From the sequence record OP114733: 64,000 bases of DNA; one strand, written 5' to 3'. The notes beneath the pieces were generated by a model that saw nothing but the letters and a program-made list of their open reading frames with translations, did no database searches and was not told the DNA's origin. The position numbers and the translations under genes were made by a program. Source of the DNA: Escherichia phage vB_EcoM-pEB20. Shown one piece after another: positions 1 through 64,000 of this stretch. How positions within the stretch are numbered: the stretch's first letter is position 1; each line of letters begins with the position of its first letter.

Positions 1-1
1 G

Positions 2-238
2 TTAGGATTTATAGGGAACACTGGTGGATTCACAGACCAATGGCAGGACTTACGATATACTCAAGCCTTTGCATCCATTGCATCATTTTGTACTATAGTC
101 TATTTTTACTACGATTTTATAAACCATAACAAGAAAAATAAAAAGGTTTACGCTTCTCAAATGATTAGTTATAATGAACTCCTAGCTAGACGTGAAAATG
201 AAACAATCGAAAACTTTATTAAGGAATGTAGAAAATGA
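2..238 (+). CDS. 5'-truncated hydrophobic protein; C-terminus ENFIKECRK shared with ORF 2387..2692 (paralog)
   Basis: Open frame from window edge to TGA 236-238; ATGA overlap with next start; C-terminal motif match to 2387..2692. Confidence 0.4.
   Translation, partial: LGFIGNTGGFTDQWQDLRYTQAFASIASFCTIVYFYYDFINHNKKNKKVYASQMISYNELLARRENETIENFIKECRK
146..175 (+). promoter_or_regulatory. sigma70-type early promoter (GTTTAC -35, TATAAT -10) embedded in 3' end of upstream CDS
   Basis: GTTTAC at 146-151, 17-18 nt spacer, TATAAT about 170-175, upstream of ATG 235. Confidence 0.45.
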
Positions 239-540
239 GTAAGATTATTGAAATTAAAGTACCAGAGTTTAATGATGCCAAATCCGCTTCAGATGCAATT
301 TATAAACTTCTGAATCAAGCTGAACGTATCGAAGAAGAAGCAACAAAGATCGCAGACCAATATGCCGTATCATTTTCTGTAGGTGATTATGGTAGCGGTC
401 GTACTTATTATCCTAAGGGTGAAATCGTATCCCAGTGGATGAAAGATGAAATTGAAAATAATGGTGGCGATGTTAAGCGTGAAGGTAATGGTTACGTTAT
501 TACTGAAGGTGCTTGGGTTTCGTCTTCTGCGTTGTGCTAA
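235..540 (+). CDS. small acidic protein, member 1 of tandem paralog trio with conserved C-terminal GxWVxSSxxC
   Basis: ORF track; ends ...GAWVSSSALC; two paralogs immediately downstream. Confidence 0.6.
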   Translation: MSKIIEIKVPEFNDAKSASDAIYKLLNQAERIEEEATKIADQYAVSFSVGDYGSGRTYYPKGEIVSQWMKDEIENNGGDVKREGNGYVITEGAWVSSSALC

Positions 541-549
541 GGAATCATT

Positions 550-822
550 ATGTCTAAAGAACAAACCGAACTGGCTGAAGCTGTAGCAAAAATCTATGCA
601 GCTATTGAGGCTGCCAAAGAAATTGCTGATAAACAAAACACAACATTCGACTTGTACCCAGCTTATGGTATGGGTGGAACCTATCATTCACCCGGACATC
701 TTAAAGCCGATCTTGAACGTTGTACAAAAAACGGCTATGCTGAATGGGCTGACGTTTACCAATACGACTACAACCTGAGCCTTGAAGATGGCGGTTGGGT
801 TGCATCTTCTCACACTTGCTAA
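550..822 (+). CDS. paralog 2 of GxWVxSSxxC family
   Basis: ORF track; ends ...GGWVASSHTC. Confidence 0.6.
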   Translation: MSKEQTELAEAVAKIYAAIEAAKEIADKQNTTFDLYPAYGMGGTYHSPGHLKADLERCTKNGYAEWADVYQYDYNLSLEDGGWVASSHTC

Positions 823-831
823 GGAAACAAT

Positions 832-1029
832 ATGTCTCGTGAATTAGATTGTGCTGTACGTACGGCAGTAGCTGCTCTGGAAAACCTGTTCCAAATTGCA
901 ACAGAAGAACGCGAAGAAGTTACATTATGGATTGAAGATAACGCAGGTCTGAATCTCCAGGACGCGATCTCATTATCCCACAATAGTATCACTGTTCAAG
1001 GCTGGGTATCATCTAGTTATTCTTGCTAA
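832..1029 (+). CDS. paralog 3 of GxWVxSSxxC family
   Basis: ORF track; ends ...QGWVSSSYSC. Confidence 0.6.
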   Translation: MSRELDCAVRTAVAALENLFQIATEEREEVTLWIEDNAGLNLQDAISLSHNSITVQGWVSSSYSC

Positions 1030-1033
1030 AACA

Positions 1034-1063
1034 GTTTACAACAAGATAGGGCTATGTTATAGT
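1034..1063 (+). promoter_or_regulatory. early promoter inside imperfect inverted repeat (PeSL-like cassette)
   Basis: GTTTAC 1034-1039; -10 TATAGT near 1058; arms GATAGG/CCTATC flank the -10. Confidence 0.5.
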
Positions 1064-1091
1064 AGTCCTATCAAAACAAATGGAGTCCACA

Positions 1092-1331
1092 ATGATTTAT
1101 TACGAAAGTATCGGAACCAAAGTGGTTGGTAAAACCATTACTCGTGAAAAGTTTGCAAAGATATTCGATATGCGTTATAAAAAATCTGAACACAAAGGCA
1201 TCCGATTCGAAGATGCGCACTGTACAATTTGCCCTTATAATGAAGACATAAACGGTACAATCGTTCCATTGGTAGAGGCTTCACATGATGACCTCTGGGA
1301 TGAATATGATATCGCATGTCGTGAAATTTAA
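1092..1331 (+). CDS. hypothetical protein
   Basis: ORF 1080..1331; second in-frame ATG (M5) follows GGAG RBS in right arm of cassette. Confidence 0.5.
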   Translation: MIYYESIGTKVVGKTITREKFAKIFDMRYKKSEHKGIRFEDAHCTICPYNEDINGTIVPLVEASHDDLWDEYDIACREI

Positions 1332-1359
1332 GTTAATGAATTAATCCGAGGAAAATATT

Positions 1360-2316
1360 ATGATGTTGGTTATTGGTTCTCGTGCACTTCACTATCACGG
1401 TCTTATTGATTCTAGCGCTATTAAAAATAGTGATTGGGACTTTATTGCGGACCAATGTTCTTGGAATGCATTCAAAAATCAAATGATGGGTGTATATGTT
1501 CACCAAGATAACCCTGATGTCCAAGTTTTCAAATGCTTCCATAATGGACGCGAAACTCATTTTGAAGCATATATTGTTCCGGCAATCACTAATGTCCGTG
1601 AATTAGTCGGTGAACTCACTCCTGAAGATTTCACGTCTTCTTATGACCTTTTAAAATACGCCAAGAAAAATTTGACTAAAGACCGTTTGAACGGGTTTTA
1701 CTGGGCAACTCCTGAGATATGTCTTGCAATTAAGATGTCTCATCGTTTCAAGAAAAATAATCCATTCTTTTTAAAGACTATGAACCATATTCAGTATCTT
1801 CGTGGTAAAGGTGTTACACTGGACGATGAACTTACTGAAATTATGCTGAAACGCCAGAAAGAAACCTTGAATTATGCTCACCCAGTTCTTGACACTTCTA
1901 AAAGTGCGTTCTTTAAAGATGACATCTATACATATGACCATGATACTATTCATGAAGCCATTGCACTAACAGACCGTCCAGCGTATACATTTTACATGAA
2001 AGATGGTTCTGAAGTCATGACCTCACGCGAGAAGTTCGAATCATTACCAGAAATGGTCAAATTGGCTGGTGTATACGAAGAATCATGTGTACTAGCGTTA
2101 GAACGTTCTCAGATTCCTAATAACTTTGAAATCCATCCACGTGATAGTTTTATGATGGCTCTTGAAAAGGTCTGTACTTCAATCACATCAGGTTGGTTCC
2201 GTGAATACGCCTGGGAAAACCACAGCAAAGTAGTAAGTATGTACCAAAGCTTAGGACATGACGATTACGTCAAACGTTTCAAACAAAATTTCCATATGGT
2301 AAAACCTTTCAAATAA
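1360..2316 (+). CDS. nucleotidyltransferase-fold protein (GS-x13-DxD motif near N-terminus)
   Basis: IGSRALHYHGLIDSSAIKNSDWDF resembles Pol-beta superfamily hG[GS]x9-13Dh[DE]h motif. Confidence 0.55.
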   Translation: MMLVIGSRALHYHGLIDSSAIKNSDWDFIADQCSWNAFKNQMMGVYVHQDNPDVQVFKCFHNGRETHFEAYIVPAITNVRELVGELTPEDFTSSYDLLKYAKKNLTKDRLNGFYWATPEICLAIKMSHRFKKNNPFFLKTMNHIQYLRGKGVTLDDELTEIMLKRQKETLNYAHPVLDTSKSAFFKDDIYTYDHDTIHEAIALTDRPAYTFYMKDGSEVMTSREKFESLPEMVKLAGVYEESCVLALERSQIPNNFEIHPRDSFMMALEKVCTSITSGWFREYAWENHSKVVSMYQSLGHDDYVKRFKQNFHMVKPFK

Positions 2317-2328
2317 TTTCGCAAAACT

Positions 2329-2366
2329 GTTTACATCTTGATAGGACTATGTTATAGTAGTCCTAT
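2329..2366 (+). promoter_or_regulatory. early promoter in perfect 9-bp inverted repeat (PeSL-like)
   Basis: GTTTAC 2329-2334; arms ATAGGACTA 2341-2349 and TAGTCCTAT 2358-2366 flank -10. Confidence 0.55.
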
Positions 2367-2386
2367 TAAAACATGAGGAGAATATT

Positions 2387-2692
2387 ATGAAATTAGGCGA
2401 AACCAACCGAATTGGTCTTTTAACAATATTTGTATCACTTTTTTACGCAGCTCTTTCTGTTGCAGTATTACAAAAGGCTTACAGTATGGATGGTGTTCCT
2501 GGTTTTGTATTCTTATCGCCGTTTTTGCTATTCGTTGGAGCATTGTTATTATATGCCACGACTAGTTTCGACCATAATGTCTGGGTCAATTATAAATGTA
2601 AATTGTCTGAAGAAGAACACGCAGAAGCTCGTAAAAAAGCTATTGAATCTACCAATCTAGAAAATTTCATTAAAGAATGTCGAGGAAAATAA
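2387..2692 (+). CDS. small membrane protein (2 predicted TM helices)
   Basis: ORF track; hydrophobic N-terminal half; C-terminus ENFIKECRGK. Confidence 0.6.
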   Translation: MKLGETNRIGLLTIFVSLFYAALSVAVLQKAYSMDGVPGFVFLSPFLLFVGALLLYATTSFDHNVWVNYKCKLSEEEHAEARKKAIESTNLENFIKECRGK

Positions 2693-2693
2693 T

Positions 2694-3380
2694 ATGAATA
2701 GTTCTAAAGTGTTTAATAGTCAAGCTCGTGCAGTAGGTGGTTTTGCTCATGCGATTAAAAATGACCAGATTAAAAACGAGCCTATGTTCTTTAACTGCGA
2801 TTTGAATTTTGCTTTTGATAATGGCGGCCCAATTACTCGTAGCTTTATCCAAAATCTTCCTGACGATTGGAAAGACTCGGATGTAGTATTTGATTCACGA
2901 GTCCACATGTTGATGCCTGGTTGGTATCCTGCTATCCCAGGTTATCACCATGACGATGTACCACGCCCGGATATTCCGGTTGGTCAACATTTTATTACTG
3001 CAGGACAACCTGACTATGACAACCCTCGTTACCATTCTGAACATATTCTTGGTCTTGTTAACGCTGATGTGTGTCCTACTCATTTTGCAACAGGAACTGC
3101 AGAGTTCAGTCAGATTCCTGATGGCGAACTTATCTATCGCCAGTGGCACAAAGAAGTCCTCGAAAAAATTGAAAAAGGTGAACTAGAGAAATGGGAAGCT
3201 CCAGACCGTACTCTTCTTCAGTTTGATTGGCAAACATGGCACACTGGCTCTCATGCAATTAGTAATGGATGGCGTTGGTTCGGACGTGTATCTCGTAATA
3301 CAGACCGAGTTAAAAAGATTACCAATGAAATTCGTGTCAATGCTCAAGTTTATCTGGAATTCCCTATGGAAGGCTGGTAA
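2694..3380 (+). CDS. hypothetical protein, His-rich (possible metal-dependent enzyme)
   Basis: ORF track; motifs YHHDD, HFATG, WHTGSH. Confidence 0.55.
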   Translation: MNSSKVFNSQARAVGGFAHAIKNDQIKNEPMFFNCDLNFAFDNGGPITRSFIQNLPDDWKDSDVVFDSRVHMLMPGWYPAIPGYHHDDVPRPDIPVGQHFITAGQPDYDNPRYHSEHILGLVNADVCPTHFATGTAEFSQIPDGELIYRQWHKEVLEKIEKGELEKWEAPDRTLLQFDWQTWHTGSHAISNGWRWFGRVSRNTDRVKKITNEIRVNAQVYLEFPMEGW

Positions 3381-3871
3381 TGATTAACAAAACATATTGG
3401 TCTAATATTGACGACGGCAATGAAGGTATTTCGTACTATTCAGTGGATTGGACAGGATGTCCATCCTACTTAGTGAAACATATTTGCCAAGAATTTAAAA
3501 TCGACCAGCCAGCAGGTATTATTGTGAACAGATACATTAATGGATATCAACCTATCGATGAAGTAATACGAACAACTCAAGCTGAGCTTGAAAAGTTTTT
3601 CAATAAGTGCCAATGGATAACAGGATGGATTATATTTGTACCGTCGGTATGGTTTTTTAGTACTAAGGTGAGTTCTTTCGGTTTTGTTGATATTACTGCT
3701 ATCTTATTAGCATCTAGTATCATAAGTGTTGTTGGTGGCATCATTGGCGGCGGTGCCGCCGCTATCATTATTAATCTTATTAAAAGTAGTTTACAAGAAC
3801 GTAAAGACAAGATAAAAGCCAAGAATAATGAAGTTGAACGTTTTATTACCGAATGCAGGAATTTGAGATGA
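3380..3871 (+). CDS. membrane protein with Gly-rich TM segment
   Basis: ORF track; IISVVGGIIGGGAAAIIINLI hydrophobic stretch. Confidence 0.55.
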   Translation: MINKTYWSNIDDGNEGISYYSVDWTGCPSYLVKHICQEFKIDQPAGIIVNRYINGYQPIDEVIRTTQAELEKFFNKCQWITGWIIFVPSVWFFSTKVSSFGFVDITAILLASSIISVVGGIIGGGAAAIIINLIKSSLQERKDKIKAKNNEVERFITECRNLR

Positions 3872-4104
3872 GTATAGCAATTTACATTAAATCAGAATCA
3901 TGTGATAGTTATCTGTACACATACGATAAAGATGTGTCAGAAGAAAAAATCAAAGACGACCTTAATATGGACCTTGATATGTTCTGTCCTATTGCAGATT
4001 ACAAACTTGCGGTCTCTAATAGTGAAAGTCCATCTAAAGAAACGCGCATTGAAGAATTTATGTCCGAATTAATGGCCAAATCATGGGACCGAGATGATGA
4101 GTAA
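3868..4104 (+). CDS. hypothetical acidic protein
   Basis: ORF 3853..4104; M6 start gives ATGA overlap with upstream stop. Confidence 0.5.
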   Translation: MSIAIYIKSESCDSYLYTYDKDVSEEKIKDDLNMDLDMFCPIADYKLAVSNSESPSKETRIEEFMSELMAKSWDRDDE

Positions 4105-4552
4105 GAAAAATAAAGTGAAAGAACTATCAGCCGGTATTATTTTCCTTACCGAAGATAAAGAATTATTCATGGGGCGTGTAACTGGTTCTCGTCCTAAAGG
4201 TTCTTTAGCTCATCGGTGGGATATTCCTAAAGGACGTGTCGAGCCCGGTGAATCTCCTATTGAAGCCGCTATTCGCGAATGCGAAGAAGAAACTGGGTTT
4301 ACACAATATGACCCTGCCTTCCTGAAAGACCTAGGTGAACATCATTACTCAGACAATAAGAATATTCATCTGTTCCTATATACCATCCCTGTAGAGCACG
4401 AGCAATTCAGAAACAGTGTTTGTAATTCCTATCATACATTCCCAGACGGACGACAGATTCCTGAATTTGATGCATTCGCTTTAATTAAACCTTCTCAATG
4501 GGAATATGTAATGGGCAAATCATTATATAGGGTGCTCACTACCCTCCTATAA
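4094..4552 (+). CDS. nudE: Nudix hydrolase (T4 e.1/NudE-like)
   Basis: Nudix box GRVEPGESPIEAAIRECEEETG; sits immediately upstream of lysozyme as in T4. Confidence 0.85.
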   Translation: MMSKKNKVKELSAGIIFLTEDKELFMGRVTGSRPKGSLAHRWDIPKGRVEPGESPIEAAIRECEEETGFTQYDPAFLKDLGEHHYSDNKNIHLFLYTIPVEHEQFRNSVCNSYHTFPDGRQIPEFDAFALIKPSQWEYVMGKSLYRVLTTLL

Positions 4553-4553
4553 G

Positions 4554-4562
4554 TAATAAATA
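4554..4562 (+). promoter_or_regulatory. candidate late promoter (TAATAAATA, one mismatch to T4 late TATAAATA)
   Basis: Sequence at 4554-4562 just upstream of hairpin and e start codon. Confidence 0.4.
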
Positions 4563-4584
4563 CCTCCTATAAACATGGGAGGTA
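4561..4584 (+). promoter_or_regulatory. RBS-sequestering hairpin of lysozyme gene
   Basis: TACCTCC 4561-4567 pairs with GGAGGTA 4578-4584, which contains the SD GGGAGG. Confidence 0.55.
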
Positions 4585-4586
4585 TT

Positions 4587-5075
4587 ATGAATATATTTGA
4601 AATGCTTCGTAATGACGAAGGTCTTAGACTGACTTTATACAAAGACACTGAAGGCTTTTGGACGATTGGCATCGGCCATTTAGTAACAAAGAACCCGTCT
4701 TTAGCCGTAGCTAAAGCTGAACTTGACAGAATGATCGGTCGTAAATGCAACGGTACAATTACCCTTGATGAGGCTGAAAAGCTATTTAATGAAGACGTTG
4801 ATAAAGCCGTCCGCGGAATCTTGGGTAATGCTAAACTTAAACCGGTATATGATTCTTTAGATGCGGTTCGTCGATGCGCATTGGTTAATATGGTCTTCCA
4901 AATGGGTGTATCAGGCGTCGCCGGTTTTACTAATTCTCTTCGTATGCTTCAACAGAAACGTTGGGATGAAGCGGCAGTAAATCTAGCCCAATCTAAATGG
5001 TATCGTCAGACACCTAATCGTGCGAAACGCGTAATCTCAACATTTAAAACAGGAACTTGGAAAGCGTATATATGA
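4587..5075 (+). CDS. e: endolysin, T4 lysozyme (gp e)
   Basis: [31 protein letters not shown] nearly identical to T4 lysozyme as recalled; 162 aa. Confidence 0.95.
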
Positions 5076-5353
5076 AAACATATAGTGAATTTTTATCAGA
5101 ATCTATTCTTAACGAAGCTACTGACACATTTGCAACTAAGCTAGGTGCAGCTTTGGTTGAAGCTGAAAGTCTATTAGCACGTATTTCTGAACTTGCTAGT
5201 AAGATAGATACTCGCAAATTTGAACGTACCAGCGATATCGCTAAGCTTGAAGCCTTGTTACGTATGTGCGATAAACCGGAAGAAATCGCTAAGAACGGCT
5301 CGCTAATGAAACAACGTCTTGAAAAATATATTTCAGGCGCTTCGGAAAAATAG
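5072..5353 (+). CDS. internal-protein-like with capsid targeting sequence [10 protein letters not shown]
   Basis: N-terminal CTS-like decapeptide typical of T4 IPI/IPII/IPIII; ATGA overlap with e. Confidence 0.6.
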
Positions 5354-5411
5354 TGTTTACTTCCTCCAAGGACTTTGATACTATACATTCATCAACTACT
5401 TGGAGGAAATT

Positions 5412-5825
5412 ATGACCCGTATCAATTTAACACTTGTTTCTGAACTGTCCGACCAACATCTTATGGCTGAGTATCGTGAATTACCACGCGTATTTGGTGC
5501 AGTCCGTAAACATGTTCAAAACGGTAAACGTGTAAAGGATTTTAAAATCTCTCCAACATTTATCTTAGGCACAGGTCACGTAACATTCTTTTACGACAAA
5601 CTCGAATTTTTACGTTTACGACAAATCGAGCTAATCGCTGAATGCTTGAAACGTGGTTTCAAAATCAAGGACACGACTGTCCAGGATATTTCCGACATCC
5701 CTGCCGAATTTCGTAATAATTATGTCCCGTCCGAAGCGTCCATTGCGATAAGTCAAGCACGCTTAGATGAAAAAATTGCTCAACGTCCGACTTGGTACAA
5801 ATACTATGGTAAATCAATTTACTAA
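5412..5825 (+). CDS. denV: endonuclease V, pyrimidine-dimer DNA glycosylase
   Basis: [24 protein letters not shown].. near-identical to T4 EndoV as recalled. Confidence 0.9.
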
Positions 5826-5832
5826 GGAAAAA

Positions 5833-6093
5833 ATGAAAATGTATCAAGAATTTATCACTGAAGCAGATGCCAAAGGTCCTAAATTTAAAGTTAAAGCTTT
5901 CATTGGTGATGCGGAAGACTTTGGCTCATTAAAACGTAATGGGTATTCTTTCTTAGGTGGCAATGGTAAAGAAATCAACACCTATGCAAAACGTAGTGAA
6001 ATTGCTTATGTTGTAGCAAGCCCTAAAGTAGATGTTGACGATATTGGATACGATTTTAACAACTTCGGAATTATTTCTGGCGGTAAAGATTAA
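5833..6093 (+). CDS. internal-protein-like with CTS MKMYQEFITE
   Basis: Start taken at M23 of ORF 5767 (after denV stop, AAGGAAA RBS). Confidence 0.6.
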   Translation: MKMYQEFITEADAKGPKFKVKAFIGDAEDFGSLKRNGYSFLGGNGKEINTYAKRSEIAYVVASPKVDVDDIGYDFNNFGIISGGKD

Positions 6094-6157
6094 ATTGTTT
6101 ACGCTTAAGTATTAATATGGTATAATTACTCTATCAAAACAAACAAGGAAACAAAAA

Positions 6158-6472
6158 ATGAAAACGTATAAAGAATTTATTGCAGAATCCGCCAACCAAC
6201 GCGTTGAAGGTGGTTATATTTGGATTGAACAAGTTGAGCCACCGAGCCGCACTTCTACAGGTAAATGGAAAATTACTGTTGACGGTCCTGGCGGTAAACG
6301 TAGGACTCTTAAAGAAATTAACGGGTACTATGAAGAAGCTCTTTCGGATGCAGGAACTTACATGATGCAAATCATGATTAAAAACCCTGAAAACCGTTTT
6401 GCAGCTAAAGTCTTCCGCCGTATTGGTAATAAACTTTATGATGCATACTCTAAAAACTTCCCTAAAGAATAA
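6158..6472 (+). CDS. internal-protein-like with CTS MKTYKEFIAE
   Basis: ORF track; CTS-like N-terminus. Confidence 0.65.
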   Translation: MKTYKEFIAESANQRVEGGYIWIEQVEPPSRTSTGKWKITVDGPGGKRRTLKEINGYYEEALSDAGTYMMQIMIKNPENRFAAKVFRRIGNKLYDAYSKNFPKE

Positions 6473-6497
6473 CATAAATTAAAACAATAGGAACAAA

Positions 6498-6827
6498 ATG
6501 AAAACATATCAGGAGTTTATCACTGAAGTTACATTATCTGCGGAACAGAAAGCTGCTATCGAAGAAGGTAAAAATCCCAAAGTAACATATAAAGTAAATA
6601 GTAAAGGCGTTTTTGATGGCTTGGTTCAAGACCCTGAATTGAAAAAAGCTCTTTCTAAAACTAATGCGTACTTTGCTCCTAAATTTAACACAGCCGGTGT
6701 ACTTATTGGATTGGATGTATTCAACTCTAAAGGTGTTCTATCTAATGCCTTTGGTTATGCCGCTAACAAAATTACCAAAGCCGCATGGGAATCCAATACC
6801 AAACAAGCTCAAAAGCCTAGAGTATAA
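6498..6827 (+). CDS. internal-protein-like with CTS MKTYQEFITE
   Basis: ORF track; CTS-like N-terminus. Confidence 0.65.
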   Translation: MKTYQEFITEVTLSAEQKAAIEEGKNPKVTYKVNSKGVFDGLVQDPELKKALSKTNAYFAPKFNTAGVLIGLDVFNSKGVLSNAFGYAANKITKAAWESNTKQAQKPRV

Positions 6828-6999
6828 TTCTTGCCTAATAAATGGAAACGCAACCTCTCCTCATGAACGTCGAGTCCTCTGAGTGATGTACCTTTTCCAA
6901 CCTGTAATAAGGTCGAGCGCAATGCGGTAATGGGTTTACATAGCGAGTCGAAGGACCTAACATGTGCCACGGAATGGCCCAAACCTTAAGAGAAATAAT

Positions 7000-7539
7000 A
7001 TGAGAACATTTTTAACTGGACCTTATCTATCCCTGATGAATGCTTTTACACACCATTCTGATGCTAGAGTAGAAGAAATTTGTAAGAACGGTTATGTCCC
7101 GCCATTTGAAGACGTACTCAAGCAGTACTGCACACTTCGTTTAGACGGCGGCCGACAATCAGGTAAATCAATTGCTGTGACTAACTTTGCTGCTAATTGG
7201 CTGTATGATGGTGGAACAGTTATTGTTCTTTCTAATACTTCAGCTTATGCTAAAATTTCTGCTGGCAACATTAAAAAAGAATTTTCTCGTTATTCTAGCG
7301 ATGATATTCGATTCCGTTTATTTACTGATTCTGTTCGTAGTTTTATTGGCAATGAAGGTTCTAAATTCCGTGGATTAACGCTTTCTCGTATTCTGTATAT
7401 AATTGACGAGCCTATTAAAGCTCCTGATATGGATAAGATTTACAATGTACATATTAAAACAGTCCAACACTGTTGCAAAAGCAAATATTGCATCGGCGGT
7501 AATGCTCGTCCTCAATTTTTTGTGATTGGAATGCAATGA
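7000..7539 (+). CDS. hypothetical protein with Walker-A-like GGRQSGKS
   Basis: Start at M13 of ORF 6964 after AGAGAAATAAT; P-loop-like motif. Confidence 0.5.
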   Translation: MRTFLTGPYLSLMNAFTHHSDARVEEICKNGYVPPFEDVLKQYCTLRLDGGRQSGKSIAVTNFAANWLYDGGTVIVLSNTSAYAKISAGNIKKEFSRYSSDDIRFRLFTDSVRSFIGNEGSKFRGLTLSRILYIIDEPIKAPDMDKIYNVHIKTVQHCCKSKYCIGGNARPQFFVIGMQ

Positions 7540-7844
7540 TGACAACTATTGAAGTTTTTGAGTATTGTTATAACAGCCCAGTATGCAATAAAAGGGCTCT
7601 TGTAGAAAATTACGAGATTTACCATTTTAAACCTAAACGATACCGTTTGACTAAAGGTCCGTTCGCAGGGCAGCAGGTTCTTTGTACTGCTCCTAATGCA
7701 CGGTTGATGACTAGTATTCCGCATTTCAAAATGGAATTTATTGACGGGCCATTTAAGGGATTAATCACTCAAAGTTTAATGGCGTTTAATTCCGACCCAT
7801 TTTTGATTAAAGAAAAAACTTGGATAAATTTATTTTCTAATTGA
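7536..7844 (+). CDS. hypothetical protein
   Basis: ORF track; overlaps upstream stop. Confidence 0.5.
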   Translation: MMTTIEVFEYCYNSPVCNKRALVENYEIYHFKPKRYRLTKGPFAGQQVLCTAPNARLMTSIPHFKMEFIDGPFKGLITQSLMAFNSDPFLIKEKTWINLFSN

Positions 7845-7850
7845 GGTTAT

Positions 7851-8213
7851 ATGAAAGCATATCAAATTCTTGAAGGTACACATAAAGGCACTATTTATTT
7901 TGAAGATGGTACTCAAGCCCGGATTATTGTCTCTAAAACTTTTAAAGAAGACGCTATTGTAGACCCAGAAATTTTCTACGGTTTGCATGCCCGTGAAATT
8001 GAAATTGAACATCAACCTAAAGTTAAAATTGAAGGTGGTCAACATCTGAATGTTAACGTTCTGCGTCGTGAAACTCTAGAAGATGCAGTTAAGCATCCGG
8101 AAAAATATCCGCAGCTGACCATCCGTGTATCCGGTTATGCAGTTCGCTTTAACTCTCTGACTCCGGAACAGCAGCGCGACGTTATCGCTCGCACCTTTAC
8201 TGAGAGTCTATAA
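7851..8213 (+). CDS. autonomous glycyl-radical cofactor (GrcA/YfiD-like; T4 Y06I-type)
   Basis: C-terminal [29 protein letters not shown] glycyl radical motif, near identical to E. coli GrcA as recalled. Confidence 0.85.
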
Positions 8214-8437
8214 TGGCTAAATTGATTATAGAAGGGTCTGAAGATGTTTTAAAATGTTTTGCCGCCTGGTTTAGTTGCTCAGGCGAGCAATCATTCACTG
8301 AAGCATTTAGAACGGGTGATATTACTGGAAAATATCCGACAACCGATATCACTGTACGTGGATATGGTATTAATGAGCCTATCCAATTGGTCGAATATGA
8401 CCTTGCCACCGATGAGGAAATTCCTTATGTCGATTGA
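8213..8437 (+). CDS. hypothetical protein
   Basis: ORF track. Confidence 0.5.
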   Translation: MAKLIIEGSEDVLKCFAAWFSCSGEQSFTEAFRTGDITGKYPTTDITVRGYGINEPIQLVEYDLATDEEIPYVD

Positions 8438-8693
8438 AGACATCAAAGGCTACAAGCCGCATACCGATGATAAAATCGGTAAAGTGAACGCTATTAAAGA
8501 TGCAGAAGTCCGTCTTGGATTGTTGTTTGATGCTCTGATTGAAGAAGCATATATCTTGAAAGAAAATGAAACAGAGCAACAAACCAAAGAAGATATGGAT
8601 GCAGTGCAGGCTCTTAAGTATGCTAAGCAACATCTAAAAGAAGCCAGCATGTGGGCGTGTCGTGCAGTATTTCGACCTGAGGAAAAATACTAA
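8427..8693 (+). CDS. hypothetical protein
   Basis: Start at M57 of ORF 8259, GAGGAAA RBS 6 nt upstream. Confidence 0.5.
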   Translation: MSIEDIKGYKPHTDDKIGKVNAIKDAEVRLGLLFDALIEEAYILKENETEQQTKEDMDAVQALKYAKQHLKEASMWACRAVFRPEEKY

Positions 8694-8908
8694 TGGCTTC
8701 TACTATTACTGGGTTATTGGACTTTCAAGAAAAGGTCAACAAAATTTGTAGTGAATACTTAAAGTATCTTGAAGAAGACCTTGAAGATTGTAAGGAAGAA
8801 GGCGAAGAAGACTATGCTGACCAGCGTCGACGCCAAATCGAAGAGATGAGGCATTTCGCCAATATAGTATCTAAAGAATCTTGGGCTTTAACTCCATTTT
8901 ATCAATAA
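8693..8908 (+). CDS. hypothetical acidic protein
   Basis: ORF track. Confidence 0.5.
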   Translation: MASTITGLLDFQEKVNKICSEYLKYLEEDLEDCKEEGEEDYADQRRRQIEEMRHFANIVSKESWALTPFYQ

Positions 8909-8912
8909 AGTA

Positions 8913-8960
8913 GTTTACTTCTCCTCTAGTTGTGTTACTATAGACCTGTCAACTAGAGGA
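8913..8960 (+). promoter_or_regulatory. early promoter within 11-bp perfect inverted repeat (PeSL-like); right arm carries SD
   Basis: GTTTAC 8913-8918; arms TCCTCTAGTTG 8922-8932 and CAACTAGAGGA 8950-8960. Confidence 0.6.
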
Positions 8961-8969
8961 GAAATCAAA

Positions 8970-9428
8970 ATGACTATCAATTCAGACGTTTTTATCCGCC
9001 GTAATAAACTCCGTCGAATCTTTGAAACGGAGTTCCGCAAAATAAATGCCGGTATAAAAGATGCTGCAAAGTCTCTTGGACTACCAGGCTTTCATATCAA
9101 GTATTCTCAACATCTCTTAGATCGTGCCATCCAGAGAGAAATAGATGAGAATTACGTTTTTGAATTATTTCATAAAGTAAAAAATCACGTTAAAGAAGTT
9201 GCAGAATTTTTGTCAATGCCGGCACGTCCAGATGTTGATGAAGATTTTGTCGAAGGTGTCGAGTATCGTCCAGGCCGTTTAGAAATAACTGACGGAAATC
9301 TTTGGTTAGGACTTACAGTTTGTCGCGAAAATCCGGCATTCAAAATGAAGACTCTTCAATGCAGAATGGCTATTATTAACAGTAAACGACTACCAGGAAA
9401 AGCTTCTAAAGCAGTGATTAAAATCTAG
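8970..9428 (+). CDS. regB: RegB endoribonuclease (cleaves GGAG in early mRNAs)
   Basis: MTINSDVFIRRNKLRR..YSQHLLDRAIQREIDE..RLPGKASKAVIK resembles T4 RegB as recalled; 152 aa; synteny. Confidence 0.7.
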   Translation: MTINSDVFIRRNKLRRIFETEFRKINAGIKDAAKSLGLPGFHIKYSQHLLDRAIQREIDENYVFELFHKVKNHVKEVAEFLSMPARPDVDEDFVEGVEYRPGRLEITDGNLWLGLTVCRENPAFKMKTLQCRMAIINSKRLPGKASKAVIKI

Positions 9429-9436
9429 AGGTAAAC

Positions 9437-9979
9437 ATGAGAAAAGCACTACTCGCTGGTCTATTTGCTCTTTCATTATCAGCACATAGCTCCGAGCATA
9501 CTTTTAGTAATGTCCAACTCGATAACTTGAATTATGCTTATCAGTTTGGGGAACAGTTTTCTAAGGACGGAAAATTTAAAACGCATGAAAATATGCATAA
9601 GAAAGGACTTGGATACATAATGGCCGCAATACTATGGCAGGAATCATCCGCCGGTATTAATCTTAAAGATAAGAAAGGTCACCATGCGTATGGAATGTTC
9701 CAAAATTATCTACCAACAATGAGGGCAAGAATTAACCAGCTTGGTTATAATATGACTGATGCCCAAATTAAGAAAATGCTATCTAAGCGGTCTAATTCAG
9801 CCAGATGGGCTTATATCGAATTTTCTTATTGGTTAAATATACATAACGGGGATATAAGAAAAGCTATATCCTCATATAATGCGGGATGGAAGACAAGTGC
9901 TGGAAGTAAATATGCTTCTGAAGTCCTAGAAAAGGCTAATTACCTTAAATCAAATAAACTACTGGAAATAAAAGAATGA
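9437..9979 (+). CDS. secreted lytic-transglycosylase-like protein (SLT motif ES...AYGMFQ) with signal peptide
   Basis: N-terminal signal peptide MRKALLAGLFALSLSAHS; QESSAG..AYGMFQ matches SLT catalytic pattern. Confidence 0.6.
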   Translation: MRKALLAGLFALSLSAHSSEHTFSNVQLDNLNYAYQFGEQFSKDGKFKTHENMHKKGLGYIMAAILWQESSAGINLKDKKGHHAYGMFQNYLPTMRARINQLGYNMTDAQIKKMLSKRSNSARWAYIEFSYWLNIHNGDIRKAISSYNAGWKTSAGSKYASEVLEKANYLKSNKLLEIKE

Positions 9980-10323
9980 CCAAAATGTTGGCTTTAATAG
10001 TTGGCTTGGTTTCATTTAACGCTCTTGCTAATACTACATATACTGATGTAACGGAGTATACAAACAGAACGGCGTCTGATTATTGCGGTAAAAGTCAAGA
10101 GTGTAAAGTAGATTTTTCACAAAAATTGTTATATGCGTATAAAGACGGAGAAAAAGATGGGGCGTCTAGTAGGTTCAAGGCGTCTACCTTAATTAAAAGA
10201 TACTATAAAAAATGGCAAATATTAGAATGCTCGGTGGCGGAACCTAAAGATAAGGCAGCATGCAATTCTATGGTGGACCGTCTAGTTGACTCTTATAATA
10301 GAGGACTTGCAGCAAGTGATTAA
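9976..10323 (+). CDS. small secreted protein (signal peptide, 4 Cys)
   Basis: MTKMLALIVGLVSFNALA signal peptide; 115 aa. Confidence 0.55.
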   Translation: MTKMLALIVGLVSFNALANTTYTDVTEYTNRTASDYCGKSQECKVDFSQKLLYAYKDGEKDGASSRFKASTLIKRYYKKWQILECSVAEPKDKAACNSMVDRLVDSYNRGLAASD

Positions 10324-10783
10324 AAACTATATCAAGGGCGATATTGTCGCCCTGTTTTCTAAAGGTAATAATATTGCTCACGGGTGTAATTGTTTTCATA
10401 CAATGGGCGCCGGTGTAGCAGGCCAATTAGCAAAGGCTTATCCAAAAATTTTAGAAGCCGATAAACTTCAAACCGAATTCGGAGACGAGTCTAAACTCGG
10501 GACTTATTCGGTTTATGAAAAATATTTTAAGACCCATAAAGCTTATTGCTTTAATCTTTATACACAGTTTGAGCCGGGACCTAATTTTGAGTACTCTGCT
10601 TTAATGAATTGTATAATAGAATTAAATGAATTCGGAAAGAATAAGATAACAAAGCCTGTAATTTATATGCCAAGAATTGGTGCAGGTATTGGTGGTGGAA
10701 ACTGGGATGTCATCGAAGAGATTTTAGATACGTATTCCACTAAACTAGAAATTGTGATTGTTGATTGGGAACCGTTATTATGA
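10286..10783 (+). CDS. macro-domain protein (ADP-ribose binding/processing, Macro_2-like)
   Basis: AHGCNCFHTMGAGVAGQLAKAYP and PRIGAGIGGGNW motifs; start is non-ATG (TTG 10286 or GTG 10316). Confidence 0.65.
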   Translation: MTLIIEDLQQVIKNYIKGDIVALFSKGNNIAHGCNCFHTMGAGVAGQLAKAYPKILEADKLQTEFGDESKLGTYSVYEKYFKTHKAYCFNLYTQFEPGPNFEYSALMNCIIELNEFGKNKITKPVIYMPRIGAGIGGGNWDVIEEILDTYSTKLEIVIVDWEPLL

Positions 10784-10992
10784 ATATACATTATCCACAT
10801 CCATATGATCCAAAGAATAAGGCAGTAATTATTCGTCAATGGGAACGCATTTGTCGTACTAAATGTCCAATTAATAGTCCACATGATGTAGATAAAGACT
10901 ACATCGGAACATTCGTTGAATATACCTTTATTGATAAGAAAGGCCGTAAACAACATGTAGAAGAATATTGCTTAAAGGTGACATGGCTATGA
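10780..10992 (+). CDS. hypothetical protein
   Basis: M6 of ORF 10765; ATGA overlap. Confidence 0.45.
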   Translation: MNIHYPHPYDPKNKAVIIRQWERICRTKCPINSPHDVDKDYIGTFVEYTFIDKKGRKQHVEEYCLKVTWL

Positions 10993-11195
10993 GTCAAACA
11001 AAAATTCTTACAGGTGCTAAATGCGAAAAATGCGAATGGCCTGTAGTTTTTGCTTTATGCAATGACGAAATGGCTTGTGATTTTGATTATTGGTGTTACT
11101 GTTCGAACAAAGGTTGTAGCAATCATAAAGGTGAAGGGTTTTACTCAGGATTTTACCCTTACCCAGATTTCGTTAAAGAAGGTGAACCTAAATGA
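10989..11195 (+). CDS. Cys-rich small protein (putative zinc binding)
   Basis: CEKCEW..CNDEMACDFDYWCYCSNKGC; ATGA overlap. Confidence 0.5.
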   Translation: MSQTKILTGAKCEKCEWPVVFALCNDEMACDFDYWCYCSNKGCSNHKGEGFYSGFYPYPDFVKEGEPK

Positions 11196-11374
11196 AATTG
11201 ACTAAAGAAGAGAAAGCTAAACTGTTCGAACTTATCCATGACCTATTGGATGAGCAAGCAGCCACCAATGCGTACGATGAATATGCTCCTTTAACAGATG
11301 AAGAATATAATGCATTGATGGAATCATTTGACAGGAAAGAACAAGAACTCATTGACTACGTGAATTCACTATAA
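11192..11374 (+). CDS. hypothetical acidic protein
   Basis: ORF track. Confidence 0.5.
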   Translation: MKLTKEEKAKLFELIHDLLDEQAATNAYDEYAPLTDEEYNALMESFDRKEQELIDYVNSL

Positions 11375-11383
11375 AGGACTCTT

Positions 11384-11965
11384 ATGGCTAGTTTAATTTT
11401 TACCTATGCCGCTATGAACGCTGGTAAGTCTGCTTCATTACTTACTGCCGCACATAACTATAAAGAACGTGGCATGGGTGTATTAGTTCTTAAACCGGCT
11501 ATTGATACTCGCGATTCAAAAGGTGAAATAGTCTCTCGTATTGGTATTCGTCAGGATGCCAATATAATTACAAAAGACATGGATATCTTTGAATTCTATA
11601 AATGGGCTGCAGCACAAAAGGATATTCACTGTGTATTTGTTGACGAAGCTCAGTTCTTAACTACTGAAAAGGTGTATCAACTTAGTCGTATTGTTGACGT
11701 ATACAATGTGCCGGTAATGGCATATGGACTACGAACAGATTTTAAAGGTAATCTATTTGAAGGTTCTCAAGCATTAATGGCTATTGCCGATAAGCTTGTT
11801 GAACTTAAAGGTGTCTGTCATTGTGGTAAAAAGGCCACAATGGTAGCTAGAGTCACGGAAGACGGACTTCCAATTACAGATGGCAGTCAAATTGAAATTG
11901 GTGATACAGATAGATACGTGTCATTATGCCGGAAGCATTGGAACGATTTGACAGGGTTGTTATAA
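11384..11965 (+). CDS. tk: thymidine kinase
   Basis: MASLIFTYAAMNAGKSASLL P-loop; 193 aa as T4 Tk. Confidence 0.9.
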   Translation: MASLIFTYAAMNAGKSASLLTAAHNYKERGMGVLVLKPAIDTRDSKGEIVSRIGIRQDANIITKDMDIFEFYKWAAAQKDIHCVFVDEAQFLTTEKVYQLSRIVDVYNVPVMAYGLRTDFKGNLFEGSQALMAIADKLVELKGVCHCGKKATMVARVTEDGLPITDGSQIEIGDTDRYVSLCRKHWNDLTGLL

Positions 11966-11992
11966 ATACTAATATCTAACCAAGAGGTATAT

Positions 11993-12205
11993 ATGCAGCA
12001 ATTAAACGAAAGACAACTTCGTAATCTTACTGTAACCCAATTGGATGAAATCCGAAGAGAATTAGGACATTCTATTTCTCATTTAAACGAGGATATCCGT
12101 CAAACTGGTTCTAAAGCTGATTATACACGCAAGCGCAAGCTGGAAAAATACCTCACAGATGTTAAGGCCGTCCAAAGGCGAAAAATAAATACTGGCCAAA
12201 ATTAA
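11993..12205 (+). CDS. hypothetical basic protein
   Basis: ORF track. Confidence 0.5.
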
Positions 12206-12217
12206 CAGGAGGCCTAT

Positions 12218-12520
12218 ATGGCCTTAAGAGCGATAGCTGTCATGGCGATGCTGGGGTTTTTTGCAGCAACAACTCCTATCGTTGGTACTGCATATATCGA
12301 CCCATATTTTGATAACTTTATGGAATCAGGGATTAAAAACGTATATACTTTGTTTGAAATTCAAAATGTCGAGAATTCTGAAAAATTCTATAAGTATATG
12401 GCAAAGCATTACAAAAATAGCCCCTGTGATGATGCATTTGAATGTCATGAACAAGGCATAAAAACTGCCAGACAATTTGCTGAGTTCATGAAAATAAAAT
12501 TAGAGCCTACATCTATCTAA
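12218..12520 (+). CDS. rI: lysis-inhibition protein RI (antiholin)
   Basis: MALRAIAVMAMLGFF..DPYFDNFMESGIKNVY resembles T4 RI as recalled; signal-anchor; adjacent to tk. Confidence 0.75.
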   Translation: MALRAIAVMAMLGFFAATTPIVGTAYIDPYFDNFMESGIKNVYTLFEIQNVENSEKFYKYMAKHYKNSPCDDAFECHEQGIKTARQFAEFMKIKLEPTSI

Positions 12521-12526
12521 TTTACT

Positions 12527-12555
12527 AGCCCCTTCCTTATGGTTGGGGCTTTTTG
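12527..12555 (+). terminator. rho-independent terminator after rI
   Basis: AGCCCCTTCC/GGTTGGGGCT stem followed by TTTTT. Confidence 0.6.
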
Positions 12556-12565
12556 GCATCTATCA

Positions 12566-12616
12566 GTTTACTTCTCCTCAGGTTGTGTTATAGTAGTCCT
12601 TACTTACTAGAGGAGA
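12566..12616 (+). promoter_or_regulatory. early promoter in inverted repeat (PeSL-like)
   Basis: GTTTAC 12566-12571; arms TCTCCTC/GAGGAGA. Confidence 0.5.
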
Positions 12617-12621
12617 ACGTT

Positions 12622-12801
12622 ATGACACGTAAAGAAAAGATTTCTAAGTTAATGTTTTTGATTGAAGAGTACGCTAATGCGGTATCTGATTGGGAAAATG
12701 CCCATGGTTGCGAAGATGGAGACATCGACATTAACAGAGCTATGAAAAAGATGGCCGAAGCCCACACCGAATTGCAAATGTATGTTAACGAGATTATGTG
12801 A
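12622..12801 (+). CDS. hypothetical protein
   Basis: M24 of ORF 12553 (upstream part of ORF lies in promoter). Confidence 0.5.
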   Translation: MTRKEKISKLMFLIEEYANAVSDWENAHGCEDGDIDINRAMKKMAEAHTELQMYVNEIM

Positions 12802-12808
12802 GGATATT

Positions 12809-13015
12809 ATGCTTTACGATTATACTGGAAAATCTGAAGACGGTGTACTTGAACTTTTACCTGAAAGCGCTGAAGATGATGATATGGTGGTGATGTTTTG
12901 TAAAAATGGTCCTGGGGATAAGGGATGGATTTATCTTCGCCAAGAAAATGACCTAATTGTTTTGGACCCTAAACAAGTTGAAGAACTTTATCAACATTTA
13001 AAACATAATCGGTAG
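12809..13015 (+). CDS. hypothetical acidic protein
   Basis: M10 of ORF 12782. Confidence 0.5.
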   Translation: MLYDYTGKSEDGVLELLPESAEDDDMVVMFCKNGPGDKGWIYLRQENDLIVLDPKQVEELYQHLKHNR

Positions 13016-13052
13016 TTTACATGCTAATAGGACTATGATATAGTAGTCCTAT
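13015..13052 (+). promoter_or_regulatory. early promoter in inverted repeat (PeSL-like)
   Basis: GTTTAC 13015-13020; AGGACTA/TAGTCCT arms. Confidence 0.5.
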
Positions 13053-13072
13053 CAAATCAATTGGAGAACAAA

Positions 13073-13183
13073 ATGAAACTTTTGCTTATCGCTTATGTTG
13101 TAGTACAATACAATTATCCGATGTTTACTTATAACATGGTAAACGGCATAGTGAATCTTATTGAAACGAGTATGGTAAAATGA
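13073..13183 (+). CDS. possible 36-aa hydrophobic peptide (below ORF-track cutoff)
   Basis: ATG after GGAGAAC RBS of cassette; MKLLLIAYVVVQYNYPMF... Confidence 0.3.
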   Translation: MKLLLIAYVVVQYNYPMFTYNMVNGIVNLIETSMVK

Positions 13184-13295
13184 CCCGTGAACAAGCTAAT
13201 AAATTGATGGACCTTATTTAATTTTTATAGAAATCAGGTTGATGCTCGTCAGAATGATTTGGTGAATTTTGTTGAAACTTTAATTGGTGAATAAT

Positions 13296-13826
13296 ATGAA
13301 AACTGTAATTGAAACGACTGAGTTGTTTGGTGATTTATGTATCGAAAAACGTGGTTATGCGTACGTTCTGACGCAAGAAGATGATGTTGTTACTATTCTT
13401 CCTATGGAACTAGACAAGATTTTGAAACTCAATCCACCCGGCCATGCATCTGTAATTAACATTGATGAAGACCTTCAAGTTCGTTTTTATCACAGTCTTT
13501 ATAGTGGGGTTAATATCGAAACAGAAGATGAATGCCTTTCTATCAATAATTGGAAAACATTCGTCACTAAGGTGAAAGAATTCATAGAATCTGAAACAGC
13601 CAAAAAGGCCAAACTTCAATGGGCTAAATGCCGTAATGCTTTTATTACAAATCAGGACCGCCCTGACTATACAACAGTCCTAGGCGTTAATCCTTCTTAT
13701 GAAGACGGTGATGTCGTAGTTATTCGCCAAATTGATGACCTTCGTCAGCATATCATTACATTAGACAAAGATGAAGCAGTTGCTCTTAAAGCTTATCTCG
13801 ATTCTATTATCCCGACTTTGAAATAA
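13296..13826 (+). CDS. hypothetical protein
   Basis: M5 of ORF 13284. Confidence 0.55.
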   Translation: MKTVIETTELFGDLCIEKRGYAYVLTQEDDVVTILPMELDKILKLNPPGHASVINIDEDLQVRFYHSLYSGVNIETEDECLSINNWKTFVTKVKEFIESETAKKAKLQWAKCRNAFITNQDRPDYTTVLGVNPSYEDGDVVVIRQIDDLRQHIITLDKDEAVALKAYLDSIIPTLK

Positions 13827-13835
13827 GGAATTATT

Positions 13836-14309
13836 ATGATTATCAATGAAAACTCTTGGCATTTTAAAATTTATGCCGCGTTCAATAGTACATGGAATCG
13901 CCCGAAAACGTTGTGTGCTTATTTTTGGAAAACGTTAATCCCAGTATTGGCTGTTTCAATTATTGGATTTGCGATTTTAGCAGCAGTCACAATCATTGGC
14001 CATGAAATTTTAACTAAATTCTTTGTTTTTAGCAGTCTATGGACATTAGTTCCAGCCTCAATTGGTGTAGGCATTTTATTGGTAGCAGTCATGGCTTTTA
14101 TTTCTACCGGGTTGGTAATTGGTCCGTCTTGGTTGTTAGACAAATATAACGACAGAAAATATTATAAAGAAATTGAGCTCATTGCACAAAACCAAGAACG
14201 AATTAAAAATGGACTTGAGCCTATTGAACGTAAGAAATCATTAATAGGCGAATACCTTAAAGCTCGTAAAGAAAAAGTCTGTCCTACTCTTGAATATAAG
14301 GCTAAATGA
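13836..14309 (+). CDS. membrane protein (3-4 TM helices)
   Basis: ORF track; long hydrophobic segments. Confidence 0.55.
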   Translation: MIINENSWHFKIYAAFNSTWNRPKTLCAYFWKTLIPVLAVSIIGFAILAAVTIIGHEILTKFFVFSSLWTLVPASIGVGILLVAVMAFISTGLVIGPSWLLDKYNDRKYYKEIELIAQNQERIKNGLEPIERKKSLIGEYLKARKEKVCPTLEYKAK

Positions 14310-15295
14310 TGAAAACAATTATGAAAGGCTACTTTGGTAGCCACCTTTATGGAACGTCTACCCCAGAATCTGACGTTGATTTTAAAGAAATTTATGTCCC
14401 TCATGCTCGTGATATCTTGACCGGTAACGTTAAAGAACATATGAGCAAGAACACGAATAACACATCTTCTAAGAACACAAAAGACGACGTGGACCATGAG
14501 TTATATAGTCTCAAATATTTCTTTAAACTAGCTGCGGATGGTGAAACTGTCGCATTAGATATGCTTCACACTCCACCAAGTCTAGTAGTTAAATCTGATT
14601 TGCCTGATGTATGGAAGTATATTCAAGATAACAGGTCTCGTTTCTATACCACTAACATGAAATCTTATTTAGGGTATGTCCGTAAGCAAGCTTCTAAATA
14701 TGGTGTCAAGGGTTCTCGACTGGCTGTTCTTCGTCAAGCCCTTAAACGTTCTAATGAATGGGGACAATACTTTGATAACGGTGCAGTAATTCGTTTATCA
14801 CATATGAAGAATGTTCTGCCTGTAGGTGAATTTGCTTCATGGGTTGAAATCGAAAACGAGAAAACAGGTAAGCAAACATTCTATAATCTGTTAGACCGTA
14901 AATTCCAAGACACGTTAACCAATAAAGAGTTCAATGCCATCCTGGTTAAACTGGAAGAGAACTATGGTGAACGTGCTCGTAAGGCAGAAGCTAACGAAGG
15001 TATTGACTGGAAAGCATTGAGTCATGCATGTCGTGGTGGACTTCAATTATTGGAAATTTACAAAACCGGCGACCTGGTTTACCCACTTCAGGATGCTCCA
15101 TTTATTCTCGATGTTAAGCTTGGTAAACATACGTTTAAAACTGTACAAGAATTCCTAGAAGATATCGTTGACCAAGTTGAACATGCGTCAGAACAAGCTG
15201 CCAAGAATGGTATGCAACAAAAAGTAGATATGAGTTTCTGGGATGATTTCCTTGAGCAGGTCTATCTCGAAAATCATAATTCTTACTATAAATAA
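14306..15295 (+). CDS. nucleotidyltransferase-fold protein (YFGSHLYGTSTPESDVDF)
   Basis: Classic GS...DxD minimal NTase motif near N-terminus. Confidence 0.6.
   Translation: MMKTIMKGYFGSHLYGTSTPESDVDFKEIYVPHARDILTGNVKEHMSKNTNNTSSKNTKDDVDHELYSLKYFFKLAADGETVALDMLHTPPSLVVKSDLPDVWKYIQDNRSRFYTTNMKSYLGYVRKQASKYGVKGSRLAVLRQALKRSNEWGQYFDNGAVIRLSHMKNVLPVGEFASWVEIENEKTGKQTFYNLLDRKFQDTLTNKEFNAILVKLEENYGERARKAEANEGIDWKALSHACRGGLQLLEIYKTGDLVYPLQDAPFILDVKLGKHTFKTVQEFLEDIVDQVEHASEQAAKNGMQQKVDMSFWDDFLEQVYLENHNSYYK
15287..15294 (+). promoter_or_regulatory. candidate late promoter TATAAATA
   Basis: Exact TATAAATA 33 nt upstream of ATG 15327. Confidence 0.4.
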
Positions 15296-15326
15296 ATAGA
15301 TAAATAACCATTAACTTGAGGTAAAT

Positions 15327-15608
15327 ATGAAAAAATTAGTAATTGGTTTATTCGCAGTAATGATGGCATTCTCTGTTGGTGCTACCACGGGTTCAGCCAG
15401 CGGTAGTGCAGGAACTGGTGGTAACCAGTCTTCTGGGCCTTCCAACGGTTCGGTAAATGCATCACATTCTCAGGGTATTGAGAATATCAAATCAAGCTAT
15501 ATTAATAGCACGGCCGGACAAGCAACTGAAGCATGGTCAAAGGGTCGAGTAGTTACACGCTCCGTATTCTGTGATATGCCTAATTATGTTGCTAAGTGCG
15601 ATAAGTAA
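15327..15608 (+). CDS. secreted Gly/Ser-rich small protein with signal peptide
   Basis: MKKLVIGLFAVMMAFSVGA signal peptide; GSASGSAGTGG low complexity. Confidence 0.55.
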   Translation: MKKLVIGLFAVMMAFSVGATTGSASGSAGTGGNQSSGPSNGSVNASHSQGIENIKSSYINSTAGQATEAWSKGRVVTRSVFCDMPNYVAKCDK

Positions 15609-15612
15609 ATGT

Positions 15613-15633
15613 GGGGACCTTCGGGTCCCTTTA
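15613..15633 (+). terminator. stem-loop terminator with UUCG tetraloop
   Basis: GGGACC-TTCG-GGTCCC then T-rich. Confidence 0.5.
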
Positions 15634-15726
15634 GGGGGTTAAAATATTTTTAAAAAGTGGTGTACATGCTTTTAGGATATGTTATTATAGACCTATCGAA
15701 ACGAAATGAGTAAATTGGAGAATAAA

Positions 15727-16707
15727 ATGTTCAACGTTCAAATCAAAAAAGGTATCTATCGTAATAACGAAATCTCTGGTTCTTATGTTGCCACAAAGAC
15801 CTGGTTCCCGGCAAAGCTTAATCCTGAATGTTCCCACTTAGGTGATGGTAAAATTTTCGTTATGATTGATGGTTCTGAACGTGGAGTATGGGTCTTCAAA
15901 TCAGACATCGTAATGGAAGGAGTTGAGACGTCACCGGTTGCAGTTGTTGAAAGCACTGAAGATATGAAAACTCGTATCAACAAACGCTTTAAAGTAATGA
16001 ACATGATGACGAATGGTATTATCGATGGCAAAATTCGTTCACTCATTATTTCAGGTGCAGCCGGTATCGGTAAGACGTATTCTCTGGATAAAGCACTTAA
16101 TAGTGCTAATGATAACGGTTTCATCAAATACAAAAGCATTAATGGTAAAATCTCTGGTATTGGCCTTTACGAACAACTTTGGCTCAACCGTGATGCAGAC
16201 AGCGTTCTCTTAATCGACGACGTTGATGTATTCTCAGATATGGATATCTTGAACCTTCTTAAAGCAGCATTAGATACCGGTGATAAACGCAAAGTTTGTT
16301 GGAGCACTGCGTCATCTTATCTTGATGATAAGGGTATTGATAAAGAATTTGAGTTTGAAGGTACTATCGTTTTCATTACAAACGTTGATATTGATAAAGA
16401 GTTAGAACGCGGTTCGAAACTTGCTCCGCACCTTCAAGCTTTAGTATCTCGTTCAGTGTATCTCGACCTTGGAGTACACTCTAATGAAGAGATTATGGTT
16501 CGAGTTGAAGATGTAATATTATCTACTGACATGATGCAGAAACGTGGCTTGACTGATGCTGAAACGTACAAAGCATTGTCCTGGATGAAGGCTAACGTAT
16601 CTCGTCTTCGCAATGTATCATTACGTACGGCTCTTTATGTAGCAGATTTTATTTCAACTGATAAAGATGGTTGGGAGGAAATCTCTGAAGTAACTTTACT
16701 GAAATAA
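15727..16707 (+). CDS. AAA+/P-loop ATPase (Walker A GAAGIGKT, Walker B LLIDDVD)
   Basis: M8 of ORF 15706 after GGAGAAT RBS; Walker motifs. Confidence 0.6.
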   Translation: MFNVQIKKGIYRNNEISGSYVATKTWFPAKLNPECSHLGDGKIFVMIDGSERGVWVFKSDIVMEGVETSPVAVVESTEDMKTRINKRFKVMNMMTNGIIDGKIRSLIISGAAGIGKTYSLDKALNSANDNGFIKYKSINGKISGIGLYEQLWLNRDADSVLLIDDVDVFSDMDILNLLKAALDTGDKRKVCWSTASSYLDDKGIDKEFEFEGTIVFITNVDIDKELERGSKLAPHLQALVSRSVYLDLGVHSNEEIMVRVEDVILSTDMMQKRGLTDAETYKALSWMKANVSRLRNVSLRTALYVADFISTDKDGWEEISEVTLLK

Positions 16708-16845
16708 GCTTATAGGAAGTTCTGAGGTAACAAAAGCCATAAAGATGAATAATCATATGGCTTACCTCAAAGAAGGACACCAGGAACCTACTGAGGGCAT
16801 AGAAATATTTAAAAATAATGATGTACAAATCAAAGAGGATATGTT

Positions 16846-17133
16846 ATGGATTTTATGCAAAAAATTAAAGCCGCAGTCGAACTGTATGCTCATCGTATGG
16901 TTAGTTCTACAATGCAATATAGCGAGGAGGTTCGCCAGGACTCTTCCTTGAAAGGAAAAACTAAAGCCTTAATTACCTTAGATCGTTTGCAAAAGAATGC
17001 CATAGAGATGCTCCAGTACGACAAGGGTGTATATAAGAAAGAACAGGAAGAGAAACTTAAATCTGAAAAATTACAAAAAATCCCGAAGTCTGTTTGGTTC
17101 AGTGGAAAAAATACCGAAAAAAGTTTCTTTTAG
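16846..17133 (+). CDS. hypothetical protein
   Basis: ORF track; AAAGAGGA RBS 6 nt upstream. Confidence 0.5.
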   Translation: MDFMQKIKAAVELYAHRMVSSTMQYSEEVRQDSSLKGKTKALITLDRLQKNAIEMLQYDKGVYKKEQEEKLKSEKLQKIPKSVWFSGKNTEKSFF

Positions 17134-17135
17134 TT

Positions 17136-17170
17136 GTTTACAAGGTCTATGGTTATGTTATTATAGACCT
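17136..17170 (+). promoter_or_regulatory. early promoter in inverted repeat (PeSL-like)
   Basis: GTTTAC 17136-17141; AGGTCTAT/ATAGACCT arms. Confidence 0.5.
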
Positions 17171-17191
17171 ATCAACTACTGGAGGTAAAAC

Positions 17192-17719
17192 ATGAACGCT
17201 AAAGATATTTTCAACCTGGTAAATTATAACGACGGTAAATTTAAATCTGAAGCACAAAGCAAGTTCTTTAATGACGTTGCTTATGGTAACGAGATTACCG
17301 TGGACGGAGGTCAGATTTTCAAATCTCGCTGGAATTGGATTGTTATCATCGATTCAGTTGGAATTGTGGAAGTCTACAAAAACACTAACAAAAAACGTAC
17401 ATTATTCTGGTCTCGTGAAACTAACGAGCAGTACAAAAAGGATAAAGCATCTCGTTTATCCAAAGTAACCCAGGAAGATATCGAGTTTATCAAGAAAGAT
17501 ATCGAGATGTACGAAAATTTAATCGCTGAAGACCAGGCAGTACTCGATAAGTTTGATGAAATTAAAGCTTCTCGTGAAATCCCTGACTTCATGAAAGAAT
17601 CAGTAAACGAACGATACGCTCTCACTTCAGAACGTATTGCAAACTATACAAAACAGAAAGCAGAACGTATTAGTACTCTTCGGAAATTTGAAGAACGTTT
17701 AAAGACGGTTCACGCATAA
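17192..17719 (+). CDS. hypothetical protein
   Basis: ORF track. Confidence 0.55.
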   Translation: MNAKDIFNLVNYNDGKFKSEAQSKFFNDVAYGNEITVDGGQIFKSRWNWIVIIDSVGIVEVYKNTNKKRTLFWSRETNEQYKKDKASRLSKVTQEDIEFIKKDIEMYENLIAEDQAVLDKFDEIKASREIPDFMKESVNERYALTSERIANYTKQKAERISTLRKFEERLKTVHA

Positions 17720-17781
17720 ACGCTTTACCCAAGGACGGGTTATAATGGTTCTGAGTTCCAATTCAATCTGAGGAAATAGTT

Positions 17782-18777
17782 ATGAGCATTACATCTGATG
17801 CGGTAAAACATGAAATTAACGGTTTATGTGCTTCACAGATTAAAGTGTGGTTTAAAGACCATAATGATCGCAGAGCACTTAATTATGAACAAATTGCTAT
17901 CCAAGTTCATCAATTACTGGTTAGTAAATTTGATTTTCATATGCCGTCTGAAATCTATACTAATCTGCCGCGAGCACTTATTAAAGCGTGTAAAGGTTAT
18001 GGAAAATCAATGGCTGATGGAATCTTCAGCGCGCTGAATAAACTTAACGTTCTGTCGATGATTAACTCTAACAACATCCTTCGTAATCTAGGACGTACTG
18101 ATTTGTTCGGTCGTGAACAGGGTAAAATGCCTTTGAAATGGATTGTTGCTCATCTTAACGAGAACCAAACACGTTTTATGGCCGTAACAGCACGCTTACA
18201 AATGGGCCTAGATCGTCAGATGAACTTTAAAACTCATCCACGTTATTCAGGTTCAACTGACTTTTATAAATGTGAGCTTCAAAAGGTTGCAGGTAAAACT
18301 GTCTTAGTAGTTCGTGTAACGTTTGAAGGACGACGTCAAGGATATTTTGACATAATCGGCTCCGGGCTTAAACATTGTGGATTTATCGACGAAGTTGATA
18401 TCAAGCGAGACGGCATTGGATACCGTATTGGATATGTTTGTACTCTTAAAGAAGAGATTTCAGGACCAGCACCAGGACTAAAAGACGTTAGATATAAAGA
18501 CGAGCTCATTGAAGAAATAAAAGAAGTTGAATATGATATCAACCAAGAAGATGCTCTTAAAGACCTTATTGACGAACTAAACCAAGACTTTATTCCGGTT
18601 CAGAAATTTGAATCAAAACATGCTGAGCAAATCAAATACTTTGAAGCTTTGATTAACGAACTTAATGTAACTATTCAACAGACCGACGATGAAATCTCAC
18701 GATTAGCAGGCTTAAATGGTAAAAATAAAACAGAACGAGCTAATCTTATTCAAGTAGTAAAACTTCTTAAGGAATGA
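17782..18777 (+). CDS. hypothetical protein with C-terminal coiled coil
   Basis: ORF track; own promoter. Confidence 0.55.
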   Translation: MSITSDAVKHEINGLCASQIKVWFKDHNDRRALNYEQIAIQVHQLLVSKFDFHMPSEIYTNLPRALIKACKGYGKSMADGIFSALNKLNVLSMINSNNILRNLGRTDLFGREQGKMPLKWIVAHLNENQTRFMAVTARLQMGLDRQMNFKTHPRYSGSTDFYKCELQKVAGKTVLVVRVTFEGRRQGYFDIIGSGLKHCGFIDEVDIKRDGIGYRIGYVCTLKEEISGPAPGLKDVRYKDELIEEIKEVEYDINQEDALKDLIDELNQDFIPVQKFESKHAEQIKYFEALINELNVTIQQTDDEISRLAGLNGKNKTERANLIQVVKLLKE

Positions 18778-18832
18778 TGTACAACCAAGGAAGGTTGGAG
18801 TATAATAAATTTTTCAACATGAGGAATATAAA

Positions 18833-19768
18833 ATGGCTTCTATTACACGTAGAGAACTTATCAAAGAATTTACCTCGAACGCATATACCCCAGGACCTAA
18901 TCCTATCCGTATGCCTGTAAAGACTCCTGAAGAGATTGAGGAAATCTGTTCATATTATGGGATTAATTCTCGTAAGTTTACTCAATTTGAATGCGTTACT
19001 AACACACCCGTTAAAGAGTTCATTAAAAATGGTGAGTTCAGCCGTTTATTAGCCAAACAGAAACTTCGTAATTTTTGTATCGGCGGTTACGGACAATATT
19101 TCGCTAAGCAGTTCCGGAATAACCTTAACAATCTGATGGCCATTGCTTCTCGTATTCGTCCTCAAGCAATTAACATGAAACATTTGAAATATACTTACGA
19201 TAAGTTGGAAATCATGGTTATCAGTGAGAATGAGTTCACTCTCACGTATAAACCTAAGAATGATAACGTTGCTCGTGTATTCCACCAAGCGTTGGAAGTG
19301 TTAGGTGATAATATTCACCAGATTAAAGCAATTTATTCTCGTGAGCTTAATATTATCAACCCTATCAAGAATAAGGGCCATATCGCTATCCAGGCTCGTG
19401 TATCTATTGGTAAAAAGGTTCCTGCGCCATGGTGGCACAAAGACTCTGAATACTATCAAAATCTTAAAAAGGAAAATGCAACGTTCGAAGCGTCAATTAC
19501 TGCAACACCAATTGGCCATGCTGAAGTTCTAGGTGCATATTCTACTGCTCCATCTATACACATTTCACCGTCGACTAAACTGGAAATCTCTAACGGTCTT
19601 CTTCCTGCCGAAGATTACCATTATAATCAAATCAAGGCCACTGTAGACCAACTATCCGTTGAACTTGACAAAGCACAAGCTAAGCTTCGTGATGCTCAAC
19701 AAGTAGTTACCAAGCTCCAGTTGCAGTACTCTAAACTTTTTAACGCAATGAATGCGTTAAAATCATAA
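18833..19768 (+). CDS. hypothetical protein with C-terminal coiled coil
   Basis: ORF track; own promoter. Confidence 0.55.
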   Translation: MASITRRELIKEFTSNAYTPGPNPIRMPVKTPEEIEEICSYYGINSRKFTQFECVTNTPVKEFIKNGEFSRLLAKQKLRNFCIGGYGQYFAKQFRNNLNNLMAIASRIRPQAINMKHLKYTYDKLEIMVISENEFTLTYKPKNDNVARVFHQALEVLGDNIHQIKAIYSRELNIINPIKNKGHIAIQARVSIGKKVPAPWWHKDSEYYQNLKKENATFEASITATPIGHAEVLGAYSTAPSIHISPSTKLEISNGLLPAEDYHYNQIKATVDQLSVELDKAQAKLRDAQQVVTKLQLQYSKLFNAMNALKS

Positions 19769-19772
19769 ATCA

Positions 19773-19802
19773 GTTTACAACCAAGGATGGTTGGAGTATA
19801 AT
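19773..19802 (+). promoter_or_regulatory. early promoter with spacer hairpin CAACCA-AGGA-TGGTTG
   Basis: GTTTAC 19773-19778; 6-bp stem in spacer; TATAAT 19797-19802. Confidence 0.55.
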
Positions 19803-19830
19803 GAATTTATCTTAACGAGAGGAAAATATT

Positions 19831-20781
19831 ATGACACGTTCACATTACATTGAATACTTTGCAGGTCTTATCGCTAACGTTCATGCCCAACGTGCTTCTG
19901 GTGCACTAGGATTTGATGTTCCACACCGAGATGTAGTAAGTGGTATTCTTCGCGATTTTGGTACATACACAGGCCAAGAAAATCATATCTGTAAAGATAC
20001 TCAGAATGCGTATTCTCATTCATTAGGGACGCTGCTTCAATGGTTCAAACGTTCTCGTTTATTATCTTCTACTGTAGCTCGCGATAACATTAAAAACTTT
20101 ATGAAACCGAGCTTTATTAAATCTGTGACATCTAAAACTGATTTGGTTGAATTCACTATTGTTAATGATGTTAAAAAGACTCATTTGGCTGATTGGTTAT
20201 CTACCATTCCTGAAACTAAATTTGCTGATAAATTTGCTTGTGAATTCAATAAACAAGTGAATATGCTTTTTAAACATTCTCGTAAATTATTCACTGGCGG
20301 TGATGGCCGTACAAATAAAGTTCATGTTAAAGATTGGGTTACTGCAGTATTCAAACCAACTGGTAATGGTAACGCATCATTATCAATTGATATCCAGGTT
20401 CCTTATTACTACTCACGTAATCTCGGTACCATGAAAGCCGAAGAAATTAATAAGCACAACAAAACTATTCGTTCGTTGTCTTATAAACTTATTACATTGT
20501 TAGAGACTATGGATGTTGTTGAAACGTTCGACGAATCCGAAGATAACGGTTCAATGTTATATAGTTCTCGTACCCGAATTAAGTTGAAGAACCCTAACGA
20601 GTATAAACTTAAGACTATTAAAGAACCTAAAGTAGAAAAGGTTGATATCATGGCTGAAGAACGTGAATATCTCAAATCTCGTCTGAAAGAAGTCGAAGCC
20701 CAGATTGCAGAACAAACTAAATCGTTAAAAGCTCTGAATGCGAAAGCGGATGGTTTACGAAATGCCATTGAGGTGTTATAA
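19831..20781 (+). CDS. hypothetical protein with C-terminal coiled coil
   Basis: ORF track. Confidence 0.55.
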   Translation: MTRSHYIEYFAGLIANVHAQRASGALGFDVPHRDVVSGILRDFGTYTGQENHICKDTQNAYSHSLGTLLQWFKRSRLLSSTVARDNIKNFMKPSFIKSVTSKTDLVEFTIVNDVKKTHLADWLSTIPETKFADKFACEFNKQVNMLFKHSRKLFTGGDGRTNKVHVKDWVTAVFKPTGNGNASLSIDIQVPYYYSRNLGTMKAEEINKHNKTIRSLSYKLITLLETMDVVETFDESEDNGSMLYSSRTRIKLKNPNEYKLKTIKEPKVEKVDIMAEEREYLKSRLKEVEAQIAEQTKSLKALNAKADGLRNAIEVL

Positions 20782-21086
20782 TGAGCCTACGTCTTTTAGA
20801 GGATATTGATATGAGCACTAATCATGACTTGGTTAAGTTTATTGACGATAGTTCAAAGATTGAATTTGTTCAGCGAGATAAAATCCACGGTGAAGAAGAG
20901 TTCGTTCCTCCGGCATGGAACGAAATAATGAAAATGGTTGAACGACGTGAAAATGCTGCCAAATCGGCAGCAAAACATCCATGCCCGGAATGTGGAACTA
21001 TCCAAGTCCAACTGGTTAACTGGACCACTGATAACTTGAAATTGAAATGCCGTAAATGCTTCCACAAATTTGAGAGAACATTATAA
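20781..21086 (+). CDS. zinc-ribbon protein
   Basis: CPECG...CRKC pair. Confidence 0.5.
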   Translation: MSLRLLEDIDMSTNHDLVKFIDDSSKIEFVQRDKIHGEEEFVPPAWNEIMKMVERRENAAKSAAKHPCPECGTIQVQLVNWTTDNLKLKCRKCFHKFERTL

Positions 21087-21499
21087 TGAGATATAGCCTT
21101 CGTTGTTTTATCGCAGCTTTAGTTTTTGCTATTATTCCATTCATTTGGAACAGCCAGAATACTTACATGGAAACTAAAGTAATTCCTGTGGAGGTAGTGG
21201 AATTAATCTCAGGCCAATCTACAGGAAAATATTCTAAATTAGAATTTATTGCAGTCTATAAAGATGAGCAAGGACGAGTTTTTGACAGGCGTGTATCACC
21301 GTCGTTTTATACGCTTCTGAATAAAGGTGATACGATAGCTATAGAAATTCGTGAGATGGATATCAAACAAACTACTAAAGATAACTTGATTTGGTTCTTT
21401 GGTACGGTGTTGTTGGTTTCTATCTGTATCACAGGTTTTATTACATGTATTGTATTTGGCATTGCATATTTAATCGATGAAAGGAAAAATAATGTTTAA
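21086..21499 (+). CDS. membrane protein (N- and C-terminal TM helices)
   Basis: ORF track. Confidence 0.5.
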   Translation: MRYSLRCFIAALVFAIIPFIWNSQNTYMETKVIPVEVVELISGQSTGKYSKLEFIAVYKDEQGRVFDRRVSPSFYTLLNKGDTIAIEIREMDIKQTTKDNLIWFFGTVLLVSICITGFITCIVFGIAYLIDERKNNV

Positions 21500-21755
21500 A
21501 GTGTACGGGTATGACTCTACTATTCATAAATGCATTTATTGTGATAATGCGAAACGATTGCTGACTGTTAAGAAACAGCCGTTCGAATTCATTAACGTGA
21601 TGCCAGAAAAAGGTGTTTTTGATGATGAGAAAATTGCTGAGCTTCTGGTTAAGCTTGGACGTGAATCACAAGTCGGATTGACTATGCCTCAAGTGTTTGC
21701 TCCTGACGGAAGTCACATTGGTGGATTTGATCAACTGCGAGAATATTTTAAATGA
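21492..21755 (+). CDS. nrdC: phage thioredoxin/glutaredoxin NrdC
   Basis: MFKVYGYDSTIHKCIYCDNAKRLL...GGFDQLREYFK resembles T4 NrdC as recalled. Confidence 0.9.
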   Translation: MFKVYGYDSTIHKCIYCDNAKRLLTVKKQPFEFINVMPEKGVFDDEKIAELLVKLGRESQVGLTMPQVFAPDGSHIGGFDQLREYFK

Positions 21756-21967
21756 TGCTTGAAGGAACTGATTATATCCATGACTACCGCGGAAGCGCGG
21801 TATATGTAGGTGATGAAGTTGCAGTTTATTATGGGTATGGAACTTTGATGACAGCCAAGGTTATTCAAATTAAAAATAATCGTGCTAAACTCGAAGTTTA
21901 TTATTCTAATGGCGAAAAGTCTATTTCTAAATGGAAATACGGCGATTGCATGGTCAAACTGGGGTAA
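21752..21967 (+). CDS. hypothetical protein
   Basis: ORF track; ATGA overlap. Confidence 0.5.
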   Translation: MMLEGTDYIHDYRGSAVYVGDEVAVYYGYGTLMTAKVIQIKNNRAKLEVYYSNGEKSISKWKYGDCMVKLG

Positions 21968-21969
21968 AT

Positions 21970-22140
21970 ATGATTTACGATATTAGTGCAGCAAGAGCTC
22001 CATCAATGGTTACTATTCCTGTTGAAGAATTAGATCGTCTTCAGAAAATTGAAGAGCTTCTTTGGGAAATTGAATCTGATTTGCCATCTGGGCTAGAATC
22101 CTGGATTGATTATGAAGAACTTAATAAGCTCCGCGGTTAA
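21970..22140 (+). CDS. hypothetical protein
   Basis: M14 of ORF 21931. Confidence 0.45.
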   Translation: MIYDISAARAPSMVTIPVEELDRLQKIEELLWEIESDLPSGLESWIDYEELNKLRG

Positions 22141-22268
22141 ACCATGGTATTCGGCTCGATGGGAGACGGTCGAGCCAGACGTCGAAACAGTTTACAACGA
22201 CGAAGAAACGTGTTATGATGAACCTTCAATAAATGAATTAATTGATATGGAAATGGGAAGAGATTATT

Positions 22269-22439
22269 ATGCAAGTTAAATTATTGTACCGTTTATTAAA
22301 AAATGGCAAGCATGATTGGTATTTGCTTATTAAAACCGATCCGAATTTTTTCTCTGGACAACCATTTACAGTTCGTCCTACTAAACGTCAGCTTCGCAAA
22401 GCTAAACGTTCTCATCGTAACTTTTATAGAGAATATTGA
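22269..22439 (+). CDS. small basic protein
   Basis: M10 of ORF 22242 after GGGAAGAG. Confidence 0.45.
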   Translation: MQVKLLYRLLKNGKHDWYLLIKTDPNFFSGQPFTVRPTKRQLRKAKRSHRNFYREY

Positions 22440-22440
22440 T

Positions 22441-22866
22441 ATGAATATTTCTGAAACTCGCGGTAAATGGTTCAAGATTGTTAAAGAAGATGAAGAACTA
22501 CAAGTCAAGTTTCCTGAATTAAAGAAAGGAACAATCATCAAGGTAATTGGTACTACGACCGAAGATGGTTATGGCGACCATGGCATTATTGAAGTGATGT
22601 TGAACACTGGTGAGAAACTTTGCATCTATGACCGTGATACTTCTCTTTGGTGCTTCTGGGAATCACATTCAATAGATGAACTCGAAGAAATTGATTCGGC
22701 TGATATTGCGGATGTGCTAGGTAGTAAACTTGGCGAATTCGAAGGTGAACGTATTTCTTATGCATTAGCTAAATTAGCCGGACAAGAAAATAACGACGGC
22801 TATGAAGGTAACCTGATGCAAGCAGCCGCAGAATACATTGAATATTTAGAAAGACGTTTAAGTTAA
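22441..22866 (+). CDS. hypothetical acidic protein
   Basis: M47 of ORF 22303. Confidence 0.5.
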   Translation: MNISETRGKWFKIVKEDEELQVKFPELKKGTIIKVIGTTTEDGYGDHGIIEVMLNTGEKLCIYDRDTSLWCFWESHSIDELEEIDSADIADVLGSKLGEFEGERISYALAKLAGQENNDGYEGNLMQAAAEYIEYLERRLS

Positions 22867-22872
22867 TAAATA
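22864..22872 (+). promoter_or_regulatory. candidate late promoter TAATAAATA upstream of gene 49
   Basis: Same motif as upstream of e. Confidence 0.4.
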
Positions 22873-22896
22873 CCCTTATCTATTTAAGGTAAGGGT
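22872..22896 (+). promoter_or_regulatory. RBS-sequestering hairpin of gene 49
   Basis: ACCCTTA 22872-22878 pairs with TAAGGGT 22890-22896, which contains the SD. Confidence 0.5.
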
Positions 22897-22901
22897 TTAT
22901 C

Positions 22902-23375
22902 ATGTTATTATCAGGCGCAAAATATAAAGAAGAAAAACAAAAATTTTATGATGCACAGAACGGTAAGTGTCCTATTTGCCACCGTGAATTAGACCCTGAT
23001 GTTCAAGGTAACCATCTTGACCACGACCACGAATTAAACGGGCCAAAAGCAGGTAGAGTTCGTGGGTTACTCTGTTCTCTGTGCAACGCAGCAGAAGGTC
23101 AAATGAAGCATAAGTTCAACCGTTCCGGTCTTAAAGGTCGTGATGTCAACTACCTAGAATGGCTTGAAGCTCTTCTTGCTTATTTGAAACAAGATTATTC
23201 TGATAATAATATCCATCCTAATTTTGTTCCAGACAAAACTAAAGAGTTCTCAAGACTAGGTAAAGAGGAAATGATGGCCGAGATGCTTCAAAGAGGATTT
23301 GAATATAATGAATCTGATACTAAAACACAATTAATAGCTTCATTCAAAAAGCAGCTTAGAAAGAGTTTAAAATGA
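22902..23375 (+). CDS. 49: endonuclease VII (Holliday junction resolvase)
   Basis: MLLSGAKYKEEKQKFYDAQNGKCPICHRELDPDVQGNHLDHDHE... resembles T4 gp49 as recalled; 157 aa. Confidence 0.9.
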   Translation: MLLSGAKYKEEKQKFYDAQNGKCPICHRELDPDVQGNHLDHDHELNGPKAGRVRGLLCSLCNAAEGQMKHKFNRSGLKGRDVNYLEWLEALLAYLKQDYSDNNIHPNFVPDKTKEFSRLGKEEMMAEMLQRGFEYNESDTKTQLIASFKKQLRKSLK

Positions 23376-25189
23376 AAATTGAAAAAGAAATTGAAGGATT
23401 AATTCATAAAACTAATAAAGATCTTTTGAACGAGAACGCTAATAAAGATTCTCGTGTTTTTCCAACTCAACGGGACCTTATGGCTGGTATTGTGTCTAAG
23501 CACATTGCCAAAAATATGGTCCCGTCTTTTATTATGAATGCGCATGAAAGCGGAATCATTCACATGCATGATATTGATTATTCTCCTGCTCTTCCGTTTA
23601 CCAATTGCTGTTTAGTCGATTTAAAGGGGATGCTTGAGAATGGATTTAAATTAGGCAATGCTCAAATTGAAACGCCTAAATCTATTGGTGTTGCTACTGC
23701 AATTATGGCACAAATTACTGCACAAGTTGCTTCACACCAGTATGGCGGAACTACATTTGCGAATGTCGATAAAGTTCTTTCTCCTTATGTTAAACGCACA
23801 TACGCTAAACATGTTGAAGATGCAGAAAAATGGCAAATCGCTGATGCGTTGAATTATGCTCAATCCAAAACAGAAAAAGATGTCTATGACGCGTTCCAAG
23901 CTTATGAATATGAAGTAAATACTCTCTTTAGTTCAAACGGACAAACGCCTTTTGTAACAATTACATTTGGTATGGGAACTGACTGGACTGAACGAATGAT
24001 TCAGAAGGCAATTCTTAAAAACCGCATTAAAGGTCTTGGTCGTGATGGAATAACTCCTATTTTTCCTAAACTTGTTATGTTTGTTGAAGAAGGTGTTAAT
24101 CTTTATAAAGATGATCCAAACTATGATATTAAACAACTTGCGTTAGAATGTGCAAGCAAAAGAATGTATCCTGACATTATTTCGGTTAAGAATAATAAAG
24201 CTATTACCGGTTCTTCAGTTCCAGTTTCTCCAATGGGTTGCCGTAGTTTCTTGAGCGTATGGAAAGATTCGACTGGTAATGAAATTCTTGATGGACGTAA
24301 TAATCTTGGTGTTGTAACACTGAATCTTCCTCGTATCGCATTAGATTCTTATATTGGAACACAGTTCAATGAACAGAAATTTATCGAATTGTTTAATGAA
24401 CGAATGGATCTGTGTTTTGAAGCTTTGATGTGTAGAATTAGTTCCTTAAAAGGAGTTAAAGCGACTGTTGCTCCTATTCTTTACCAAGAAGGTGCATTCG
24501 GGGTTCGTCTTAAACCTGATGACGATATAATTGAGTTATTTAAAAACGGTAGAAGTTCAGTGTCTTTGGGATACATTGGTATTCACGAATTGAATATTCT
24601 TGTCGGTCGTGATATTGGACAAGAAATTTTAACTAAAATGAATGCTCATCTTAAACAGTGGACTGAAAGAACTGGTTTTGCTTTTAGTTTATATTCTACT
24701 CCTGCTGAAAACCTTTGTTATCGCTTCTGTAAACTCGATACAGAAAAATATGGAAGTGTAAAGGATGTTACCGATAAAGGCTGGTACACTAATAGTTTCC
24801 ATGTTTCAGTAGAAGAAAATATTACTCCGTTTGAAAAGATTTCTCGTGAAGCGCCATATCATTTCATTGCGACAGGTGGTCACATTTCTTATGTTGAACT
24901 TCCAGATATGAAAAACAATTTAAAGGGACTTGAGGCTGTCTGGGATTATGCTGCACAACATTTAGATTATTTTGGTGTTAATATGCCAGTGGATAAATGT
25001 TTTACATGCGGAAGTACTCATGAAATGACTCCCACTGAAAACGGATTTGTTTGTTCAGTTTGTGGAGAAACTGATCCTAAAAAGATGAACACAATAAGAA
25101 GAACATGTGGTTATTTGGGAAATCCGAACGAACGCGGATTTAATCTCGGTAAAAATAAAGAAATCATGCATAGGGTTAAACACCAATGA
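23372..25189 (+). CDS. nrdD: anaerobic ribonucleoside-triphosphate reductase
   Basis: 605 aa; C-terminal glycyl radical site RTCGYLG; Cys cluster CFTCG...CSVCG; uninterrupted ORF. Confidence 0.9.
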   Translation: MKIEKEIEGLIHKTNKDLLNENANKDSRVFPTQRDLMAGIVSKHIAKNMVPSFIMNAHESGIIHMHDIDYSPALPFTNCCLVDLKGMLENGFKLGNAQIETPKSIGVATAIMAQITAQVASHQYGGTTFANVDKVLSPYVKRTYAKHVEDAEKWQIADALNYAQSKTEKDVYDAFQAYEYEVNTLFSSNGQTPFVTITFGMGTDWTERMIQKAILKNRIKGLGRDGITPIFPKLVMFVEEGVNLYKDDPNYDIKQLALECASKRMYPDIISVKNNKAITGSSVPVSPMGCRSFLSVWKDSTGNEILDGRNNLGVVTLNLPRIALDSYIGTQFNEQKFIELFNERMDLCFEALMCRISSLKGVKATVAPILYQEGAFGVRLKPDDDIIELFKNGRSSVSLGYIGIHELNILVGRDIGQEILTKMNAHLKQWTERTGFAFSLYSTPAENLCYRFCKLDTEKYGSVKDVTDKGWYTNSFHVSVEENITPFEKISREAPYHFIATGGHISYVELPDMKNNLKGLEAVWDYAAQHLDYFGVNMPVDKCFTCGSTHEMTPTENGFVCSVCGETDPKKMNTIRRTCGYLGNPNERGFNLGKNKEIMHRVKHQ

Positions 25190-25656
25190 ATTATGATAGA
25201 TTTTATCCTTGCGATTTTGTGAATGGCCCTGGCTGCAGGGTCGTTCTTTTCGTTACAGGTTGTTTGCATAAATGCGAAGGGTGTTATAATAAATCAACAT
25301 GGAATGCTAGAAATGGTATTCCATTCACTGGAGAGACACTAGAACAATTGATTGAATGTTTGAATAATGATTATATAGAAGGATTAACTATAACCGGAGG
25401 AGACCCTCTCTATCCTGATAATCGAGATGTTATTCATTGCATTGTTCAAACAGTAAAACATCTTTATCCCAATAAAAGCATTTGGTTGTGGACAGGATAT
25501 AAGTTTGAAGATATTAAACAACTAGAAATGCTTAAATATGTTGATGTTATTATTGATGGGAAGTATGAGAAAAATCTTCCGACTAAAAAGCTGTGGCGAG
25601 GATCAGATAATCAGCGACTTTGGTCAAATACCGATGGGGTGTGGAAACATGATTAA
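25186..25656 (+). CDS. nrdG: anaerobic RNR activating enzyme (radical SAM)
   Basis: GCLHKCEGC CxxxCxxC motif; follows nrdD. Confidence 0.85.
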   Translation: MNYDRFYPCDFVNGPGCRVVLFVTGCLHKCEGCYNKSTWNARNGIPFTGETLEQLIECLNNDYIEGLTITGGDPLYPDNRDVIHCIVQTVKHLYPNKSIWLWTGYKFEDIKQLEMLKYVDVIIDGKYEKNLPTKKLWRGSDNQRLWSNTDGVWKHD

Positions 25657-25766
25657 ATTGAATTACATTATGGATACTATAAATGATATGATTTTTCGTT
25701 TTGGTCCAGAATTTTATTCGCAATATAGTTTAGTGCTTATCAATGCTTAGTTAATTAAGGGCAAAT

Positions 25767-25982
25767 ATGTATAAATTTCGTAAAGGTTTAGCTGATTTTC
25801 TTACAACTGTAACGTTCTTTTTGTTTATGGCAGTTGGAGCTATTTTTCTTATTCCTTTTACTGTTGTATTTTTCGTGATTAGTTTAATTTCTCCGGAAAA
25901 GGGTTTATCCTCCAGCGAATTCAATGAACGTTTGGACAAAATTACTAATAAACTGAATTCTGTTCTTGATAAAAAGGCTTAA
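25767..25982 (+). CDS. small membrane protein
   Basis: ORF track; hydrophobic core. Confidence 0.5.
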   Translation: MYKFRKGLADFLTTVTFFLFMAVGAIFLIPFTVVFFVISLISPEKGLSSSEFNERLDKITNKLNSVLDKKA

Positions 25983-25984
25983 TT

Positions 25985-26302
25985 ATGATTAGTTTTGAGC
26001 GGTATGTAGTAGAGAGTTGGAATGGTTTTGATATGTTCGGTAATGACTATTATTTCTATGAATGTAGTCTGAACCCAAGCTTCTGGGCTGGACGTGAACA
26101 AGACCTCGAAGAAATCAACGCTCGTGCCGATTTGTTAGGTGAACTGCCTACGGTTTATTTTACCTTTGATGAATCCGGCTTCGTTATCCAGGTTTATTTT
26201 CCTGAAGAAAACTCTGGTGAGGATTCTGTTAATCCTCCTTATTGGGCTTACCAAGGAATTATTTCTCGTGGAACAAAACTCGAACTTAAAGAACAAGATT
26301 GA
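25985..26302 (+). CDS. hypothetical protein
   Basis: ORF track. Confidence 0.5.
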   Translation: MISFERYVVESWNGFDMFGNDYYFYECSLNPSFWAGREQDLEEINARADLLGELPTVYFTFDESGFVIQVYFPEENSGEDSVNPPYWAYQGIISRGTKLELKEQD

Positions 26303-26591
26303 AATTTATGGCATCCCTGAAGAAGTTGGACGTTGTCCAGGATGTTATACTGTTACAAAACTTTTAAAGGAGCTCAATGCTCCTTATACATTTTATAAAG
26401 TCCTCACTAATAATGGTAAGATTGAATATGACCGTCCTTTAATCGTATCTCTTGCTAAACGTGCAGGATTCACTTCACTTAATATTCGTTATCCTGTCAT
26501 ATTTTTAAATGATAAGAAACAAAAGAATATTGCAGAGTTTAAAAAGTCCTTGATTTCATTAGGATATGACTCTGATATCATAGAAGATTGA
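26298..26591 (+). CDS. glutaredoxin-like protein (CPGC active site); no in-frame ATG start
   Basis: IEIYGIPEEVGRCPGCYTVTKLL redoxin fold pattern; start uncertain (ATT 26298 or frameshift from upstream ORF). Confidence 0.4.
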   Translation: MEIYGIPEEVGRCPGCYTVTKLLKELNAPYTFYKVLTNNGKIEYDRPLIVSLAKRAGFTSLNIRYPVIFLNDKKQKNIAEFKKSLISLGYDSDIIED

Positions 26592-26616
26592 CCAGGTGCC
26601 GCCTGGTCTTCTTTAT
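26590..26616 (+). terminator. rho-independent terminator
   Basis: GACCAGG-TGCCG-CCTGGTC then T-rich. Confidence 0.55.
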
Positions 26617-26757
26617 CTCATTTCTAATATAATCCATTGGAATCTTCACTTCACTATCTCCTTGTGCCCCTCTCAAATCAAAAATATTTCATAAAACCAG
26701 TTTACATCCTCGATAGATATGTTAAGATTAACACCATCTACTATAGAGGAAAATAAA

Positions 26758-27006
26758 ATGATTAGTTTAGATTCAAAGAAAGTTGTTCTAACCCTTAAAG
26801 TTAATGACGAGCGTCTGGTATTCGTTACCATTTCCGATTTGCATGTTGAAATTGCTAATGGCGTTCGTACTTATCAAGCAAATAAAACTCATTGGGATTA
26901 TATCCCAATGTTGACGCTTACTCAGCGTTTAGAATCAATCGGTCTTAAAGACCTTTCAGTAAGTGAAGTGAATTTTATCAAACGCGTTGTATCAATCAAC
27001 CTCTGA
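26758..27006 (+). CDS. hypothetical protein
   Basis: M14 of ORF 26719 after AGAGGAAAATAAA. Confidence 0.5.
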   Translation: MISLDSKKVVLTLKVNDERLVFVTISDLHVEIANGVRTYQANKTHWDYIPMLTLTQRLESIGLKDLSVSEVNFIKRVVSINL

Positions 27007-27013
27007 GGTACTT

Positions 27014-27307
27014 ATGGGTAAAACATATCGTCGTAAAGATTTGAAAGTTCGCGATTACGACTATTTTGGTAAGCGTAAAGCTCCTGACGGTGTTAGCCAC
27101 AAAGACATGGTTGAAAACATTTTCCGCTCAGATAAATGGAAACGTATGAAAGGCGTTGATTCTGAAGTCAAGAACGAAATGAATCGACAACTCCGCAAAG
27201 AAGTTCGTAAGTTGAAAAAAGATGTTTACAGTAAAGAAGATTATGATTATAATACTTCTCATACTGAAGCCAAACGTAAAGCTAACGAATGTTATCGTTA
27301 CAGTTGA
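27014..27307 (+). CDS. hypothetical basic protein
   Basis: M10 of ORF 26987. Confidence 0.5.
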   Translation: MGKTYRRKDLKVRDYDYFGKRKAPDGVSHKDMVENIFRSDKWKRMKGVDSEVKNEMNRQLRKEVRKLKKDVYSKEDYDYNTSHTEAKRKANECYRYS

Positions 27308-27314
27308 GGAAATT

Positions 27315-27449
27315 ATGAATATCAAACGAATGCTTTTTAAGCAGGGATTATATACTTTAAATGTTAATCCAAAGGGTGATACAACTAAATGGTCTGTAAA
27401 TGACTGGATTAAGTTCATCGATGAAAATGGGGCCTGGAACACAAAATGA
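27315..27449 (+). CDS. hypothetical small protein
   Basis: M32 of ORF 27222. Confidence 0.4.
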   Translation: MNIKRMLFKQGLYTLNVNPKGDTTKWSVNDWIKFIDENGAWNTK

Positions 27450-27646
27450 ATCCTGAATCTATGTTATCGCAAAAGCTTCGTGAAGAACGTGCCGAATTCT
27501 TTGCCAATATGAAACTCAACGGCGTTGAGGATGAAGACTTCTTACGCTGGTTCTGGATTTACAAATACAAAGAATGCCAACATGCCGTGCTATTGACTTG
27601 CGCAGTTATGTACGAAGGCTGGAAAGGCGCTAAAAAGTTCGGTTAA
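27446..27646 (+). CDS. hypothetical protein
   Basis: ORF track. Confidence 0.5.
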   Translation: MNPESMLSQKLREERAEFFANMKLNGVEDEDFLRWFWIYKYKECQHAVLLTCAVMYEGWKGAKKFG

Positions 27647-27709
27647 TAATGTACAACGATAGGAAGATAATAACATGACTTCCTATCGTCTTAAAATGAG
27701 GAAAATATC

Positions 27710-27949
27710 ATGGCCCAAGAATTAGATTTTATCAAATTCAAAAAACACCTCGACGTTAAAATTGGGGATTCAATTGTTAGGATTGAGTATGACATTTTAA
27801 CAGATGCTATTACTGTTAGTTGTGATGGAAATAGTTTCAGCTTCGATACAACCGAAAACAAATACCCAATCTATAAAGGCATCTTTGATATGGGTGTTGA
27901 TATTACTCCACGTGATACAAATTACTTACTTTTCATGCTTAAAAAATAA
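27710..27949 (+). CDS. hypothetical protein
   Basis: ORF track. Confidence 0.5.
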   Translation: MAQELDFIKFKKHLDVKIGDSIVRIEYDILTDAITVSCDGNSFSFDTTENKYPIYKGIFDMGVDITPRDTNYLLFMLKK

Positions 27950-28015
27950 TATACAAACTCTTGAGAGATGAGTATAATGCTCTCGTTGGATAATAAAATA
28001 ACCGAGGAAAATAAT

Positions 28016-28348
28016 ATGTCTACTAAAATCAAAAACGTAGTTAATTCTTTCGCTTTCGATAAAGTTGTTGCTCTTCTGGAATCCGGCAATATTGTTACTC
28101 CTCAAGTTCTTGACGCGTGGGAATTCCGTCTTTATGAAATCATGCAAAAACACGACCAGAAAATTGGACGTAATTCTATTCGTGAAATTCTAGTACAATA
28201 TATTCTTTCTGAATTTGGCGTTGCTGCATTTGGTGTTGAATCTAAAGCTTATCAGAAACATGAAATCTCTGAAAAGACTATCCGTCGTATGAAAAATCAA
28301 CGTAAGAAAAAATTCGTTGACCTGAAAATTGTTAAGGCGGCAAAATGA
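28016..28348 (+). CDS. hypothetical protein
   Basis: M17 of ORF 27968. Confidence 0.5.
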   Translation: MSTKIKNVVNSFAFDKVVALLESGNIVTPQVLDAWEFRLYEIMQKHDQKIGRNSIREILVQYILSEFGVAAFGVESKAYQKHEISEKTIRRMKNQRKKKFVDLKIVKAAK

Positions 28349-28572
28349 GCGTATTAACAGAAACTTTGATTAATGACCTGCGTCTAGCTGGTTACGAAGT
28401 TGGTACAAATAGCCTAGGTCTTCCTCAGATTGAAGGTCCTGGATTTATTCTAGAATATGAATTCAAACAATGGTGGTTATATGCTACGGTTGATGATGCG
28501 ATGAATATTGATTTCGTCGACCAATTTGATTCGCTGGATGCTGCTCTTGAAGCAGCAAAGGAACTAGAATGA
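28345..28572 (+). CDS. hypothetical acidic protein
   Basis: ORF track. Confidence 0.5.
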   Translation: MSVLTETLINDLRLAGYEVGTNSLGLPQIEGPGFILEYEFKQWWLYATVDDAMNIDFVDQFDSLDAALEAAKELE

Positions 28573-28838
28573 AATTAACTCGAATCAGTATAACTGAAGA
28601 AAAGCTGGGCGAATTTTATGTTGACGAATACATGAAAGTTACGTATTTTCCATTCGTTAAAGGTGTTGGTTTTTGGGAAACTCATGTATCTCAATTAAAC
28701 GAAGGCGACTATAACGAAACACATGAGAACTTTTTAGATTTTCTTTATAATGCCGGTCTTACTGAGCTTTATATCGATATCCATGAGTTCAAACGTTTAA
28801 TGGAAAAAGTGTTTCAGGCTTATTGTTTGCTCCGATAG
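28569..28838 (+). CDS. hypothetical protein
   Basis: ORF track. Confidence 0.5.
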   Translation: MKLTRISITEEKLGEFYVDEYMKVTYFPFVKGVGFWETHVSQLNEGDYNETHENFLDFLYNAGLTELYIDIHEFKRLMEKVFQAYCLLR

Positions 28839-28910
28839 TATCTCGTGCTTTAAGATAGGTCTCTAAATATTATGATATAATAGACCTATGAATTGAGCCA
28901 AGAGGTACTT

Positions 28911-29468
28911 ATGACTGAACAAAAACCTAAAAATAACTATGTGAATAATAAAGAGCTTCTCGCCGCTATAATCGAGTGGAAAAAGGAGCTCTTAAATAAT
29001 AAAGACCCAAACAAAATTATTCGTCAGAATGATACCATCGGTTTAGCAATTATGCTTATCGCCGAAGGCCTGTCCAAACGTTTCAACTTTTCAGGATATA
29101 CCCAGTCTTGGAAGCAGGAGATGATTGCAGATGGGATTGAAGCCTCTATTAAGGGACTTCATAATTTCGACGAAACTAAGTACAATAACCCACATGCATA
29201 CATAACTCGAGCTTGTTTTAATGCTTTTGTCCAACGTATCAAAAAAGAACGTAAGGAAGTTGCAAAGAAATACAGTTACTTCGTTCATAATGTCTACGAC
29301 AGTCATGACGATGATATGGTAGCGTTGGTAGATGAAACGTTTATTCAAGACATCTACGATAAAATGACGCATTATGAAGAATCCGCTTATAAAGCTCCTG
29401 GGGCTGAAAAGAAGGAAGTTGTTAGCGATTCGCCTAGTTTGGATTTTTTATATGAGGATGACAATTGA
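28911..29468 (+). CDS. 55: late-transcription sigma factor gp55
   Basis: [50 protein letters not shown] resembles T4 gp55 as recalled; 185 aa. Confidence 0.9.
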
Positions 29469-29667
29469 CATCTCTAACTACTTAGAAGAACCTTTTGACG
29501 AAGCAATCCCTTATTTGGTAAAACTGTTGGGTCGGGAATTTAAAATTAATTTTGACATCGACCCTTTGAACCCACATGACGTGTCATTTTCGATAAATGG
29601 GACTCCGGTTGAGTATGAGTTCTGTATTGAAGAGGATGGACGTTTTTATTTTAATTTAATGAGATAA
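29452..29667 (+). CDS. hypothetical protein
   Basis: M27 of ORF 29374. Confidence 0.45.
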
Positions 29668-29668
29668 T

Positions 29669-29992
29669 ATGACTACCGAGATTATTGAAAATAAAGAAGC
29701 AGAAGATGCAGTAGCTAAAATGCTACAAGAAATCCAAAAGAAAAATGAAGCTGAAGCACGTAAAAAATCCGAAAAGATTCTTAAAAAGAATCGTTTTGAA
29801 CTAAACCGTCTTTATGCTCATGCTCAAGAAGCAGCAATTCAAAACAACTTCGAAGCTTACGAATATGCTATTAAGAAATCTCGGGATATTCTACGACAAC
29901 CATATAATGACAAGTTAATTAAAATCCAGTGGGTTACTACTCGTCAGGCTATTGAGGACATCATTAATGGCGCTAGTTCAAACAAAGTTTAA
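29669..29992 (+). CDS. hypothetical protein
   Basis: ORF track. Confidence 0.5.
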   Translation: MTTEIIENKEAEDAVAKMLQEIQKKNEAEARKKSEKILKKNRFELNRLYAHAQEAAIQNNFEAYEYAIKKSRDILRQPYNDKLIKIQWVTTRQAIEDIINGASSNKV

Positions 29993-30173
29993 ACGTCTGA
30001 AGCTGAACGCAGGGTTCACCCTTAAATTGGGAGGTCCTCTTTGTGTTAAAATTTCTGAAAAGGAATATCACGATGGTTCTATTACAGAAATTTGTCCGCC
30101 TATTGTAAAGGCAGACCCAAAACAACTTGTGTGGGTTGATTCATTTCAAGTTAAGAAATGGTGGAAACGATGA
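29967..30173 (+). CDS. hypothetical protein
   Basis: M6 of ORF 29952. Confidence 0.45.
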   Translation: MALVQTKFKRLKLNAGFTLKLGGPLCVKISEKEYHDGSITEICPPIVKADPKQLVWVDSFQVKKWWKR

Positions 30174-30212
30174 GAGAAATTGATTTAGGCATTTTCTGAG
30201 AGGTGCTTATGC

Positions 30213-30386
30213 ATGACGAACATCCCGACTTCTGAAAATTTCGATAAAATCCGTAAAGGCAAAGCAGAAAGAATGAGACGTTTTAAAGAGTCTTATGATA
30301 AAGCTAAAGCCGAAGGAACTATTACGTACAAGCCCATTCGATTTAAAAGTTCAAATGAGCCTCTGTACGGTGTACTATGTGGATAG
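30213..30386 (+). CDS. 57-aa basic protein at the position of T4 alpha-gt (below ORF-track cutoff)
   Basis: ATG after GAGAGGTG RBS; followed immediately by terminator. Confidence 0.4.
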   Translation: MTNIPTSENFDKIRKGKAERMRRFKESYDKAKAEGTITYKPIRFKSSNEPLYGVLCG

Positions 30387-30409
30387 GAACTCTTCGGAGT
30401 TCCTTTTTT
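30386..30409 (+). terminator. rho-independent terminator (UUCG tetraloop)
   Basis: GGAACTC-TTCG-GAGTTCC-TTTTTT. Confidence 0.7.
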
Positions 30410-30432
30410 GCTTTATAAACGGATGATAGAAT
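30409..30432 (+). promoter_or_regulatory. candidate MotA-type middle promoter for gene 47
   Basis: TGCTTTA box 30409-30415, about 11 nt, then TAGAAT. Confidence 0.3.
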
Positions 30433-30455
30433 GAATTAACTAATGAGGAAATAAT

Positions 30456-31475
30456 ATGAAAATTTTGCACTTAGGCGACTTCCATATCGGAGTCAAACAA
30501 GACGACCCATGGGTTCAAGATATTCAACGTGATGGTATTCGTCAAGCAATTGAATACTCTAAGAAACACGGGATTAAAACTTGGATTCAGTACGGTGATT
30601 GGTTTGACGTCCGTAAAGCAATAACACATCGTACAATGGAATTCAATCGTGAAATCGTTGATATGATTTCTAAAGCAGACATTCACGTTCATGTCACGAT
30701 AGGAAACCATGACATGGCGTTTAAGAATACAATAACACCTAACACTGTTTCTGAATTGTTAACTCAATTTGAAAACTTTACTATTTACGAGCATCCGACT
30801 ACTGTAGATTTTGATGGATGTCTGATTGATATCGTTCCATGGATGTGTGAAGAAAATACAGGTGAAATCTTAGAGCACATCAAGACTTCTTCTGCCGCAT
30901 ATTGTGTTGGTCACTGGGAATTAAATGGCTTCTATTTCTATAAAGGAATGAAGTCTCATGGGCTTGAACCTGATTTCTTAAAGACCTATAAACAAGTCTG
31001 GTCCGGCCACTTCCACACAATCTCTGAAGCTGCTAACGTCAAATATATTGGGACACCATGGACCCTTACTGCAGGCGATGAGAACGACCCACGCGGATTC
31101 TGGGTATTTGACACTGATGTTGAACATATGGAATTTATTCCTAATGAAACAACATGGCATCGACGAATCACTTATCCGTTTAAAGGCAAAATTAATTATT
31201 CTGATTATACTAATCTAGCCGTACGTGTTATAGTATCAGAAATTGATTCAGAGTTGACTAAGTTTGAATCTGAACTTGAAAAAGTAGTTCACTCTCTTCG
31301 TATGGTTTCTAAAGTTGATAACAGTGTTGAATCTGATGATGACCAGGAAATCGAGATTAAATCACTTCAAGATATCATTAAAGAATATATTGACGCGATT
31401 CCAGATATCTCAGACGAAGACAGAGAAGCGCTGGTCAAATATTCCAACGAACTTTATATTGAGGCAACACAATGA
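30456..31475 (+). CDS. 47: recombination nuclease subunit gp47 (Mre11-like)
   Basis: HLGDFH and GNHD phosphoesterase motifs; 339 aa; synteny with 46. Confidence 0.9.
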   Translation: MKILHLGDFHIGVKQDDPWVQDIQRDGIRQAIEYSKKHGIKTWIQYGDWFDVRKAITHRTMEFNREIVDMISKADIHVHVTIGNHDMAFKNTITPNTVSELLTQFENFTIYEHPTTVDFDGCLIDIVPWMCEENTGEILEHIKTSSAAYCVGHWELNGFYFYKGMKSHGLEPDFLKTYKQVWSGHFHTISEAANVKYIGTPWTLTAGDENDPRGFWVFDTDVEHMEFIPNETTWHRRITYPFKGKINYSDYTNLAVRVIVSEIDSELTKFESELEKVVHSLRMVSKVDNSVESDDDQEIEIKSLQDIIKEYIDAIPDISDEDREALVKYSNELYIEATQ

Positions 31476-31729
31476 CTTTAGATGAATTTAACAATGCTGG
31501 GCTCGGGCTTGAAGTTGAAATGGACGTTAAAGATGATGATGGATTCGAGAACACTATCAAGTATTGGATTGAACCATTACGTGTTGAAGGCAATGAAGTT
31601 AAAGCAGTTCATGTTTGTACCGACTGGGCTATTGAATTTAGCTTTAATATAATGGACAATGATACTCCTGGCTCTATTCTTAAAATGGCTGAAGCGTGTA
31701 TCGAGGATGCGTATAATGACGAAGACTGA
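31472..31729 (+). CDS. hypothetical acidic protein
   Basis: ORF track. Confidence 0.5.
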   Translation: MTLDEFNNAGLGLEVEMDVKDDDGFENTIKYWIEPLRVEGNEVKAVHVCTDWAIEFSFNIMDNDTPGSILKMAEACIEDAYNDED

Positions 31730-31955
31730 TTATGAAATCCATCGTCATGAATTTAGTATTGGTGACGGTTATATTGGTATTGTTGAATGGACTGAGAATT
31801 ACGAGGAATCAACTCCTCGTTTCTTTGGAACAATGTATGTTACCTGTGAGTATGCACCAGGTGTTGTTATGTATGCAGAACTAGATGAGTATTTTGCTGA
31901 TAGAGATGACATGTTAAAATATGTAGAGGACTTCATTCGAAGAGAATACATATGA
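31716..31955 (+). CDS. hypothetical protein
   Basis: M20 of ORF 31659 after GAGGA RBS. Confidence 0.45.
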   Translation: MTKTDYEIHRHEFSIGDGYIGIVEWTENYEESTPRFFGTMYVTCEYAPGVVMYAELDEYFADRDDMLKYVEDFIRREYI

Positions 31956-33640
31956 AATCATTTAAATTAAATCGTGTTCGTTATCAAAACATCATGTCGG
32001 TAGGTGGGAATCCTATTGATATCCAATTAGATAAAGTCCAAAAGACATTAATCACTGGTAAAAATGGCGGTGGTAAATCTACGATGTTAGAAGCCATTAC
32101 TTTCGGACTTTTCGGTAAACCATTTCGTGATGTTAAGAAAGGACAAATCATTAATAGCACGAACAAGAAAGAGCTCTTAGTTGAGCTTTGGATGGAATTC
32201 GATGATAAAAAATACTTCATTAAACGTGGCCAAAAGCCCAATATTTTCGAAATCTCCGTTGACGGTGTTCGTCTTGATGAATCTGCCAGCAGTCGTGACT
32301 TCCAAGAAGAATTTGAACGTAGCATCGGAATGTCATACGCGTCTTTTAAACAAATCGTTGTGCTTGGGACGGCAGGGTATACCCCTTTCATGGCTCTTAG
32401 CACCCCTGCTCGTAGAAAACTTGTCGAAGACCTTTTAGAAGTAGGCACACTCGCTGAAATGGATAAAATCAATAAGTCTCAAGTTCGAGAACTTAATTCC
32501 CAGGGACAAGTTCTCGATGCCAAGAAAGATGGTGTTATCCAACAAATTAAGATTTATAATGAGAATATCGAACGTCAAAAGAAATTATCTGGTGATAATG
32601 TAGCGCGTCTACAGAATATGTATGACGACCTAGCCAAAGAAGCTCGTTCATTAAAAGCAGAAATCGAAGAAGCTAATGAGCGACTACTTAATATCGTTCT
32701 TGATGAAGACCCTACTGAGGCATTCAACAAGATAGGACAAGAAGCATTCTTGATTAAATCTAAAATCGACTCATATAACAAAGTTATTAAGATGTATCAT
32801 GATGGCGGTACATGTCCTACTTGTGCATCACAGTTGCACCAGGGTGATCCTATTGTCTCTAAGATTACCGATAAGCTTCATGAATGTAATCACTCATTCG
32901 AGCAACTTACCTGTCACAGAGATAATCTGAGTGTCCTAGTGGACGAATATAGAGCTAATGTTAAGACTAAACAGGACCTTGCATCTGATATTCGTACCAA
33001 GAAACAAGCAATGATTGCCACTATTGATAAAGCTAAGAAAGTTAAAGCTGCAATAGAACAAGCCTCAGCAGAATTTATCGACCATGCCGATGAGATAGCT
33101 TTGCTTCAAAAAGAACTTGATAAAATCATTAAAACAAAATCGGATATCGTTCTTGAAAAATACCATCGTGGTATTATCACAGATATGTTAAAAGATTCTG
33201 GTATTAAAGGTGCTATCATTAAAAAATATGTGCCTCTGTTTAATAAGCAGATTAACCATTATCTTAAAATCATGGAAGCTGATTACGTGTTTTCTATTGA
33301 TGAAGAATTCAATGAATCTATAAAATCACGTGGTCGTGAAGAGTTCAGTTATGCTTCATTTAGTCAAGGTGAAAAAGCACGTATCGATATTGCACTGTTG
33401 TTTACATGGCGAGATATTGCTGAAAAGGTCTCTGGTGTTAGAATCAATACATTAATTATGGACGAAGTCATGGATTCCGCGACTGATTCTGAAGGTATTA
33501 AAGCTATTTCAACAATTCTTAACTCTCTAACCGATGCAAACGTGTTTATAATTAGTCACAGAGACCATGACCCACAAGCTTATGGACAACATCTTCAAAT
33601 GAGCAAAGTTGGACGATTTACTGTAATGACTGTTTCATAA
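31952..33640 (+). CDS. 46: recombination ATPase gp46 (Rad50/SbcC-like)
   Basis: Walker A GKNGGGKST, central coiled coil with CPTC zinc hook, C-terminal Walker B LIMDE; 562 aa. Confidence 0.9.
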   Translation: MKSFKLNRVRYQNIMSVGGNPIDIQLDKVQKTLITGKNGGGKSTMLEAITFGLFGKPFRDVKKGQIINSTNKKELLVELWMEFDDKKYFIKRGQKPNIFEISVDGVRLDESASSRDFQEEFERSIGMSYASFKQIVVLGTAGYTPFMALSTPARRKLVEDLLEVGTLAEMDKINKSQVRELNSQGQVLDAKKDGVIQQIKIYNENIERQKKLSGDNVARLQNMYDDLAKEARSLKAEIEEANERLLNIVLDEDPTEAFNKIGQEAFLIKSKIDSYNKVIKMYHDGGTCPTCASQLHQGDPIVSKITDKLHECNHSFEQLTCHRDNLSVLVDEYRANVKTKQDLASDIRTKKQAMIATIDKAKKVKAAIEQASAEFIDHADEIALLQKELDKIIKTKSDIVLEKYHRGIITDMLKDSGIKGAIIKKYVPLFNKQINHYLKIMEADYVFSIDEEFNESIKSRGREEFSYASFSQGEKARIDIALLFTWRDIAEKVSGVRINTLIMDEVMDSATDSEGIKAISTILNSLTDANVFIISHRDHDPQAYGQHLQMSKVGRFTVMTVS

Positions 33641-33694
33641 ACGCTTTAACACGATGTGGTTATAATGACCACATCAAATTAAATGGAGAACAAC

Positions 33695-33883
33695 ATGGAG
33701 TATTCAACCGGACAACATCTTCTTGTTGTCCCTGAAATTAAAAAATATGTTTTGACCAATACGTTTTCAGGTGAAGAACATATTGTTACTGAACAAATGC
33801 TCAAATCTGCTTTTAAAGATGAGTATAATAAAATAATGTCTAATCGCAATTCCGCATGGACAGTTACCGACTTCTACGAATAA
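33695..33883 (+). CDS. hypothetical protein (T4 45.2 position)
   Basis: M5 of ORF 33683. Confidence 0.5.
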   Translation: MEYSTGQHLLVVPEIKKYVLTNTFSGEEHIVTEQMLKSAFKDEYNKIMSNRNSAWTVTDFYE

Positions 33884-33895
33884 GAGAGAAATAAT

Positions 33896-34312
33896 ATGTT
33901 TACTACTGCTAAAGGTTTCACTGCTGCTGATCTGAAAGTTACTTCTATCCGTACTGACGCTAACCCACATAACCATAATCGTGTTCGTAAAGCATGGGTC
34001 CTGCATTGTGATGACGCAAGTGCTAAAAAGCTTCAATCTCTTCCACAAGAAACTCGTTTCATGATTTATGGCTTTATTGATAACGATGTGTCTGATATGT
34101 GGATTCATTTGATGCGTAAGCACTATAAAGATTCTATCGAAGCAGGTGCTAAAATCGTTCTTGATAAAGACGGTTCTGAACGCCTTGAAGATTTTTACTG
34201 TGTTGATGCCGACGAACAACTAATTGCAGCTGGCGAAATTGTTGCTTCTAAAATTCCAGAATATATTGAATCACTGCCTGAAGCTATTAAAAAGCAGATG
34301 GTTGCTGCATAA
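33896..34312 (+). CDS. rpbA: RNA polymerase binding protein RpbA-like
   Basis: Position between 46 and 45 as in T4; size; weak sequence recall. Confidence 0.55.
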   Translation: MFTTAKGFTAADLKVTSIRTDANPHNHNRVRKAWVLHCDDASAKKLQSLPQETRFMIYGFIDNDVSDMWIHLMRKHYKDSIEAGAKIVLDKDGSERLEDFYCVDADEQLIAAGEIVASKIPEYIESLPEAIKKQMVAA

Positions 34313-34354
34313 TAAATTTGTTATAAACTTTGAATTGTCTTGAAAGGAAATAAA

Positions 34355-35041
34355 ATGAAACTGTCTAAAGATACTATCGCTATTCTGAAAAACTTCGCTT
34401 CTATTAACTCTGGCATCCTGCTGAGTCAAGGTAAATTTATTATGACTCGTGCAGTTAATGGCACCACTTACGCAGAAGCAAATATCTCTGATGAAATTGA
34501 TTTTGACGTAGCACTTTATGATTTGAATAGCTTCTTAAGCATTTTGAGTCTAGTGTCTGATGATGCTGAAATTTCAATGCACACCGATGGCAATATTAAA
34601 ATTGCAGATACACGTTCTACTGTTTATTGGCCTGCCGCAGACAAGAGCACTATCGTGTTCCCGAATAAGCCAATTCAGTTCCCAGTAGCTTCCGTTATTA
34701 CTGAAATTAAAGCTGAAGACCTCCAACAATTGCTCCGAGTTTCACGTGGACTGCAGATTGATACAATTGCTATTACAAATAAAGATGGTAAAATTGTTAT
34801 CAATGGCTATAATAAAGTTGAAGATTCTGGACTAACTCGTCCTAAGTATTCTTTGACTCTTACCGATTATGATGGTTCTAACAACTTTAACTTCGTAATC
34901 AATATGGCTAATATGAAAATCCAGCCAGGTAACTATAAAGTAATGTTGTGGGGAGCTGGTGATAAAGTTGCAGCCAAGTTTGAAAGCTCTCAAGTAAGTT
35001 ATGTTATTGCGATGGAAGCCGATTCTACTCACGACTTCTAA
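34355..35041 (+). CDS. 45: sliding clamp gp45
   Basis: 228 aa from M6 of ORF 34340; MKLSKDTIAILKNFASINSGILL as T4/RB69 gp45. Confidence 0.9.
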   Translation: MKLSKDTIAILKNFASINSGILLSQGKFIMTRAVNGTTYAEANISDEIDFDVALYDLNSFLSILSLVSDDAEISMHTDGNIKIADTRSTVYWPAADKSTIVFPNKPIQFPVASVITEIKAEDLQQLLRVSRGLQIDTIAITNKDGKIVINGYNKVEDSGLTRPKYSLTLTDYDGSNNFNFVINMANMKIQPGNYKVMLWGAGDKVAAKFESSQVSYVIAMEADSTHDF

Positions 35042-35116
35042 GTCAAAGCTTTACGTTTATTGTGATACGATTATGGAGGAGAAATCCTCCAGTTTAATGA
35101 TAATGAGGAAAATTAC

Positions 35117-36079
35117 ATGATTACTATCAATTCCAAAGAACACATTCTAGAACAGAAATATCGTCCTTCTTCCATTGACGAATGTATTCTGCCTGCGTAT
35201 GACCATGAAACATTCAAGTCTTTAGTATCTAAAGGAAAACTTCCTCATATTATTTTACACTCTCCATCTCCTGGTACCGGTAAAACAACCGTGGCAAAAG
35301 CATTATGTAACGATATCAACGCTGAAATGATGTTCGTCAACGGTTCTGATTGTAAAATTGATTTTGTACGTGGTCCGTTAACTGCATTCGCTCGTTCAGT
35401 CTCAATGGAAGGCAAGCCGAAAGTTATCGTTATCGATGAATTTGACCGTAGTGGCCTTGCTGAATCACAACGGCACCTTCGTACGTTTATGGAAGAATTC
35501 TCTAGTAACTGTTCTATTATTATTACTGCCAACAACATCGATGGAATTATCGAACCGTTACGTAGTCGTTGTCGAGTTATCGAATTCGGACGTCCAACCG
35601 AAGAAGATAAAATCTCAATGATGAAGAAAATGATTCATCGCATGGTTGAAATCTGTAAGAACGAAAATATCGAAATCGCTGATATGAAAGTTGTTGCAGC
35701 TCTGGTTAAAAAGAACTTCCCAGACTTTCGTCGTACAATTGGCCAATTAGACCAGTACTCGTCTAAAGGTGTTCTTGATGCGGGTATTTTGTCGATTGTA
35801 ACCAATGATCGTGGCACGGTAGATGATGTCATAGAAGCAATGAAAAATAAAGATATCAAACAGCTTCGTGCATTAGCTCCAAAATATGCCGCTGATTATT
35901 CATGGTTCATCGATAAATTAGTTTCTGAGTGTTATGACAAAGTTGCACCGGGTAAAAGTATTATTTCGCTTTACGAAATTGCAGGCGAAAATAATAAGTT
36001 TCATGGGCTAGCTAGTAATATTGAATTACATGTTATGTATATGCTTCTTCAATTGACTTGTGAATTGACTTGGAAATAA
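35117..36079 (+). CDS. 44: clamp loader large subunit gp44 (AAA+)
   Basis: Walker [11 protein letters not shown]; 320 aa; synteny. Confidence 0.9.
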
Positions 36080-36080
36080 T

Positions 36081-36644
36081 ATGAACTTATTTGATGATGA
36101 CGTCCAACTTAACGAGCACCAAATCGCATGGAAGTCTAATGACGCTGATGCGATTCAAAAATGTGCTGATATGTTTAAAGAAAAACCTGAGAATGAATTC
36201 TTTAAAATCATTAATGCTATTAATGAAAAGAAATCTATGTCAATTGCTCAGGTTGACTACTCAAAATTTATGGTTGAGAACTCATTATCCCAGTTCCCGG
36301 AATGTATGCCTGCAGTTTACATGATGAACTTGGTCGGCTCTGAATTAAGCGATGAAGCACACTTCAACTACATGATGGCCGCCATTCCGCGTGGTCGTCG
36401 ATTCTCTAAATGGGCTAAACTAGTTGAAGACACTTCAGAGTTACTAGTTATCAAACTGTTGATGAAACATTACATAATCAACATGAATGATGCCACCGAG
36501 TATAAGCGGCTCCTTGAAAAAAATAACAAGTTGCCAATAGTCCTTAAAGAACTGAAGGCCATGGTCACTGATGAGTTTCTCAAAGAAGTTACAAAAAATG
36601 TGAAAGAACAAAAACAATTTAAAAAATTAGCATTGGAATGGTAA
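36081..36644 (+). CDS. 62: clamp loader small subunit gp62
   Basis: 187 aa; between 44 and regA. Confidence 0.85.
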
Positions 36645-36646
36645 AA

Positions 36647-37015
36647 ATGATTGAAATTAAATTGAAGAACCCTGAAGATTTTCTGAAAGTCAAAGAGACT
36701 TTGACCCGTATGGGCATCGCTAATAACAAGGATAAAGTCCTTTATCAGTCCTGTCATATCCTCCAAAAGCAAGGTAAATATTACATCGTCCACTTTAAAG
36801 AAATGCTGCGAATGGACGGACGTCAGGTTGATATTGATGGTGAAGACTATCAGCGACGTGATTCGATTGCTCAGTTGCTTGAAGACTGGGGATTGATTGT
36901 TATTGAAGACTCTGCTCGTGAAGATCTGTTTGGCCTGACTAATAACTTCCGTGTTATCTCTTTTAAACAGAAAGATGACTGGACTTTGAAAGCAAAATAT
37001 ACAATTGGTAATTAA
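36647..37015 (+). CDS. regA: translational repressor RegA
   Basis: MIEIKLKNPEDFLKVKETLTRMGIANNKDKVLYQSCHILQK resembles T4 RegA as recalled. Confidence 0.9.
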   Translation: MIEIKLKNPEDFLKVKETLTRMGIANNKDKVLYQSCHILQKQGKYYIVHFKEMLRMDGRQVDIDGEDYQRRDSIAQLLEDWGLIVIEDSAREDLFGLTNNFRVISFKQKDDWTLKAKYTIGN

Positions 37016-37018
37016 AGC

Positions 37019-37038
37019 AATGGGACTTCGGTCCCATT
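37019..37038 (+). promoter_or_regulatory. 8-bp stem / UUCG-loop hairpin between regA and gene 43 (terminator or part of gp43 operator)
   Basis: AATGGGAC-TTCG-GTCCCATT, no U-run; 59 nt upstream of gp43 ATG. Confidence 0.4.
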
Positions 37039-37096
37039 TGGAGTATAATAAGTTCATCAACAAACAAAAGACAATAACTCGTCTAAAGGAAATTAA

Positions 37097-39808
37097 ATGA
37101 AAGAATTTTACTTAACGGTTGAACAGATTGGTGATTCAATTTTTGAACGTTACATCGATTCTAATGGCCGTGAACGTACTCGTGAAGTAGAATATAAACC
37201 ATCACTGTTTGCTCATTGTCCAGAAAGTCAGGCTACAAAATATTTCGATATCTACGGTAAGCCGTGTACTCGTAAGTTGTTCGCTAATATGCGTGATGCC
37301 TCCCAATGGATTAAACGCATGGAAGATATCGGACTTGAAGCACTTGGCATGGACGATTTCAAATTGGCGTATTTGTCTGACACTTATAACTATGAAATCA
37401 AATACGACCATACAAAAATTCGTGTGGCTAACTTCGACATCGAAGTAACATCTCCGGACGGGTTCCCTGAGCCGTCACAAGCAAAACATCCGATTGATGC
37501 TATCACCCATTATGACTCAATTGACGACAGGTTCTACGTATTTGATCTATTGAATTCTCCATATGGTAATGTAGAAGAATGGTCTATTGAAATCGCTGCT
37601 AAGCTTCAAGAACAAGGTGGTGATGAAGTTCCATCTGAAATTATCGATAAAATCATTTATATGCCGTTCGATAGCGAAAAAGAATTGTTGATGGAATATC
37701 TCAACTTCTGGCAACAGAAAACTCCTGTCATTTTGACTGGATGGAACGTTGAGTCATTTGATATTCCATATGTGTATAACCGAATCAAGAATATTTTTGG
37801 CGAATCTACTGCGAAACGTTTATCACCACATCGTAAAACTCGTGTTAAAGTTATCGAAAACATGTATGGTTCTCGTGAAATCATTACATTGTTCGGTATC
37901 TCTGTTCTTGATTACATTGACCTTTACAAAAAATTCTCTTTTACCAATCAACCGTCGTATTCTCTGGATTACATTTCAGAATTTGAATTGAACGTTGGTA
38001 AACTGAAATATGACGGCCCTATTTCTAAGCTTCGTGAAAGCAATCACCAACGATATATTTCTTATAACATTATCGACGTGTATCGTGTATTGCAAATTGA
38101 TGCTAAGCGTCAGTTCATCAACTTGAGCTTGGACATGGGTTATTATGCTAAGATACAGATTCAATCTGTGTTCAGCCCAATTAAAACATGGGATGCCATT
38201 ATTTTTAATAGCCTTAAAGAGCAGAACAAGGTGATTCCACAAGGTCGTTCTCACCCGGTTCAACCTTATCCTGGCGCTTTTGTTAAGGAACCTATTCCAA
38301 ATCGATACAAATATGTAATGAGTTTCGACCTTACATCTCTGTATCCAAGTATTATTCGCCAAGTGAATATTAGCCCGGAAACAATAGCAGGAACGTTTAA
38401 AGTAGCTCCACTGCATGATTATATTAACGCTGTTGCTGAACGTCCTTCAGATGTGTACAGTTGTTCTCCTAACGGCATGATGTATTATAAAGACCGTGAT
38501 GGTGTAGTTCCAACTGAAATCACTAAGGTCTTTAATCAACGTAAAGAACATAAAGGTTACATGCTTGCAGCTCAACGTAATGGTGAAATAATTAAAGAGG
38601 CATTGCATAATCCTAATCTTTCTGTTGACGAACCATTAGATGTTGATTATCGTTTCGACTTCAGCGATGAGATTAAAGAAAAGATTAAAAAGTTGTCTGC
38701 TAAATCTCTTAATGAAATGTTGTTTAGAGCTCAACGTACTGAAGTTGCAGGTATGACTGCACAAATTAACCGTAAATTGCTCATCAACTCACTTTATGGT
38801 GCACTTGGAAACGTTTGGTTCCGTTATTATGATTTGCGTAATGCTACTGCAATCACAACATTCGGGCAAATGGCTTTACAGTGGATTGAACGTAAAGTTA
38901 ATGAATATCTGAATGAGGTTTGTGGTACAGAAGGCGAAGCTTTCGTTCTATATGGTGATACAGACTCCATTTACGTATCTGCAGATAAAATTATTGATAA
39001 GGTTGGTGAATCTAAATTCCGTGATACCAACCATTGGGTAGACTTCTTAGATAAGTTCGCTCGTGAACGTATGGAACCAGCTATTGATAGAGGTTTCCGT
39101 GAAATGTGTGAATACATGAACAATAAACAACACTTAATGTTCATGGACCGAGAAGCTATCGCTGGGCCTCCGCTCGGTTCTAAAGGTATTGGTGGATTCT
39201 GGACTGGTAAGAAACGTTATGCATTAAACGTGTGGGATATGGAAGGTACTCGTTACGCTGAGCCTAAACTCAAAATCATGGGTCTCGAAACACAGAAATC
39301 TTCGACTCCTAAAGCAGTACAGAAAGCTCTTAAGGAATGTATTCGTCGTATGCTTCAAGAAGGTGAAGAATCATTACAAGAATATTTTAAAGAGTTTGAA
39401 AAAGAATTCCGTCAATTGAATTATATTAGCATCGCGTCGGTATCTTCTGCGAATAACATTGCTAAATATGACGTCGGTGGATTCCCTGGCCCCAAATGTC
39501 CGTTCCATATTCGTGGAATTCTGACATATAACCGGGCTATCAAAGGTAATATTGATGCTCCACAAGTTGTAGAAGGTGAAAAAGTATATGTTCTGCCTTT
39601 ACGTGAAGGAAACCCATTCGGTGATAAATGTATCGCATGGCCTTCTGGTACTGAAATCACAGATTTAATTAAAGACGACGTACTTCATTGGATGGACTAC
39701 ACTGTTCTCCTTGAGAAGACATTTATTAAACCACTTGAAGGATTCACATCAGCAGCGAAACTCGATTACGAGAAGAAAGCATCTCTGTTCGATATGTTCG
39801 ATTTTTGA
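37097..39808 (+). CDS. 43: DNA polymerase gp43 (family B)
   Basis: 903 aa; exo motifs FDIEV and YGDTDS; matches RB69 gp43 as recalled. Confidence 0.97.
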   Translation: MKEFYLTVEQIGDSIFERYIDSNGRERTREVEYKPSLFAHCPESQATKYFDIYGKPCTRKLFANMRDASQWIKRMEDIGLEALGMDDFKLAYLSDTYNYEIKYDHTKIRVANFDIEVTSPDGFPEPSQAKHPIDAITHYDSIDDRFYVFDLLNSPYGNVEEWSIEIAAKLQEQGGDEVPSEIIDKIIYMPFDSEKELLMEYLNFWQQKTPVILTGWNVESFDIPYVYNRIKNIFGESTAKRLSPHRKTRVKVIENMYGSREIITLFGISVLDYIDLYKKFSFTNQPSYSLDYISEFELNVGKLKYDGPISKLRESNHQRYISYNIIDVYRVLQIDAKRQFINLSLDMGYYAKIQIQSVFSPIKTWDAIIFNSLKEQNKVIPQGRSHPVQPYPGAFVKEPIPNRYKYVMSFDLTSLYPSIIRQVNISPETIAGTFKVAPLHDYINAVAERPSDVYSCSPNGMMYYKDRDGVVPTEITKVFNQRKEHKGYMLAAQRNGEIIKEALHNPNLSVDEPLDVDYRFDFSDEIKEKIKKLSAKSLNEMLFRAQRTEVAGMTAQINRKLLINSLYGALGNVWFRYYDLRNATAITTFGQMALQWIERKVNEYLNEVCGTEGEAFVLYGDTDSIYVSADKIIDKVGESKFRDTNHWVDFLDKFARERMEPAIDRGFREMCEYMNNKQHLMFMDREAIAGPPLGSKGIGGFWTGKKRYALNVWDMEGTRYAEPKLKIMGLETQKSSTPKAVQKALKECIRRMLQEGEESLQEYFKEFEKEFRQLNYISIASVSSANNIAKYDVGGFPGPKCPFHIRGILTYNRAIKGNIDAPQVVEGEKVYVLPLREGNPFGDKCIAWPSGTEITDLIKDDVLHWMDYTVLLEKTFIKPLEGFTSAAKLDYEKKASLFDMFDF

Positions 39809-39848
39809 TATAATGTCATGGACGGTAAACTAATTAAATGAGAGAAAT

Positions 39849-40484
39849 ATGAAAACTACTCCTATTACTATCGCTATTGACGCAATTATAAAACAAGCTT
39901 CTTCTTTGGCCGCTATGGCCAAAGTAATTAGTCAAAACCCTGCTCGTTATAATGCTATTCTAGAAACTCTTCGACGCCCTGGACTTAGTAATTATGAAAG
40001 CCGGGTAATTATTACAGGTGTTGGTAAGAATGCTAATATCGCAACTAAAGCTTCCGAGACTTTTGCTTCACTCGGTATCCCGAGTATGTACTTGAACACT
40101 GGGCATTATTCTCACGGTGATGCAGGATTCATTGCGCCTAATGATGTGTTGATTCATATTAGTCGTTCTGGTAAAACTGAAGAAATGATAGGCGTGGCTA
40201 AGCATCTTAAAATGATTCGTCCGAATGTCAAACAGATTCTGTTGCATTGTAACCCAGACATTCCACAAGAAAATGAAGCCCTTTTTGATTACTCTTTCTG
40301 TACAGGCATCGCGGTAGAGGTTGATGAGAATTCTCTGGCTCCGACTATGTCCACTACATTGTTGTTAGCGCTTATCGATACGTTTGCTATCAACCTTTCG
40401 TCTGAGCGTGGATTTACCTCTAATGACTTCCTTAAGTTCCATCCAGGCGGTGCACTAGGTGCCATGTTACGAGGCGAACAATGA
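39849..40484 (+). CDS. SIS-domain sugar-phosphate isomerase (KdsD/GutQ-like arabinose-5-phosphate isomerase core, no CBS domains)
   Basis: VIITGVGKNANIATK, HGDAGF, LAPTMSTT, FHPGGALGAML match KdsD SIS domain pattern. Confidence 0.7.
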   Translation: MKTTPITIAIDAIIKQASSLAAMAKVISQNPARYNAILETLRRPGLSNYESRVIITGVGKNANIATKASETFASLGIPSMYLNTGHYSHGDAGFIAPNDVLIHISRSGKTEEMIGVAKHLKMIRPNVKQILLHCNPDIPQENEALFDYSFCTGIAVEVDENSLAPTMSTTLLLALIDTFAINLSSERGFTSNDFLKFHPGGALGAMLRGEQ

Positions 40485-40624
40485 AAGCAATAACAATAGG
40501 ACTTTTACTATTGATGCTTGTCATGACTATCTACTGGAGCTTAACGGCTCCAGTAATGATTCCAACACTTGTAATTGGATGGATTATGATTGGACTACAA
40601 GCAAAGTATGAATGCTTTAACTAG
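40481..40624 (+). CDS. 47-aa two-TM membrane peptide (below ORF-track cutoff)
   Basis: ATGA overlap with SIS gene stop. Confidence 0.35.
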   Translation: MKAITIGLLLLMLVMTIYWSLTAPVMIPTLVIGWIMIGLQAKYECFN

Positions 40625-40665
40625 AATAGTGTACAATACTCCTACTTACCAATGAGGACTTCAAC

Positions 40666-42351
40666 ATGAAAAAAGCTGTTATTCTTGGTGCTGGACTGGC
40701 AACTCGTTTGTATCCAATAACGCACCATATTCCTAAGGTGCTTGTTAACTATAAACAAGACACTATTCTAAGCAATTTGTATACAATTTATTCTGACCTT
40801 GGCGCAGATGAAATTATTGTAGTAGTTCATTCAAAATTTGCTGAAACTGTTCGAGCTTATTGTGAGCAAGAAGGGTTCAATGTGACTATTCGTACAGTTG
40901 ATGAAGCGTATGGTTCTGCTTATGCTCTTGCTAAATTACACAAAGATTTAGACGGCCATAATGTAATTGTTAACTGGTGTGATATTATTCCTGATTTTGG
41001 TTCATGGTCTTGGAATGTTAACGCAATCTATGTTAAGGGTGACGAATGTCGATATAATTTCGACGGTGAAAATATCACTAACGTAGGTTCAACAGGTGGT
41101 AATGTTGTAGGAATTTATCAGTTCAAAGACTGGGAATTCTATATGGGTTCTACTGATGAGGAAATTCATGAATACTGCAAAGGACGTGATTTCGTAGAAT
41201 TCCTTTACGGCAGCGCATTCAATAAATCAGAGCTTATGAATCTAATTGATTTAGGTGATATGCCTAAACTTGAAAAAGCTCATGAAGTTCGTGAACTTAA
41301 TCGTAGTTTTAATGCAGTTGAAATTGGTGAAGAAACTGTAACTAAATTCGCATTAACCGAACAGGGTCGAGCTCTTCAGAAAGATGAGATTTCATGGTAT
41401 CTTAAAGTGAAATCAGATTCAGTTCCTCAGTTAGTTTCGGTAAATGAAAATAATTTTGAAATGGAACGTATTAAAGGTAAGCCGGCATTTGAATATATTA
41501 AATCCAAATCAAGTCTTGCTCGTCCACAAATTGTTGATGCAATTTTAGATGCACTGAAATTCAGCACAGACACTTATTTTGTAAGTCCTGAAACTGTTCG
41601 TCGTGATTTCACTAAAGAGTTCTATACGAAAGTTATTGATCGTTGTGAAAGCATTCAACCATTGATTGATTCATTTGGTAAAATCACACATGTGAACTAC
41701 ACTAAGATTGGACGTCTGAAGCCAATGCTGAAACAAGCTTTAGAACACCTTATTCGTTATCATAACCGTTCTCAGGGACAGTACTCTGTTATTCATGGTG
41801 ACCCGAACTTCAGTAATACTATGATTACTGATAACGGCGAAGTCAAGTTTATAGACCCTCGTGGATATTTTGGCGAAACCAAGATTTATGGGCCAAAATT
41901 GTATGATGAAGCTAAAGTGCTTTATGCTGTTTCAGGATATGATGAATTCAATGCTAATCCGACCTGGGGACAGTTTACTATTGATGAAACAACTTGTAAT
42001 GTGACTATTAACATCAATCCATTAGTTTACAAATATGGAAAGATGAGTTCGTTTAACGAGTATCATCATTTGGCTGTAGCAATTATCTGGATTGCATTAG
42101 GTGGTTATTTCAAGAATAATCCACTTAAAGCGGTAGCCGCATATTATAAAGGTATGGAACTTCTGACTAAGCAATTACGTAACATGGGCCGTGTACTTCA
42201 GGACGGCTCTATTAGTTATGACGTAGCAGAACCTGTAACGGCTACTCTGATTACAAAAAATCCTGGTAAATGGGTACTAACTGATAAAGAAACCGGTGTT
42301 TCCTATCGTCCAATCGGTGGCGATATCACTCATCAATGGGAACGAATTTAA
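40666..42351 (+). CDS. bifunctional sugar-1-phosphate nucleotidyltransferase (N) / sugar kinase of APH-ChoK fold (C)
   Basis: N-terminal GAGLATRLYPIT (RmlA-like); C-terminal HGDPNFSN...IDPRG (Brenner motif plus metal-binding Asp). Confidence 0.7.
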   Translation: MKKAVILGAGLATRLYPITHHIPKVLVNYKQDTILSNLYTIYSDLGADEIIVVVHSKFAETVRAYCEQEGFNVTIRTVDEAYGSAYALAKLHKDLDGHNVIVNWCDIIPDFGSWSWNVNAIYVKGDECRYNFDGENITNVGSTGGNVVGIYQFKDWEFYMGSTDEEIHEYCKGRDFVEFLYGSAFNKSELMNLIDLGDMPKLEKAHEVRELNRSFNAVEIGEETVTKFALTEQGRALQKDEISWYLKVKSDSVPQLVSVNENNFEMERIKGKPAFEYIKSKSSLARPQIVDAILDALKFSTDTYFVSPETVRRDFTKEFYTKVIDRCESIQPLIDSFGKITHVNYTKIGRLKPMLKQALEHLIRYHNRSQGQYSVIHGDPNFSNTMITDNGEVKFIDPRGYFGETKIYGPKLYDEAKVLYAVSGYDEFNANPTWGQFTIDETTCNVTININPLVYKYGKMSSFNEYHHLAVAIIWIALGGYFKNNPLKAVAAYYKGMELLTKQLRNMGRVLQDGSISYDVAEPVTATLITKNPGKWVLTDKETGVSYRPIGGDITHQWERI

Positions 42352-42716
42352 TGCAACTATGCTTCGATGTCGATGATTGTATAACCGAATGGAATAACAA
42401 TCGTGATTACGCTAATTTTAAACCGGACCTAGAAATGGTGGCAGCCATTAATGCCTTGTATGACGCAGGGCATACCATCACGCTTTACACTGCTCGTGGT
42501 ATGAAGTCTGTAGGTCCTGGACGTATTGCTGTAGATATCCTACCAGGTCTGTTACAGAACTTAGCTAACATTGGTTTGAAGTATCATAATTTGCTAACAC
42601 ATAAACCAGTATATGATTGGATTATCGACGACAAAGCTATGCGTCCTGACGAATTCAAAGCTCTTATGAATAAAGGCGAATTCGAAACATTTAAATCATA
42701 TAAACCAAATCTATAA
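42351..42716 (+). CDS. small HAD-superfamily phosphatase
   Basis: N-terminal FDVDDCIT (DxD motif I), ITLYTARG, WIIDDKAM; TAATG coupling to upstream gene. Confidence 0.6.
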   Translation: MQLCFDVDDCITEWNNNRDYANFKPDLEMVAAINALYDAGHTITLYTARGMKSVGPGRIAVDILPGLLQNLANIGLKYHNLLTHKPVYDWIIDDKAMRPDEFKALMNKGEFETFKSYKPNL

Positions 42717-42762
42717 TAATTTAAGTAAGACCTGCAAAAACCGTCGCATCAATTAACGCGAG

Positions 42763-43932
42763 ATGCAAAAAATGAATACTTTTAAAATTGGAACGAATTT
42801 CGATTTAGCTCTTCTTGATAAAATCGTAGAGCTCAATAAAACTTATCCTAATAGCTTGATAAATGAAGTATACGGCTCTACAAGAGAAATGGCTTTTGTA
42901 GCAGCCAGACCTGATTTTAGGCTTCCTGACGTTGACAAAAAGATGTTAGAAGACTACGTTAAACGTTGTAACGAATTAGGTATTTGCTTTAACTATACAC
43001 TCAACACGATAAATCCTGGTTCAAAAAGAGAACTAGTTGAGTGGAAGAAGAAAGCTATTCAGGATTATGTTCAGTATCTTTGGTCAATAGGCGTATGGCG
43101 TATTACTATCGCTAACCCTGTTGTTATGGAAATTGTTCGTGAAGTCAATAAAGACATTGAGATTGAAGTTTCAACAATTCTACATGTCGATGCTGTAACT
43201 CAAATCAAATACTTGCATGACCAGTATAATATCAAAAAGGTCTGCTGTGGAATTCATAAGAACCGTTCAGTTTCTTTCCTGAAGCGTGCAGCAGAGTTTT
43301 GCAATAAGAACAATATAATATTTGAAGTTCTTGTAAATGAGTTCTGTTCTAATGCTGGTAAAGGGTATACAACACATTGTAGCTATCGTGACTCTTGCTA
43401 TATTTTCCATAGTACTGATGTTACAGCTGATGATGCTAAATCCTTAAACGGATATCCTATGCAGCACTGTATTAAAGCTCGTGATACAGACCCATTTAAC
43501 TGGTTGAGAACTCGTTTTGTTCGTCCTCAAGATTTGAAACTTTATAATGATATTGGTATCACTCAATTTAAAGTTTCAGGACGTACAGGTAGCACAGACT
43601 ACATTTTGAAAGTTCTTGAAGCATACGCTTCTGAAAAGTTTGAAGGTAATTTGTTAGAACTGTGGAAGCCTTTAGAGACTATTTTCACTCTTGAAAACGA
43701 AACTGAGTTTTCACATACGGTAAATATTGAAACCTCTTTGTTAGACGGCTTTTTAGAAAAAAGGTGGTTCAGACATCCAGATTTCGATTGTGCTAATGAA
43801 ATCTGCGGGACGACGTGTACATATTGTGAAAGATATTATAAACGTCAGTTATCTAAAAATGGGTTATCAGAAAACTCTATATCTATTATTGATATAACTA
43901 ACTCTGATGACGCTTTGAGGTACCCGGAATGA
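42763..43932 (+). CDS. Cys-rich enzyme of unknown function (C-terminal CX4CX3CX2C); candidate Fe-S protein or transferase
   Basis: ORF track; CANEICGTTCTYC near C-terminus. Confidence 0.55.
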   Translation: MQKMNTFKIGTNFDLALLDKIVELNKTYPNSLINEVYGSTREMAFVAARPDFRLPDVDKKMLEDYVKRCNELGICFNYTLNTINPGSKRELVEWKKKAIQDYVQYLWSIGVWRITIANPVVMEIVREVNKDIEIEVSTILHVDAVTQIKYLHDQYNIKKVCCGIHKNRSVSFLKRAAEFCNKNNIIFEVLVNEFCSNAGKGYTTHCSYRDSCYIFHSTDVTADDAKSLNGYPMQHCIKARDTDPFNWLRTRFVRPQDLKLYNDIGITQFKVSGRTGSTDYILKVLEAYASEKFEGNLLELWKPLETIFTLENETEFSHTVNIETSLLDGFLEKRWFRHPDFDCANEICGTTCTYCERYYKRQLSKNGLSENSISIIDITNSDDALRYPE

Positions 43933-44168
43933 TTTCTAGAAAAACTTTTAACCACCAACTTAATGAAGAGATTTTGACTATAAAACTGAACACTAACGAA
44001 CAAATTCTTAAAAAGGCCCTGATGGGCCTGTTTGAAACTAAAGCGGCTAAAGTGATTAAAGAACCTGTTCAATTGGAATACTACGCTGATGCATTTCTTC
44101 ATAGTGTTCTTGGAAGTATCGATGCTGAAGCTTTACGTTATATCAACATTGTCAAGAAATTCAAATAA
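43929..44168 (+). CDS. hypothetical protein
   Basis: ORF track. Confidence 0.5.
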   Translation: MISRKTFNHQLNEEILTIKLNTNEQILKKALMGLFETKAAKVIKEPVQLEYYADAFLHSVLGSIDAEALRYINIVKKFK

Positions 44169-44210
44169 GCTTTACGAATTGAGTATATAATAAATTGTAT
44201 TGAGGTAAAC

Positions 44211-44927
44211 ATGGGAAAACATAACACAATGAAATATATCAAAGCCGCAGATTTTCAAACCGCATTTAAAGCAGTCAATCGTGAAATTTTAGAAAACCCG
44301 GAATTCGTAACTGATTCTCGTATTGGACGTTGTAATGAAATTGGGTCTATGACAGTAGTTGTTGACACTCCATCATCATTCAAAATGACCGACCCACGTA
44401 TTAACCGCATCTCTTATGAATATGCCGAAGACTTCTGGAAGTTTATGATTTCTGGTGGTACCAACGCAGAAGAAGCGTTTAAGGCATATCCTAATGTCGC
44501 TAAATTTATTTCTAAACCAAAATCAGATGTTTTGCCGGCGAACTTCAACACTTTCTATGGTCCTCGCATTGCGGCCCAATTACCAGCTCTTCTAAAAGAA
44601 CTTAAAGAGAAGCCTAACTCTCGAAGAGTTGTGTTCCAAATTCTAGAAAGTTCTGATCAGGCTTTGCTTGATTCAGACGAAACGCTTGAATATCCATGTA
44701 CTGACTCAGTGACTTATTATATTCGTGATGGTAAGCTTTATACCCACTGTCATATGCGTTCTCAGAACTGTGCTGTTGTTATGCAGTTGGATTTTTATCT
44801 CCAAGGAAAATTACTTCATTATATCGCTAACGAATGCGGTGTAGAAGTTGGTGATTATACTCATACCATGGTAAGTGCCCATGTGTTTGAACGTGATTTT
44901 GATTATGTTAAAGGATTCCTTGACTAA
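44211..44927 (+). CDS. 42: thymidylate-synthase-fold pyrimidine hydroxymethylase (gp42-like dCMP hydroxymethylase)
   Basis: NSRR..PCTDSVTYYIRDGKL..HMRSQN pattern parallels T4 gp42 active-site region as recalled; position between 43 and uvsX. Confidence 0.6.
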   Translation: MGKHNTMKYIKAADFQTAFKAVNREILENPEFVTDSRIGRCNEIGSMTVVVDTPSSFKMTDPRINRISYEYAEDFWKFMISGGTNAEEAFKAYPNVAKFISKPKSDVLPANFNTFYGPRIAAQLPALLKELKEKPNSRRVVFQILESSDQALLDSDETLEYPCTDSVTYYIRDGKLYTHCHMRSQNCAVVMQLDFYLQGKLLHYIANECGVEVGDYTHTMVSAHVFERDFDYVKGFLD

Positions 44928-45826
44928 TGGCTATTTTCCGCGTACCTATCTTGAGTATGCGGTCTTATGAAACTGGACAGTATGCTATCCTTAAGGATGG
45001 CAACTTCCAACTTCATTTGCACCGTGCTAATCCGGGTGATGTGATTACATATCCACGTAATGCATCTGATATTAAAGAATGCGAACGTCTTTTCCCAGAA
45101 TTTAAGTTTGTTCCGTTATGGTATAAAGATAACGCATATAATACTCGTAAATATTTCTGGTCTGAAAATGAATTTGTAGTTGATTCGTTGATTGCTTATT
45201 ATGATTGTGATTTTCTCATCACGGATATCACTGGATATGATGGTGCTTTTGACGTAGAATTCAATTTCAATATCACTGCAGACCCTAATAAACCACGTTT
45301 TTATATTGACGAATTCTTAAAAACTGATATGTTGTCGGTTAATCGTTCACTTCAAACTACTGTGTTGAATGAACGTCAAAAAGAAGTGCTGGTTAACGCA
45401 GGTGCAGATGGTAATAAGATTATCGTAACGCAGAAAGTTATACGTCCTTCCATCATGCAGCGTCTTGTAGGTGATTTGGCTCCTATTCATCTAGATGGTA
45501 TTTTTCATCCATTTCGAATTAGTGACCCGTGCTATCGTTTTGAACAAGTGGTTGAATGTGCAATTCAATTAGGCCAACCGCTTTATATAACCGATCCAAA
45601 TAATAGCTTCGACAGAAATAAGTATCCTGAAGAAGCACTGATTCGAATTTTTAAACCAACTAAAACTGAGTACTATCAAATTCTTAAAGGACGTCCGAAG
45701 ATTCAATATTTCGAAAATCCTGAAGAAGTATTCCATCCAGGTCTTGGTGAGTTCATCTACTTTAACGCTTTAATTTCTTCGCCGTATAATATACCTAAAT
45801 ATGAAGATGTCGTAATCGAGGAATAA
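44927..45826 (+). CDS. hypothetical 299-aa protein at beta-gt position; candidate DNA glycosyltransferase
   Basis: ORF track; no motif recognised; synteny only. Confidence 0.5.
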   Translation: MAIFRVPILSMRSYETGQYAILKDGNFQLHLHRANPGDVITYPRNASDIKECERLFPEFKFVPLWYKDNAYNTRKYFWSENEFVVDSLIAYYDCDFLITDITGYDGAFDVEFNFNITADPNKPRFYIDEFLKTDMLSVNRSLQTTVLNERQKEVLVNAGADGNKIIVTQKVIRPSIMQRLVGDLAPIHLDGIFHPFRISDPCYRFEQVVECAIQLGQPLYITDPNNSFDRNKYPEEALIRIFKPTKTEYYQILKGRPKIQYFENPEEVFHPGLGEFIYFNALISSPYNIPKYEDVVIEE

Positions 45827-45827
45827 A

Positions 45828-46376
45828 ATGGCTAAAATTATTTTAGTAGATGGCCCGGATAATGCTGGTAAAACAACTTTCATTAATGACATAATGGAAA
45901 TTAGTGAAAGATATGTAAAGATTGATTTCCCTAAACGAACAGTTGATGGGCGTTTCGATGTTAAGTCTCGAAATGAAGTTGGCTGTTTCGAAACGATGTT
46001 GAATTATTTAGACCCTACTAAGATTTATCTGTTAGACCGTGGATATATTAGTAACTGGGTTTATGGACGTATTCGACAAGATGCGGACTCGATTCTTGAC
46101 GTTTATGAACAGGACTATGTTCGTCTTTGCCAAAACCATGATGTGTTCACAATTATTTTAACACGTAACGAAATGACTGAAAGTTTTGAAGACGACCTTA
46201 TTACTTTGTCTTCACTCAGTTTCAATACAGTCATTTCACATTTTGAAGAGTTTGCAATTCATAACAAAATCCAAACGTATCAATTACTTAATCATGATGG
46301 TGCTAACAAAGTTATAGGATTTAATGCAAGCGAACGTAATTATTTGATTACAGAAATTATCAAATGGGCTCGTTAA
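45828..46376 (+). CDS. P-loop (deoxy)nucleotide/nucleoside kinase-like
   Basis: Walker A GPDNAGKTT; LLDRGYISNWVYG resembles dNK/TMPK DR motif. Confidence 0.6.
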   Translation: MAKIILVDGPDNAGKTTFINDIMEISERYVKIDFPKRTVDGRFDVKSRNEVGCFETMLNYLDPTKIYLLDRGYISNWVYGRIRQDADSILDVYEQDYVRLCQNHDVFTIILTRNEMTESFEDDLITLSSLSFNTVISHFEEFAIHNKIQTYQLLNHDGANKVIGFNASERNYLITEIIKWAR

Positions 46377-46474
46377 GAGCCATTTAAAGTTTTAAATGCT
46401 GTATAACCCTTAGTATATAATCATCTTATCTTTTAAACATGAGTAAAATATAATGATGCCTATGGAAAAATACA

Positions 46475-47647
46475 ATGTCTGATTTAAAATCTCGTCTGAT
46501 TAAAGCTTCTACTTCTAAAATGACTGCGGACTTGACTAAGTCTAAGCTGTTTAATAATCGCGATGAAGTCCCTACTCGTATTCCGATGTTGAATATTGCA
46601 TTAGGCGGTGCACTGAATGCCGGGTTGCAATCAGGCTTAACTATTTTTGCTGCTCCTTCTAAACACTTTAAAACGTTGTTTGGACTGACCATGGTTGCAG
46701 CGTATATGAAGAAATATAAAGATGCAATCTGTTTGTTTTATGACTCAGAATTCGGTGCTTCAGAATCTTATTTTCGTTCAATGGGTGTTGATTTAGACCG
46801 TGTAGTTCATACTCCTATTCAATCTGTCGAACAACTTAAAGTTGATATGACTAATCAGCTAGATGCAATCGAACGTGGCGAGAAAGTTATTATCTTTATT
46901 GACTCAATCGGTAACACTGCATCTAAGAAAGAAACCGAAGATGCTTTGAACGAGAAAGTTGTAGGCGATATGTCTCGTGCTAAGGCACTTAAATCTTTAT
47001 TTCGTATCGTAACGCCTTATCTGACTATTAAAGATATTCCGTGCGTTGCAATTAACCACACTGCTATGGAAATTGGTGGATTATATCCTAAAGAGATTAT
47101 GGGTGGTGGTACAGGTATTCTTTATTCAGCCAACACCGTATTCTTTATCTCTAAACGTCAGGTTAAAGAAGGTACAGAATTGACCGGTTATGACTTCACG
47201 TTGAAAGCAGAAAAATCTCGTACAGTTAAAGAGAAATCTACTTTCCCAATCACGGTTAATTTTGATGGCGGTATTGACCCATTCAGTGGCTTGTTAGAAA
47301 TGGCAACTGAAATTGGTTTTGTAGTTAAGCCTAAAGCCGGTTGGTATGCTCGTGAATTCCTTGACGAAGAAACAGGTGAAATGATTCGTGAAGAGAAATC
47401 GTGGCGTGCTAAAGCTACTGATTGTGTAGAATTCTGGGGACCTTTGTTTAAACATAAGCCTTTCCGTGACGCAATTGAAATGAAATATAAGCTAGGCGCT
47501 ATCTCGTCTATTAAAGAAGTTGATGACGCTGTTAACGACCTTATTAATTGCAAAGCAACAACTAAAGTTCCGGTTAAAGCTTCTGATGCTCCATCTGCAG
47601 CAGATATTGAAAACGACCTGGACGAAATGGAAAATTTTGATGAATAA
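46475..47647 (+). CDS. uvsX: recombinase UvsX (RecA-like)
   Basis: MSDLKSRLIKASTSKMTA...; 390 aa; resembles T4 UvsX as recalled. Confidence 0.95.
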   Translation: MSDLKSRLIKASTSKMTADLTKSKLFNNRDEVPTRIPMLNIALGGALNAGLQSGLTIFAAPSKHFKTLFGLTMVAAYMKKYKDAICLFYDSEFGASESYFRSMGVDLDRVVHTPIQSVEQLKVDMTNQLDAIERGEKVIIFIDSIGNTASKKETEDALNEKVVGDMSRAKALKSLFRIVTPYLTIKDIPCVAINHTAMEIGGLYPKEIMGGGTGILYSANTVFFISKRQVKEGTELTGYDFTLKAEKSRTVKEKSTFPITVNFDGGIDPFSGLLEMATEIGFVVKPKAGWYAREFLDEETGEMIREEKSWRAKATDCVEFWGPLFKHKPFRDAIEMKYKLGAISSIKEVDDAVNDLINCKATTKVPVKASDAPSAADIENDLDEMENFDE

Positions 47648-47981
47648 TCTCGATGATTTAAATCTAGAAATCGTTGATGAATCCCCTTCTTCGGAAGGGG
47701 AAGACATTCGCAAAGAACGAGTGTTTAATGAATCTCTTAAAATTGTCCGTTCAGCAATGGAAAATGTCATTCAAGAGATTCTGATTACACTTGAAGACGG
47801 TTCCCATCATATAGTCTATATTACAAAACTAGACTGGGTTGATGGTAAAATCGTAATGGACTTTGCAGTTCTTGACCAGGACAGAAAAGCAGAACTTGCA
47901 CCACACGTTGAAAAATGTGTTACAATGCAAGTACAACAAGCTTTTAATGAACGGACCAAGAAAAAATTTAAATTCTTTTAA
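47640..47981 (+). CDS. gp40-like protein (by synteny)
   Basis: M41 of ORF 47520; 113 aa between uvsX and 41. Confidence 0.5.
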   Translation: MNNLDDLNLEIVDESPSSEGEDIRKERVFNESLKIVRSAMENVIQEILITLEDGSHHIVYITKLDWVDGKIVMDFAVLDQDRKAELAPHVEKCVTMQVQQAFNERTKKKFKFF

Positions 47982-47990
47982 GGAGTTATC

Positions 47991-49433
47991 GTGGTAGAAA
48001 TTATTTTGTCTCATCTAGTATATGACCAGGCTTATTTTTCTAAGGTCTGGCCTTATATGGATTCTGAGTATTTTGAGCGTGGACCGGCAAAAAATGTCTT
48101 TAAAATTATAAAGAGCCACGTTAACGAATATAATGCAATGCCATCTATCAATGCGTTAAAGGTGGCTTTAGATAACAGTTCTTTAACTGAAGCCGAATAT
48201 AAAGGAACTTCAGACCTAATTGAAAAATTGGCTGATACTCCTGAAGACCACGAATGGTTGGTTAAAGAAACCGAGAAATATGTCCAGCAAAAAGCGATGT
48301 ATAATGCTACGTCCAAAATCATTGAGATTCAGTCTAATGCTGAACTACCTCCAGAACAACGTAACAAGAAAATGCCTGACGTAGGAGCTATTCCTGATAT
48401 TATGCGTCAAGCACTTTCAATTTCGTTCGATAGTTATGTTGGACATGACTGGATGGAAGACTACGAAGCACGCTGGCTTTCTTATCTAAATAAAGCACGT
48501 AAGGTCCCGTTCAAATTAAACATTTTGAATAAAATCACTAAAGGTGGTGCTGAAACCGGTACACTGAATGTTTTAATGGCCGGTGTTAACGTTGGTAAAT
48601 CTTTAGGCCTTTGTTCACTTGCTGCAGATTATCTTCAAACAGGTCATAACGTTCTTTATATTTCTATGGAAATGGCTGAAGAAGTTTGTGCTAAGCGTAT
48701 CGATGCAAACATGCTTGACGTATCACTTGATGATATTGATGATGGTAACGTATCTTATGCTGAATATAAAGCCAAGATGGAAAAATGGCGTTCAAAATCC
48801 ACATTAGGACGTTTAGTAGTTAAACAGTATCCTACTGGTGGAGCTAATGCTAATACATTTCGTGCATTGCTTAATGAGTTAAAACTTAAGAAGAACTTTG
48901 TACCATCTGTAATCATGGTTGATTACTTAGGTATTTGTGGGTCTTGTCGTATCAGAGTTTACACTGAAAATAGCTACACATTAGTTAAAGCTATCGCAGA
49001 AGAACTTCGTGCATTAGCAGTAGAATCTGAAACAGTTCTATGGACTGCAGCTCAAGTAGGACGTGCAGCATGGGATGCTTCAGACATGAACATGAGTGAT
49101 ATCGCAGAATCAGCAGGTTTACCAGCAACGGCAGATTTCATGTTGGCCGTAATTGAAACCGAAGAACTTGCACAAGCTGAACAACAACTTATCAAACAAA
49201 TCAAATCACGATATGGCGATAAGAATAAGTGGAATAAATTCCTGATGGGTGTACGTAAAGGCAACCAGAAATGGGTTGAGATTGAGCAAGAAGGCATGAA
49301 CACACCTAACACAGTAAATGAAAACGCAGGTGCTCAGATGCGTCAGGCAGAGGTGAATCGTACGGAACGCGTAGGTAAAGCCAAAGCAACACGTGCTGAC
49401 CTAGATAGCTTAGCCAATGAGTTAAAATTTTAA
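47991..49433 (+). CDS. 41: replicative DNA helicase gp41 (DnaB-like)
   Basis: Walker A GVNVGKS; 480 aa; start in ORF track is GTG after AAGGAG. Confidence 0.9.
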   Translation: MVEIILSHLVYDQAYFSKVWPYMDSEYFERGPAKNVFKIIKSHVNEYNAMPSINALKVALDNSSLTEAEYKGTSDLIEKLADTPEDHEWLVKETEKYVQQKAMYNATSKIIEIQSNAELPPEQRNKKMPDVGAIPDIMRQALSISFDSYVGHDWMEDYEARWLSYLNKARKVPFKLNILNKITKGGAETGTLNVLMAGVNVGKSLGLCSLAADYLQTGHNVLYISMEMAEEVCAKRIDANMLDVSLDDIDDGNVSYAEYKAKMEKWRSKSTLGRLVVKQYPTGGANANTFRALLNELKLKKNFVPSVIMVDYLGICGSCRIRVYTENSYTLVKAIAEELRALAVESETVLWTAAQVGRAAWDASDMNMSDIAESAGLPATADFMLAVIETEELAQAEQQLIKQIKSRYGDKNKWNKFLMGVRKGNQKWVEIEQEGMNTPNTVNENAGAQMRQAEVNRTERVGKAKATRADLDSLANELKF

Positions 49434-49436
49434 TAA

Positions 49437-49458
49437 AAAGGAGACTTCGGTCTCCTTT
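49437..49458 (+). terminator. rho-independent terminator (UUCG tetraloop)
   Basis: AAAGGAGAC-TTCG-GTCTCCTTT. Confidence 0.6.
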
Positions 49459-49521
49459 CGGGGTTTACATCTTCCTCTAGGCATGATATGATGAACTTAC
49501 ACCAACCAAGAGGAAAACATT

Positions 49522-49896
49522 ATGAATATGTCTCAAGCAATTTTTACTGCAATCACCGAAAACACAACTGTTGAAGTAGTTTCTCCGCTGGCAACCTACG
49601 TTATTCTTGCTCCTAAAACTATTGTATCTCGTATGGAAAACATGGGCAAACGTATCGTACAAATTGTTGGAGCCGGAAATCAAAAACTTGATTATCTGCG
49701 AACCATCAAAGCTTATGAACATTTCCAACTCGAAAAAGGTTCTCCTATCCAGGTAGAACTCGTAAATGGTGATATCGTTCGAGCAATGTTCCATCATTTC
49801 TATGCATTGAATGACCCATCTAAAGCAGTTCGTTTAATTGCATACGACGCAAACCAAAACGAAATCAACGCGGATATATCTAAATTACGTTTTTAA
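49522..49896 (+). CDS. hypothetical protein
   Basis: ORF track. Confidence 0.55.
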   Translation: MNMSQAIFTAITENTTVEVVSPLATYVILAPKTIVSRMENMGKRIVQIVGAGNQKLDYLRTIKAYEHFQLEKGSPIQVELVNGDIVRAMFHHFYALNDPSKAVRLIAYDANQNEINADISKLRF

Positions 49897-49945
49897 GTTT
49901 ACTTCTCCAGTAGTTGTGTTATTATAGACCTATCAACTACTGGAG
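49897..49945 (+). promoter_or_regulatory. early promoter in 12-bp perfect inverted repeat (PeSL-like)
   Basis: GTTTAC 49897-49902; arms CTCCAGTAGTTG 49905-49916 and CAACTACTGGAG 49934-49945. Confidence 0.6.
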
Positions 49946-49951
49946 AACAAA

Positions 49952-50269
49952 ATGAAAACCATCGATTGTAAAGCAGAATTTAAGATTTTTTATCACGGTT
50001 CAAGTAGTTCAGCTAACATCGAAAACATGCTTTGTCCTCCTGAAGAAACAGGAGTTCTGTCTGAAACTGGACGTAAGAAAAACTTGGATCGTGTATTCTT
50101 TACTGAAGATATCGGTTTAGCAAAGATTTATGCAGGACGAGCAGCCCGCTCTTATGGAGGTGAACCACGTCTCTATCGAGTAATTTCTCCGGTAGATGTA
50201 GTTCAAATGAATGATACTAAAGGCGCTACAGTTTATCACGCTGAATGGGCCTTCTGTGAGGAAATATGA
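49952..50269 (+). CDS. hypothetical protein
   Basis: ORF track. Confidence 0.55.
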   Translation: MKTIDCKAEFKIFYHGSSSSANIENMLCPPEETGVLSETGRKKNLDRVFFTEDIGLAKIYAGRAARSYGGEPRLYRVISPVDVVQMNDTKGATVYHAEWAFCEEI

Positions 50270-50454
50270 GCAAATTAACTAAAGTTACTTTTATCGGTTG
50301 GTTTAAAAGCGGTGAGATGTTCACTAAAGATATCATGTTATCAGGTGATCGCGAAGAAATCGAGTGGGTTGCGGTACAACTTGCTGAAGTGAACAAAGCA
50401 TTAGTTAAAGCATTTGTTAATGACGAGAAAGTTTTCGAAGCAGATTTTCGATAA
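50266..50454 (+). CDS. dmd: Dmd antitoxin (inhibitor of RnlA/LsoA toxins)
   Basis: VTFIGWFKSGEMFTKDI..AEVNKALVKAF resembles T4 Dmd as recalled; about 60 aa. Confidence 0.8.
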   Translation: MSKLTKVTFIGWFKSGEMFTKDIMLSGDREEIEWVAVQLAEVNKALVKAFVNDEKVFEADFR

Positions 50455-50525
50455 TTTTAAAATAACTGTTTACAAGCCCCACATACTGTGTTACTATCTT
50501 TCTATCAACTACAGAGGAAATTGAA

Positions 50526-50894
50526 ATGAAAAAATTAATCGCTTTAGCAATGGTATTTGGATTAACCGGATGTGGTGCCCATGGCTTTATCCCTAATAAC
50601 GTTGGCCAACTGATTTACAATCCGAATGTTAAACAGTACGACCACCCTAAAGTTGAAGTGGAAGACCCGGTTACTGTAGGTAATCGAATGATTCAAGCTG
50701 ATGCCCATGCTCAACGTTATCGTGACTCTGATACTGTAGCATTGTCAAAAGAACAACGCGTTAAAGAACATTGCTTACAGGCTACTGAAATCGCATTCAT
50801 TCGCTATGTTGAAACAACTGGTAAAGAGCCTACCCAGAAACAAATCGCGAATAACTACGTACAGTGTATTGAACGTTTAAACAAATTTAATTAA
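50526..50894 (+). CDS. predicted lipoprotein
   Basis: Signal peptide with lipobox LTGC. Confidence 0.55.
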   Translation: MKKLIALAMVFGLTGCGAHGFIPNNVGQLIYNPNVKQYDHPKVEVEDPVTVGNRMIQADAHAQRYRDSDTVALSKEQRVKEHCLQATEIAFIRYVETTGKEPTQKQIANNYVQCIERLNKFN

Positions 50895-50955
50895 TTGGTT
50901 TACACCAAAGTTAAAATAAGATACTATAAACATAACAAATCAAGAGGAAATTAAC

Positions 50956-51204
50956 ATGGAATTATTCGTAGCTAGTTCAGTAGCAGTTTTAATCGCAGGT
51001 ATTGGTTCAATCATCATTTACATGTTGCCTTGGGTAATCGCACTTATTCGTGGTACAAAAAGCACAACAGCAATCTTCTTTGTATCTTTACTCTTTAACT
51101 GGACGATGATTGGTTGGATTGGAACTTTAATTTGGTCTATCGTTGCCGAAAAGAAATCTGCTCAGCAGCCTCAACAAGTAATTATTATTCGCGAAAAAGA
51201 ATAA
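50956..51204 (+). CDS. superinfection-immunity-family small membrane protein
   Basis: MLPWVIALIRGTKSTTAIFFVSLLFNWTMIGWIGTLIWSIV resembles Imm_superinfect family pattern. Confidence 0.55.
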   Translation: MELFVASSVAVLIAGIGSIIIYMLPWVIALIRGTKSTTAIFFVSLLFNWTMIGWIGTLIWSIVAEKKSAQQPQQVIIIREKE

Positions 51205-51208
51205 ACTT

Positions 51209-51243
51209 GTTTACATTATAGATGGACTATAGTATAGTAGTCC
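51209..51243 (+). promoter_or_regulatory. early promoter in inverted repeat (PeSL-like)
   Basis: GTTTAC 51209-51214; GGACTA/TAGTCC arms. Confidence 0.5.
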
Positions 51244-51267
51244 TATCAAATCAACTAAGGAGTTAAA

Positions 51268-51561
51268 ATGAAAAAGTTATCATTGGCAGCAATCTTACTT
51301 GCAGTATCATGTGCACCAGCTCCAGTTACGGCAGGTTATGATAAAGACCTCTGTGAGTGGTCAATGACTGCAAATCAAGAAGATGTTGAACAACAAATCT
51401 TCTCTGATATCATGAACATCACTAAAAGAGACCGTCCTAATATGGTTAATAAAGTTGTTGAACAACTTAAGTCTGGCGGTATCATGCAGTACAACTATGT
51501 TTTGTATTGTGACCCTAATTTCGATAACAAAGATATCGTAACCGAAATCACAGGTGAATAA
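51268..51561 (+). CDS. sp: spackle periplasmic protein (inhibitor of gp5 lysozyme)
   Basis: Signal peptide; GYDKDLCEWSMTA and MQYNYVLYCD resemble T4 Sp as recalled; 97 aa. Confidence 0.8.
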   Translation: MKKLSLAAILLAVSCAPAPVTAGYDKDLCEWSMTANQEDVEQQIFSDIMNITKRDRPNMVNKVVEQLKSGGIMQYNYVLYCDPNFDNKDIVTEITGE

Positions 51562-51562
51562 T

Positions 51563-52213
51563 ATGATTTATTATATGCACAAAAACGCGCCATTTAAATA
51601 TGGTAAATTTCCTAATGCACAATGTTATAATATAACGCCGAATGAAAATAATAATGGATACCATATTGGTGTAATTTTTGTAATTGTTAAAGATAATGAA
51701 ATCGTTGCCTGGGCAGATTTTAAAGGTACAACATATGATGTTAATCCGGTGCCTTTCACATATTACAATATAATGGATTTGGCATATGATTATAATTGGT
51801 TTAATCATGACACGTTGGCTCATATTGAAGGTGTAGGATTTGACATCTCTTATTCTAGCTATTCATTATGTCCTATGAGCCGAGCTCACGGTAAAGATGC
51901 ATCATATCTTTCAATTCGGAAACGTGTAAACTTCAAACGTAGTACAGAGTATGTTGGTGGACTCTTTGTTAAAGATAATAAAATAACCCGTATTAGTTAT
52001 CCTTTAAGTGTAGGTCAAAAAGATGTTGATGTTGATTTGGACTTAACTGAAAATAACATTAATCGCATTGCTTCTGTATATTTTGATATCGATGAAAAAA
52101 TTGTAGTGTGTGGATACGAATTACCACCTGAAGAAAAGGCTGAAGCAATTGAAGTCGAATTAGAAATTTCTGTTGATGACCAAATATTTAATGCATTTAT
52201 GAATCGAGGTTAA
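51563..52213 (+). CDS. hypothetical protein
   Basis: M4 of ORF 51554. Confidence 0.5.
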   Translation: MIYYMHKNAPFKYGKFPNAQCYNITPNENNNGYHIGVIFVIVKDNEIVAWADFKGTTYDVNPVPFTYYNIMDLAYDYNWFNHDTLAHIEGVGFDISYSSYSLCPMSRAHGKDASYLSIRKRVNFKRSTEYVGGLFVKDNKITRISYPLSVGQKDVDVDLDLTENNINRIASVYFDIDEKIVVCGYELPPEEKAEAIEVELEISVDDQIFNAFMNRG

Positions 52214-52214
52214 A

Positions 52215-52412
52215 ATGACTACTGCAATTTGCACTGGTTCTAAAATTAGTGTTTTTACAAGTTTTGAAGATTATGAAGTTGTTTCAAAACACCAATGCCA
52301 TATTAGCGTAAAAGCTAATGATGGTGTAATTTGGAATATTCCACAGTATGAAGGCACTACATATGAAGTCACAGATATAAATGGTGATAAAGCGATCTTT
52401 GTGATTGATTAA
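52215..52412 (+). CDS. hypothetical protein
   Basis: ORF track. Confidence 0.5.
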   Translation: MTTAICTGSKISVFTSFEDYEVVSKHQCHISVKANDGVIWNIPQYEGTTYEVTDINGDKAIFVID

Positions 52413-52431
52413 ATATACTCAGGAGGTACCT

Positions 52432-52899
52432 ATGGGTATTATTAACACTGCAATAGATTCTGTTTATGCATATAAGTTTATTCGACTAATGCAAAAACCT
52501 TTTACTGAATGGAAAGCATACGAAGCCAAAATCATCGATGAACGTGGAAGTGTTCTTAAACGTCCTTCCACTCCTGAAGAGAAAGCGGCTTATACACCTT
52601 TTCATGCTTCAGTTCGTTCAATGAAGCGAATGATGAGCACTGTTCCAGGTCTTAATGGAATGGCCTCAATGATGTCTGCTTGGAGTGCTGTAGCTTCACG
52701 CTATAACATTACGGAAGAACAACAGAAAGAAATATTTAAAGAACTCCCTTTATTTGAGGATATGGTTGCTGGCGATTCAGGTGGCAGCCCTCAAGCTATT
52801 GCATCAGGAACAACTACAGGTGCAGTCGTAAATAAAGGTCCAGAACAAATTCCTTCCAAGAAAAGAAAGCGAATTAAAGTAAATATTAACAAGTTGTGA
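52432..52899 (+). CDS. hypothetical protein
   Basis: M10 of ORF 52405 after CAGGAGG RBS. Confidence 0.5.
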   Translation: MGIINTAIDSVYAYKFIRLMQKPFTEWKAYEAKIIDERGSVLKRPSTPEEKAAYTPFHASVRSMKRMMSTVPGLNGMASMMSAWSAVASRYNITEEQQKEIFKELPLFEDMVAGDSGGSPQAIASGTTTGAVVNKGPEQIPSKKRKRIKVNINKL

Positions 52900-52938
52900 T
52901 ATGATGGCCTTATTAATTTAAGGCCTCTGGAGAATACT

Positions 52939-53961
52939 ATGGCTGAATGGATAGATAATGAATTTGCTTATCGTGCGTTTTCTCACCTACCTCGTTTTAG
53001 ACAAATCAATAATTCAAGCACATTTAAATTAACGTTTCGTTGTCCAGTTTGTGGCGACTCTCAGACAGATGCAATGAAAGCCCGCGGATGGTATTATGGC
53101 GGTACTCCTGGTAATGTACATTGCTATAACTGCCAATACCACAATACAATTTCCGGATACTTAAAAGAGTATGATGAAGAGCTTTATCGCGAATATCTAA
53201 TGGAAGTTCGTAAAGAAAAGGCTAGAATGGAACCAAAGATTGAAAAGGTTCCTGAACATAAACCAGAACCGGAGAAAAAGACTATAAATTCTTTGCCGTC
53301 TTGTTCTCGTCTAGACAAGTTGCCTGAAGAGCATCCTATTGTGAAATATGTTAAGTCTCGGTGTATTCCTAAAGAATCGTGGAACAGATTATGGTTCACA
53401 TTGGAATGGCCTAAATTGGTCAACAAGATTCAACCTGGCACATATAAGAAAGAGATTCCCGAACCACGTTTAGTTATTCCTATTTTTAATAAAGATGGGA
53501 AGGCCGAGTCATTCCAAGGACGTGCACTTCGTAAAGATGCTCCTCAGAAATATATCACTATTAAAGCGTTTGAGTCTGCAACAAAAATTTATGGTGTTGA
53601 ACGTGTTAAGGAAGGAGACGTCTGGGTAATGGAAGGCCCTATTGATAGTTTATTCATACCAAACGCAATCGCTATTACAGGCGGCTCAATAGATTTAGAT
53701 GTGGTACCATTTAAAGAACGTCGGGTATGGGTAATGGATAATGAACCTAGGCATCCAGATACTATAGCTCGCATGAAGCGATTAGTTGATGCAGGCGAAC
53801 GTGTCATGTTCTGGGACCGAGCTCCGTGGAGTTCAAAGGATGTGAATGATATGGTAATGAAAGAAAATGCAACACCACAAGAAATTTTAGAATATATGAA
53901 ACAGAATATTTCAAGTGGGTTGCATGCTAAAATGAGATTATCTCGTTATTCGAAGATTTAA
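52939..53961 (+). CDS. 61: DNA primase gp61
   Basis: Zinc ribbon CPVCGDS...CYNC, Toprim-like core; 340 aa; synteny. Confidence 0.9.
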   Translation: MAEWIDNEFAYRAFSHLPRFRQINNSSTFKLTFRCPVCGDSQTDAMKARGWYYGGTPGNVHCYNCQYHNTISGYLKEYDEELYREYLMEVRKEKARMEPKIEKVPEHKPEPEKKTINSLPSCSRLDKLPEEHPIVKYVKSRCIPKESWNRLWFTLEWPKLVNKIQPGTYKKEIPEPRLVIPIFNKDGKAESFQGRALRKDAPQKYITIKAFESATKIYGVERVKEGDVWVMEGPIDSLFIPNAIAITGGSIDLDVVPFKERRVWVMDNEPRHPDTIARMKRLVDAGERVMFWDRAPWSSKDVNDMVMKENATPQEILEYMKQNISSGLHAKMRLSRYSKI

Positions 53962-54155
53962 ACCAGTCCTACAATAGCAAAGGCCAAATCAACTACAGTA
54001 TCCAATGGAACAGAAGGAACTATAATACCATGGGCAACTAACAATGGTGCAATCCCGAAGTTCCATGAAATAATGCCACCTACAACTATTGCAGCGATAG
54101 CAGTTTTCTTTTTATTGCCTTTAATAGCGTTGATTAACGATGGAAGTTTAAACAT
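53958..54155 (-). CDS. small membrane protein on minus strand (convergent with primase); probable late gene
   Basis: Only minus-strand ORF lying in a + strand gap; AAGGAG RBS 7 nt upstream on minus strand; TAATAAATA-like motif upstream. Confidence 0.6.
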   Translation of the reverse strand: MFKLPSLINAIKGNKKKTAIAAIVVGGIISWNFGIAPLLVAHGIIVPSVPLDTVVDLAFAIVGLV

Positions 54156-54245
54156 AATAATCTCCTTAGTTACCTATTATTTATTACGCTTTATAAAATT
54201 AATGTTAGAATTAAACTCTCTTATACTGAATTGAAAGGAAAAATA

Positions 54246-54767
54246 ATGGCGCACTTTAACGAATGTTCACAACTTATTTCTGGTGTTGATAAAGCAGAAG
54301 AAGCTTATTTTAATGCTCTGATTCACGAAGATAAAGACCCACTGCAGGTAATGCTTGATATGCAGAAATCTTTACAGGTTCGTCTGGCAAATGACAAGCC
54401 TGAACATAACAAACATCCTGATGAATTGGCTACTGCTGGTGATGTTGTTGATTGGCTGCGTAATCAGAAAGATTATATTGATGACGAATTCCGTGAACTA
54501 CTGACTTCACTTGGTGGTATGTCCAATGGTGAAAAAGCCGCTAGCTCTGTGTGGAAGCCATGGAAAGCACAACATGCCGAATATCGTAATCGTCGTATCG
54601 ATGAACTGTCTCCTGAAGACCAGCTTGAAATTAAATTTGAGATGATTGATATCCTCCACTTTGTTCTGAATATGTTCCAAGGTCTGGGTCTTTCTGCTGA
54701 AGAAATCTTTAAACTTTACTACTTGAAAAACCAACACAACTTTGAACGCCAGAATAATGGTTACTGA
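54246..54767 (+). CDS. 56: dCTP pyrophosphatase (dCTPase/dUTPase) gp56
   Basis: MAHFNEC...DPLQVMLDMQ...LEIKFE..DILHFVLNMF resembles T4 gp56 as recalled. Confidence 0.9.
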   Translation: MAHFNECSQLISGVDKAEEAYFNALIHEDKDPLQVMLDMQKSLQVRLANDKPEHNKHPDELATAGDVVDWLRNQKDYIDDEFRELLTSLGGMSNGEKAASSVWKPWKAQHAEYRNRRIDELSPEDQLEIKFEMIDILHFVLNMFQGLGLSAEEIFKLYYLKNQHNFERQNNGY

Positions 54768-54773
54768 TTAAGT

Positions 54774-54781
54774 TATAAATA
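54774..54781 (+). promoter_or_regulatory. late promoter TATAAATA upstream of soc
   Basis: Exact TATAAATA 32 nt upstream of soc ATG. Confidence 0.6.
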
Positions 54782-54812
54782 CACCTGTAATTAAACAACA
54801 AAGGAGTTAATT

Positions 54813-55049
54813 ATGGGTGGTTATGTAAACATCAAAACCTTTACGCATCCTGCGGGTGAAGGTAAAGAAGTTAAAGGTATGGAAGTTTCTGTACCGTTTG
54901 AGATTTATTCAAACGAACATCGGATTGCAGATTCTCATTACCAAATCTTTCCATCAGAAAAGGCAGCTTATTCTACTGTAGTTTCTGATGCAGCTGACTG
55001 GAAAACTAAGAACGCTGCAATGTTTACCCCTACACCAGTAAGTGGTTAA
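54813..55049 (+). CDS. soc: small outer capsid protein Soc
   Basis: GYVNIKTF and HYQIFPSEKAAYSTV resemble T4 Soc as recalled; 78 aa. Confidence 0.85.
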   Translation: MGGYVNIKTFTHPAGEGKEVKGMEVSVPFEIYSNEHRIADSHYQIFPSEKAAYSTVVSDAADWKTKNAAMFTPTPVSG

Positions 55050-55056
55050 ATAATTT

Positions 55057-55086
55057 AAGGAATCCTTCGGGATTCCTTTTTTTTTT
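55057..55086 (+). terminator. rho-independent terminator (UUCG tetraloop, long U-run)
   Basis: AAGGAATCC-TTCG-GGATTCCTT then run of T. Confidence 0.8.
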
Positions 55087-55153
55087 GTTTCTACAGTTTA
55101 CAACCACTAAAAACTGTGTTAAGATATTCTTACTTACTCAAGAGGAGAACAAT

Positions 55154-55381
55154 ATGTTAAATCGTTGGATTAAACCTAATAACACATTAGGTGCTTTGAT
55201 TGCTCAAGAAGTTTCGTTGAAATACGGTCTTGGATATTACGATGATGTAGTCGTACACTCATTCATGATGGATGTTGAAGACGTCAAATTTAATGCCGAA
55301 ATCCGCTGGGATGATGGTGGTGTTCGTTTTGTTCGAGGAACAATTAATGCTTACGATACTGAAGAAGTTGTTTGCTGTTAA
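55154..55381 (+). CDS. hypothetical protein
   Basis: M24 of ORF 55085 after AGAGGAGAAC. Confidence 0.5.
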   Translation: MLNRWIKPNNTLGALIAQEVSLKYGLGYYDDVVVHSFMMDVEDVKFNAEIRWDDGGVRFVRGTINAYDTEEVVCC

Positions 55382-55394
55382 ACCAGGCGAAGGT

Positions 55395-55595
55395 ATGATG
55401 CCTATTCCTGATACACACGAAAAAAGTTGGGAATATATCGGTGACGGAATGATGGAAGAAGTTGTTCGTCCAAAAACAAAACAGGTTAATGCTTCAAGCT
55501 CTTCAAGTTATAATCATTCATACGTATCGTCTTGGCCTGGTGATTCCGGGTCAAGTTATTCTGATTGTGGTTCAAGCTCAGGGAGCTGCGAATGA
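55395..55595 (+). CDS. hypothetical Ser-rich protein
   Basis: M42 of ORF 55272. Confidence 0.45.
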   Translation: MMPIPDTHEKSWEYIGDGMMEEVVRPKTKQVNASSSSSYNHSYVSSWPGDSGSSYSDCGSSSGSCE

Positions 55596-55771
55596 ACAAG
55601 ATAGTTAAATGGTTTAAAAGCTGGGACGATGGTGTCGGTCCAGAAGATTGGCTGGATGTTCTTGAAGAGAATATGGCTAAAGAATTCCAGAAACATGAAG
55701 AAAAGCTCGTCGAAGATGAAGGCGAACGTATTGTAAAACTTTATATGGGTGAACCATCGAGGAAATTATAA
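55592..55771 (+). CDS. hypothetical protein
   Basis: M10 of ORF 55565. Confidence 0.45.
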   Translation: MNKIVKWFKSWDDGVGPEDWLDVLEENMAKEFQKHEEKLVEDEGERIVKLYMGEPSRKL

Positions 55772-56235
55772 TGGATGCTATGCTATTTAAAATGTATTTG
55801 CTTGAAGCCAAGTCATTTAAACATATACCAGTGGAAGATAAGACTCCACTAGAAATAGCTATTCTCATTAACAAAAGTCTAAATAATCCGCAATATATCG
55901 TAGAAGAATTCTGCAAATTGCAGATTCCTAAAGGTTACAAAATTCGTGTAGAGCGAGTTGGAGCTATTACTCGTTCTAAAAATTCTCCGTTTAGTCTTGA
56001 AGAAGGCATAAAGGACTTAGGTTACGAATCTACGGAAAATGCCGTTTATGTGAATCCTGAAAAGCGTTTAGACTTGTTTGAAAAGCGAGACCATAAGTAT
56101 TTTGCCAAAAAATACTTTATTACATCATTAGCAGATTTAATCCATTTGCAACGAGCTATTTGGAAATTTTTTAAGACAAAAGGTGTAGCGCTAGAAACAT
56201 TCTCCGAGCAGCCTAGTTTTTATTTAGGTGAATAA
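55771..56235 (+). CDS. hypothetical protein
   Basis: ORF track. Confidence 0.5.
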   Translation: MDAMLFKMYLLEAKSFKHIPVEDKTPLEIAILINKSLNNPQYIVEEFCKLQIPKGYKIRVERVGAITRSKNSPFSLEEGIKDLGYESTENAVYVNPEKRLDLFEKRDHKYFAKKYFITSLADLIHLQRAIWKFFKTKGVALETFSEQPSFYLGE

Positions 56236-56236
56236 T

Positions 56237-56416
56237 ATGGACCTTATGAGTATGTTTGACGAGCCTGAAGTTGAGGCTCCTAAAGTGCATCGTAGTGAAC
56301 TTGTTGATGAACTAGATAGTATTATACAACGACACGGCTTTAGTTTACCTGTTGAAGTCCTGAAAGACCTCGCCTCTTATTATGACGACCCTCCACCATG
56401 GAGTCCTTGGAAATGA
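56237..56416 (+). CDS. hypothetical acidic protein
   Basis: M4 of ORF 56228. Confidence 0.45.
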   Translation: MDLMSMFDEPEVEAPKVHRSELVDELDSIIQRHGFSLPVEVLKDLASYYDDPPPWSPWK

Positions 56417-56577
56417 AAGAGAAATTGAAAGAGAAATTCTTACTAGAAATCAAGGAAAAAGACTTTGAGACATGGTATCGAATGGTGAAAGGGTTGACAT
56501 TGCTTTTTAAAGCATCTTTATTCATGTTAGAACAACCTGGTCCTGATGGACCTTTAGTAGGAAAGCTTAAAAAGTAG
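56413..56577 (+). CDS. 54-aa ORF (below cutoff) with tandem 12-nt repeat at 5' end
   Basis: ATGA overlap with upstream stop; stop codon overlaps next -35. Confidence 0.35.
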   Translation: MKEKLKEKFLLEIKEKDFETWYRMVKGLTLLFKASLFMLEQPGPDGPLVGKLKK

Positions 56578-56632
56578 TTTACATTCCCTCCTCTCGTGTT
56601 ATGATAGGCTTATCTTTAAATGGAGGTCTATC

Positions 56633-57214
56633 ATGACATGTCAATCTGAACTTCAAGAACGTGAATACCTAACAAATCTGATTGATAGCAAATTCACCCG
56701 CCAAGAACAAAACATTCTCTGGGCTTGCACCGATTCTAAGGAAGACCCGGATTTCCACTATGAATTAGACCATCTTGTTCGTAAGCATATGACTTCTACA
56801 GTACCAGTAGAACTCTACCGTGGTGTAACTCCAGAAGAAGTAGAACGTCTTTCACTTCTTTCTGTTGGATGCCATTGGTCTCCTGGACGAGTAACATCGT
56901 TCACAACTGATTTCAGTACAGCTCGTCAATTCTCCGGGAGATGGGAATACCAGACGTACACTATTCTTAGTCTCAGGAATGCTCCATTCATTTTTGATTA
57001 CTACCAAAACATGGTTAACATTGTACTCGCCGGAAAGAACCCTAAGCATGTTATGGAAGAAACGCGTGTTGATGTCCTAGATATGATTGAATCTGAACAA
57101 GAGTACATGGTCTCAGGTATCTCTAGATTTGAGATTGTGGAAATTGAAGACTTAGAATATGACCCTTTATCTCGATTATACAAAATCATTCATTTGAAAA
57201 TGTTGAATTTTTAG
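56633..57214 (+). CDS. mono-ADP-ribosyltransferase, ModA/ModB family (first paralog)
   Basis: R-S-E triad: LYRGV, FTTDFST, SEQEYMVSG; about 193 aa. Confidence 0.7.
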   Translation: MTCQSELQEREYLTNLIDSKFTRQEQNILWACTDSKEDPDFHYELDHLVRKHMTSTVPVELYRGVTPEEVERLSLLSVGCHWSPGRVTSFTTDFSTARQFSGRWEYQTYTILSLRNAPFIFDYYQNMVNIVLAGKNPKHVMEETRVDVLDMIESEQEYMVSGISRFEIVEIEDLEYDPLSRLYKIIHLKMLNF

Positions 57215-57271
57215 TGTACAAACTCTTCCGATGATGATACTATACCTTTATCAACCACAGGAGAAACCTAA

Positions 57272-57880
57272 ATGTTTATGCCGTATAACGAGTGTGAAAT
57301 TGAAGAAATGGTTCGTCGTGCTCAAAACCCCGAATATCAAGATGTATTGCAGTACGAAATTGATAGTCAATTCAGCGACATTGAACAAAGTGTACTGTGG
57401 CAGTGTATGGAAAACAAGCCAGACTGTATTCAACAGGAGTTAAGTTCAATCGTTCGTAGAAATTGGACGTCTTCTGTTCCTGAGACAATGTATCGTGGAA
57501 TCTCTAAGAAAACTATGGCCGCACTCGATGATAAAGGCGTTGGTAGTATTATTAAATTTGACAGAGTAATGAGCTTCAGCCCAGTGTTCGGTGTAGCACG
57601 TAACTTTGCTTCGTATAATTTTTACGGAACATTTAATATGTTCTGCATCAAAGATGCACCATTTGCTTTCAACTTCCGTGAACATATGCTTAACATGATT
57701 CTGGCTGCGCCATCTTGTGAGTTCAATGGAGCTTTCCCTGAAGCGACAAGACGGTCTAATGCTAGACTTATATCCGACGAATGTGAATTTATGCTCCCTA
57801 TAGGGACTACACTGCGTGTAGATTCTATTATTCAAGATGGACATTATACAATCTGGAATCTGTCTATTGTCAGTTACTGA
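57272..57880 (+). CDS. mono-ADP-ribosyltransferase, ModA/ModB family (second paralog)
   Basis: MYRGI, SFSPVFG, DECEFMLP; about 202 aa. Confidence 0.7.
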   Translation: MFMPYNECEIEEMVRRAQNPEYQDVLQYEIDSQFSDIEQSVLWQCMENKPDCIQQELSSIVRRNWTSSVPETMYRGISKKTMAALDDKGVGSIIKFDRVMSFSPVFGVARNFASYNFYGTFNMFCIKDAPFAFNFREHMLNMILAAPSCEFNGAFPEATRRSNARLISDECEFMLPIGTTLRVDSIIQDGHYTIWNLSIVSY

Positions 57881-58033
57881 CTGAATTGGAATAACCGGAT
57901 GGAACTCAGAACCATTATAACACATAAAAAATTAAAGCATTTTACGAAAAAAGAGTGTACACTACCTGAGGGCATGATATTATAAGCTTATCAGCTAAAT
58001 GGCCTTAACGTCCGTAAGACAGAGGAAAATATT

Positions 58034-58780
58034 ATGTTATCAAATAATAAAATTAACAAAATCAATCGTCGTCTTGACCACACCAGAGCTTCTGCGAAGA
58101 GACGCTCTAAGGATTTTAACTTAGACTTTAATTACCTTAAAAACATTCTTGATCAAAAGGTCTGCGCTTACTCAGGTGAATCTTTTAATAACTCTGTTGA
58201 AGGTGAGAAATTATCCTTAGAACGTTTTAATAATGATATAGGCTACATTAAAGGTAATGTTATCCCAGTTAAGAAAAAATATAACACGGCTCGTTCTGAT
58301 TTAACACTAGAAGAACTTATTGAGAAACGTGACGCTGTTGCAAGACGTATTGCTAATCCTTCTGCCCGTAAAGTAGATAAACTTAATCTCGACGAGAAGA
58401 AATGGGCCCAAATTAAAAATGTTTATGGTACTATTTTAAAAATCCGAGCAAAACGTGAAAATCGTGTTAAGCATATGGCGAACATGATGAAAAATCAACC
58501 TTTATCTAACGAATCTAAACTTAGAATTGTTGCTTTGAAAGCACGCATTAATGGCTCACATCAAGCAGAAGGCCATGAACTTACTAAACTCAACGTTCTT
58601 CTTAAAGGCTCTGACTGGAAAACTAAAACTAAATTAACTGACGCTGAATCGCTTTTCGATACATATGATAAAGTTATCCAAGGTCTGCAACGTTTTGAAA
58701 AGATTGGTTTCATCGGTAAATTAAAATTGAAACGTGGCTTACCACTTAGCGCATCATTATTCCAACTGATTAAAGGTTAA
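58034..58780 (+). CDS. Srd-like protein (by synteny between mod genes and dda)
   Basis: 248 aa basic protein; position matches T4 srd. Confidence 0.45.
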   Translation: MLSNNKINKINRRLDHTRASAKRRSKDFNLDFNYLKNILDQKVCAYSGESFNNSVEGEKLSLERFNNDIGYIKGNVIPVKKKYNTARSDLTLEELIEKRDAVARRIANPSARKVDKLNLDEKKWAQIKNVYGTILKIRAKRENRVKHMANMMKNQPLSNESKLRIVALKARINGSHQAEGHELTKLNVLLKGSDWKTKTKLTDAESLFDTYDKVIQGLQRFEKIGFIGKLKLKRGLPLSASLFQLIKG

Positions 58781-58782
58781 TT

Positions 58783-59094
58783 ATGGTTTATGTATATGCA
58801 ATAGTTTATCGAGATATGGAAGGATTTACTGTCCCGGTTCCACTTGATGAGCATCGTCCTGCGGTATTTTTTAGAAAGGATATTGCAGATAAAGTTTTCG
58901 ATACTTTGAAAACACAATATAAAACAGATTTAAAAATGGGAGTTCTAAGAATGGTCGAAACTCCGCGTAAGTTCTGGTTTAATAAGCTTGAAATGAAACA
59001 CGTTAAACTAGATGCGGAGACGCAAAGATTGTATCAACGAATTCTGGACACAGGCCGTATTGTTAGTATTCCAATTGCAGGGACTTTACGATGA
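58783..59094 (+). CDS. hypothetical protein
   Basis: ORF track. Confidence 0.5.
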   Translation: MVYVYAIVYRDMEGFTVPVPLDEHRPAVFFRKDIADKVFDTLKTQYKTDLKMGVLRMVETPRKFWFNKLEMKHVKLDAETQRLYQRILDTGRIVSIPIAGTLR

Positions 59095-60404
59095 CATTTG
59101 ATGATTTGACTGAAGGCCAGAAAAACGCCTTCAACGTTGTTATGAACGCTATTAAAGAAAAGAAACATCATGTAACTATTAACGGTCCCGCTGGTACAGG
59201 TAAAACAACCCTTACTAGATTCATCGTTGAAGCTCTTATTTCTGCCGGAGAATCAGGTATTATTTTAGCAGCACCAACACATGCTGCTAAAAAGGTTCTA
59301 AGCAAACTTGCGGGTCAAGAAGCATCGACTATTCATAGTATTCTTAAAATCAACCCGATAACGTATGAAGAAAACGTATTGTTTGAACAGAAAAAGGTTC
59401 CCGACTTAGCCTTGTGTCGTGTACTGTTATTTGATGAAGCGTCAATGTGCGACCGTTCTCTGTTTAAAATAATGTTAGCTAGTATCCCTAAATGGTGTAC
59501 AGTAATTGGAATCGGCGACCGATGCCAGATTCGTCCGGTAGACCCAGGCGAATCAACTGCGTATCTAAGTCCTTTCTTCACTCACAAAGACTTTGTGCAA
59601 TGCAACCTTACAGAAGTTAAACGTAGCAATGCACCAATTATTGATGTTGCGACTGATATTCGTAATGGCAAATGGATTTACGATAAAGTAGTTGATGGGC
59701 ACGGTGTTCATGGATATACAGACCTTAAATCGTATATGATGAACTATTTTAACGTTGTTAAAACTCCTGAAGACCTTTTCGAAAATCGAATGATGGCATT
59801 CACAAATAAGTCGGTGGACAAGTTAAATTCAATTATTCGCCGAAAACTTCTTGAAACAGAAAAACCATTTATTAAAGACGAAGTCATTGTTCTACAAGAG
59901 CCATTTACTAAGACATATAAGCTAGATGGTAAAAATATGACCGAAATGCTTTTCAATAATGGGCAATTCGTTCGTATTCGAGATGCTGTAGAAACGTCTA
60001 CATTCGTTAAAGCACGTGGTGTTTCGGGCGAATATATGATACGATACTGGAATCTTACAGTAGAAACATATGGGGATGATGAAGAATACATCCGCGAAGA
60101 TATAAAGGTTATTTCTTCTGAAGAAGAGCTTTATAAATTCAATTTGTTTTTGGCTAAGACCGCAGAAACATACAAATTCTGGAATAAAGGTGGTAAAGCT
60201 CCATGGAGTGAATTCTGGGATGCTAAACGTATGTTCACTAAGGTGAAGGCACTACCAGTATCAACCTTCCATAAGGCCCAGGGTATGTCTGTTGACACGG
60301 CCTTTGTTTATACACCGTGTATCCATTATGCCGATTCAGAATTAGCTAAACAGTTATTGTATGTCGGCACAACTCGTGGTCGTTTTGACGTCCATTTTAT
60401 TTGA
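59091..60404 (+). CDS. dda: Dda SF1B DNA helicase
   Basis: Walker A GPAGTGKTT; 437 aa; synteny. Confidence 0.85.
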   Translation: MTFDDLTEGQKNAFNVVMNAIKEKKHHVTINGPAGTGKTTLTRFIVEALISAGESGIILAAPTHAAKKVLSKLAGQEASTIHSILKINPITYEENVLFEQKKVPDLALCRVLLFDEASMCDRSLFKIMLASIPKWCTVIGIGDRCQIRPVDPGESTAYLSPFFTHKDFVQCNLTEVKRSNAPIIDVATDIRNGKWIYDKVVDGHGVHGYTDLKSYMMNYFNVVKTPEDLFENRMMAFTNKSVDKLNSIIRRKLLETEKPFIKDEVIVLQEPFTKTYKLDGKNMTEMLFNNGQFVRIRDAVETSTFVKARGVSGEYMIRYWNLTVETYGDDEEYIREDIKVISSEEELYKFNLFLAKTAETYKFWNKGGKAPWSEFWDAKRMFTKVKALPVSTFHKAQGMSVDTAFVYTPCIHYADSELAKQLLYVGTTRGRFDVHFI

Positions 60405-60413
60405 GAGAAAATT

Positions 60414-61091
60414 ATGAGCACTGATGTTATTATAGATTTTGAAACATTCGGCAATACATCAAAAGCGGCTGTTATTGACCTTGCGGTTATTGCATATAAT
60501 TCCGACCCTGAAGTTGTTGAATCATTTGAAGAACTTGTTCAACGAGGTAAGCGAATTAAATTTAATTTAGCTTCTCAGAAAGGGAAGCGAGTTTTCGCTA
60601 AATCCACTATGAAATGGTGGAAAGAACAATCAGCAGAAGCACGTAAAAACCTGGCTCCGTCTGAAGACGATGTCACTACGCTTGAAGGCATTAAAATCTT
60701 TTTAGATTATTGTCGAGCTAATAAAGTTGACCAATGGAAATCACAGATGTGGTGCCGTGGTATGAGCTTTGACTTCCCGATCTTGGTCGATTTGATTCGT
60801 GACCTCTATCGTGATGAAGGTGTTCTTGAACCAGATATTGATACTGATAAATTAGAACCTGTTAAATTCTGGGCTCAACGTGATATTCGTACGGCAATCG
60901 AAGCTTACTCGTTGACACGAGGATTAAGTATGTGTCCATTACCGATGGGTACGCTAAAAGGATTCGTTGCCCATGATAGTATTCATGATTGTGCTAAAGA
61001 TATTTTGATGTTAAAATATGCTCAGCGTTATGCGCTTGGCCTTGAAGATGTCCCTGAGAATCCTGACCCGTTAAGTGTAAAACAGCGATAA
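60414..61091 (+). CDS. dexA: exonuclease A (DEDD-type)
   Basis: IIDFETFG..AVIDLAVIAY..CRGMSFDFPILVDLIRD resembles T4 DexA as recalled. Confidence 0.85.
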   Translation: MSTDVIIDFETFGNTSKAAVIDLAVIAYNSDPEVVESFEELVQRGKRIKFNLASQKGKRVFAKSTMKWWKEQSAEARKNLAPSEDDVTTLEGIKIFLDYCRANKVDQWKSQMWCRGMSFDFPILVDLIRDLYRDEGVLEPDIDTDKLEPVKFWAQRDIRTAIEAYSLTRGLSMCPLPMGTLKGFVAHDSIHDCAKDILMLKYAQRYALGLEDVPENPDPLSVKQR

Positions 61092-61096
61092 AAACA

Positions 61097-61126
61097 GTTT
61101 ACAACCAAGGATGGTTGGAGTATAAT
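61097..61126 (+). promoter_or_regulatory. early promoter with spacer hairpin CAACCA-AGGA-TGGTTG
   Basis: GTTTAC 61097-61102; stem 61102-61107/61112-61117; TATAAT 61121-61126. Confidence 0.55.
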
Positions 61127-61157
61127 TTTTCTATCTTAACCAAACAGGAAAAACATT

Positions 61158-61652
61158 ATGAATATCAATACCATGGCCACTTACATCCTGAAAGACGAAA
61201 AACAAATCAACTGGTACAGTGCTTCAGTGCGAGCTTATGAAAAGTTTTGTGAAATTTTAGGTGCCACTCAAGGTAATAGTTTCACTATTGTTAACTTCAT
61301 CAAACAAGCTGAAGGCCCTTGGTTATTCTTAGAAATTAAAAATTCATACGGTACAATTTCTACTACCGCCCTTCCAAGCACCGACTTTGAACTGTTGATT
61401 GAAGAAGTAGAACCCGTTAAAGACCTCTGTATTGATATGGATATCGCTTGTATGTACGGTACTCTGATTAAGCCTATTGAGCCTACTGATTTGTTGTGTA
61501 AAGCTGTTTCAATTCGACGTCCGTTCGCAGGTCCAGTGAGTGGATGGGTAACTGATCAGTGGATTGAAGATGGTGTTGAACTTCTGAACGTTGTTCACGC
61601 AGGTGATTTTAGTGTAGTTCCACGTAGTGCTGTAGTTAATATCCTTAATTAA
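61158..61652 (+). CDS. paralog family B member 1 (C-terminal DQW[IV]EDG motif)
   Basis: C-terminus ...GWVTDQWIEDGVELLNVVHAGDFSVV. Confidence 0.55.
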   Translation: MNINTMATYILKDEKQINWYSASVRAYEKFCEILGATQGNSFTIVNFIKQAEGPWLFLEIKNSYGTISTTALPSTDFELLIEEVEPVKDLCIDMDIACMYGTLIKPIEPTDLLCKAVSIRRPFAGPVSGWVTDQWIEDGVELLNVVHAGDFSVVPRSAVVNILN

Positions 61653-61712
61653 TGTTGTACATCCAAGGATGGATGGAGTATAATGAATTCAACTTAAACA
61701 AAGAGAGAAATT

Positions 61713-62177
61713 ATGATTACTATTGGTGAAATTAAACGTGTATCGACAGTGTCTCGTTCTAAAGCTGCAGGAAAGCTGGTTGAAGTAGTAGGACTTCGTA
61801 CTAATGGCATGGGCCGTATTAAAGAAGTTAAAGTTCGAATCATTCCTAGTTCTGGAAAAACTGAAACTCAGTTCGCCTATGTAAGTCCTAAATTCTTGGA
61901 AACTCCTGTGAGCGCTCATTTTGCTTCAAGCGATATCGTTGAGCCTACTACACAGTTCAAATGGGCCTTGTGTAAAGGTGTTGAATTCCAGACTGATAAA
62001 GAATTTGACTTCATCGATGAATACGGTTATCCAAGCAAAACTGATACTATGTGTGGCTTCATTAGTGACCAATGGGTAGAAGATGGTAAAAAGCTATACA
62101 ATATTGTATTCTTAGGTGACTTCCGAGTTGTTGAAGAATCTGAAATCACTCGCTATGTGTCTCCTCGTAAAGCTTAA
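61713..62177 (+). CDS. paralog family B member 2
   Basis: ...GFISDQWVEDGKKLYNIVFLGDFRVV; homologous over full length to next ORF. Confidence 0.6.
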   Translation: MITIGEIKRVSTVSRSKAAGKLVEVVGLRTNGMGRIKEVKVRIIPSSGKTETQFAYVSPKFLETPVSAHFASSDIVEPTTQFKWALCKGVEFQTDKEFDFIDEYGYPSKTDTMCGFISDQWVEDGKKLYNIVFLGDFRVVEESEITRYVSPRKA

Positions 62178-62186
62178 GGAATTATT

Positions 62187-62606
62187 ATGAATATTGCAAA
62201 TCTCTCTATTGGTGATTATGTACATGTATCGGATGCTTCTCGCTCTAAAGTTGCTGGGAAGTTGGTTGAAGTTCTTTCTGTGAGTGATCCGGTTTTTGGA
62301 CGTAACGAAGTTAAAGTTCGTGACGCCGATGGTAACATTGGTTACGTTAAAAGCCAGTTCATTGAGCCAGAAGAACGTACGTTCAAATGGAAACTGTGCA
62401 GGTCTGTTTTAGTTGTAAAAGACCATGAATTTACTATTGCTGCTGCAACTGACGGGTCTCCATGGACAACGAATCAAGTTGCTGGTTTTATTTCGGACCA
62501 ATGGGTAGAAGATGGTGTTAAGCTTTATAACATCGTTTTCGCTGGACAGTTCATGGTAGTTCCTGAGTTCCAAATCAAAAAATATTGTCCAGCATCTTTT
62601 GCATAA
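62187..62606 (+). CDS. paralog family B member 3
   Basis: ...GFISDQWVEDGVKLYNIVFAGQFMVV. Confidence 0.6.
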   Translation: MNIANLSIGDYVHVSDASRSKVAGKLVEVLSVSDPVFGRNEVKVRDADGNIGYVKSQFIEPEERTFKWKLCRSVLVVKDHEFTIAAATDGSPWTTNQVAGFISDQWVEDGVKLYNIVFAGQFMVVPEFQIKKYCPASFA

Positions 62607-62610
62607 AGTT

Positions 62611-62660
62611 GTTTACTTCTCCTCTGGTTTTGATATTATAACCGTATCAACCAGAGGAGA
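62611..62660 (+). promoter_or_regulatory. early promoter in 12-bp perfect inverted repeat (PeSL-like)
   Basis: GTTTAC 62611-62616; arms TCTCCTCTGGTT and AACCAGAGGAGA. Confidence 0.6.
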
Positions 62661-62665
62661 ATAAT

Positions 62666-63190
62666 ATGTTAGTTTACCGCGTAGAACGTAGTTTTTGTAC
62701 TCAACGTGAATCATTACCCGGAATTGCTATCGAAGACGGTAAAGCCGTCAGAATTTGGGAAACCTCTTGGAATAAAGAACCTCGCTCGCCATACGGTTGG
62801 TCGGGCACCGACAACTCTGAAGAAACATGGGAGTTCCTTGATAAGCATGGAATACTCTCAGGTAACTTCTACCATCACGGCGACAACTATAATGTCCCTA
62901 ATCGTCCTACAGTAAATGAAGACAAACTCCTTGAACAAAATATCTTAAGATACTATAGAATTGAGCACACATTTGAATTGAACGAAGATTGGGCTCAAGG
63001 GTTCTATTTTGGATTTGAAAGTGTTGATGCGGTTTATGCATGGTTTGACGACCAGGTGGATGTTGAACTCTTGAAAGCTAAAGGATACTATATCGCGGTC
63101 TATGAAGCACCTGATTTCATCCTCGGAAGTTGTCAATTAATGTTTAGACGTTCATTGGCAGAACAAGTTGATTTTATTTTGCTAAAATGA
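62666..63190 (+). CDS. hypothetical protein
   Basis: ORF track. Confidence 0.55.
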   Translation: MLVYRVERSFCTQRESLPGIAIEDGKAVRIWETSWNKEPRSPYGWSGTDNSEETWEFLDKHGILSGNFYHHGDNYNVPNRPTVNEDKLLEQNILRYYRIEHTFELNEDWAQGFYFGFESVDAVYAWFDDQVDVELLKAKGYYIAVYEAPDFILGSCQLMFRRSLAEQVDFILLK

Positions 63191-63247
63191 TGTACAATAA
63201 CTATAGTCTATGATACTATAAACCTATCAAAACAAGAGGAGAATATT

Positions 63248-63475
63248 ATGAAACGTCAAATCATTAAAAACGTAACTACTGATTCAAACATCGATGAGTT
63301 TGAAGATGTTCTGTTTAATCCTGATTTAGTTGTTGTACAGAAAAGCTGGACTGAATTTTTATGCTACACTGAAGTGGTTTACGTTTACGAAAAACTCGGT
63401 GACGAAATGCCTATCTATGGCATCTTCCGTGAAATCACTGAAAACGGTACAACTTATTGGAAGGAAACTTACTAA
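63248..63475 (+). CDS. hypothetical acidic protein
   Basis: ORF track. Confidence 0.5.
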
Positions 63476-63888
63476 TGGCTAATAAATTCCGCGTTAACTC
63501 ATGGTACCAATTTAAAGATAAACGTGCCCAAGAAGAGTTTATTAAAGACCACACCGATAATGGGATTTATGCACGACGTCTTGGCATGGAACCATTTAAA
63601 GTATTAGATGTTGACCATCTTGGTCGTCCTACTAAAATTGTGACATCTACTGGCATGGTTGGATACGCAACAGGCGGTGATATCCTTGATGAAAACTTTA
63701 TCTGGCTCTCCACGAATGAAGCAGAGTTCTTTGTCGAAGTTGGAAATCCGTATCAAGCGTCCGAAGAGCAAGATTCTGGTGAACTTGACGAATTGTCTGA
63801 ATTTCCGGTGATGACGATTACTATCGAAAATAACGACCAGGCGTGGTCTTTGTATAAAATGTTGAAAGCTCACTTTAAGGAACAATAA
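63475..63888 (+). CDS. hypothetical protein
   Basis: M7 of ORF 63457; TAATG coupling. Confidence 0.5.
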
Positions 63889-64000
63889 TGCCGTTATACG
63901 ACTATAAATGCCAATCTGAAGATTGTGGTCATGAATATGAAAAAATTAAAAGAATTTCTGAACGAGAAAACGATGTTTGCCCTGAATGTCATCGTCTGTC
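63888..64000 (+). CDS. 3'-truncated zinc-ribbon protein (CxxC...CxxC)
   Basis: ATG after AAGGAAC; [18 protein letters not shown]...VCPECHRL; runs off window. Confidence 0.45.
   Translation, partial: MPLYDYKCQSEDCGHEYEKIKRISERENDVCPECHRL

What the first reader, a model, noticed from the sequence alone, without database searches (positions are those of the whole stretch)
40666..42351. Single polypeptide fusing a sugar-1-P nucleotidyltransferase with an APH/ChoK-type kinase
The N-terminus has GAGLATRLYPIT, the RmlA/GalU-type signature. The C-terminal third has HGDPNFSN followed by IDPRG, the catalytic loop and metal-binding Asp of aminoglycoside-phosphotransferase-fold kinases. The domain order is the reverse of HldE and resembles LicA/LicC-type or anomeric sugar kinase-pyrophosphorylase fusions. 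The substrate cannot be read from sequence.
Basis: partly seen in the sequence, partly recalled or inferred. Interest (0 to 1): 0.7.

Follow-up and report, generated by a model that had tools for sequence, protein, structure and literature searches.

The report
Phage arabinose kinase–nucleotidyltransferase fusion enzyme
This gene of an RB69-like T4-type phage encodes a known two-domain enzyme that helps make the activated arabinose sugar the phage attaches to the cytosines of its DNA, so the finding is real and correctly read but already described.

Summary

The protein is the intact form of RB69 ORF053c+ORF052c. The RB69 record splits that gene by a one-base sequencing error, which was corrected by resequencing in 2018. 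A 2026 paper describes RB69 gp52:53 as the counterpart of AfhE of phage HY126. [quoted passage not shown]

The flanking genes complete the route from ribulose-5-P to UDP-arabinofuranose. They are an arabinose-5-P isomerase upstream and a small HAD phosphatase downstream whose start overlaps the fusion gene's stop. A ThyA-like 5-hydroxy-dCMP synthase and a glycosyltransferase further downstream use the product to build arabinosyl-5-hydroxycytosine DNA.

Novelty: already known. Interest: low.

The parts
40666..42351 (+). The fused gene itself (561 aa, 63.9 kDa). It is the orthologue of RB69 ORF53_52c (gp52:53) and the reported counterpart of HY126 AfhE, a D-arabinose-5-P 1-kinase and UDP-arabinose pyrophosphorylase.
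   Evidence: ORF and translation. phrog_4098 full length. After removal of the extra C in the RB69 record, the protein differs from RB69's at 2 of 561 residues. Literature: PMC6024577, PMC13326640.
40666..41295 (+). N-terminal sugar-1-phosphate nucleotidyltransferase domain (about residues 1-210). It carries the GxGxxxR...K signature (G10, R14, K24) and invariant acidic residues D106, D195 and D198.
41296..42213 (+). APH/choline-kinase-fold kinase domain (about residues 211-516). It has K227, E241, H377-G-D379-x4-N384 and D397 in IDPRG.
42214..42348 (+). C-terminal tail of 45 residues (517-561). The model shows a small beta-rich element of unknown role.
   Evidence: The tail is present and conserved only in the closer phage homologues. 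It is up to 91% identical where the kinase domain is 66%, and it is absent from homologues below about 36% identity. Modelled at block-mean pLDDT 81-91.
39849..40484 (+). Arabinose-5-phosphate isomerase (single SIS domain, KpsF/GutQ/KdsD type). This is pathway step 1, ribulose-5-P to arabinose-5-P.
   Evidence: Pfam SIS E 1e-10. phrog_5670 E 4e-116. NCBIfam kpsF 2e-32 and KdsD 7e-31, below the equivalog cut-offs because the CBS half is missing.
42351..42716 (+). Small HAD-type phosphatase (121 aa, counterpart of AfhF and RB69 gp51). Its ATG overlaps the stop of the fused gene in a TAATG. RefSeq mislabels it 'phosphoheptose isomerase'.
   Evidence: Sequence at 42349-42353. NCBIfam TIGR01689 capsule biosynthesis phosphatase 5.4e-12. 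About 93% identical to PDB 9iqw. Role: PMC13326640 section 27.
42763..43932 (+). Peptidase_U32-family protein (RB69 gp50). It belongs to the same gene module, and its role is unassigned.
   Evidence: Pfam PF01136 E 7.4e-11. Weak hit to UbiU. Cysteine pattern.
44211..44927 (+). ThyA-like 5-hydroxy-dCMP synthase (RB69 gp48). It makes the hydroxyl acceptor for the arabinose.
   Evidence: Pfam Thymidylat_synt. About 98% identical to PDB 9iqc/9ir2. Activity was shown for RB69 gp48 in PMC13326640.
44927..45826 (+). Putative first DNA arabinosyltransferase (299 aa). It is intact here and split into ORF047c and ORF046c in the RB69 record.
   Evidence: phrog_3891. tblastn to RB69 aligns only residues 1-181 in one frame. 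Assignment proposed in PMC13326640 section 26.
45828..46376 (+). Thymidylate-kinase-like nucleotide kinase (RB69 gp45), last gene of the module before uvsX.
   Evidence: phrog_761 E 8.5e-45. RB69 annotation.

Best explanation
The gene encodes the bifunctional middle enzyme of a phage pathway that makes UDP-D-arabinofuranose, the sugar donor for arabinosylating 5-hydroxycytosine in the phage's DNA.

Proposed route:
1. The phage SIS isomerase (39849-40484) converts host ribulose-5-P to D-arabinose-5-P.
2. The C-terminal APH/choline-kinase-fold domain of this protein uses ATP to phosphorylate the anomeric C1-OH, giving arabinose-1,5-bisphosphate. D379 is the likely catalytic base, N384 and D397 bind Mg, and K227 and E241 hold the ATP phosphates.
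3. The HAD phosphatase (42351-42716), whose start overlaps this gene's stop, removes the 5-phosphate to give arabinose-1-P.
4. The N-terminal nucleotidyltransferase domain condenses arabinose-1-P with UTP to give UDP-arabinofuranose and pyrophosphate. G10, R14 and K24 bind the NTP, and D106, D195 and D198 are candidate metal ligands.
5. Phage glycosyltransferases then transfer the arabinose to 5-hydroxycytosine, which the ThyA-like enzyme introduced at the dCMP level.

Shown here: the ORF, both folds, invariance of the catalytic residues, near-identity to RB69 gp52:53, and the conserved gene neighbourhood.
Taken from the literature: the activities of the HY126 homologue AfhE and of AfhF, and the chemistry of the DNA modification in RB69 and Bas46.
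Inferred: that this particular protein has the same activities, the residue roles, and the nucleotide used.
For: - Fold and motifs.
- Identity: the protein differs from resequenced RB69 ORF53_52c at 2 of 561 residues. It is 100% identical to proteins of phages PhAPEC2, G53 and NRG-P0074, and 99.3% identical to that of Bas46, where it is annotated 'putative enzyme involved in UDP-arabinose biosynthesis'.
- Context in the window: SIS isomerase, fusion gene, HAD phosphatase, U32 protein, ThyA-like gene, glycosyltransferase and kinase lie between DNA polymerase and uvsX.
- Context elsewhere: the fusion, HAD, ThyA-like and glycosyltransferase genes are also linked in Acinetobacter phage Maestro, E. 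coli phage JS98 and Klebsiella phage VAC36. In Tenacibaculum phage PTm5 the fusion is followed by an annotated, non-homologous 'histidine phosphatase' and then a ThyA-like gene. That fits a pathway that needs a phosphatase step.
- Rosetta-stone fusions: distant homologues carry HAD, SIS, NTP_transferase and kinase in one chain.
- Literature: PMC13326640 section 27 equates RB69 gp52:53 with HY126 AfhE, reported by He et al. [quoted passage not shown] UDP-Araf, not UDP-Arap, served as donor in their in vitro tri-arabinosylation (section 26).
- PDB entries 9iqw and 9iqc are about 93% and 98% identical to the window's HAD and ThyA-like proteins. So close relatives of the neighbouring genes have been studied structurally.
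Against: - No activity has been measured for this exact protein.
- I could not read the primary AfhE paper or obtain the HY126 AfhE sequence. Its identity to the window protein is therefore inferred, not computed.
- The kinase domain alone does not reach the Pfam APH gathering score.
- Table 1 of PMC13326640 still lists the alternative order, phosphatase first and then a kinase acting on free arabinose. The order rests on one secondary report.
- Nucleotide specificity cannot be read from the sequence.
Confidence: 0.85

Rival explanations
1. The chemistry is the same but the order differs. The HAD phosphatase first removes the phosphate from arabinose-5-P. The kinase domain then acts as an anomeric kinase on free D-arabinose to give arabinose-1-P, in the manner of AmgK/MurU, and the N-terminal domain activates it.
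Against: The text of the same paper, citing assays by He et al. [quoted passage not shown] Lee et al. also report that the models of the phosphatase homologues (DLP3 gp81, RB69 gp51) have FoldSeek hits to heptose-1,7-bisphosphate 7-phosphatase. That enzyme works in the kinase-first heptose route.
Confidence: 0.1
2. The N-terminal domain makes a different nucleotide sugar, such as CDP-, GDP- or dTDP-arabinose, rather than UDP-arabinose.
For: The best sequence and fold matches include enzymes specific for CTP (LicC), GTP (HddC, GMPP) and dTTP (RmlA), as well as UTP. Lee et al. mostly write 'NDP-arabinose, potentially UDP-arabinose'.
Against: AfhE is reported as a UDP-D-arabinose pyrophosphorylase. 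UDP-Araf was accepted by the DLP3 arabinosyltransferases in vitro.
Confidence: 0.04
3. The enzyme activates another sugar phosphate, such as ribose, heptose or choline-like substrates, for a purpose other than DNA modification, for example changing the host surface.
For: The closest solved structures act on phosphocholine, heptose-1-P and MurNAc-1-P. The downstream phosphatase matches a family called 'capsule biosynthesis phosphatase'.
Against: The gene sits inside the DNA replication and modification module, next to an arabinose-5-P isomerase and the 5-hydroxy-dCMP synthase. That linkage holds across distant phages. RB69 and Bas46 DNA is reported to contain arabinose (PMC6024577; PMC13326640).
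Confidence: 0.01

Closest known systems
RB69 ORF53_52c (gp52:53), with the identical proteins of PhAPEC2, G53 and NRG-P0074 and the 99.3% identical protein of Bas46
   Same: Same gene. The protein is 561 aa and 63.9 kDa, and differs from RB69's at two residues (H92Y, Q233H) once the extra C in the record is removed. The neighbours and their order are the same.
   Different: The deposited RB69 record shows two overlapping ORFs because of one extra base. The window shows the intact frame. Nothing else differs.
AfhE of E. coli phage HY126 (He et al. 2026, Nat Chem Biol, as summarised in PMC13326640)
   Same: Lee et al. describe AfhE as analogous to the bifunctional RB69 gp52:53 and its domain architecture as consistent with AfhE's. 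AfhE works with the phosphatase AfhF in the route from arabinose-5-P to UDP-arabinose. Probable HY126 structures of the neighbouring proteins are 93-98% identical to the window's.
   Different: The AfhE sequence and the primary paper were not available to me, so the identity is not computed. The window protein itself has not been assayed.
LicC plus LicA (CTP:phosphocholine cytidylyltransferase and choline kinase of Streptococcus pneumoniae)
   Different: They are separate proteins, the substrate is choline rather than a sugar phosphate, no intervening phosphatase is needed, and sequence identity is only 11-21%.
AmgK plus MurU (anomeric MurNAc/GlcNAc kinase and MurNAc-1-P uridylyltransferase)
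   Different: They are normally two genes. The substrate is a free sugar, not a sugar 5-phosphate. There is no bisphosphate intermediate or phosphatase. The comparison with AmgK rests on my own knowledge and was not tested here.
HldE plus GmhB (heptose-7-P kinase/heptose-1-P adenylyltransferase and bisphosphate phosphatase)
   Same: The pathway logic is identical: sugar phosphate, then anomeric kinase, then bisphosphate, then phosphatase, then sugar-1-P, then NDP-sugar. Kinase and transferase are fused in one chain.
   Different: The case is convergent. The HldE kinase has a ribokinase fold and sits at the N-terminus, and its transferase has a cytidylyltransferase fold at the C-terminus (established knowledge). 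No HldE-family hits were found.

Membership tests
AfhE / RB69 gp52:53 family (phrog_4098), bifunctional arabinose-5-P kinase and UDP-arabinose pyrophosphorylase | Full-length collinear homology to family members | tested here: met
   phrog_4098 matches residues 1-561 to profile positions 1-559 of 559 with E 3.7e-295. Two substitutions against corrected RB69 gp52:53.
AfhE / RB69 gp52:53 family (phrog_4098), bifunctional arabinose-5-P kinase and UDP-arabinose pyrophosphorylase | N-terminal nucleotidyltransferase domain with an intact NTP-binding signature | tested here: met
AfhE / RB69 gp52:53 family (phrog_4098), bifunctional arabinose-5-P kinase and UDP-arabinose pyrophosphorylase | C-terminal kinase domain of the APH/choline-kinase fold with catalytic HxDxxxxN and a metal-binding Asp | tested here: met
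AfhE / RB69 gp52:53 family (phrog_4098), bifunctional arabinose-5-P kinase and UDP-arabinose pyrophosphorylase | Genomic linkage to an arabinose-5-P isomerase, a small HAD phosphatase, a ThyA-like 5-hydroxy-dCMP synthase and a glycosyltransferase | tested here: met
   All are present in order between gene 43 and uvsX. The linkage recurs in Maestro, JS98 and VAC36, although the last two lack the isomerase within 8 kb.
AfhE / RB69 gp52:53 family (phrog_4098), bifunctional arabinose-5-P kinase and UDP-arabinose pyrophosphorylase | Sequence identity to the assayed HY126 AfhE itself | not tested
   Neither the sequence nor the paper was available. Close relatedness is inferred from the 93-98% identity of the neighbouring proteins to PDB 9iqw and 9iqc.
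AfhE / RB69 gp52:53 family (phrog_4098), bifunctional arabinose-5-P kinase and UDP-arabinose pyrophosphorylase | The two enzymatic activities, and arabinosyl-5-hydroxycytosine in the virion DNA | not testable with these tools
   Reported for HY126 (activities) and for RB69, Bas46 and Bas47 (the modification) in PMC13326640. Not measured for this phage.
Pfam APH (PF01636) phosphotransferase enzyme family | Score at or above the family's gathering threshold | tested here: not met
   14.4 bits against 23.2, E 0.034. Twelve of 47 homologues pass individually. The protein therefore belongs to the fold and superfamily but is not a Pfam-defined APH member.
HldE-type bifunctional heptose kinase/adenylyltransferase | N-terminal ribokinase-fold kinase and C-terminal cytidylyltransferase-fold transferase | tested here: not met
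   The domain order is reversed and both folds differ. No HldE or PfkB family hit appears in Pfam or NCBIfam.

The most novel reading that the evidence does not exclude
The conserved 45-residue C-terminal tail (residues 517-561) occurs only in the T4-like phage branch of the family. It may be a docking element that assembles the fusion enzyme with the phosphatase encoded by the overlapping downstream gene, and perhaps with the isomerase, into a channelling complex. The labile arabinose-1,5-bisphosphate and arabinose-1-P would then never leave the complex. Such a complex would be a non-covalent equivalent of the four-domain HAD-SIS-transferase-kinase polypeptides seen on giant-virus-like contigs. 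I found no held paper that discusses the tail, but I could not read He et al. 2026.
Probability: 0.15. Interest if true: 0.35.

Novelty: already known. Interest (0 to 1): 0.15.

Why it matters
The enzyme supplies the activated sugar for arabinosyl-5-hydroxycytosine. This DNA hypermodification shields RB69-like phages from restriction enzymes and shapes which bacterial defence systems can target them. The gene is a useful marker for predicting this modification in new phage genomes, including therapeutic candidates. It is also a compact two-step biocatalyst for making UDP-D-arabinofuranose. All of this is already in the literature, so the window adds only one more intact copy. That copy confirms that the split ORFs in the RB69 reference record are an artefact.

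Tried and rejected
- Foldseek against the PDB listed only N-terminal-domain matches in its top 50, so it was not informative for the kinase half.
- The primary AfhE paper (He et al. 2026) is not held. Searches for 'AfhE' and 'HY126' returned only the NAR paper. Its supplements are not held. HY126 was not among the 60 listed rows of 373 phage records with a match.
- The promoter and terminator scan of 39700-44300 gave no more sites than shuffled sequence. Nothing can be said about transcription units.
- I considered and rejected HldE membership (wrong folds and order) and a glycosyltransferase reading. The old CDD 'GT-A' comment on ORF053c was already dismissed by Thomas et al. 2018.
- I did not run the 1.84-billion-protein HMMER search, the metagenome or genome scans, or a second structure prediction. 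The identification was already unambiguous.

Full report
**Observation.** The window holds one ORF from 40666 to 42351 on the + strand, 561 codons plus TAA. A GAGGA ribosome-binding site lies 7 nt upstream of the ATG. GAGLATRLYPIT is at residues 8-19, HGDPNFSN at 377-384 and IDPRG at 396-400.

**Where the window comes from.** Megablast of 39800-44000 finds 190 phage records. Of these, 149 are at 95-99% identity, and they include RB69, PhAPEC2, JS09 and the O157 typing phages. The neighbours are T4-type replication genes: clamp loader 44/62, DNA polymerase 43 and uvsX. The window is therefore an RB69-like Mosigvirus.

**Domain tests.**
- Pfam gives NTP_transferase for residues 3-99 (E 8.5e-10, 39.1 bits against a cut-off of 21.2) and NTP_transf_3.
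- The kinase half gives only sub-threshold hits to APH, EcKL, RIO1, fructosamine kinase and ABC1 around residues 344-409. On single-sequence HMM evidence alone the kinase call would be weak.
- PHROGs matches the whole protein to phrog_4098 (E 3.7e-295, function 'unknown') and residues 211-517 to phrog_21938.
- A protein search found 319 homologues. I aligned 47 of them, spanning 73% down to 29% identity.
- Invariant columns in that alignment include G10, R14, K24, D106, D195 and D198 in the first half. In the second half they include K227, E241, G378, D379, N384 and D397-P-R-G400.
- Twelve of the 47 members hit Pfam APH individually, with E down to 6e-10.
- The family profile hits PDB HddC (8e-14), LicC (1.8e-11) and GDP-mannose pyrophosphorylases.

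No solved structure of the fusion protein itself was found.

**Relation to the RB69 reference.** In NC_004928 the region is annotated as two overlapping ORFs, 053c ('similar to mannose-1-P guanyltransferase') and 052c. Aligning the window to RB69 shows a single extra C in the RB69 record after window position 41319. Removing it restores a 561-aa protein of 63.86 kDa that differs from the window's at two residues, H92Y and Q233H. Thomas et al. 2018 (PMC6024577) had already resequenced this region and found no such cytosine. They merged the ORFs into 'ORF53_52c' (561 residues, 63.9 kDa), saw one induced band on SDS-PAGE, and proposed a role in UDP-arabinose synthesis. They give the base as C-29116, whereas my alignment places it at record coordinate 29126. 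I did not resolve this 10-base difference.

**Function in the literature.**
- Lee et al. 2026 (PMC13326640) show that RB69 DNA carries mono- and di-arabinosylated 5-hydroxycytosine.
- They show that the ThyA homologue gp48 makes 5-hydroxy-dCMP. They assign gp55, gp52:53 and gp51 to the route from ribulose-5-P to NDP-arabinofuranose.
- They state that HY126 AfhE, characterised by He et al. [quoted passage not shown]
- They state that AfhF is the Mg-dependent phosphatase acting between the two steps, and that RB69 gp52:53 is the counterpart of AfhE.
- UDP-Araf served as donor in their in vitro arabinosylation.
- The BASEL phage Bas46 (ChristianSchoenbein) has a 99.3% identical protein annotated 'putative enzyme involved in UDP-arabinose biosynthesis'.
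- A 2026 Durham-collection paper also lists the sugar kinase and NTP-transferase of Mosigvirus in this role.
- I could not read He et al. directly.

**Independent context evidence gathered here.**
- In the window, the fusion gene is preceded by a single-SIS-domain KpsF/KdsD-like isomerase.
- It is followed by a 121-aa HAD phosphatase whose ATG overlaps the fusion's stop codon as TAATG at 42349-42353.
- Next come a U32-family protein, the ThyA-like gene, a 299-aa glycosyltransferase candidate and a thymidylate-kinase-like gene.
- The HAD protein is about 93% identical to PDB 9iqw, and the ThyA-like protein about 98% identical to 9iqc/9ir2. These are probably the HY126 structures. That is my inference, because the tool gives no source organism.
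- tblastn shows that the fusion, HAD, ThyA-like, glycosyltransferase and kinase genes are also linked in Acinetobacter phage Maestro, E. coli phage JS98 and Klebsiella phage VAC36.
- In Tenacibaculum phage PTm5 a 27%-identical fusion is followed by an annotated 'histidine phosphatase' and a ThyA-like gene.
- Distant homologues of 890-955 aa carry HAD, SIS, NTP_transferase and the kinase in one chain. This is a Rosetta-stone argument that the four activities belong to one pathway.

**Mechanism and its uncertainty.** The best-supported scheme has three steps. The kinase domain makes arabinose-1,5-bisphosphate from arabinose-5-P. The HAD enzyme removes the 5-phosphate. The N-terminal domain then makes UDP-Araf. 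This parallels the HldE/GmhB heptose pathway in logic but uses unrelated folds in the reverse order. The main residual uncertainty is the order of the kinase and phosphatase steps, because Table 1 of Lee et al. still lists the phosphatase-first version. The second uncertainty is the nucleotide used. Neither can be settled from sequence.

**Verdict.** The gene was recognised in 2018 and functionally assigned in 2025-2026. The window protein is 100% identical to the translated gene in deposited phage genomes such as PhAPEC2, G53 and NRG-P0074. It is therefore already known, and interest is low. The only feature I could not find discussed is the conserved 45-residue C-terminal tail, which is restricted to the closer phage homologues. 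Several side observations are listed separately.

Noticed in passing
window 42763-43932 (+): A Peptidase_U32-family protein (RB69 gp50) sits between the HAD phosphatase and the 5-hydroxy-dCMP synthase. Its only NCBIfam hit is a weak one to UbiU, the O2-independent ubiquinone hydroxylase (E 9e-4). From my own knowledge, U32 members RlhA and TrhP make 5-hydroxy-C and 5-hydroxy-U in rRNA and tRNA. The protein has cysteines C194, C205, C211 and C235, plus a C-terminal CX4CX3CX2C at 342-354. It might be an oxygen-independent route to 5-hydroxycytosine that backs up the O2- and flavin-dependent ThyA-like enzyme. Lee et al. label it 'sugar or heterocycle reductase' and do not mention U32, RlhA or TrhP. 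No held paper links them.
   Followed up: partly
L002:6001-8781 (also L003 and L004); proteins P0084, P0088, P0089, P0091, P0092: Homologues of 890-955 aa fuse HAD, SIS, NTP_transferase and the kinase in one chain, so the whole route from ribulose-5-P to NDP-arabinose may sit in a single polypeptide. P0084 lies on contigs beside a MutS-HNH gene and an RNA polymerase Rpb2 gene, which is a giant-virus-like context, inside assembly GCA_013558355.1. P0091 comes from a eukaryotic transcriptome. This suggests nucleotide-arabinose synthesis in giant viruses.
   Followed up: partly
L006 (JS98) 8001-9674; L007 (Klebsiella phage VAC36) 8001-9665: In Dhakavirus JS98 and Marfavirus VAC36 the fusion enzyme is only 42-43% identical to the window's. 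The neighbouring HAD, ThyA-like, glycosyltransferase and U32 genes are 62-86% identical, and no SIS isomerase lies within 8 kb. These phages either rely on host KdsD/GutQ for arabinose-5-P, or their enzyme has shifted to another sugar.
   Followed up: no
L009 (Tenacibaculum phage PTm5) 8001-10939: A 27%-identical fusion enzyme is followed by an annotated 'histidine phosphatase' instead of a HAD phosphatase, and then by a ThyA-like pyrimidine-modifying gene. This looks like a non-homologous replacement of the phosphatase step. It hints at glycosylated hydroxy-pyrimidine DNA in a Bacteroidota phage.
   Followed up: no
window 42214-42348 (residues 517-561 of the fusion protein): A 45-residue C-terminal tail is strongly conserved in the closer phage homologues. 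In Serratia phage X20 it is 91% identical where the kinase domain is 66%. It is absent from homologues below about 36% identity. It is modelled as a small beta-rich element with block-mean pLDDT 81-91. Its role is unknown.
   Followed up: partly
window 44927-45826 (+): The 299-aa glycosyltransferase candidate is one intact ORF here. The RB69 record splits it into ORF047c and ORF046c, and tblastn aligns only residues 1-181 in one frame. This supports the statement by Lee et al. that this split is also a sequencing error in RB69.
   Followed up: partly
window 42351-42716 (+): RefSeq and PHROGs name this small protein 'phosphoheptose isomerase'. It starts MQLCFDVDDC, which carries the HAD DxD motif. 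It matches a HAD-IIIA capsule-biosynthesis phosphatase family and PDB 9iqw. The isomerase name looks like a propagated misannotation.
   Followed up: yes
window 40482-40625 (+): A small, very hydrophobic ORF (MKAITIGLLLLMLVMTIYWSL...) lies between the isomerase and the fusion gene. It corresponds to RB69 ORF054c and bas46_0147, and its start overlaps the stop of the isomerase gene. It is probably a membrane peptide of unknown role.
   Followed up: no
window about 42354, compared with L001 about 5555-5575: RB69 carries 21 extra bases just after the fusion gene's stop, at the start of the phosphatase gene. The N-terminus of the phosphatase therefore differs between the window (121 aa from the ATG at 42351) and the RB69 annotation (128 aa). 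PDB 9iqw has 14 residues that precede the aligned region.
   Followed up: no

Follow-up and report, generated by a model that had tools for sequence, protein, structure and literature searches.

The window, a 64-kb stretch of phage DNA, belongs to an RB69-like Mosigvirus, and the 6.6-kb region of interest shares 97-98% identity with RB69 and some 150 relatives. Downstream of the DNA polymerase gene (gp43), the + strand carries a KpsF-like isomerase, a 47-aa ORF, a nucleotidyltransferase/kinase, a HAD protein and the gene under study, a member of the U32 family; these are followed by a 79-aa ORF, a TS homolog, a 299-aa phrog_3891 protein, a 182-aa kinase and UvsX. As had been originally predicted, the gene lies inside the DNA-modification cluster, of which it is an integral part. 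The features are listed below.

39849..42716, + strand: UDP-arabinose branch, four genes (profile matches; pathway per PMC13326640)
39849-40484, + strand: KpsF-like arabinose-5-phosphate (Ara5P) isomerase, UDP-arabinose branch
40481-40624, + strand: 47-aa membrane ORF, UDP-arabinose branch
40666-42351, + strand: bifunctional nucleotidyltransferase/kinase, UDP-arabinose branch
42336-42716, + strand: HAD phosphatase, UDP-arabinose branch
42763..43932, + strand: U32-family gene, ATG start, 389 aa; ortholog of RB69 gp50 (RB69p050, NP_861740.1)
43051..43629, + strand: Peptidase_U32 (PF01136) core, TIM-barrel-like fold (Pfam, hhalign to RlhA, Foldseek)
43345..43470, + strand: Site A, putative [4Fe-4S] ligands C195, C206, C212 and C236 (conservation in 111 homologs)
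43789..43827, + strand: Site B, C343, C348, C352 and C355 (CX4CX3CX2C), putative second metal or Fe-S site (conservation in 111 homologs)
43929..44168, + strand: 79-aa ORF, ATGA overlap with the U32 stop; occupies the chorismate mutase slot of most other genera
44211..44927, + strand: TS homolog, equivalent of RB69 gp48, O2- and flavin-dependent 5hodCMP synthase (Pfam Thymidylat_synt; function per PMC13326640)
44927..45826, + strand: 299-aa phrog_3891 protein, equivalent of RB69 gp46:47, predicted first arabinosyltransferase on 5hoC in DNA (profiles)
45828..46376, + strand: 182-aa thymidylate-kinase-like nucleotide kinase (phrog_761), third of the hydroxylase-glycosyltransferase-kinase trio

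The reading frame itself stood as described: it opens with ATG and encodes 389 aa, and the reverse strand opposite 42763..43932 was found to be full of stops in the reading-frame check. Since the consensus of the homologs begins at M4 and a GAG sits 9 nt 5' of ATG 42772, the real start is likely to be that second ATG, giving a protein of 386 aa. The HAD gene, to which the U32 gene had been described as translationally adjacent, is indeed its neighbour, but it ends at 42716 and leaves a gap of 46 nt before ATG 42763; the real overlap is the ATGA formed by the U32 stop codon and the 79-aa ORF that starts at 43929. The promoter and terminator scans gave chance-level matches only. A TTTAAA-16-TATAAT site is located at 42690-42717, just 5' of the gene, and is given little weight. 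The protein contains 13 cysteines, which amount to 3.3% of its residues when the + strand ORFs with 100 aa or more average 1.3%, and it ranks fourth among the 78 such ORFs of the window, in agreement with its description as Cys-rich. The C-terminal CX4CX3CX2C is present at residues 343-355, CANEICGTTCTYC, corresponding to nt 43789-43827. Four cysteines within 13 residues were seen in 4.6% of shuffles of the protein, so that the motif by itself is barely out of the ordinary; what gives it weight is its conservation among homologs.

The original prediction had placed the protein in an unknown class, and it could be assigned to the U32 family. The Peptidase_U32 (PF01136) profile of Pfam matched residues 97-289 with 42.2 bits against a gathering score of 22.4, and PHROG 5757 matched the protein over its full length. 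An AlphaFold2 model built on 51 homologs had a pLDDT of 92.3 and a pTM of 0.91. The Foldseek search suggested earlier was carried out with this model, and the top PDB match was the U32 structure 5D88 (E 3e-7, TM 0.72 over the target), followed by generic TIM barrels; the search of viral folds in BFVD added nothing further. Structural or housekeeping proteins were not among the homologs detected. Many GenBank records already give the protein the label "peptidase U32", and the label "collagenase" occurs too. The entry 5D88 is the only solved U32 domain; it corresponds to Mk0906 of Methanopyrus kandleri, and although it is the closest solved structure to the phage protein it shares only 11% identity with it, has 247 residues and lacks the C-terminal Cys domain. 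By sequence search, the sole PDB match of the family profile was BIM1, which was spurious.

The family profile was compared with the four U32 paralogs of E. coli and matched RlhA best (hhalign probability 84%, E 8e-6), in an alignment that covers RlhA residues 46-258 over 205 columns at about 22% identity and in which E193, C206 and C212 of the target are paired with E161, C169 and C176 of RlhA. The same comparison with UbiV found nothing, and the UbiU equivalog of NCBIfam gave 18.4 bits against a cutoff of 440. Considering that the DUF3656 domain is absent by Pfam and that the protein has 389 aa against about 650 aa, it does not belong to the RlhA subfamily. Judged by sequence, it falls outside the RlhA, TrhP and UbiU/V subfamilies and defines a subfamily of its own, which comprises at least 476 clusters at 50% identity (E <= 1e-30), mostly of 340-390 aa.

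Ten cysteines are invariant in the 51 homologs, which are 47-87% identical to the U32 protein. Conservation at greater depth was evaluated in 111 homolog representatives with 23-49% identity, and in this set both Site A and Site B are kept, as expected from the original proposal of a Fe-S or metal site. In Site A, C195 is present in 98% of the homologs, C206 and C236 in 100%, and position 212 is Cys in 65% and His in 34%; judging from the alignment, such an alternation of Cys and His is behaviour typical of a metal ligand. Site A is preceded by E193-F194, which aligns with E161-F162 of RlhA, E193 being 79% conserved. In this way the alignment contains both the four conserved ligands and the Glu of the E-F motif by which U32 Fe-S hydroxylases are recognised. 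The spacing is C-X10-C-X5-C/H-X23-C against the canonical CX6CX15CX3C, and of the canonical U32 cysteines only two out of four find a counterpart, C192 and C196 of RlhA being unmatched. The four cysteines of Site B (C343, C348, C352 and C355) are each conserved in 96-98% of the 111 homologs, and C161 and C180 are not part of the conserved core. Because there are two conserved four-ligand sites, one of them with a Cys/His swap, the binding of a metal or Fe-S cluster is very plausible. The radical SAM family was also considered and discarded: C348-X3-C352-X-Y-C355 fits the string, yet it comes after a fourth conserved cysteine (C343), the motif lies on the C-terminal side of the barrel and Pfam gave no Radical_SAM match.

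The characterised U32 proteins, RlhA, TrhP and UbiU/V, are Fe-S proteins needed for hydroxylations that depend on prephenate and not on O2; in vitro reconstitution has so far been achieved for no U32 enzyme (PMC5727448, PMC6599085, PMC10990095). The characterised members are not transferases, which speaks against the transferase activity that had been put forward for the phage protein. RlhA (YdcP), the 23S rRNA 5-hydroxycytidine C2501 synthase, belongs to the same Pfam family and its chemistry, the hydroxylation of cytosine C5, would be the one proposed here. It needs prephenate synthesis and Fe-S biogenesis; Cys169, Cys176 and the C-terminal Cys580 and Cys611 are essential for ho5C, and the E161A mutant is nearly dead (PMC5727448). 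The U32-motif cysteines and a C-terminal Cys cluster, essential in RlhA, are conserved in the phage protein, where Site B would be analogous to Cys580/Cys611. The differences lie in size and substrate, since RlhA has 653 aa, contains DUF3656 and acts on a ribosome precursor, whereas the phage proteins have about 360-389 aa.

TrhP is the ho5U enzyme and has the O2-dependent TrhO as its partner, and UbiU/V take part in the hydroxylation of ubiquinone precursors, in a pathway in which prephenate is the O donor (PMC5727448, PMC6599085, PMC10990095). The TrhP/TrhO couple for ho5U34 of tRNA, in which a prephenate-dependent anaerobic U32 enzyme and an unrelated O2-dependent enzyme give the same product, resembles what is proposed for the U32 protein and the TS homolog; it differs in its tRNA uridine substrate, in the rhodanese partner (flavin/TS-fold in the phage) and in that its genes are not clustered. 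UbiU-UbiV share with the phage protein the U32 family, a compact size of about 360 aa and, in the proposed reading, a small-molecule substrate. Their [4Fe-4S] clusters are held by four cysteines with variable spacing, and for them prephenate is the shown O donor, with rescue by the chorismate mutase domain of PheA. They form a heterodimer with one cluster per subunit, unlike the phage protein, which has two Cys sites in one chain.

A relationship between the U32 gene and prephenate synthesis was found in the gene neighbourhoods. Every Straboviridae genus carrying the U32 gene was sampled (12 lineages), and in 10 of them a chorismate mutase gene is directly downstream, often overlapping the U32 stop. 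These lineages are Kanagawavirus KLB31, CIP9 and PEi26, Winklervirus Virsaitis27, Marfavirus F48, Mosugukvirus PM2, Gualtarvirus, Tegunavirus TG1, Bragavirus and Shewanella phage Thanatos-2. The 10 proteins passed the CM_2 profile of Pfam with 32.8-46.1 bits against a threshold of 27, and they have invariant Arg, Arg, Lys, Glu, Ser and Gln residues in common. In Thanatos-2 the cluster is rearranged, yet the two genes are still together. By tblastn, the phage chorismate mutase was present in 51 phage records, all of U32-bearing genera. Two phages studied experimentally, LC53 and 92A1, are among the carriers. The exceptions are Klebsiella phage Marfa, with no gene in the chorismate mutase slot, and the Mosigvirus of the window, in which the slot holds the 79-aa ORF, not recognisable as a chorismate mutase. 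This ORF was evaluated as a diverged chorismate mutase and rejected, considering that it had no CM_2 match at E up to 10, that hhalign against the phage chorismate mutase profile gave a probability of 0.07% and that it lacks the invariant residues. It is found in Mosigvirus only (81-97% identical, often truncated to 47-58 aa and more variable than U32), and its AlphaFold2 model, with a pLDDT of 63, was uninformative. Since no chorismate mutase was found elsewhere in the 64 kb of the window, this phage, like Marfa, would depend on the prephenate of its host (PheA/TyrA).

Homologs of the U32 protein with 40-58% identity were also found in phages whose polymerase is of the DnaE type, and the contigs that carry them reach 466 kb. 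A census was performed on 39 loci of these DnaE-type or jumbo phages, covering 10 kb on either side of U32, and 15 Straboviridae loci were compared. A homolog of the phrog_3891 glycosyltransferase was present in 28 of the 39 distant loci (54-103 bits with the PHROG profile), where it usually overlaps the U32 start, and the families of the window and of the distant phages matched with an hhalign probability of 99.7% (E 4e-27). Most of the loci with this homolog also have the phrog_761 kinase. KpsF and the nucleotidyltransferase/kinase accompany U32 in 10 of the 39, and many others keep U32, the glycosyltransferase and the kinase without either. The companions of U32 are dNMP kinases, dCMP deaminase, dUTPase/DCD and the DNA glycosyltransferase, not translation genes. 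In 13 of the 39 loci, a gene of the shikimate pathway lies beside U32: a standalone chorismate mutase in six, a fusion of DAHP synthase and chorismate mutase in five and DAHP synthase alone in two. Four of the five fusions were verified, with both Pfam domains above threshold, and the remaining one (L051) is truncated. The DAHP synthase call at locus L002 has a score of 237 bits, the KDO8P synthase profile reaching 62 there.

The distribution of the TS homolog is different. It is present in the 15 Straboviridae loci, where it coexists with U32. In 38 of the 39 distant loci no gene of the TS family was detected within 10 kb of U32, a distance beyond which copies may exist; the other locus (L040) has one ThyA-like gene that resembles canonical ThyA and is not of the 5hodCMP-synthase type, so that this type of homolog is found in none of the 39 within the same distance. 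Taking into account that U32 is there paired with the glycosyltransferase and the kinase and lacks a TS partner, it would hold the hydroxylase slot outside Straboviridae.

The known chemistry of the RB69 cluster comes from Lee et al. (NAR 2026, PMC13326640), who described mono- and di-arabinosyl-5-hydroxycytosine, not arabinosyl-hmC, in RB69 DNA and found that gp48, the TS homolog, makes 5-hydroxy-dCMP with flavin and molecular O2, with incorporation of 18O2. The phages of that work were all grown aerobically, and aerobic hydroxylation and the sugar pathway are described as complete without gp50. RB69p050 appears in its Table 1 only, as "Sugar or heterocycle reductase" with structure matches to the U32 entry 5D88; the running text does not take it up.

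Considering these data together, the U32 protein is proposed to be an anaerobic, prephenate-dependent Fe-S hydroxylase of cytosine C5 that probably acts on dCMP, the O2-independent counterpart of the TS homolog. We assign to this reading a probability of about 0.55, given that the similarity to RlhA is remote, that two of four canonical cysteines align and that the window and Marfa lack a chorismate mutase. In the scheme suggested by comparative genomics, the enzyme would hydroxylate cytosine C5 without O2, taking the oxygen from prephenate, and the conserved Sites A and B would be [4Fe-4S] or electron-transfer centres, giving one or two Fe-S centres. The likeliest substrate would be the mononucleotide, with conversion of dCMP into 5-hydroxy-dCMP; the kinase would then phosphorylate the product, the polymerase would incorporate it and the phrog_3891 glycosyltransferase would arabinosylate it in the DNA. 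In Straboviridae this route would run parallel to that of the O2-dependent TS-type enzyme, as occurs with TrhP/TrhO and UbiU-V/UbiH-F-I, and it could allow phages of facultative anaerobes to build arabinosyl-5-hydroxycytosine DNA in the anoxic gut. RB69 gp48 and DLP3 gp80 would have the same product, 5-hydroxy-dCMP, as well as the same downstream kinase and 5hoC glycosyltransferase, and their gene is a neighbour; they differ in their unrelated fold, in the use of flavin and O2 and in that their role is experimentally proven, that of U32 being proposed by us.

A prephenate-dependent U32 hydroxylase could also act on a polynucleotide, that is, on cytosine in phage DNA or on host or phage tRNA or rRNA. 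RlhA and TrhP are required for the modification of RNA polymers, and RlhA is the closest E. coli paralog. We consider this target unlikely, taking into account that the phage protein is compact (about 360 aa) and has neither DUF3656 nor a U32 C-terminal RNA-binding domain, and that its gene company is nucleotide metabolism and a DNA glycosyltransferase. Moreover, T4-like phages remove dCTP, and hydroxylation at the level of DNA would therefore have no substrate. A dCTPase is listed for RB69 (PMC13326640).

It is less probable still that the protein carries out a different prephenate/Fe-S reaction, for instance a condition-specific modification, or that it serves the TS-type hydroxylase as a regulator or accessory factor. 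Such a role would agree with the coexistence of both genes in every Straboviridae locus examined, and the chemistry of U32 proteins is not established in vitro; but the distant phages have U32 without a TS homolog within 10 kb, and RB69 DNA, from aerobic growth only, contains only mono- and di-arabinosyl-5hoC (PMC13326640).

The gene had also been considered a candidate for sugar tailoring, and a redox enzyme of the sugar branch that modifies arabinose or a nucleotide-sugar precursor would suit its position, with the HAD phosphatase on one side and base-modifying genes on the other, its tentative label in Table 1 of PMC13326640, the only one published, and the 10 distant loci in which KpsF and the nucleotidyltransferase/kinase lie beside it. 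This role is quite improbable, since the isomerase, kinase/pyrophosphorylase and phosphatase form a complete UDP-arabinofuranose route without U32, as described in PMC13326640 with citation of the HY126 reconstitution by He et al., and since Acinetobacter phage DLP3 makes tri-arabinosyl-5hoC DNA (PMC13326640) with a cluster that has the gene order of the window but nothing between the HAD and TS genes. In addition, no known U32 member uses a sugar, many distant loci lack KpsF or the nucleotidyltransferase/kinase, and the linkage to chorismate mutase and DAHP synthase would be left unexplained. That the protein is a genuine peptidase or collagenase, as some labels say and as was historically reported for some collagenolytic U32 members, is barely credible, because no proteolytic mechanism is known in the family (PMC5727448) and the Cys sites, the nucleotide context and the chorismate mutase/DAHP synthase linkage have no proteolytic rationale.

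With somewhat short of an even chance, the reading as a dCMP hydroxylase may be extended to the whole subfamily, whose members would be pyrimidine C5 hydroxylases that use prephenate and not O2 in many mostly uncultured phages, including jumbo phages of 190-470 kb, that build glycosylated 5-hydroxypyrimidine DNA; they would often be the sole hydroxylase, and in some phages their own chorismate mutase or DAHP synthase would boost prephenate. If the proposal is true, this would be the first prephenate-dependent U32 hydroxylase tied to DNA modification, and the chemistry would reach DNA precursors, beyond RNA and quinones. It would also account for the replication of gut phages with 5-hydroxycytosine DNA where O2 is lacking, the work of 2025-2026 being all aerobic, and would mean that phages use chorismate mutase and DAHP synthase to rewire the shikimate pathway towards the hypermodification of their DNA. 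With a soluble nucleotide as substrate, it could become the first U32 enzyme reconstituted in vitro, and the mechanism could be settled. The U32-glycosyltransferase-kinase cassette would offer a way to search uncultured jumbo phages for glycosylated 5-hydroxypyrimidine DNA, with relevance for the evasion of restriction and CRISPR and for the choice of phages for therapy at anoxic sites.

The membership in U32 was already known from GenBank annotations and from Table 1 of PMC13326640. The U32 gene is unmentioned in the 2018 RB69 paper, the Durham Collection paper, the Thanatos paper and the Tn-seq preprint, and searches for U32 with chorismate mutase and phage, or for prephenate with a phage DNA-modification hydroxylase, returned nothing relevant in the searchable literature. 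Neither the functional reading and the chorismate mutase/DAHP synthase linkage nor the U32 phages without TS homolog and the two-site Cys architecture were found there, although a prior mention is possible.

The distribution by host was also compared. The U32 gene is present in 221 phage records, whose hosts are all Enterobacterales or Shewanella, which are facultative anaerobes, and the TS homolog in 345 phage records. Acinetobacter is a strict aerobe, and U32 was found in no Acinetobacter phage record, including the 57 that have the TS homolog, which would fit a role of U32 in the absence of O2. The Dhakaviruses (e.g., IME08) and some Enterobacter and Serratia phages, all of facultative anaerobes, carry the TS homolog without U32, so the U32 gene is accessory; the correlation with host oxygen is not clean and is confounded by phylogeny. 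It was also observed that the Straboviridae with this system carry an anaerobic ribonucleotide reductase.

The neighbours of the Peptidase_U32-family gene (U32) considered in the window are the following:

40481-40624, + strand, very hydrophobic 47-aa ORF beginning MKAITIGLLLLMLVMTIYW..., overlapping the KpsF stop codon
40666-42351, + strand, nucleotidyltransferase/kinase of 561 aa, one intact ORF
42690-42717, + strand, promoter-like site (TTTAAA, 16 nt, TATAAT; 10/12 matches) within the last part of the HAD gene and immediately before the U32 start
43929-44168, + strand, 79-aa ORF whose start overlaps the U32 stop codon
44927-45826, + strand, phrog_3891 glycosyltransferase of 299 aa, one intact ORF

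The 79-aa ORF occupies the slot that in other genera is the position of chorismate mutase, and it is confined to Mosigvirus. It varies more than the neighbouring genes, and many genomes carry it shortened to 47-58 aa; it may thus be an ORF in decay or a replacement. Chorismate mutase was also found beside U32 in another form: in five IMG/VR phage contigs (L049, L051, L052, L054, and L063) U32 is adjoined by a phage-encoded type I-beta DAHP synthase to whose C-terminal end chorismate mutase is fused. The L051 copy is truncated; in the four complete ones, both Pfam domains exceeded the threshold. These fusions would be phage auxiliary shikimate-pathway genes.

Other neighbours of U32 were located in the compared phage loci, at these locus coordinates:

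L021 7980-9011, L022 7972-9000, and L001 1314-2249, radical-SAM (plus SPASM) gene
L020 11098-12000 and 15073-16179, region of the TAGT-like DNA glycosyltransferase, dUTPase/DCD, and UDP-galactopyranose mutase
L001 9447-10004, L003 8279-8704, and L065, dCMP deaminase
L040 5491-6357, thymidylate synthase (TS)-family gene, closer to canonical ThyA
L015 3352-3990 and L006 4352-4990 (PEi26 and Virsaitis27), Seg-like homing endonuclease

The radical-SAM gene recurs in DnaE-type phages just upstream of a glycosyltransferase-U32 pair and may provide a further modification step. In the distant phage of L020, U32 is followed by the TAGT-like glycosyltransferase and dUTPase/DCD, and the mutase lies nearby, which suggests that a different sugar, galactofuranose, is placed on the hydroxylated base. 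In some huge phages the dCMP deaminase directly adjoins U32, and it is therefore possible that the modified base there is uracil (5-hydroxy-dU), not cytosine. L040 was the sole one of the 39 distant DnaE-type/jumbo phage loci with a TS-family gene near U32; for this gene, the 5hodCMP synthase was a poorer match than canonical ThyA (138 bits).

The promoter-like site is weak evidence, since the region contains no more of them than expected by chance. It is between the HAD gene and U32 that PEi26 and Virsaitis27 carry their homing endonuclease, and some Mosigvirus records also have one within the modification cluster.

In the RB69 reference, the nucleotidyltransferase/kinase and the phrog_3891 glycosyltransferase are each divided into two ORFs (ORF052c/053c and 046/047, respectively), whereas each is single in the window; this agrees with the published statement that both splits are sequencing errors. 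Small ORFs of approximately 46-48 aa occupy the position of the 47-aa ORF in KLB31, PM2, TG1, PEi26, and Virsaitis27, and the KLB31 counterpart carries a transmembrane annotation.

Follow-up and report, generated by a model that had tools for sequence, protein, structure and literature searches.

Gp48 of phage RB69 (NP_861738.1) is a 5hodCMP synthase; experiments have established that it turns dCMP into 5-hydroxy-dCMP with flavin and O2 (PMC13326640). Expression of RB69 gp48 together with a dNMP kinase leads to 5hodC in E. coli DNA, the product is labelled by 18O2, and FMN co-purifies with the protein; nine further D169N homologues, including the enzyme of Rhizobium phage RL38JI, also make 5hodC (PMC13326640). 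Asn at the position of ThyA Asp169 is diagnostic of 5hodCMP synthases as against ThyA and gp42, Asp at the position of ThyA Asn177 selects dCMP over dUMP, and an acidic residue at the position of ThyA Leu143 is typical of the non-methylating members of the family (PMC13326640).

AfhB of phage HY126 is represented in the PDB by the entries 9IQC, 9IR2 and 9IQU. It too is an experimentally established dCMP 5-hydroxylase dependent on flavin and O2, as given by the PDB titles, 9IQC being entitled 'Monooxygenase dependent on riboflavin with dCMP and FAD' and 9IQU 'phage HY126 dCMP hydroxylase-AfhB with substrate dCMP'. The structures are reportedly those of He et al. (Nat Chem Biol 2026).

With the fold of a folate enzyme re-tooled for hydroxylation by flavin and O2, these proteins form a remarkable enzyme class, and the ThyA-fold hydroxylases are at the origin of a group of DNA modifications in which a glycosyl residue is ether-linked to cytosine and restriction enzymes are blocked. 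Misnaming as thymidylate synthase or dCMP hydroxymethylase persists in many database records; where some GenBank records give the orthologue one of these names, the name is an automatic one.

Here we present a classification and a set of features for ORF 44211-44927 of Escherichia phage vB_EcoM-pEB20, together with a description of the neighbouring genes in the window, i.e. the whole 64-kb stretch of DNA that was analysed (sequence record OP114733). The ORF is predicted, almost with certainty, to encode a dCMP 5-hydroxylase (5-hydroxy-dCMP synthase) orthologous to RB69 gp48 and HY126 AfhB. The kind of enzyme is already known and the gene is a near-identical copy of that for a characterised phage enzyme; because the class was published in 2025-2026 for proteins with 98-99% identity, the pEB20 copy adds a corrected annotation only.

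Classification and features

The ORF listing gives an exact ATG-to-stop reading frame on the plus strand that encodes 238 aa, with GAGG located 8 nt 5' of the ATG. No other ORF in the 64-kb window belongs to the ThyA superfamily. All motifs quoted in the first-pass annotation were located in its product: NSRR at residues 136-139 (nt 44616-44627), PCTDSVTYYIRDGKL at residues 162-176 (nt 44694-44738) and HMRSQN at residues 181-186 (nt 44751-44768). The ThyA fold claimed there is borne out by the match to the Pfam model Thymidylat_synt, PF00303 (E = 2.3e-15, 56.9 bits, cut-off 24.3). The AF2 model of the protein (pLDDT 87.5) comes closest in fold to 9IQC and 9IQU, structures of MilA and ThyA ranking next, and superposition on the HY126 AfhB structures gives TM values of 0.94-0.96 (9IQC: 0.94-0.95, 98% identity). 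A sequence search of the PDB delivered 9iqc_A with E = 7.9e-161 and 9iqu_A with E = 1.7e-157.

RB69 gp48 is of equal length, is identical at 236 of the 238 residues, with N84 and V107 replaced by D and A in RB69, and agrees at all signature residues. HY126 AfhB shares 98% identity over the full length; its five substitutions (T17S, E31Q, N84D, E86K and V107A) leave the signature positions untouched. Phages phiE142, AV114 and NHEP29 encode the protein with 100% identity. In its fold, its D169N exchange, its catalytic Cys, Asp and acidic residue, its closeness to a characterised member and its gene cluster, the 238-aa protein belongs with the 5hodCMP synthase clade of RB69 gp48, DLP3 gp80 and HY126 AfhB. 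The gene is neither host-derived nor part of a prophage, since a search of 5,426 complete E. coli genomes gave no match to it.

Four signature codons are listed with the genes of the locus in Table 1. Among the 41 clade members compared, which range from 52 to 100% identity, Cys163, Asn186 (D169N), Asp194 (N177D) and Glu160 (L143E) are invariant, and so are Arg138/139 and Arg183-Ser184. The pattern RS-x-N occupies the ThyA-169 site in 51 of 54 related loci (RSQN, with RSEN in two Pseudomonas-phage rows); the other three are two fragments that do not cover the site and one weak match of 30% identity with RSQD.

Table 1. Genes and signature codons of the hydroxylase locus of phage vB_EcoM-pEB20
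Feature	Position	Strand	Evidence
Arabinose-5-phosphate isomerase (RB69 gp55)	39849..40484	+	TIGR00393 KpsF/GutQ 2e-32, KdsD 7e-31; synteny
Bifunctional sugar-1-P nucleotidylyltransferase and kinase, 561 aa (RB69 gp52:53, HY126 AfhE-like)	40666..42351	+	
HAD-type phosphatase, 126 aa (RB69 gp51, HY126 AfhF-like)	42336..42716	+	TIGR01689 capsule-biosynthesis phosphatase, 4.6e-12
U32-family Fe-S protein, 389 aa (RB69 gp50)	42763..43932	+	PF01136
79-aa ORF without Cys (RB69 gp49)	43929..44168	+	Synteny; start overlaps stop of U32-like gene
dCMP 5-hydroxylase / 5hodCMP synthase, predicted, ThyA fold	44211..44927	+	RB69 gp48 / HY126 AfhB orthologue
Glu160 codon GAA, at ThyA Leu143 position	44688..44690	+	Alignment
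Cys163 codon TGT, catalytic nucleophile	44697..44699	+	Alignment; equals E. coli ThyA Cys146, T4 gp42 Cys148
Asn186 codon AAC, 'D169N' signature	44766..44768	+	Alignment to E. coli ThyA and T4 gp42
Asp194 codon GAT, dCMP-over-dUMP determinant	44790..44792	+	Alignment; equals ThyA Asn177, T4 gp42 Asp179
Glycosyltransferase, 299 aa (RB69 gp46:47)	44927..45826	+	RB69 synteny; start overlaps hydroxylase stop codon
Thymidylate-kinase-like nucleotide kinase, 182 aa (RB69 gp45)	45828..46376	+	Synteny; Table 1 of PMC13326640

Alternative assignments

The first-pass annotation described the ORF as a divergent hydroxymethylase with an active-site region parallel to that of T4 gp42. The parallel extends to the catalytic Cys, to the Asp that specifies dCMP and to an acidic residue where ThyA has Leu143, and the T4 counterparts of the three motifs in the alignment are DSRR, MCTNTVQYLIRDKKI and NMRSND. 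The last residue of HMRSQN and NMRSND, Asn as against Asp in T4, is a functionally diagnostic difference. That the protein is more divergent from T4 than expected was rightly seen, because its identity to T4 gp42 is 25% (over 218 aa, 53.5 bits) while the flanking UvsX shares 68% with T4 UvsX. In tblastn searches a sharp gap separates the clade, with at least 68% identity, from gp42-type matches at about 25%. A divergent gp42 orthologue, i.e. a folate-dependent dCMP hydroxymethylase whose product 5hm-dCMP is subsequently glycosylated, would be in line with the ThyA fold, with the three active-site residues common to both proteins, with the genome slot of T4 gene 42 from gene 43 to uvsX, and with the name dCMP hydroxymethylase in several GenBank records. 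We regard it as highly improbable. High full-length identity to canonical gp42, the mark of an orthologue in a T4-like genome and the finding that would have refuted the first-pass annotation by its own terms, is absent at 25%, and both the Asp at ThyA-169 and the folate-site Trp equivalent to ThyA Trp80 are absent: gp42 of T4 and of Aeromonas phage 31 has RSND and 'IWQQ'/'IWEA' where the 238-aa protein has RSQN and 'VAKF' (E. coli ThyA: RSCD at the first of these sites). The 99%-identical RB69 gp48 produced 5hodC where T4 gp42, in parallel, produced 5hmdC (PMC13326640). According to their titles, the crystal structures solved for the 98%-identical HY126 protein hold dCMP and a flavin (FAD), and RB69 DNA carries its arabinose on the C5 ether oxygen and not on a hydroxymethyl group. 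The label 'hydroxymethylase' was therefore wrong, RB69 gp48 (99%) and HY126 AfhB (98%) being dCMP 5-hydroxylases; the accompanying caveat on base specificity and product was sound, although the tests it called for are already settled by published work on the orthologues. Non-orthologous replacement describes the relation to T4 gp42 better than divergence.

A genuine thymidylate synthase converting dUMP to dTMP, as annotated in many database records, is hardly credible, in spite of the PF00303 match and the use of that name in many phage records and PDB sequence entries. With every NCBIfam ThyA model the score falls far short of the cut-off (68.1 against 174.55 at best; 50 against 108-325), Asp stands for Asn at 177 and Glu for Leu at 143, and the alignment shows Asp169 replaced and the C-terminal segment that closes over folate absent, so that the features of ThyA (EC 2.1.1.45) are missing at the level of family cut-offs, Asn177, Asp169 and C-terminal segment alike; experiments on the orthologue contradict this function as well (PMC13326640). 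As little weight is given to a hydroxylase of other or broader base specificity (dUMP, ribo-CMP) whose main product is not 5hodCMP. It finds some support in the nearest non-self structures, those of MilA, a CMP/dCMP hydroxymethylase, at TM 0.80, and is opposed by the invariance of Asp194 throughout the clade, by the presence of dCMP in the 9IQC and 9IQU structures and by the full replacement of cytosine in RB69 DNA, in which thymine is unmodified. The assignment as dCMP 5-hydroxylase is kept in what follows.

Proposed chemistry

In line with what has been shown for near-identical orthologues, the pEB20 enzyme would convert dCMP, with loosely bound flavin and molecular oxygen, to 5-hydroxy-dCMP, which would be phosphorylated by the phage dNMP kinase and enter the DNA in place of cytosine. 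In the virion DNA one or more units of arabinose would be ether-bonded to the 5-OH, and the modified DNA would resist many restriction enzymes, again as shown for such orthologues. The proposed sugar donor is UDP-arabinofuranose, which the products of the adjacent genes (isomerase, kinase/uridylyltransferase and phosphatase) would supply. In analogy to the ThyA reaction, Cys163 would add to dCMP at C6, C5, thereby activated, would attack a flavin-derived oxygen species and not methylene-tetrahydrofolate, and elimination of the thiol would give the 5-hydroxy product; the same analogy suggests that cytosine is selected by Asp194 and that Asn186, standing where the folate family has Asp, marks the switch to another cofactor. 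At the level of the genome, pEB20 has a non-orthologous hydroxylase, a glycosyltransferase and sugar-nucleotide genes in place of the module '42 + beta-gt' that lies between gene 43 and uvsX in T4.

Gene neighbourhood

The hydroxylase gene is part of a Mosigvirus gene cluster for arabinosyl-5-hydroxycytosine, which is of the RB69 type, complete and located at 39849-46376. The gene order in the window is that of RB69 gp55 through gp44, and the window DNA is about 97% identical to many Mosigvirus genomes. The product of the bifunctional gene matches PF00483 in its N-terminal and kinase-like models in its C-terminal part, with NCBIfam matches in addition; the RB69 gp52:53 / AfhE-like enzyme makes UDP-arabinofuranose, the role given for RB69 gp51 / AfhF-like phosphatase is the conversion of arabinose-1,5-bisphosphate to Araf-1-P, and RB69 gp46:47 is proposed as the first 5hoC arabinosyltransferase (PMC13326640). 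Pfam and NCBIfam searches gave no match for the 299-aa glycosyltransferase and no family match for the 79-aa ORF, which is kept in some related loci. The 182-aa kinase shows a weak dTMP-kinase P-loop match.

Two genes upstream of the hydroxylase gene lies the gene of the U32-like protein, which matches PF01136 with 42.2 bits (cut-off 22.4). An hhalign comparison with E. coli UbiU/UbiV/RlhA/TrhP gave a probability of 96.1% and E = 2.9e-9 over 214 columns, and the protein thus has the U32 domain of the RlhA, TrhP and UbiU/UbiV family at a distant 15-21% identity to the E. coli U32 enzymes. Its AF2 model (pLDDT 91.8) finds in the PDB, as the best fold match, the uncharacterised U32 protein 5d88 (TM 0.72, target-normalised), the rest being generic TIM barrels; a PDB sequence search gave no match. 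The alignment of phage homologues shows ten invariant Cys and Glu188, which aligns with the essential Glu of U32 hydroxylases. Cys195, Cys206, Cys212 and Cys236, invariant in 45 phage homologues, lie within the region of the [4Fe-4S] motif (reference residues: TrhP E162/C170/C177; UbiU C169/C176/C193/C232), but their spacing is unlike that motif and two alignments pair them differently. A second invariant Cys group, CX4CX3CX2C, is located at the C-terminus. The protein is listed as 'sugar or heterocycle reductase' in Table 1 of a 2026 NAR paper; no published role for the RB69 gp50 U32-like protein was found in the literature, and He et al. 2026 may treat it.

In 40 viral loci from outside the T4-like family Straboviridae, the genes beside the U32-like homologues code for DNA glycosyltransferases and nucleotide kinases, and the neighbourhood contains no ThyA homologue of the hydroxylase type. 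Genes for chorismate mutase and/or DAHP synthase adjoin the U32-like homologue in 13 of these 40 loci (5 of 25 lineages). Both enzymes belong to the route to prephenate, which serves U32 hydroxylases as oxygen donor. KDO-8-P synthase was first considered for the PF00793 neighbour because of the arabinose-5-P isomerase nearby, and was rejected: DAHP-synthase models score 125-240 bits as against 30-64 for KDO8PS, and a chorismate mutase domain is fused in four loci.

A role of the U32-like protein in the sugar pathway was also considered and is weakened, because phage DLP3 makes tri-arabinosyl-5hoC without a U32-like gene (PMC13326640) and because Acinetobacter, Pseudomonas and Dhakavirus-type phages have arabinose genes without U32; the opposite case is given by eight U32 loci with only kinase and glycosyltransferase and no sugar genes within 10 kb. 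The hosts of the U32-bearing Straboviridae seen are all Enterobacterales or Shewanella, and phages of Acinetobacter, Pseudomonas and Rhizobium are without the U32-like gene. A clean link between U32 and facultatively anaerobic hosts does not hold in both directions, as Dhakavirus-type coliphage loci (L077-L081 and L090) have no U32-like gene within 10 kb.

We tentatively suggest that the ThyA-fold hydroxylase may be only one of two partners, the one for aerobic conditions, with the U32-like protein as a candidate prephenate-dependent, O2-independent pyrimidine C5-hydroxylase. The latter would supply 5-hydroxycytosine nucleotides in hosts growing without oxygen and would be the sole base hydroxylase in many uncultivated phages. 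If this is true, it would explain how gut coliphages could still hydroxylate cytosine without O2, add DNA precursors to RNA and quinones as substrates of prephenate-dependent hydroxylation, and indicate that hydroxylated and glycosylated DNA is present in a large number of uncultivated phages.

Comparison with known systems

The closest described system is that of RB69, in which the neighbours of gp48 on either side are those of the pEB20 gene. In the RB69 reference record gp46/47 and gp52/53 are each split, whereas pEB20 has intact single ORFs of 299 and 561 aa.

T4 gp42 has in common with the 238-aa protein the ThyA fold, the catalytic Cys, the cytosine-selecting Asp and the acidic ThyA-143 residue, as well as the slot between DNA polymerase (gene 43) and uvsX and the biological role of equipping cytosine with a hydroxyl group that can be glycosylated. 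It differs by Asp in the place of Asn186 and by a retained Trp80 equivalent; its cofactor is methylene-THF and its product carries CH2OH, whereas enzymes of the RB69 gp48 type use flavin and O2 and add OH (PMC13326640).

In alignment, E. coli ThyA shares the fold, Cys146, Arg126/127, Arg166-Ser167 and Tyr94 with the 238-aa protein, but identity is 21%, and the pEB20 protein has N177D, L143E and D169N and is without the Trp80/Trp83 region and the C-terminal tail. MilA, the CMP 5-hydroxymethylase of mildiomycin biosynthesis (PDB 5JNH, 5B6D), is the best non-self structure (TM 0.80, 24% identity) and matches over the full length in sequence (E = 4e-11). Like the predicted pEB20 enzyme it is cytosine-specific; MilA differs in being folate-dependent, in its hydroxymethyl product, in its preference for the ribonucleotide and in being about 80 residues longer.

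For the suggested pairing of the two hydroxylases, the known counterparts are TrhO/TrhP and UbiI-H-F/UbiU-V of E. coli, in which O2-dependent and prephenate-dependent hydroxylases are paired (PMC6599085, PMC10990095). The likeness lies in an O2-using hydroxylase and a U32 Fe-S protein encoded together, and such a pairing in the phage, which would parallel those of E. coli, could serve one C5-pyrimidine hydroxylation.

Genomic setting and gene content

The ThyA-like gene is a single open reading frame running from ATG to stop, preceded by a GAGG ribosome-binding site, and is the only ThyA-superfamily member encoded in the window. The order of genes in the surrounding cluster corresponds one for one to RB69 gp55 to gp44, and approximately 7 kb of DNA around the gene match about 150 coliphage genomes of Mosigvirus (the RB69 group) at ~97% identity. 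Complete E. coli genomes contained no match to the gene.

Features of the cluster and of related loci (L-numbers denote related loci, each with its own coordinates)
Feature	Record	Position	Strand	Length
DNA polymerase	window	37097-39808		
Arabinose-5-P isomerase	window	39849-40484		
Nucleotidyltransferase/kinase	window	40666-42351		561 aa
HAD phosphatase	window	42336-42716		
U32-like protein (RB69 gp50)	window	42763-43932	+	389 aa
79-aa ORF (RB69 gp49)	window	43929-44168	+	79 aa
ThyA-like ORF	window	44211-44927	+	238 aa
Glycosyltransferase	window	44927-45826		299 aa
Tmk-like kinase	window	45828-46376		
uvsX	window	46475-47647		
Aromatic-pathway gene flanking U32	L045	7290-8354		
Aromatic-pathway gene flanking U32	L056	11082-12200		
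Aromatic-pathway gene flanking U32	L047	8323-9384		
Aromatic-pathway gene flanking U32	L042	8399-9430		
Aromatic-pathway gene flanking U32	L012	9133-9888		
Aromatic-pathway gene flanking U32	L031	9384-10127		
Aromatic-pathway gene flanking U32	L053	10959-11426		
Triad	L015, L016, L035, L038, L039, L043, L046, L061	~2 kb upstream of the U32 gene in each		

Whereas the RB69 reference record (L003) splits the nucleotidyltransferase/kinase into gp52/53 (9095-10781) and the glycosyltransferase into gp46/47 (5598-6498), each is one intact ORF in the window, which fits the published interpretation of the RB69 splits as sequencing errors. In some close relatives a homing-endonuclease gene of 762 bp is inserted between the nucleotidyltransferase/kinase and HAD phosphatase genes (4671-5432 in phage NRG-P0074, L001); it is absent from the window, where these two genes overlap by 16 nt (around 42336). 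The 79-aa ORF, whose start overlaps the U32 stop, contains no Cys, matches no family and is kept in some, not all, related clusters. Misnaming of these products is widespread in public records (PQ480333.1 of NRG-P0074 and other GenBank entries): 'thymidylate synthase' or 'dCMP hydroxymethylase' for the hydroxylase, 'dCMP deaminase' or 'GlmU' for the nucleotidyltransferase/kinase, 'phosphoheptose isomerase' for the HAD phosphatase, and 'peptidase' or 'collagenase' for the U32 protein.

Identity of the ThyA-like protein

The first-pass annotation described a divergent ThyA-fold hydroxymethylase with an active-site region paralleling that of T4 gp42. The motifs on which it relied are present in the protein (NSRR at residues 136-139, PCTDSVTYYIRDGKL at 162-176 and HMRSQN at 181-186), and Pfam assigns it to Thymidylat_synt (PF00303, E = 2.3e-15). 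Divergence unexpected for a T4-like genome is confirmed, since the protein shares 25% identity with T4 gp42 over 218 residues, as against 68% between UvsX, encoded 1.5 kb downstream, and T4 UvsX. Fold, base and divergence were correctly read; the name hydroxymethylase has to be abandoned, because RB69 gp48, identical to the ThyA-like protein at 236 of 238 residues, together with the phage dNMP kinase in E. coli gave 5-hydroxy-dC in DNA, and T4 gp42, assayed alongside, gave 5hmdC (Lee et al., Nucleic Acids Res 2026, PMC13326640).

The same study reported that the gp48 product is labelled by 18O2, that FMN co-purifies with the enzyme, and that DNA of RB69 and Acinetobacter phage DLP3 contains mono- and poly-arabinosylated 5-hydroxycytosine with the ether oxygen at C5. 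It further cites He et al. (Nat Chem Biol 2026) for reconstitution of the reaction and for an HY126 structure solved with flavin. Orthologues in phages phiE142, AV114 and NHEP29 are 100% identical to the ThyA-like protein. A PDB sequence search returned 9iqc/9ir2 and 9iqu (E = 1e-157 to 1e-161), on which the AlphaFold model (pLDDT 87.5) superposes with TM 0.94-0.96; in the fold search 9IQC is titled 'Monooxygenase dependent on riboflavin with dCMP and FAD' and 9IQU 'phage HY126 dCMP hydroxylase-AfhB with substrate dCMP' (both released 2025-07-16). The gene is therefore an ordinary one, its function already explained and known from published orthologues.

Signature residues and family boundaries

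The ThyA-like protein was aligned with RB69 gp48 and the homologues from Serratia phage 92A1, Acinetobacter phage Konradin and Rhizobium phage RHph_I46, with gp42 of T4 and of Aeromonas phage 31, and with E. coli ThyA (checked identical to PDB 1aob). Cys163 corresponds to ThyA Cys146, Glu160 to Leu143, Arg183-Ser184 to Arg166-Ser167, Asn186 to Asp169 and Asp194 to Asn177. Both gp42 proteins retain Asp where the ThyA-like protein has Asn186; the latter has different sequence in place of the Trp80 region shared by ThyA and gp42, and it lacks the C-terminal segment of E. coli ThyA. Asn at the Asp169 position is the published diagnostic residue, and all nine further D169N homologues examined made 5hodC (PMC13326640).

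The aligned signature residues do not vary among 41 clade members from genomes and metagenomes (52-100% identity). The site RS-x-N occurs in 51 of 54 related loci (RSQN; RSEN in two Pseudomonas-phage rows), the other three being two fragments that lack the site and one weak match of 30% identity with RSQD. Pseudomonas phage PspYZU05 (L067/L084) has RSEN, not RSQN. Against the NCBIfam thymidylate-synthase models the protein reaches none of the curated cut-offs.

The gene is a non-orthologous replacement of gene 42. A drifted copy of gene 42 was considered and rejected on the tblastn search of 50,697 phage records, where identities are discontinuous: at least 68% within the clade, ~30% for the Rhizobium group and ~25% for gp42-type proteins. 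The clade with at least 68% comprises Mosigvirus, Tegunavirus and Dhakavirus, phages of Klebsiella, Serratia, Proteus and Yersinia, Acinetobacter Lazarusvirus and Shewanella Thanatos.

Proposed reaction and modification pathway

For orthologues it has been shown that dCMP, flavin and O2 yield 5-hydroxy-dCMP, which, once phosphorylated by the dNMP kinase, takes the place of C in DNA (PMC13326640). By analogy with ThyA chemistry, Cys163 would attack C6 and the activated C5 would then react with a flavin-oxygen species; Asp194 would read the N3/N4 face of cytosine, and Asn186 may accompany the switch from folate to flavin. In virion DNA arabinose is attached to the 5-OH, with UDP-arabinofuranose as the proposed donor, a role shown in vitro for the third sugar only (DLP3 gp76 and gp77; PMC13326640). 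The first sugar may be attached either at the mononucleotide stage or on DNA (PMC13326640). The isomerase, the AfhE-like kinase/uridylyltransferase and the AfhF-like phosphatase near the ThyA-like gene match the published UDP-arabinofuranose route.

The U32-like neighbour

The U32-like protein belongs to Pfam Peptidase_U32. This family includes RlhA (5-hydroxycytidine 2501 of 23S rRNA), TrhP (5-hydroxyuridine 34 of tRNA) and UbiU/UbiV, Fe-S proteins associated with hydroxylation that depends on prephenate and needs no O2 (PMC6599085, PMC10990095). RB69 gp50 is only tabulated, without discussion, as 'sugar or heterocycle reductase' (Lee et al., PMC13326640); in the literature searched, no role was found for it and no link of phage U32 proteins to hydroxylation or prephenate. 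Profile-profile comparison (hhalign) with four E. coli U32 proteins gave 96% probability, and the invariant Glu188 aligns with their essential Glu. Among 45 phage homologues ten Cys never vary. Four of them fall within the Fe-S motif region, although with another spacing than in the E. coli proteins and with pairings that differ between two alignments; a further CX4CX3CX2C group lies at the C-terminus. The U32-like protein is the most conserved of the cluster, with 85% identity to Serratia 92A1 as compared with 74% for the ThyA-like protein, 50% for the kinase and 44% for the glycosyltransferase.

Matches were found in 221 phage records, all with at least 81% identity; the Straboviridae carrying the gene have Enterobacterales or Shewanella as hosts. 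The clusters of Acinetobacter Konradin and Pseudomonas PspYZU05, equivalent in other respects, lack it, as does the hydroxylase locus of Rhizobium RHph_I46, which is organised differently. Dhakavirus-type coliphage loci (L077-L081, L090) have hydroxylase, glycosyltransferase, kinase, AfhE-like and HAD genes, with neither a U32-like gene nor an arabinose-5-P isomerase within 10 kb. A link between presence of the gene and host oxygen physiology is suggestive, and because of these coliphage loci it is not strict.

U32-like genes in uncultivated phages

Many uncultivated phage contigs carry homologues with 37-58% identity. Forty loci outside the Straboviridae (25 lineages at 70% identity) were inspected for ~10 kb on each side: none contained a hydroxylase-type ThyA homologue and one contained a canonical ThyA, nor did a whole-collection scan with two conserved hydroxylase-clade peptide patterns pick up any of these contigs. 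Around the U32-like gene, relatives of cluster genes from the window recur: a relative of the 299-aa glycosyltransferase just upstream (27 loci), the AfhE-like nucleotidylyltransferase/kinase (17), the Tmk-like kinase (10) and the isomerase (10). Genes of dCTPase/dUTPase type, dCMP deaminase and replicative polymerase also recur. Two contigs of very large phages (up to 466 kb), L011 (7447-9086) and L013 (8279-9858), have a dCMP deaminase gene directly before the U32-like gene, overlapping it in L011, and thymidylate kinase, a UDG-domain protein and PolIII-alpha nearby; no glycosyltransferase relative was detected there. In eight lineages the Tmk-like kinase, the glycosyltransferase relative and the U32-like gene form a compact triad, with no ThyA homologue or sugar-nucleotide genes within 10 kb. 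In L015 the triad is followed by a TAGT-like glycosyltransferase, dUTPase/DCD and UDP-galactopyranose mutase.

DAHP synthase is the entry enzyme of the shikimate pathway, and chorismate mutase makes prephenate. A gene of the aromatic-amino-acid pathway, encoding DAHP synthase, a DAHP synthase-chorismate mutase fusion or a stand-alone chorismate mutase, adjoins the U32-like gene in 13 of 40 loci (5 of 25 lineages); these phages therefore encode enzymes leading to prephenate. Because of these gene contexts, which give fairly strong contextual support, the phage U32-like protein is read as a candidate prephenate-dependent hydroxylase of DNA-base precursors and, in Mosigviruses, as a possible anoxic duplicate of the O2-dependent ThyA-fold enzyme, a tentative reading that we place slightly on the doubtful side. 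If true, Mosigviruses would have an O2-independent backup of the ThyA-fold hydroxylase for anoxic growth. In T4 the same interval, from gene 43 to uvsX, holds imm, gene 42, beta-gt and segA; the triad has a T4-style module layout, with U32 standing where gene 42 would be.
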